Below the pieces are notes generated by a model. That model searched no databases. It was not told where the DNA came from and worked only from the letters and a program-made list of their open reading frames with translations. A stretch of 13,081 bases of DNA from Candidatus Zixiibacteriota bacterium (GTDB taxonomy: Bacteria; Zixibacteria; MSB-5A5; GN15; FEB-12), in the NCBI GenBank assembly GCA_041742355.1, contig JBGSIV010000153.1, positions 1 to 13,081 on the forward strand, given 5' to 3'. Below, in pieces: positions 1 through 13,081 of the stretch (within the stretch, counting starts at the first letter, position 1; each line of letters starts with the position of its first letter). The position numbers and the translations under genes are program-made.

Positions 1-23
1 CACCGGGATCAGCCGCTGCCACC

Positions 24-1190
24 ATGGTAGAAGTCGCGCTTGCGCTCACTTGTCTTCTGGTAAAATACGGGAAACGGGTCTGGCAGTTCTCCTGTGATCA
101 GCTTGATCGGCTGCTGCTTGTGCGGGAAGAGCGGTACGGCCGCAGGGGCTGGGGGATTCGTCTGACCGGGCTTATGATGCTGGCGGCTGCCCTGTACGCT
201 CGGCCGTCCAGCCATGCGTCGTTCATGGGCAAGTACTACGCAAAGCTCGCCGCCCATCCCTTTGGCTTCGACCCCGACAATCCGGTCCCGCATCGGATCG
301 CCACATCCCTGATCAGTTACCTGATCGGCATGCGCGGCCAACTGGTGATTGTAACGAATGTTCTGCTCGCCGCCGTTCTGGTCTTCTGGGTGTACGACCA
401 CTACCGCCGCCATACCCCCCGCCCGGGCGATGCGTTTCTCGCGGCGGCGATCATAGCCTCCTCGTTCGTGACCCTCTCGACTCTCTACTTCGGCGGGTAC
501 AACGATGCCCTAAGCTTCCTGATGCTGTTCGCCCTCCTGGTGTTCCGGGAACGGCGCTGGCTGTTCTTCGCGGCTTTTGCCCTTGCGCTCTTCAACCGGG
601 AGACGATCCTGTTCTTCGTGCCGTGGGTGGTCTATCTGTCGCTGGTGGACTCGACCCGGAAGATGCGGCGCGTGGTCGAGTTGTGTGTCGGCCTGGGAAT
701 CGTTATCGGAGGATACTGGCTGTTTCGCGGCTGGCTGAACCAGCACCAGCCGATTCAATATTCGGCCGCGTTCTATGCCGGACCGCTGATCGAGGATCCG
801 CTGTACTGGATTCGCGGGTCGTTCAGCCACCTTGGACTGGGGTATTTCAGTGTTTTCAAAGCCCTGTGGATCGTGCCGCTGGCCGGTGCGCTCTCGGCGT
901 GGCTTCGCGGCAACCACCGGCTGGTGATGTCGATGGCGCTCTTAAGCGCCTGCGCGTTTGCCCAGCTGTTCTTCGCCTATGACACGTCGAGGCTGGCGGC
1001 CATGACATTCCCCGTGATGCTCCTCGGGCTGCAGCAGCTGTTTGAAACCGGTGACTTCGGTTTCCGGCGGTGGATCGGGCCGCTCGTCGTGCTGAATCTC
1101 CTCATTCCCAATGTGGCTGTCGCCGGCAAAGTGGTGGACGTGATGCAGTCGCTGCTGGGGTATCTCCTCGCCCACGCTATGGGCGCCTGA
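24..1190 (+). CDS. Polytopic membrane protein, possibly GT-C-fold glycosyltransferase-like (start uncertain)
   Basis: 388-aa ORF with many hydrophobic segments. Polar motifs between helices (HRI, YNDAL, FNRETI, YDTSRL) resemble the layout of ArnT/PMT-like membrane glycosyltransferases. The frame is open to the window edge and ATG24 has no clear SD; GTG120 or ATG174 are alternative starts. Confidence 0.6.
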   Translation: MVEVALALTCLLVKYGKRVWQFSCDQLDRLLLVREERYGRRGWGIRLTGLMMLAAALYARPSSHASFMGKYYAKLAAHPFGFDPDNPVPHRIATSLISYLIGMRGQLVIVTNVLLAAVLVFWVYDHYRRHTPRPGDAFLAAAIIASSFVTLSTLYFGGYNDALSFLMLFALLVFRERRWLFFAAFALALFNRETILFFVPWVVYLSLVDSTRKMRRVVELCVGLGIVIGGYWLFRGWLNQHQPIQYSAAFYAGPLIEDPLYWIRGSFSHLGLGYFSVFKALWIVPLAGALSAWLRGNHRLVMSMALLSACAFAQLFFAYDTSRLAAMTFPVMLLGLQQLFETGDFGFRRWIGPLVVLNLLIPNVAVAGKVVDVMQSLLGYLLAHAMGA

Positions 1191-1204
1191 AGTCTGGATC
1201 GACC

Positions 1205-1240
1205 AAAGAAGAAGGCACGACCGAAATCGATCGTGCCTCT
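1205..1240 (-). terminator. Intrinsic terminator for rocD (between convergent genes)
   Basis: Minus strand reads AGGCACGATCG-ATTT-CGGTCGTGCCT followed by TCTTCTTT, about 30 nt after the rocD stop. Confidence 0.7.
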
Positions 1241-1270
1241 GTAGTTTCGCACACGAGAATCTAACCAGTA

Positions 1271-2554
1271 TCAGTCGAGCAGCACTTTCTCCAGGCCCTT
1301 CACGATAAAATCCGCGTCCGGTTTGGTAATGACGAGCGGCGGAGAAATGCGGATCGTGTGGCCGTGCGAATCATTCGCCATCAGGTGCTGGCCGAGCATC
1401 TTGCGGCAGTACCCCATGGCGTCGCCGTTGTTCACCTCGATGCCGATAAAGAGGCCGCGGGCGCGGACTTCCTTCACCTGCGGTGACTTCTGGGCGATTT
1501 CGCGAATCTTGCCCGCAAGGTACGCGCCGATCTGCGCGGCGTTCTCGGGGAGGCGTTCCTCGACGAGGACATCGAGCGCGGCGTTGCCGGCCACACACGC
1601 GAGCGGATAGCCGCCGTACGTGGAACCGTCGCGGCCGGGTTGGAACACGAGGTCCATGAGCTTCGCGTTGGTCACGAAGCAGGACAAGGGAACCAGGCCG
1701 CCGGAGAGAGCCTTGCCGAGAATGACGCCGTCGGGGACGACGTTCTCATGCTCGAAAGCGAACATCTTGCCGGTGCGCCCGAGCCCGACTTGGATCTCGT
1801 CAAAGAGGAGGATGAGATTGTGGCGGTCGGCCAGTTCGCGCAGCCCCTTGAGGAAGCCGGCCGCAGGCTGGTACATGCCGCCTTCACCCTGCATCGGTTC
1901 AACCAGGATGCCGCAAGTGTTCGGGCTGATCGCGGCTTCGACCGCGGCGAGATTGCCGAATTCAACGGTCCTGAAGCCGGGGGTGAGCGGGCCGAAGCCC
2001 TCCTTGTAGTACGAACTCGAGGAGAAGGAGACGATCGTAATCATACGGCCGTGGAAGTTGTTTCCGAAGACGATGATCTCCTGCTTGCCATCGGGGATGC
2101 CCTTCTCCTTGTAACCGTAGTAGCGGGCCGCCTTGATGGCGGTTTCGACGGACTCGACGCCGCCGTTCTTGGGGAGCACTTTGTTGCCGTTGTCGCCGAA
2201 GCGCGGGCCGAGTTGCGGCACGAGCGTCGCGAGCTTCTTAAGGAAAATCCCAAGGGCGTCGGTATACACAACGTTGGATATAACGGATCCGAATCCGTTC
2301 TCAAGAGCTTCCACGACAGCCTCGACAATGCGGGGATGGTGGTGGCCCTGGTTGACTGCCGAATACGCGGCGAGACAGTCGAGATACCGATCTCCGTTCT
2401 GGTTGTACAGCCAGATGCCCTCGGCCTTGCGAACTACCAATTGCTGACGACTGTAGTGGTGAGCACCGTACTTGCTCTCGAAGTCGTAGATCATTTGATC
2501 GGCGAGAGTCGAGAATCCGATCGGCGCGTTAGCGGTCGTCTTAAGATCAGCCAT
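1271..2554 (-). CDS. rocD: Ornithine--oxo-acid aminotransferase (class III PLP-dependent), 427 aa
   Basis: YGAHHY, YLDCLAAYSAVNQGHHHP, NGGVESVETAIK, NFHGR..TIVSFS, EPMQGEGG, DEIQVGLGRTG, GKALSGG (PLP lysine), GSTYGG, IRISPPL. GAGGTG SD lies just upstream of ATG2554. Confidence 0.85.
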   Translation of the reverse strand: MADLKTTANAPIGFSTLADQMIYDFESKYGAHHYSRQQLVVRKAEGIWLYNQNGDRYLDCLAAYSAVNQGHHHPRIVEAVVEALENGFGSVISNVVYTDALGIFLKKLATLVPQLGPRFGDNGNKVLPKNGGVESVETAIKAARYYGYKEKGIPDGKQEIIVFGNNFHGRMITIVSFSSSSYYKEGFGPLTPGFRTVEFGNLAAVEAAISPNTCGILVEPMQGEGGMYQPAAGFLKGLRELADRHNLILLFDEIQVGLGRTGKMFAFEHENVVPDGVILGKALSGGLVPLSCFVTNAKLMDLVFQPGRDGSTYGGYPLACVAGNAALDVLVEERLPENAAQIGAYLAGKIREIAQKSPQVKEVRARGLFIGIEVNNGDAMGYCRKMLGQHLMANDSHGHTIRISPPLVITKPDADFIVKGLEKVLLD

Positions 2555-2598
2555 GATACACCTCACAAAAAGCCGAAAAAGGCGTTTGAAATCGAGCC

Positions 2599-2627
2599 AA
2601 TATACATATAACCGCGGAAAAACTCAA
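2599..2627 (-). promoter_or_regulatory. Predicted sigma70-type promoter for rocD
   Basis: Minus strand TTGAGT (2627-2622) - 17 nt - TATATT (2604-2599), about 45 nt upstream of the start codon. Confidence 0.6.
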
Positions 2628-2892
2628 GCGGAGCCGTAGGATTTGCGTGGAGTTATTTCGCCGTAAATCCTTGTCTTTTGTGCATTTCTCTCCGTTGATC
2701 GACCACCCTGAGAGGCGTGTTGAGCATCATTTCGCTCACCCCGGCAGACCGTGGTGCACCGGTCGGGGAGAATCGCGTGGTTTCAGGGGTAGAAGTGAAG
2801 ACTAAGGCGCGCAATGGTATCCATCGGGACAAGCGCACTCGGCAGTAGTGGATGCGACAGTCTATTACAGGACCAGTTTGGGGCTGATTGAC

Positions 2893-2920
2893 TTGATTTT
2901 TCCGCGCCGTTGCGTATACT
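2893..2920 (+). promoter_or_regulatory. Predicted sigma70-type promoter for nfnAB
   Basis: TTGATT (2893-2898) - 16 nt - TATACT (2915-2920), 37 nt upstream of ATG2958. Confidence 0.6.
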
Positions 2921-2957
2921 ACAGGCTGTTTCAAAAAACGTCCTTTTTGGAGGTCCA

Positions 2958-3836
2958 ATGCCGAAGGTAGTCGACAACAGGGAACTTGGTCCGATGATCT
3001 GGAAGATGCGGGTGGAAGTGCCGCGCCTCGTGGCCAAAGCCAAGGCCGGGCAATTCGTCATCCTGCGCGTCAACGAAGAAGGGGAACGCGTGCCGATGTC
3101 GATCGCCGGCCTGGATCGGGAGCACGGGTTGCTCACGATCATCTACCAGGTCGTCGGCAAGACATCAGCGCTCATGACGACGGTTCAGGCGGGCCAGGAA
3201 CTGGCCGACTGTGTCGGACCGCTGGGGATTGCATCGCATACAGACAACTGGGGCACGGCGTGCGTGGTCGGCGGCGGCATCGGGATCGCGCCGGTGTATC
3301 CGATTGCCCAGGCATTCAAAGAAGCGGGTAACAAGGTCGTGACGATCATCGGCGCCCGCACGAAAAACCTGCTCTTCTACGAAGAGGAGCACATGGCGGT
3401 CGCGGATGAGTTTTATCCCTGTACCGACGACGGTTCCCACGGCCACCACGGCTTCGTGTCCGACGTGCTGAAGAAGCTCCTCGACAACGGCGCGCCGATC
3501 AAGCACATCATGGCCATCGGGCCGGTGCCGATGATGAAGGTTGTGGCGAACCTGACCAAGCCGTACGGCGTGTCGACCTGGGTTTCCCTGAACCCCCTGA
3601 TGATCGACGGCACCGGGATGTGCGGTGGCTGCCGCGTGAAGATCGGGGAAGAGACAAAGTTTGCGTGTGTCGACGGGCCGGATTTCGACGGGCACCTCGT
3701 TGATTTCGGGCTTCTGACCTCGCGCCTGACGGCATACCGCGAGCAGGAGCGCAAGTCAATGAAGCGCCTGCTTGAGGATCCGAACTGCCGGCTGACGAAA
3801 TCGGTCCAGGCGTTCGCCTACCCGGATGAGAAGTGA
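2958..3836 (+). CDS. nfnA: NADH-dependent reduced ferredoxin:NADP+ oxidoreductase small subunit (NfnA/SudB family), 292 aa
   Basis: AGQFVILRV..GERVPMSI, GPLG, VGGGIGIAP, TDDGSHG, GPVPMM and the Asp+3Cys [2Fe-2S] motif MIDGTGMCGGCRV...FACVDGPDFDGHLVDF. GGAGG SD precedes ATG2958. Adjacent to an NfnB-type gene. Confidence 0.9.
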   Translation: MPKVVDNRELGPMIWKMRVEVPRLVAKAKAGQFVILRVNEEGERVPMSIAGLDREHGLLTIIYQVVGKTSALMTTVQAGQELADCVGPLGIASHTDNWGTACVVGGGIGIAPVYPIAQAFKEAGNKVVTIIGARTKNLLFYEEEHMAVADEFYPCTDDGSHGHHGFVSDVLKKLLDNGAPIKHIMAIGPVPMMKVVANLTKPYGVSTWVSLNPLMIDGTGMCGGCRVKIGEETKFACVDGPDFDGHLVDFGLLTSRLTAYREQERKSMKRLLEDPNCRLTKSVQAFAYPDEK

Positions 3837-3846
3837 GGATATGGAC

Positions 3847-5319
3847 ATGAGCGATGAAGAAACAGCAGTCGAGACGGGCGAGTCCGGGACGAGTTCGACG
3901 AATCAACTGGCGAAGAAAGACAGGATGAAAGTCCCGCGCCAGAAGATGCCGGAGCAGTTGCCGGAAGTGCGGGTAACGAATTTCAAGGAAGTGCCGTTCG
4001 GGTTTGACGAGGAGCTGGCGCTGAAAGAGGCGATGCGCTGCCTCGAATGTCCGAAAGCGCCGTGTATCAAAGGTTGCCCGGTCGAGGTCGATATCCCCGG
4101 GTTTATCCGACTGATTCTCGATAAGGACTATGCGGCGGCCGCGCGAAAGATCAAAGAGACCAACTCGCTCCCCGCAGTGTGCGGGCGGGTGTGCCCGCAG
4201 GAAGAGCAGTGCGAGATCGCCTGCGTGCTGCACAAAAAGTTCACTCCGGTGGCAATCGGCCACCTCGAGCGGTTCGTGGCCGACTACGAGCGCGAGAACA
4301 ACCTGGTGCAGCTGCCGACCAAGAAACCGCCGACGGGCCGCAGGGTCGCAGTGGTGGGCGCGGGTCCGGCCGGGTTGACCGTGGCCGGAGACTTGATTCT
4401 CCTCGGGCACGACGTGACCATTTTCGAAGCGCTCCACAAGCCGGGCGGCGTACTCGTCTACGGCATTCCGGAATTCCGTCTGCCGAAAGCGATCGTGAAG
4501 TCCGAGTGTGATTACTTAGCCGACCTCGGGGTCAAGTTCCAGAACTCGACCGTGATCGGCAAGATGGACACGATCGACGAGCTGTTCGAGATGGGGTTCG
4601 ACTCGGTCTTTATCGGGACGGGCGCGGGATTGCCCAATTTCATGGGGATTCCGGGCGAAAACCTGATCGGGATCTACTCGGCGAACGAGTACCTGACGCG
4701 CGCGAACCTGATGCGCGGGTTCGATGAAGGTAATTTTGACACGCCGATCATTCGCGGTAGGAACGTCGCGGTGCTTGGCGGCGGCAATACTGCTATGGAT
4801 GCGGTGCGTATCGCACGGCGTCTCGGCGCCGACAACGCGTATATCGTCTACCGCCGTAGCGAGGCCGAGATGCCGGCCCGTAAGGAAGAAATCCACCACG
4901 CGCTCGAAGAGGGCGTGCAGTTCCATATGCTCACCGCGCCGATCAACTTCATTGGCGACGAGCAGAACCGGGTGAAAGCGATGGAGTGCATCACAATGGA
5001 TCTGGGCGAGCCGGATGCCTCCGGGCGCCGTCGGCCGGTGCCGAAAGAAGGCTCCAACTTCATCATGGAAATCGACTTGGTCGTGGTGGCAATCGGCAAC
5101 GGCTCGAATCCGCTGATTCCGCGTACGACGCCCGGGCTGGAGACGAACCGCTGGCAGAATATCGTGGTCAACCAGGAGACGATGCAAACCTCGCGCAAGG
5201 GCGTGTACGCCGGCGGGGATATCGTGACCGGCGGGGCAACGGTGATTCTTGCGGCCGGTGCGGGCAAAAAGGCCGCGCGCGCGATGCATAAGTACATGAT
5301 GGAGGAAGTGCAGAAGTAG
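3847..5319 (+). CDS. nfnB: NfnB/SudA large subunit (GltD-like FAD/2x[4Fe-4S] protein), 490 aa
   Basis: EAMRCLECPKAPCIKGCPV, CGRVCPQEEQCEIAC, IGHLERFVAD, GAGPAG, YGIPEFRLPK, GGGNTAMDA, YRRS, AGGDIVTGGATVILA. GAGGA SD 7 nt before ATG3847 (ATG3841 is an alternative). No gltB in the window and paired with nfnA. Confidence 0.9.
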   Translation: MSDEETAVETGESGTSSTNQLAKKDRMKVPRQKMPEQLPEVRVTNFKEVPFGFDEELALKEAMRCLECPKAPCIKGCPVEVDIPGFIRLILDKDYAAAARKIKETNSLPAVCGRVCPQEEQCEIACVLHKKFTPVAIGHLERFVADYERENNLVQLPTKKPPTGRRVAVVGAGPAGLTVAGDLILLGHDVTIFEALHKPGGVLVYGIPEFRLPKAIVKSECDYLADLGVKFQNSTVIGKMDTIDELFEMGFDSVFIGTGAGLPNFMGIPGENLIGIYSANEYLTRANLMRGFDEGNFDTPIIRGRNVAVLGGGNTAMDAVRIARRLGADNAYIVYRRSEAEMPARKEEIHHALEEGVQFHMLTAPINFIGDEQNRVKAMECITMDLGEPDASGRRRPVPKEGSNFIMEIDLVVVAIGNGSNPLIPRTTPGLETNRWQNIVVNQETMQTSRKGVYAGGDIVTGGATVILAAGAGKKAARAMHKYMMEEVQK

Positions 5320-5340
5320 TACTTTTTCTATTTGAGATAG

Positions 5341-5372
5341 AAAAGGCGGGTCCGGAAGGACCCGCTTTTTTT
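5341..5372 (+). terminator. Intrinsic terminator after nfnAB
   Basis: GCGGGTCC-GGAA-GGACCCGC stem-loop (5346-5365) followed by 7 T and preceded by an A run. Confidence 0.9.
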
Positions 5373-5425
5373 GCTGGCGAATGCCGCAGGGGGGTGGCAG
5401 ATTGTCGTAACAAGAGGAGTCAAAT

Positions 5426-5794
5426 ATGATCAAATCAATTAGTATCGCTGAGTGTTTCGAACGGTTCAGCGACTTGTTTTCTCCGAAGATTGTCGGTGAG
5501 TTGAACGGGCAGCATGTCAAGCTGGTTCGATGCGAGGGAGACAAGGTCCCATGGCACACGCACGACAACGAGGACGAAATGTTCCTGGTGCTTGAGGGAA
5601 CGCTCCATATCCTGCTTCGGGATCAGTCTGTGCGGGTCGGGCCGGGGGAGTTCTGCATCGTACCGCGAGGGGTGGAACATCGGGTTGTGCCGGAGGGGCA
5701 TGTGAAGCTGATGCTGTTTGAGCCCGCGGAGATCGAGCATACGGGGAAGGTGAAGAGCGAGATTACGAAGGACAGATTTGACCGGCTCGATTGA
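5426..5794 (+). CDS. Cupin-domain protein, 122 aa
   Basis: Cupin metal motifs WHTHDNEDEMFLVLEG and PGEFCIVPRGVEHR. N-terminal FSPKIVGELNGQHVKL is typical of this small cupin family. GAGGAG SD present. Confidence 0.85.
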   Translation: MIKSISIAECFERFSDLFSPKIVGELNGQHVKLVRCEGDKVPWHTHDNEDEMFLVLEGTLHILLRDQSVRVGPGEFCIVPRGVEHRVVPEGHVKLMLFEPAEIEHTGKVKSEITKDRFDRLD

Positions 5795-5818
5795 CCCCGA
5801 TCCCGCCCCGCATATCCA

Positions 5819-5848
5819 TTGATCCCCGGTCCCGTTCATATGTACATT
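5819..5848 (+). promoter_or_regulatory. Possible promoter for queG
   Basis: TTGATC (5819-5824) - 18 nt - TACATT (5843-5848). The -10 ends 6 nt before ATG5855. Confidence 0.4.
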
Positions 5849-5854
5849 AGGTGT

Positions 5855-6880
5855 ATGCTGAGCAATGAGCTTGTCAAGCGCCTCGCCGAAGCGGCCGGAT
5901 TCGACCTGTGCGGAATCACCACCCCCGAAGTGATCCCCGAGGCACGGGACAGACTCAATGCTTGGCTGGACAAGGGATACCAGGCCGAAATGGCCTGGAT
6001 GGGAACCTCTCGGGAACGGCGGGTGGATCCGCGTCAGCTCTTGGCGGGCACGAAATCGGTCATCATGCTCGGCGTCAACTACTACAACGAGAATACCAGC
6101 CCGCGGCCGGAGGGGCACGGCCGAGTGTCGCGCTATGCCAGGGGACGGGACTACCACAAGGTGATCAAGCGGAAAACCCTGCACCTGATCCAACTGCTTC
6201 AGGAGCAGGCAAGGGCGGCCGAGCCGCTGCCGGCCGATCAGCCCGAGTCCAATCAGCACGAGTTCTTCTGGTACGTCGACTACGGCCCCATGCTCGAACG
6301 TGCGTACGCCGCGAAAGCCGGGCTGGGGTTTATCGGCAAGAACTCGATGCTGATCAACCGGACGTACGGCTCGTACTTCTTCATCTCCGAAATCCTGACC
6401 TCGGTCGAAATCGAGTGCGACGAGCCATACAGCGGCAACCACGGGGGGTGCGGCGAGTGCCGGATTTGTATCGACGCCTGCCCGACCGGGGCGATTGTGA
6501 GCGACGCCGTAGTGGATGCCGGGAAGTGCATTTCCTACCTGACAATCGAGCGGCCGAGCGAAATTTCCGACGAGCTGCAACGGCAAATGGGAGCGCTGAT
6601 GTTCGGCTGCGACATCTGCCAGCAGGTCTGCCCGTACCACCGTCGGGCAAAAGACACCCGACATAAGGAATTTCTGCCGAAATCCGGGGTAGGGGAGTTT
6701 GTCGATGCCCACCAGGTGCTGAAAATGACGACCCGGGAGGAGTTTCTGGACCTGACGGCCGGGACGCCCCTGGTTCGCCCGAGGCTGGAGGGGCTCCAGC
6801 GGAACGCCCGGATCGTACTGGAGAACGAGCGGCGGCGAGCAGATTCGGGCGGGGCCGGTGGCGGGGCCGGATCGGGCTGA
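5855..6880 (+). CDS. queG: tRNA epoxyqueuosine(34) reductase (cobalamin/2x[4Fe-4S]), 341 aa
   Basis: [101 protein letters not shown]. Start assigned to ATG5855 (ATG5840 possible). Confidence 0.93.
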
Positions 6881-6897
6881 TTTGCCACAATAATCGG

Positions 6898-6926
6898 TTG
6901 CCCGACGGTGGGGATGGATATACCTT
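6898..6926 (+). promoter_or_regulatory. Possible promoter for pgi-tkt
   Basis: TTGCCC (6898-6903) - 17 nt - TACCTT (6921-6926) in the queG-pgi intergenic region. Confidence 0.4.
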
Positions 6927-7048
6927 TTCCCCATGGTAAGCAGAGCCATTTCCGCAAGTGAGTCATGGGCGTGCCGCGAGGTCGGCTGCCTCCTTCCTGC
7001 TTTCCTCCGAATGACAATCCAATCAAGATATCGAGGTGCGCTATCGCT

Positions 7049-8773
7049 ATGAAGCCGGGTCTGTTCTCCATATCGGCCGGACGGCTGAGGCCATCGTACG
7101 ACAAGGCGCTCGCGAAGATCGAGCGGGTCGAGGCGATGCGGCGGATTATGACGCGGGATGCGTCGGCATACGGCGGGACCGAAATCCTGCACGAGAAGAT
7201 CACCAACCGTCTGGGGTGGGTCGATATTGCCGGCAAGATGCGTCGGAAAGCGGCCGAAATTGAGGCCTTCGGGCAATCGGTGCTCCAGGACGGCCTCCGC
7301 CATGTCGTGCTGCTGGGAATGGGGGGATCGTCACTCTGCCCCGACCTCTTCGGGCGGGTGTTCGGGACCCGCGCGGGGATCGAGACGTTCACGGTGCTCG
7401 ACTCGACCGATCCGTCGGCGGTGAAAGCGGCGCGGCAGAGGATAGCCCTGGATCGGACGTTGTTTATCGTGTCGTCGAAATCGGGCGGGACGGTGGAGAC
7501 GCGGTCGCAGATGATGTACTTCCTTGGGCAGTTGGCGAACGCGGGGATAGAGAGGCCGGGGAGTCACTTTGTCGCGATAACCGACAAAGGAAGCTCGCTT
7601 GCGACCACGGGCAAGCAGGAGAAATTCCGCAAGGTGTTCATCAATCCCTCGGATATCGGCGGGCGGTACTCGGCGCTGTCGTATTTCGGGCTGGTGCCGG
7701 CATGGTTTGCCGGGGTGGGGCTGAAGGGATTGCTCGATGACGCGTTTACGATGGAGAAGCTGGTGCGCGAACGCACCGATGAGACGAATCCCGCATCGGC
7801 GCTCGCGGCGCTGATGGCGACGGCGGCCGGCGAGGGAATGAACAAATTGACGTTCGTGGCTTCGGGAAAGATAGCGCCGCTGATCCCGTGGATCGAACAG
7901 CTGGTGGCGGAGTCGACCGGCAAGAAGGGGAAGGGCGTTGTGCCGATCGAGGGGGAGCCGCTCGGAGCAATATCGGAGTATGGTCCGGATCGGGTGTTCG
8001 TGACAATTCGGATGGACAGCGAAAAGTCCCCGCTGCCAAATGATCTTCGCGGAGCGCTGCAAAAGAAGAACACGCCGATCGTGGAAATCACGCTGAATTC
8101 GCTCGATCAGCTTGGCGGGCAATTCGTGTTGTGGGAGGCTGCGACCGCAGCGGCGGGATGGCTCATGGGAATCAACCCGTTTGACGAGCCGAATGTGACC
8201 GAGAGCAAGCAGAACACCGAGAAGATACTGGACGGGTACCGTGAGTCGGGGCAGTTCGCGGATCTGACGCCGTCGGCGTCGTACAACAGCCTCGCGCTCC
8301 TGAGTCATGGCGGGCGGAAAAAGTACAAGCTCTCGGAGATTTCCGACCTGAAGCAACTGCTGGCGAAATTCCTGGGCGGGTTGAAGGGGCCGCAGTATCT
8401 GTCCGTCCTGTGTTACCTGAAAGAAGAGCCGCAGATCGATAAGGCGCTGAGCCAGGTGCGGACAGCGATTCGCCGGAAACACAAGACGGCGACGTTGCGG
8501 GGGTACGGGCCGAGGTACCTCCATTCGATCGGGCAGTTGTATAAAGGAGGGCCGGAGGAAGGGCGGTTTATCGTCTTTGTCCGGTCGGATTACGAGTCGC
8601 TGGAGATTCCTGGCCGTTTCTATGATTTCGGCCAACTCATCACGGCGCAGGCGATCGGCGATGCGCGCGCCCTGCTTTCGCGCAACCTGCCGATCCTCGT
8701 GTTTGCCGTCAAGGGAAATGCCATCAAAGGAGTAAAGGAGTTCGCCGATGTCATCGATGCGGTTTGCCAGTGA
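7049..8773 (+). CDS. pgi: Glucose-6-phosphate isomerase of the type found in transaldolase/PGI fusions, here stand-alone, 574 aa
   Basis: RLGWVD, LLGMGGSSLCP, LDSTDP, VSSKSGGTVET, FVAITDKGSSL, DIGGRYSALSYFGLVPA, WIEQLVAESTGK, INPFDEPNVTESK, GPRYLHSIGQLYKGGP, AQAIGD. GAGGTG SD 10 nt before ATG7049. Confidence 0.85.
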   Translation: MKPGLFSISAGRLRPSYDKALAKIERVEAMRRIMTRDASAYGGTEILHEKITNRLGWVDIAGKMRRKAAEIEAFGQSVLQDGLRHVVLLGMGGSSLCPDLFGRVFGTRAGIETFTVLDSTDPSAVKAARQRIALDRTLFIVSSKSGGTVETRSQMMYFLGQLANAGIERPGSHFVAITDKGSSLATTGKQEKFRKVFINPSDIGGRYSALSYFGLVPAWFAGVGLKGLLDDAFTMEKLVRERTDETNPASALAALMATAAGEGMNKLTFVASGKIAPLIPWIEQLVAESTGKKGKGVVPIEGEPLGAISEYGPDRVFVTIRMDSEKSPLPNDLRGALQKKNTPIVEITLNSLDQLGGQFVLWEAATAAAGWLMGINPFDEPNVTESKQNTEKILDGYRESGQFADLTPSASYNSLALLSHGGRKKYKLSEISDLKQLLAKFLGGLKGPQYLSVLCYLKEEPQIDKALSQVRTAIRRKHKTATLRGYGPRYLHSIGQLYKGGPEEGRFIVFVRSDYESLEIPGRFYDFGQLITAQAIGDARALLSRNLPILVFAVKGNAIKGVKEFADVIDAVCQ

Positions 8774-10724
8774 CCGGGAGACGGGGGAGCGGGCGTTTGA
8801 TCCGTGGCGCGGATTCTCGCAGAGCGCACTACCGGCCGAATGGCAGAAAAAGCTGACGGCGATGGCCCGGTCGTGCCGGGCGCACATTCTGAAGATGACA
8901 TCAATCGCGGCCTCGGGACATCCGGGCGGTTCGATGTCGTCGATAGAGGTCTACCTGACCCTGTACAATATGGCCAGGGTCGACCCGAAGAACCCGATGC
9001 GGGACGATCGGGATCGGATCATCATCTCTCATGGACATACTTCGCCCGGGGTCTATTCGGCCCTGGCGGCGGCGGGATTCTTCGACATCACACCCGTGCT
9101 CCACGGATTCCGGCAGGGCGGATCACCCTTTGAGGGGCATGTCGAGCGGACAGTACCTGGAGTCGAGTGGGACACGGGTAACCTCGGCCAGGGGCTGTCG
9201 GTGGGGGTCGGCAAAGCGATCTACGCGAGGCTGTCGGGATTAAATTTCCACACTTACGTGGTCATGGGTGACGGTGAGCAGCAGAAAGGGCAGATATCCG
9301 AAGCGCGGCGGATGGCCGCGAAGTTCGGCCTGACCAGCCTCACGGCCATTATCGACTACAACCGGCTGCAGATCTCGGGCCGAACGCGGGACATCATGCC
9401 GCAGGATCTGGCGGCGGAGTGGGAGGCGGATGGGTGGGAGTCAGTGGAGATCGACGGCCACGATTTCGACCAGATTTACAGCGAGCTGCGCCGGGCCCGG
9501 GCCGGCGCTGAGAAGCCGATCGTGATCATCGCCCGCACGGTGATGGGAAAAGATGTCGGCTTCATGGAAAACGACGAGAGCTACCACGGCGCACCGGTGA
9601 AGCCGGAGATGCTGGAGTCGGCGCTTGCTCAGGTGGGGAGCACGCCCGACGATATTCCCTCACTGCTCGAGCTGCGCAAGCAGGGGCCGCCGCCGATATT
9701 CAAGCGAGAAGACACGCCTTATCCGTTGGTCGACGGGGGCGCACCGCACACGTACGATGTGAGCACGGCGACGGACAACCGCTCGGCGTTTGGCAAGGCG
9801 CTGGTGTCGGTGGCTGACATGAACATGGTGCGACCCGATTTCGTCATGGCGGTGTTCGACTGCGATCTGGCCGGCTCGGTCAAAACGTCGGGGTTCGCCT
9901 CGAAGTACCCCGATCATTTCTTCCAATGCGGCATTACCGAGCACAGCACGGCGGCGACGGCAGGAGCCTTGTCGGCAGAGTGCGCGGTATCGGTGTGGGC
10001 CGATTTCGGCGTATTCGGCGTGGACGAGACATACAATCAGGCGCGGCTGAATGATATCAACCACACCAACGTCAAGCTCTTCTGCACGCACACGGGGGTG
10101 CAGGTGGGCGAGGACGGCAAGACGCACCAGTGTATCGATTACTTCGCGCTCTTGAATTCGACGTTCGGATGGAAAGTGATCACGCCGGCCGATCCGAATC
10201 AGACTGATCGGGTGACACGGTACGTGTTGTCGGAGCCGGGCAACTTCGCGGTGTTCATGGGGCGGTCGAAGGCGCCGATTATCACCGATGAGCACGGCAA
10301 GCCGTTCTTCGGCGGTGATTACGAATACCGCTACGGAAGAATGGATGTGGTGCGCCGAGGGGAAAAACTGGCGCTGGTGACGGCCGGGAATATGTGCGAG
10401 ATCGCCATGGGGGCCTGGGAGAAGCTACACAGAGATCATCTGAATATCTCTTTGATCAACGTGTCGGACTGGTCGGATTTCCACGCCGATGACCTCCAGA
10501 TGCTGGCGACATACCAGCATGTTGTAGTGCTTGAGGATCACAATGTGAAAACCGGACTCGGGACCGCCCTGGCGGCCGACCTGTTCCAATCGGGGGCAAA
10601 GTGCACTCTGACGAAGCTCGGGGTGACCGGGTATGCGTCATCCGGTAAGCCCTCGGAGCTGTTCAAGCTGCTCGGCCTTGATGTCGACTCCGTGGTCGGA
10701 CGGATCCGACGAATCCTTTGCTAG
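8748..10724 (+). CDS. tkt: Transketolase (single chain), 658 aa
   Basis: SGHPGGSMS, RDRIIISHGH, GHVE..VPGVEWDTGNLGQGLS, TPP motif MGDGE...IIDYN, IDGHDF, YHG, GITEHS, VGEDGKTHQ, EDHN..TGLG. AAGGAG SD 7 nt upstream; overlaps pgi by 26 nt. Confidence 0.92.
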   Translation: MSSMRFASDRETGERAFDPWRGFSQSALPAEWQKKLTAMARSCRAHILKMTSIAASGHPGGSMSSIEVYLTLYNMARVDPKNPMRDDRDRIIISHGHTSPGVYSALAAAGFFDITPVLHGFRQGGSPFEGHVERTVPGVEWDTGNLGQGLSVGVGKAIYARLSGLNFHTYVVMGDGEQQKGQISEARRMAAKFGLTSLTAIIDYNRLQISGRTRDIMPQDLAAEWEADGWESVEIDGHDFDQIYSELRRARAGAEKPIVIIARTVMGKDVGFMENDESYHGAPVKPEMLESALAQVGSTPDDIPSLLELRKQGPPPIFKREDTPYPLVDGGAPHTYDVSTATDNRSAFGKALVSVADMNMVRPDFVMAVFDCDLAGSVKTSGFASKYPDHFFQCGITEHSTAATAGALSAECAVSVWADFGVFGVDETYNQARLNDINHTNVKLFCTHTGVQVGEDGKTHQCIDYFALLNSTFGWKVITPADPNQTDRVTRYVLSEPGNFAVFMGRSKAPIITDEHGKPFFGGDYEYRYGRMDVVRRGEKLALVTAGNMCEIAMGAWEKLHRDHLNISLINVSDWSDFHADDLQMLATYQHVVVLEDHNVKTGLGTALAADLFQSGAKCTLTKLGVTGYASSGKPSELFKLLGLDVDSVVGRIRRILC

Positions 10725-10756
10725 ATCTTCCGCCCCTGCGCTTTCGGATATTTGGC

Positions 10757-10785
10757 TTGCCGGCCCCTGCCGGGGCTGGTATGCT
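10757..10785 (+). promoter_or_regulatory. Predicted internal promoter for the glk-like/thiN pair
   Basis: TTGCCG (10757-10762) - 17 nt - TATGCT (10780-10785) with a TGn extended -10 (TGG 10777-10779). Confidence 0.55.
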
Positions 10786-10866
10786 TTTGGGAACGACCAG
10801 ACAGCTTCCCGGCGGACGAATCCGACCGGGGAGCAAGACCTGATCCGGCGACAGCCGGGAGACCAC

Positions 10867-11841
10867 ATGTTTGCAGCATATGTAAATCCAAGAACGACCC
10901 GCCTGGCCAGTATCTCGCAGATGAACGGCGAGATCGTCCTGCATAATCGCACCAAATTCAATACCGCCGAATTCGACAGCCTCGAGACCATCCTCCAGCG
11001 CTACTTTCGGCGCAACGAAGGACGAGGCGGCGTACTGGCGATCGCGGCCCCCGGCGTGGAGGAGGGAGAGACGAGGGCGTCGAGCCAGTTGCCGTGGCCG
11101 ATTCATGCGGCGCTGCTGGCGGAGCAGTTCGACTTTGCCTCGGTGCAGCTGTACGATGAGCCGCTGGCGACGGCGCGGGGGGTGTTCGAACTGCGTCCGG
11201 AGAAGCTCTTCACAATCAACCATGGCGCCAAATCACCCATCGGAAATGTGGGGTTGATGGCGGTGGACAGCGGTCTTGAGGAAGTGCTGATGGTCCGCTC
11301 GGGCACGCGCTACTGCACGTTTTTGAGCGACGGTGGGAGCACCGGCTTCGGGCCATCGACGCAGCTCGAGGCGGAACTCTGGCAGCACCTCTATGCGCAA
11401 CGGGAAATGGTTGAAGTGCGGGATGTTGTGGGTTACGGCGGGCTGGTACGGATCTACGAGTTTCTGCTGGAGAACAGGGGGCACGACGTGCCTTCGTGGT
11501 ATGCGAAGGCGGAGGACCGGGCAACCAGGATCGTCGAGATGGCGCTCTCTGGGGCCGATGCTCCGGCGGAAGGGGCGGTCGATCTGCTGGTGGACTGCTT
11601 GGCGGTAGAGGCAGCGAATTTCGCACTGCGCGGGGTGACAACCGGCGGGCTGTATCTCGCGGGCCGGCTGACTACTGAACTGATTCCGGCACTCGATCAG
11701 GGGCAGTTTCTCGATAACTTCCTGCAGCGGGGGGCGGCGGAAGCAAGGCTGAGAGGGATTCCCATTTATGTCATCATGGATCGGAACACGGCCCTCCTCG
11801 GAGCGGCACGGCTGGCGCTGGAGTCGGGTTGTCCGGAGTAA
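10867..11841 (+). CDS. Glucokinase (E. coli Glk family)-fold protein with degenerate catalytic motifs, 324 aa
   Basis: Colinear over its full length with Glk: TRLA, FDSLETIL..Y, LPW.I, GFGPST..E, GLVRIYEFL, EAANFAL...TTGGLYLAG, IPIYVIM..NTALLGAA. GGAG SD 5 nt before ATG10867. The DxGGT, ND, GxGTGLG and EGGH motifs are all substituted. Confidence 0.8.
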   Translation: MFAAYVNPRTTRLASISQMNGEIVLHNRTKFNTAEFDSLETILQRYFRRNEGRGGVLAIAAPGVEEGETRASSQLPWPIHAALLAEQFDFASVQLYDEPLATARGVFELRPEKLFTINHGAKSPIGNVGLMAVDSGLEEVLMVRSGTRYCTFLSDGGSTGFGPSTQLEAELWQHLYAQREMVEVRDVVGYGGLVRIYEFLLENRGHDVPSWYAKAEDRATRIVEMALSGADAPAEGAVDLLVDCLAVEAANFALRGVTTGGLYLAGRLTTELIPALDQGQFLDNFLQRGAAEARLRGIPIYVIMDRNTALLGAARLALESGCPE

Positions 11842-12494
11842 AGAAAAGACGCGCGGTCGCGTTCCTCCACGGCCAATATCGCGACAGCGATCTGCCGTTC
11901 TACCGGGAGCTGTGCCGCGGGGGACGGACAATCGCGGTGGACGGGGGATACGGGTTCTTCCGCAAGGCGGGGATGGTACCGGATGTGCTGATCGGGGACT
12001 TCGATTCACTTAAGCGAATGCCCAAGCTGCCGAAAGCGACCCAGATACTGCGGTATCCTCAACACAAGGATAAGACGGACGCTCACCTCGCGATCGACTA
12101 CTGCCTCGAGCAGGGGGTGGGGAAGATCGACCTGGTGATGCCGGCGTGCGGGGACATAGACCACGCGCTGGGTTCGATACTTCTGCTAGGGCTGGCCGGG
12201 CTGGTGAAGGGGCCCCGGCCGGAGGTGCGAGTGGTCAATCCAGGTTATGAAGTTCGGCTTGTGGCGGATGGACAGACGGTGTTCAGCGCGTGCGCCGGGG
12301 ATACAGTATCGGTCCTGCCGCTTTCGAGCCGGATTCTTCTGACCTGTAGCGGTATGGAGTATGCTGCGCGGCGGGTCTGGCTGCGGTTGGGGGAGACGCG
12401 GGGGTTGCGCAACCGGGTAACCAGGCCGCGGGCGACGGTCGCCGTGAAGGGGAAGGCGCTGGCCATTCACCTGTTCGACGGGGGCAGAAAGTAA
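11829..12494 (+). CDS. thiN: Thiamine pyrophosphokinase, about 221 aa
   Basis: IAVDGG, PDVLIGDFDSL, YPQHKDKTD..LA, GDIDHALG, VSVLP, GMEY, GLRN. TTG start with GGAG upstream, overlapping the previous gene by 13 nt. Confidence 0.9.
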   Translation: MSGVKKRRAVAFLHGQYRDSDLPFYRELCRGGRTIAVDGGYGFFRKAGMVPDVLIGDFDSLKRMPKLPKATQILRYPQHKDKTDAHLAIDYCLEQGVGKIDLVMPACGDIDHALGSILLLGLAGLVKGPRPEVRVVNPGYEVRLVADGQTVFSACAGDTVSVLPLSSRILLTCSGMEYAARRVWLRLGETRGLRNRVTRPRATVAVKGKALAIHLFDGGRK

Positions 12495-12596
12495 GCTGGG
12501 GAGAAGGGGTTGAGCCAGGAACAAAGGGACGCCACAGGGGTGTTGCCGATGGTATGGCGTGGTCCAAATGAAGCCATATTTTGCTCTCCGTTTAGC

Positions 12597-12624
12597 TTGA
12601 CAACGGGGTCTTAAGGTATATATT
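12597..12624 (+). promoter_or_regulatory. Strong sigma70-type promoter for tRNA-Gln
   Basis: Consensus TTGACA (12597-12602) - 16 nt - TATATT (12619-12624), followed by CAAGGCC. Confidence 0.8.
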
Positions 12625-12690
12625 CAAGGCCTGTGCCCAGACCCGTTGGACTCAAAGAACGGTGTGCCGGGCCGACAATAGAAGACATAC

Positions 12691-12761
12691 TGGGCGATCG
12701 TCCAATGGTAGGACATGCGGCTCTGGACCGTAGAATCGGGGTTCGAATCCCTGTCGCCCAG
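12691..12761 (+). tRNA. tRNA-Gln (anticodon CTG), CCA not encoded
   Basis: Acceptor TGGGCGA/TCGCCCA; D arm GTCC-AATGGTA-GGAC; anticodon arm TGCGG-CTCTGGA-CCGTA (CTG at 12723-12725); T arm CGGGG-TTCGAAT-CCCTG; discriminator G followed by CTT. Confidence 0.97.
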
Positions 12762-12777
12762 CTTAATTTCCGATAGC

Positions 12778-12810
12778 GGCTCTTCAACGAGATAGTTGAA
12801 GGGTTTTTTT
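12778..12810 (+). terminator. Intrinsic terminator after tRNA-Gln
   Basis: CTCTTCAAC-GAGATA-GTTGAAGGG stem-loop followed by 7 T. Confidence 0.85.
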
Positions 12811-12940
12811 GTGGGGAAAAGGGCCGAAACTGCCACTGAGCCGTCCCAGTGTCGGCCTATCGAGGTATGCCGCAGGCTTCACGAGGGGATGCAATGGGGG
12901 GATTAAACCGCTGCGACCAAGAGAACACCCGTCCAGTTTC

Positions 12941-12973
12941 AAAGTCCCGGGAAGGAGTTACCCTTCCCGGGAC
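12941..12973 (-). terminator. Probable terminator of the convergent minus-strand gene
   Basis: Perfect 12-bp inverted repeat GTCCCGGGAAGG / CCTTCCCGGGAC with a 6-nt loop, 26 nt past the stop at 13000. Only a short T tract (TTT) follows on the minus strand. Confidence 0.7.
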
Positions 12974-12999
12974 AATGTATTGAGCCGAAGCTCAACTAC

Positions 13000-13081
13000 T
13001 TACTTCACCAACACCATCTTCTTGGTGGCGCTGAAGGAACCAGCTTCCACGTTGTAGAAGTAGATACCGGAAGACAGGTTG
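13000..13081 (-). CDS. 3' end (partial) of a protein with a T9SS type A / FlgD-Ig-like C-terminal domain
   Basis: Minus-strand translation NLSSGIYFYNVEAGSFSATKKMVLVK* matches the typical L.SG.Y.Y......KK...K C-terminal pattern. Not in the supplied ORF track because it is truncated by the window edge. Confidence 0.85.
   Translation of the reverse strand, partial: NLSSGIYFYNVEAGSFSATKKMVLVK

Follow-up and report, generated by a model that had tools for sequence, protein, structure and literature searches.

What does a bacterial glucokinase do once the residues that should make it a kinase have been replaced? The question is raised by glk*, a gene in a 13,081-nt stretch of DNA from a Candidatus Zixiibacteriota bacterium (hereafter the window). 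The fold of its product, P0001, is kept, while the motifs expected around the cleft are not (table 1).

Table 1. Features of glk* and its neighbours in the window
Feature	Position	Strand	Remark
Phosphoglucose isomerase gene (pgi), transaldolase/PGI-fusion type (PGI part only)	6965..8773	+	upstream operon neighbour
Transketolase gene (tkt)	8748..10724	+	upstream operon neighbour of glk*
Shine-Dalgarno-like GGGAG	10857..10861	+	5 nt upstream of the glk* ATG
glk* (P0001), 324-aa group II glucokinase-fold pseudokinase, tier 2	10867..11841	+	
Phosphate-1 replacement AYVNPRT (canonical GDVGGTN), residues 4-10	10876..10896	+	motif lost family-wide
D97-E98 at glucose-binding N99-D100	11155..11160	+	E invariant in tier 2 (12/12)
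Phosphate-2 loop replacement AVDSGLE, residues 132-138	11260..11280	+	
SDGGS instead of (G/S)EGGH	11326..11340	+	E157->D, H160->S
Helix alpha4 region, residues 161-182	11347..11412	+	dimer interface in E. coli Glk (PMC12312565); relatively best kept in tier 2
VRDVVGY instead of xERVLSG	11416..11436	+	E187->R, G192->Y
C-terminal part of helix alpha7 and next strand, residues 238-262	11578..11652	+	dimer interface in E. coli Glk (PMC12312565); best-kept segment
AGRL instead of adenosine motif xGGI	11659..11670	+	
Thiamine pyrophosphokinase gene (tpk)	11829..12494	+	TIGR01378 above cut-off; overlaps glk* stop

Reading frame and replaced motifs of glk*

The reading frame of glk* is uninterrupted, and its GC content by codon position (0.66/0.45/0.74) is as in the neighbouring genes. 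An in-frame ATG at 10633 was rejected as a longer start, because it overlaps tkt and homologues begin at the position of the shorter one. PF02685 matches P0001 at 170.6 bits (cut-off 22.1) over residues 11-317 and is the sole Pfam family reported at E values up to 0.1; with no PF00480 match at the same limit and no additional domain in its 324 aa, P0001 is not a ROK protein. TIGR00749 gives P0001 126.4 against a cut-off of 225.45. This cut-off fails to split active from inactive proteins here, since a canonical Glk of the sister family falls below it (211) and the one protein of the first tier described below that was tested passes it (228.5). A homologue of P0001 with 56% identity is annotated as glucokinase (candidate division Zixibacteria), and a search of the ESM Atlas returned glucokinase clusters only. 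The AlphaFold2 model of P0001, for which the input was a 146-row alignment with canonical Glks among the rows, has a pLDDT of 95.5, and its best Foldseek matches are 1sz2 (TM 0.88) and 1q18 (TM 0.86); a tier-1 protein folded without an alignment reached a pLDDT of 33.4 and that model was set aside. The scaffold, length, Shine-Dalgarno sequence and frame, which the initial annotation had described as preserved, are all in place.

The same annotation had reported, from an alignment by eye, that six motifs were replaced within an intact glucokinase-fold gene, and this reading holds in register. In the HMMER alignment of P0001 to two E. coli Glk chains (9duc and 1q18), N99/D100 faces D97/E98, GAGTGLG faces AVDSGLE, GEGGH faces SDGGS, AERVLSG faces VRDVVGY and AGGI faces AGRL. 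The phosphate-1 motif lies just N-terminal of the local alignment (residue 10 of P0001 corresponds to residue 14 in E. coli), where D9, G11, G12 and T13 correspond to Y5, N7, P8 and R9, and the multiple alignments concur. Pairwise and multiple alignments together rule out that the motifs are displaced elsewhere in P0001. Assembly errors were also rejected as the source of the replacements, because P0002, a protein 85% identical from a separate assembly, carries them too.

The cleft positions of P0001 were read via E. coli Glk numbering, and the roles of the ATP-site positions, as well as that of D100 as catalytic base, are those generally assigned in ASKHA kinases. In the ATP site P0001 has YVNPR for DxGGT, DSG for GTG and GR for GG, so that one of the six scored positions is kept (S135); the further replacements are G136/T137 to D/S, G192 to Y and G263 to R. 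At the sugar-site positions N99, D100, G138, E157, H160 and E187 it has D, E, G, D, S and R, a score of 1/6, and the catalytic position retains two carboxylates (N99 to D, D100 to E). Among 153 comparison Glks, the phosphate-1 Asp is present in 149 and D100 in all, and full scores of 6/6 are reached by 141 for the ATP site and by 140 for the sugar site. Glucose binding in E. coli Glk involves N99, D100, H160 and E187 according to the accessible part of PMC13133996; G138 and residues 157-160 belong to the glucose site (PMC12312565), and the latter source states that there is no ATP- or ADP-bound structure of E. coli Glk. The roles of the motifs phosphate-1 and phosphate-2 were also drawn from the accessible part of PMC5274716. 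P0001 is very probably not an ATP-dependent glucokinase, and on the basis of these residues it is predicted to be catalytically dead.

Stepwise loss of the ligand sites within the family

PF02685 is present in 95 of the 285 genomes of the phylum, namely in 82 of 108 genomes of the host's own GTDB family (f1, host genome included), each with one orthologue, in 8 of 14 of the sister family (f2), and in few elsewhere. The loci analysed comprise 79 of the 82 in f1 and 12 others; three f1 sequences were left out of the counts: contig ends cut two of them, and an internal stop interrupts the third (G128). The latter copy, L050 (G128:C52:27674-28621), is the only one of 69 tier-1 copies with an internal stop (TAA), either a sequencing error or a recent pseudogene.

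The f1 proteins fall into two tiers. Tier 1 consists of 66 full-length proteins in which the ATP site has gone: the phosphate-1 Asp is found in 0/66 (Y in 59), there is neither a G11-G-T loop nor G192, the T137 position is variable, and the positions of G192 and G263 mostly hold bulky residues. The six sugar-site residues N99, D100, G138, E157, H160 and E187 are all kept in 66/66. Tier 2 consists of 12 sequences, P0001 included, which come from 10 genomes of four genera (g1, g2, g17 and g35) together with P0002 and P0004. All 12 score 0-1 of 6 for the ATP site and 1-3 of 6 for the sugar site; D100 is replaced by E in every one, and E187 occurs in none. Of the Glks that belong to other families of this phylum, 12/12 reach the full score for both sites (6 and 6). 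Most of the 32 metagenome loci belong to the two tiers, and six are canonical.

A quick tree unites the f1 proteins in a single clade (SH-aLRT 100), inside which tier 2 (100) sits on a long stem. In the RpoC tree, also a quick tree (58 genomes, two of 60 having been removed as too short), the tier-2 genera are grouped (93) along with two genomes lacking the gene, which is consistent with vertical descent. The Glk of this family was thus disarmed in two steps, the ATP site being lost family-wide first and the glucose site later in one nested clade. Compared with P0001, the tier-1 orthologues are alike in lacking the ATP site and in their place before tpk, and they are ancestral by the tree; they differ in keeping the six glucose residues and K290-M291, and in evolving more slowly. 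A near relative is named 'glucokinase' in NCBI, and databases likely mislabel glk* as a working glucokinase.

Selection, locus and likely substitute kinases

For 10 within-genus pairs of tier 2, dN/dS (Nei-Gojobori) is 0.07-0.39, with upper 95% limits of 0.12-0.52 in the 7 pairs that were bootstrapped, and for tier-1 pairs with pS under 0.70 it is 0.02-0.30; dS is near saturation for most pairs and exceeds 1 in 9 of the 10 tier-2 pairs. The least saturated tier-2 pair (G057-G058, dS 0.41) has a dN/dS of 0.072 (0.03-0.12), as low as in tier-1 pairs. Between glk* and three congeners the values are 0.20-0.27 (upper limits 0.29-0.38), and this genus evolves fastest within tier 2 (0.19-0.39). The tier-2 genome copies are open in 10 of 10 cases over the four genera, nine of them complete (318-324 aa) and one cut by a contig end; in 2000 simulation runs a neutral ORF remained open once at a distance of 0.5. 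A recent pseudogene was rejected for glk* in view of its open frame, its dN/dS to congeners and the replacements common to all congeners. The gene encodes a pseudoenzyme in the sense that its catalytic residues have been replaced under purifying selection. The initial annotation was right that the active site had been lost selectively, with the fold kept and without recent decay, and dN/dS among the orthologues lies below 1, as it had suggested checking; its interpretation missed the two-step history, in which the sugar site is still intact in tier 1.

Although purifying, constraint is relaxed in tier 2. The ratio of glk* distance to RpoC distance rises from 3.0 in tier 1 to 5.2 in tier 2, about 1.75-fold faster (the pairs are not independent), and the control ratios are unchanged between the tiers (4.6 and 4.7 for tpk, 2.0 and 2.0 for tkt). 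What is best kept is found on the surfaces that form the dimer interface in E. coli Glk. Identity relative to the mean is 1.39 in the alpha4 region in tier 2, compared with 1.14 in tier 1 and 1.00-1.14 in canonical sets, and for the C-terminal part of alpha7 it is 1.53, 1.41 and 1.28-1.32, respectively. This interface signal is only partly new, since residues 238-262 are above average in canonical Glks too. In tier 1 the sugar-loop segment has a relative identity of 1.18, and in tier 2 this drops to 0.85. Residues that are common to both tiers and uncommon in canonical Glks concentrate in the interface segments (Q166, W172, Y176, E183, E224, D243, C244, G256 and T258), and the tier-2 alignment of 15 rows has 37 invariant columns.

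The gene after glk* is tpk in 73 of 79 f1 loci, the other six ending at a contig edge (73/73 informative), and in 29 of the 73 the stop and start overlap by 4 nt. Upstream, the f1 neighbours are tkt (30), pgl/opcA (18), rpe (13), ybjQ (12) and others (6); the gene that comes after the canonical glk of f2 encodes an OmpA domain in 8/8. Twelve f1 genomes have tpk and no PF02685 match, with rpe abutting tpk in nine and tkt in one. The other two of the twelve, G031 and G033, lie inside the tier-2 clade and have only decayed glk* 3' ends before tpk. On the RpoC tree five losses of glk* are inferred, at least three of them forced by well-supported branches, and one loss lies inside tier 2; this repeated loss suggests that the role of glk* is accessory. 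It is also unlikely that P0001 is an obligate partner of TPK, since TPK persists without intact glk* in the 12 f1 genomes and in other families and is therefore independent of it. A predicted Glk*-TPK complex, for which TPK was folded without an alignment, scored 0.00 and speaks neither for nor against such a contact. The distribution of glk* does not follow that of G6PD (22/108), MalQ (13/76), PGI (45/76) or transketolase (75/76), and the analysis revealed no partner, regulon or phenotype.

Several features of the window were noted alongside. Its PGI resembles positions 394-946 of NF007080, the C-terminal portion of transaldolase/PGI fusions, yet is free-standing, and rpe, which in many relatives sits between queG and pgi/tkt, is absent from this locus. 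The TPK gene probably starts with TTG, giving a 13-nt overlap with the glk* stop, and the TPK motifs DGG, GDxDS and KxxTD are kept over 73 orthologues. The 142-nt gap between tkt and glk* contains a G+C-rich hairpin with a T-rich tail (10758-10781); six such sites were found against 4.3 expected, which is not above chance. Downstream of tpk are a near-consensus sigma-70 promoter (11/12) at 12597-12624, a tRNA-Gln(CTG) at 12691-12762 and a terminator-like hairpin at 12778-12805. An ORF at 24-1190 encodes a membrane-protein-like product of 388 aa, which matches no Pfam family and hits NF046093 (cell-surface glycopolymer formation) weakly, far below cut-off.

The check for a canonical glk elsewhere, proposed with the initial annotation, gave no further PF02685 gene in the host genome, which is 93.8% complete. 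This genome carries two ROK kinases whose motifs are intact, plus another ROK protein that has a longer N-terminus and is truncated at a contig edge. A ROK kinase is present in 73/73 good f1 genomes and in 109/109 good genomes of the order, and the catalytic motifs are intact in all 42 aligned; both host ROK proteins fall below the TIGR00744 cut-off (209 and 216 against 260). A ROK-family kinase is the likely candidate for glucose phosphorylation in place of P0001.

Three observations concern the ROK loci themselves. A conserved ROK orthologue (L003:1483-2454, L185-L224) is without the cysteine zinc motif in 9/9 tier-2 genomes, 9/11 sampled genomes lacking glk* and 2/19 tier-1 genomes (one partial); the loss of this motif may have been a single ancestral event, at a point where the RpoC backbone is not resolved. 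In 38 of 42 ROK loci the next gene after the kinase is one of about 130 codons (L214:2934-3335 and orthologues), which has no Pfam or NCBIfam match and frequently precedes dTDP-sugar genes. The second ROK kinase (L002, G000:C98; also in G100) has the full cysteine motif and adjoins a second, canonical-type transketolase.

Possible functions and known systems

We give a probability of about 0.5 to the reading that P0001 is a pseudokinase without ATP- and glucose-site residues that persists as a dimer with a regulatory, protein-binding role, glucose phosphorylation being left to a separate ROK kinase. In the f1 ancestor, with a ROK kinase present order-wide, Glk would have lost its ATP site (the phosphate-1 Asp changing to Tyr and the adenosine glycines to bulky residues) and kept the glucose pocket. 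Since Glk closes on glucose, as described in the accessible part of PMC13133996, tier 1 could act as a glucose-responsive open/closed switch on a partner protein. The ancestor of the four genera, the host's included, would then have lost the glucose pocket and kept mainly the dimer surfaces of the large domain, which would make tier 2 a ligand-independent, more weakly constrained version of the same protein contact, with an accessory role given the repeated loss. On the other hand, alpha7 is well conserved in active Glks as well, so that conservation of the interface may reflect folding and homodimerisation only; the evolutionary rate is higher in tier 2 than in tier 1 and the gene is missing or decayed in the genomes described above; and the invariant E98 and D/E/N134 suggest that the tier-2 cleft is still under selection.

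The non-catalytic role that the initial annotation had proposed, as a scaffold or regulator or in binding a different ligand, is supported in part, but the relaxed constraint and the repeated deletion or decay, two genomes inside the clade included, make a dispensable, partly vestigial role a real rival. According to this rival, tier 1 held the real function, glucose binding, and tier 2 persists only because weak selection favours a folded, innocuous product and translational coupling to tpk, and is heading to deletion. The raised tier-2 rate against flat controls, the five losses, the remnants before tpk and the 4-nt overlaps all agree with it. It is nevertheless rather unlikely, considering the low dN/dS of the least saturated pair, the ten open copies over four genera with dS above 1 in nearly all pairs, and the 37 invariant columns. 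Moreover, rpe couples straight to tpk in the nine deletion genomes, so coupling of tpk needs no glk*.

The state of the cleft bears on two other explanations. The acidic phosphate-2 loop, E98 and newly acquired residues could let the tier-2 cleft bind another small ligand or a basic peptide, in which case the protein would still be a ligand-controlled switch. Position 98 is E in 12/12 in tier 2 and D in 66/66 in tier 1; within tier 2, D/E/N134 is found in 12/12, E271 in 11/12, and H160 and N99 in 8/12 each; the median net acidity is 15 against 6 in tier 1, and the tier-2 stem of 0.5 substitutions per site, against 0.028 for RpoC, fits a burst of change. However, most cleft positions vary freely in tier 2 (position 155 has six residues in 12 sequences, and 158 is S in P0001) and the sugar-loop segment is conserved below average, and we regard this explanation as unlikely. 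That P0001 is an enzyme after all, one that phosphorylates a sugar with a non-nucleotide donor (PPi, polyP or acyl-phosphate) or catalyses a different sugar reaction in which E98 or D97 serves as base, is very improbable. The carboxylates at 97-98 persist and the operon contains sugar-phosphate enzymes (rpe, pgi, tkt, gnd, zwf and pgl in relatives), but no Mg-binding Asp is left, E157, H160 and E187 are also gone from P0001, and the phosphate-1 motif and the phosphate-2 motif are retained in polyP/ATP glucokinases as far as the accessible part of PMC5274716 goes. Such catalysis would be more plausible for tier 1, since neither the catalytic Asp nor any sugar residue varies there; even so, the Thr of both phosphate loops varies freely in that tier, and we consider it improbable.

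The first step was perhaps taken more than once. P0146, one of the 153 comparison proteins, and P0175, which is 94% identical to it, score 1/6 for the ATP site and 6/6 for the sugar site. A quick tree places these two sequences amid canonical Glks (SH-aLRT 99) and apart from the f1 clade, and 118 of 119 other homologues of P0146 among the matches listed score 6 on the ATP site. P0146 and P0175 probably reached the tier-1 pattern independently, by convergence. Tentatively, a wider scheme can be proposed, in which the only group II Glk of a bacterial family became an ATP-independent glucose sensor, a sub-branch then turned into a ligand-free or re-liganded regulator, and the unrelated lineage took the first step independently; such proteins would form a recurring, undescribed class of sensors labelled 'glucokinase'.

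Whatever the function, the series from enzyme through a sugar-site-only protein and a site-free protein to gene loss is preserved over about 80 genomes, and each step can be expressed side by side with the others. Going by their residues, proteins of tier 1 would be naturally occurring glucose binders that need no ATP. To treat glk* as the glucokinase in metabolic reconstructions of these genomes is probably an error.

P0001 resembles E. coli Glk (PF02685, TIGR00749; 1sz2, 1q18, 9duc) in fold, length, ancestry, sugar-phosphate operon and probable homodimer surfaces; it differs in its replaced phosphate-1, phosphate-2 and adenosine motifs and in N99, D100, E157, H160 and E187, and it is predicted to be inactive. 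Non-catalytic hexokinases of plants and fungi and the ROK repressors are already known, whereas a bacterial group II Glk pseudokinase is seemingly undescribed: the literature search, with subscription journals mostly outside its coverage, found neither such a protein nor a Zixibacteria Glk variant. The ROK repressors Mlc, NagC and Lmo0178 (Foldseek matches 1z6r and 5f7r) are alike in reusing the ASKHA sugar-kinase fold as a sensor, and unlike P0001, with its PF02685 domain only, they have an N-terminal DNA-binding domain. Streptomyces GlkA, which we take to be a ROK-family protein, differs from P0001 in being an active kinase. It is a bacterial glucokinase that has a regulatory part in catabolite repression in the accessible part of PMC8788730. 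TsaB/YeaZ, described as an interaction partner in the accessible part of PMC2954210, is a bacterial ASKHA protein as well, but it is unrelated to Glk and universal.

Closest to glk* in its likely way of working are the non-catalytic hexokinases, which differ from it in belonging to the hexokinase family, in being eukaryotic and in standing beside active paralogues of the same family; glk* is the only Glk copy, with ROK as the likely substitute. The regulatory hexokinases of Aspergillus are presumably HxkC and HxkD. They are cited as further non-catalytic hexokinases in the accessible part of PMC2755033, which reports that Arabidopsis HKL1 has no glucokinase activity and a largely conserved glucose domain. 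Tier 1, with a sugar-kinase fold predicted to lack kinase activity, resembles HKL1 in that the glucose domain is kept; the regulatory role is that of HKL1, as given in the accessible parts of PMC2755033 and PMC3594732.
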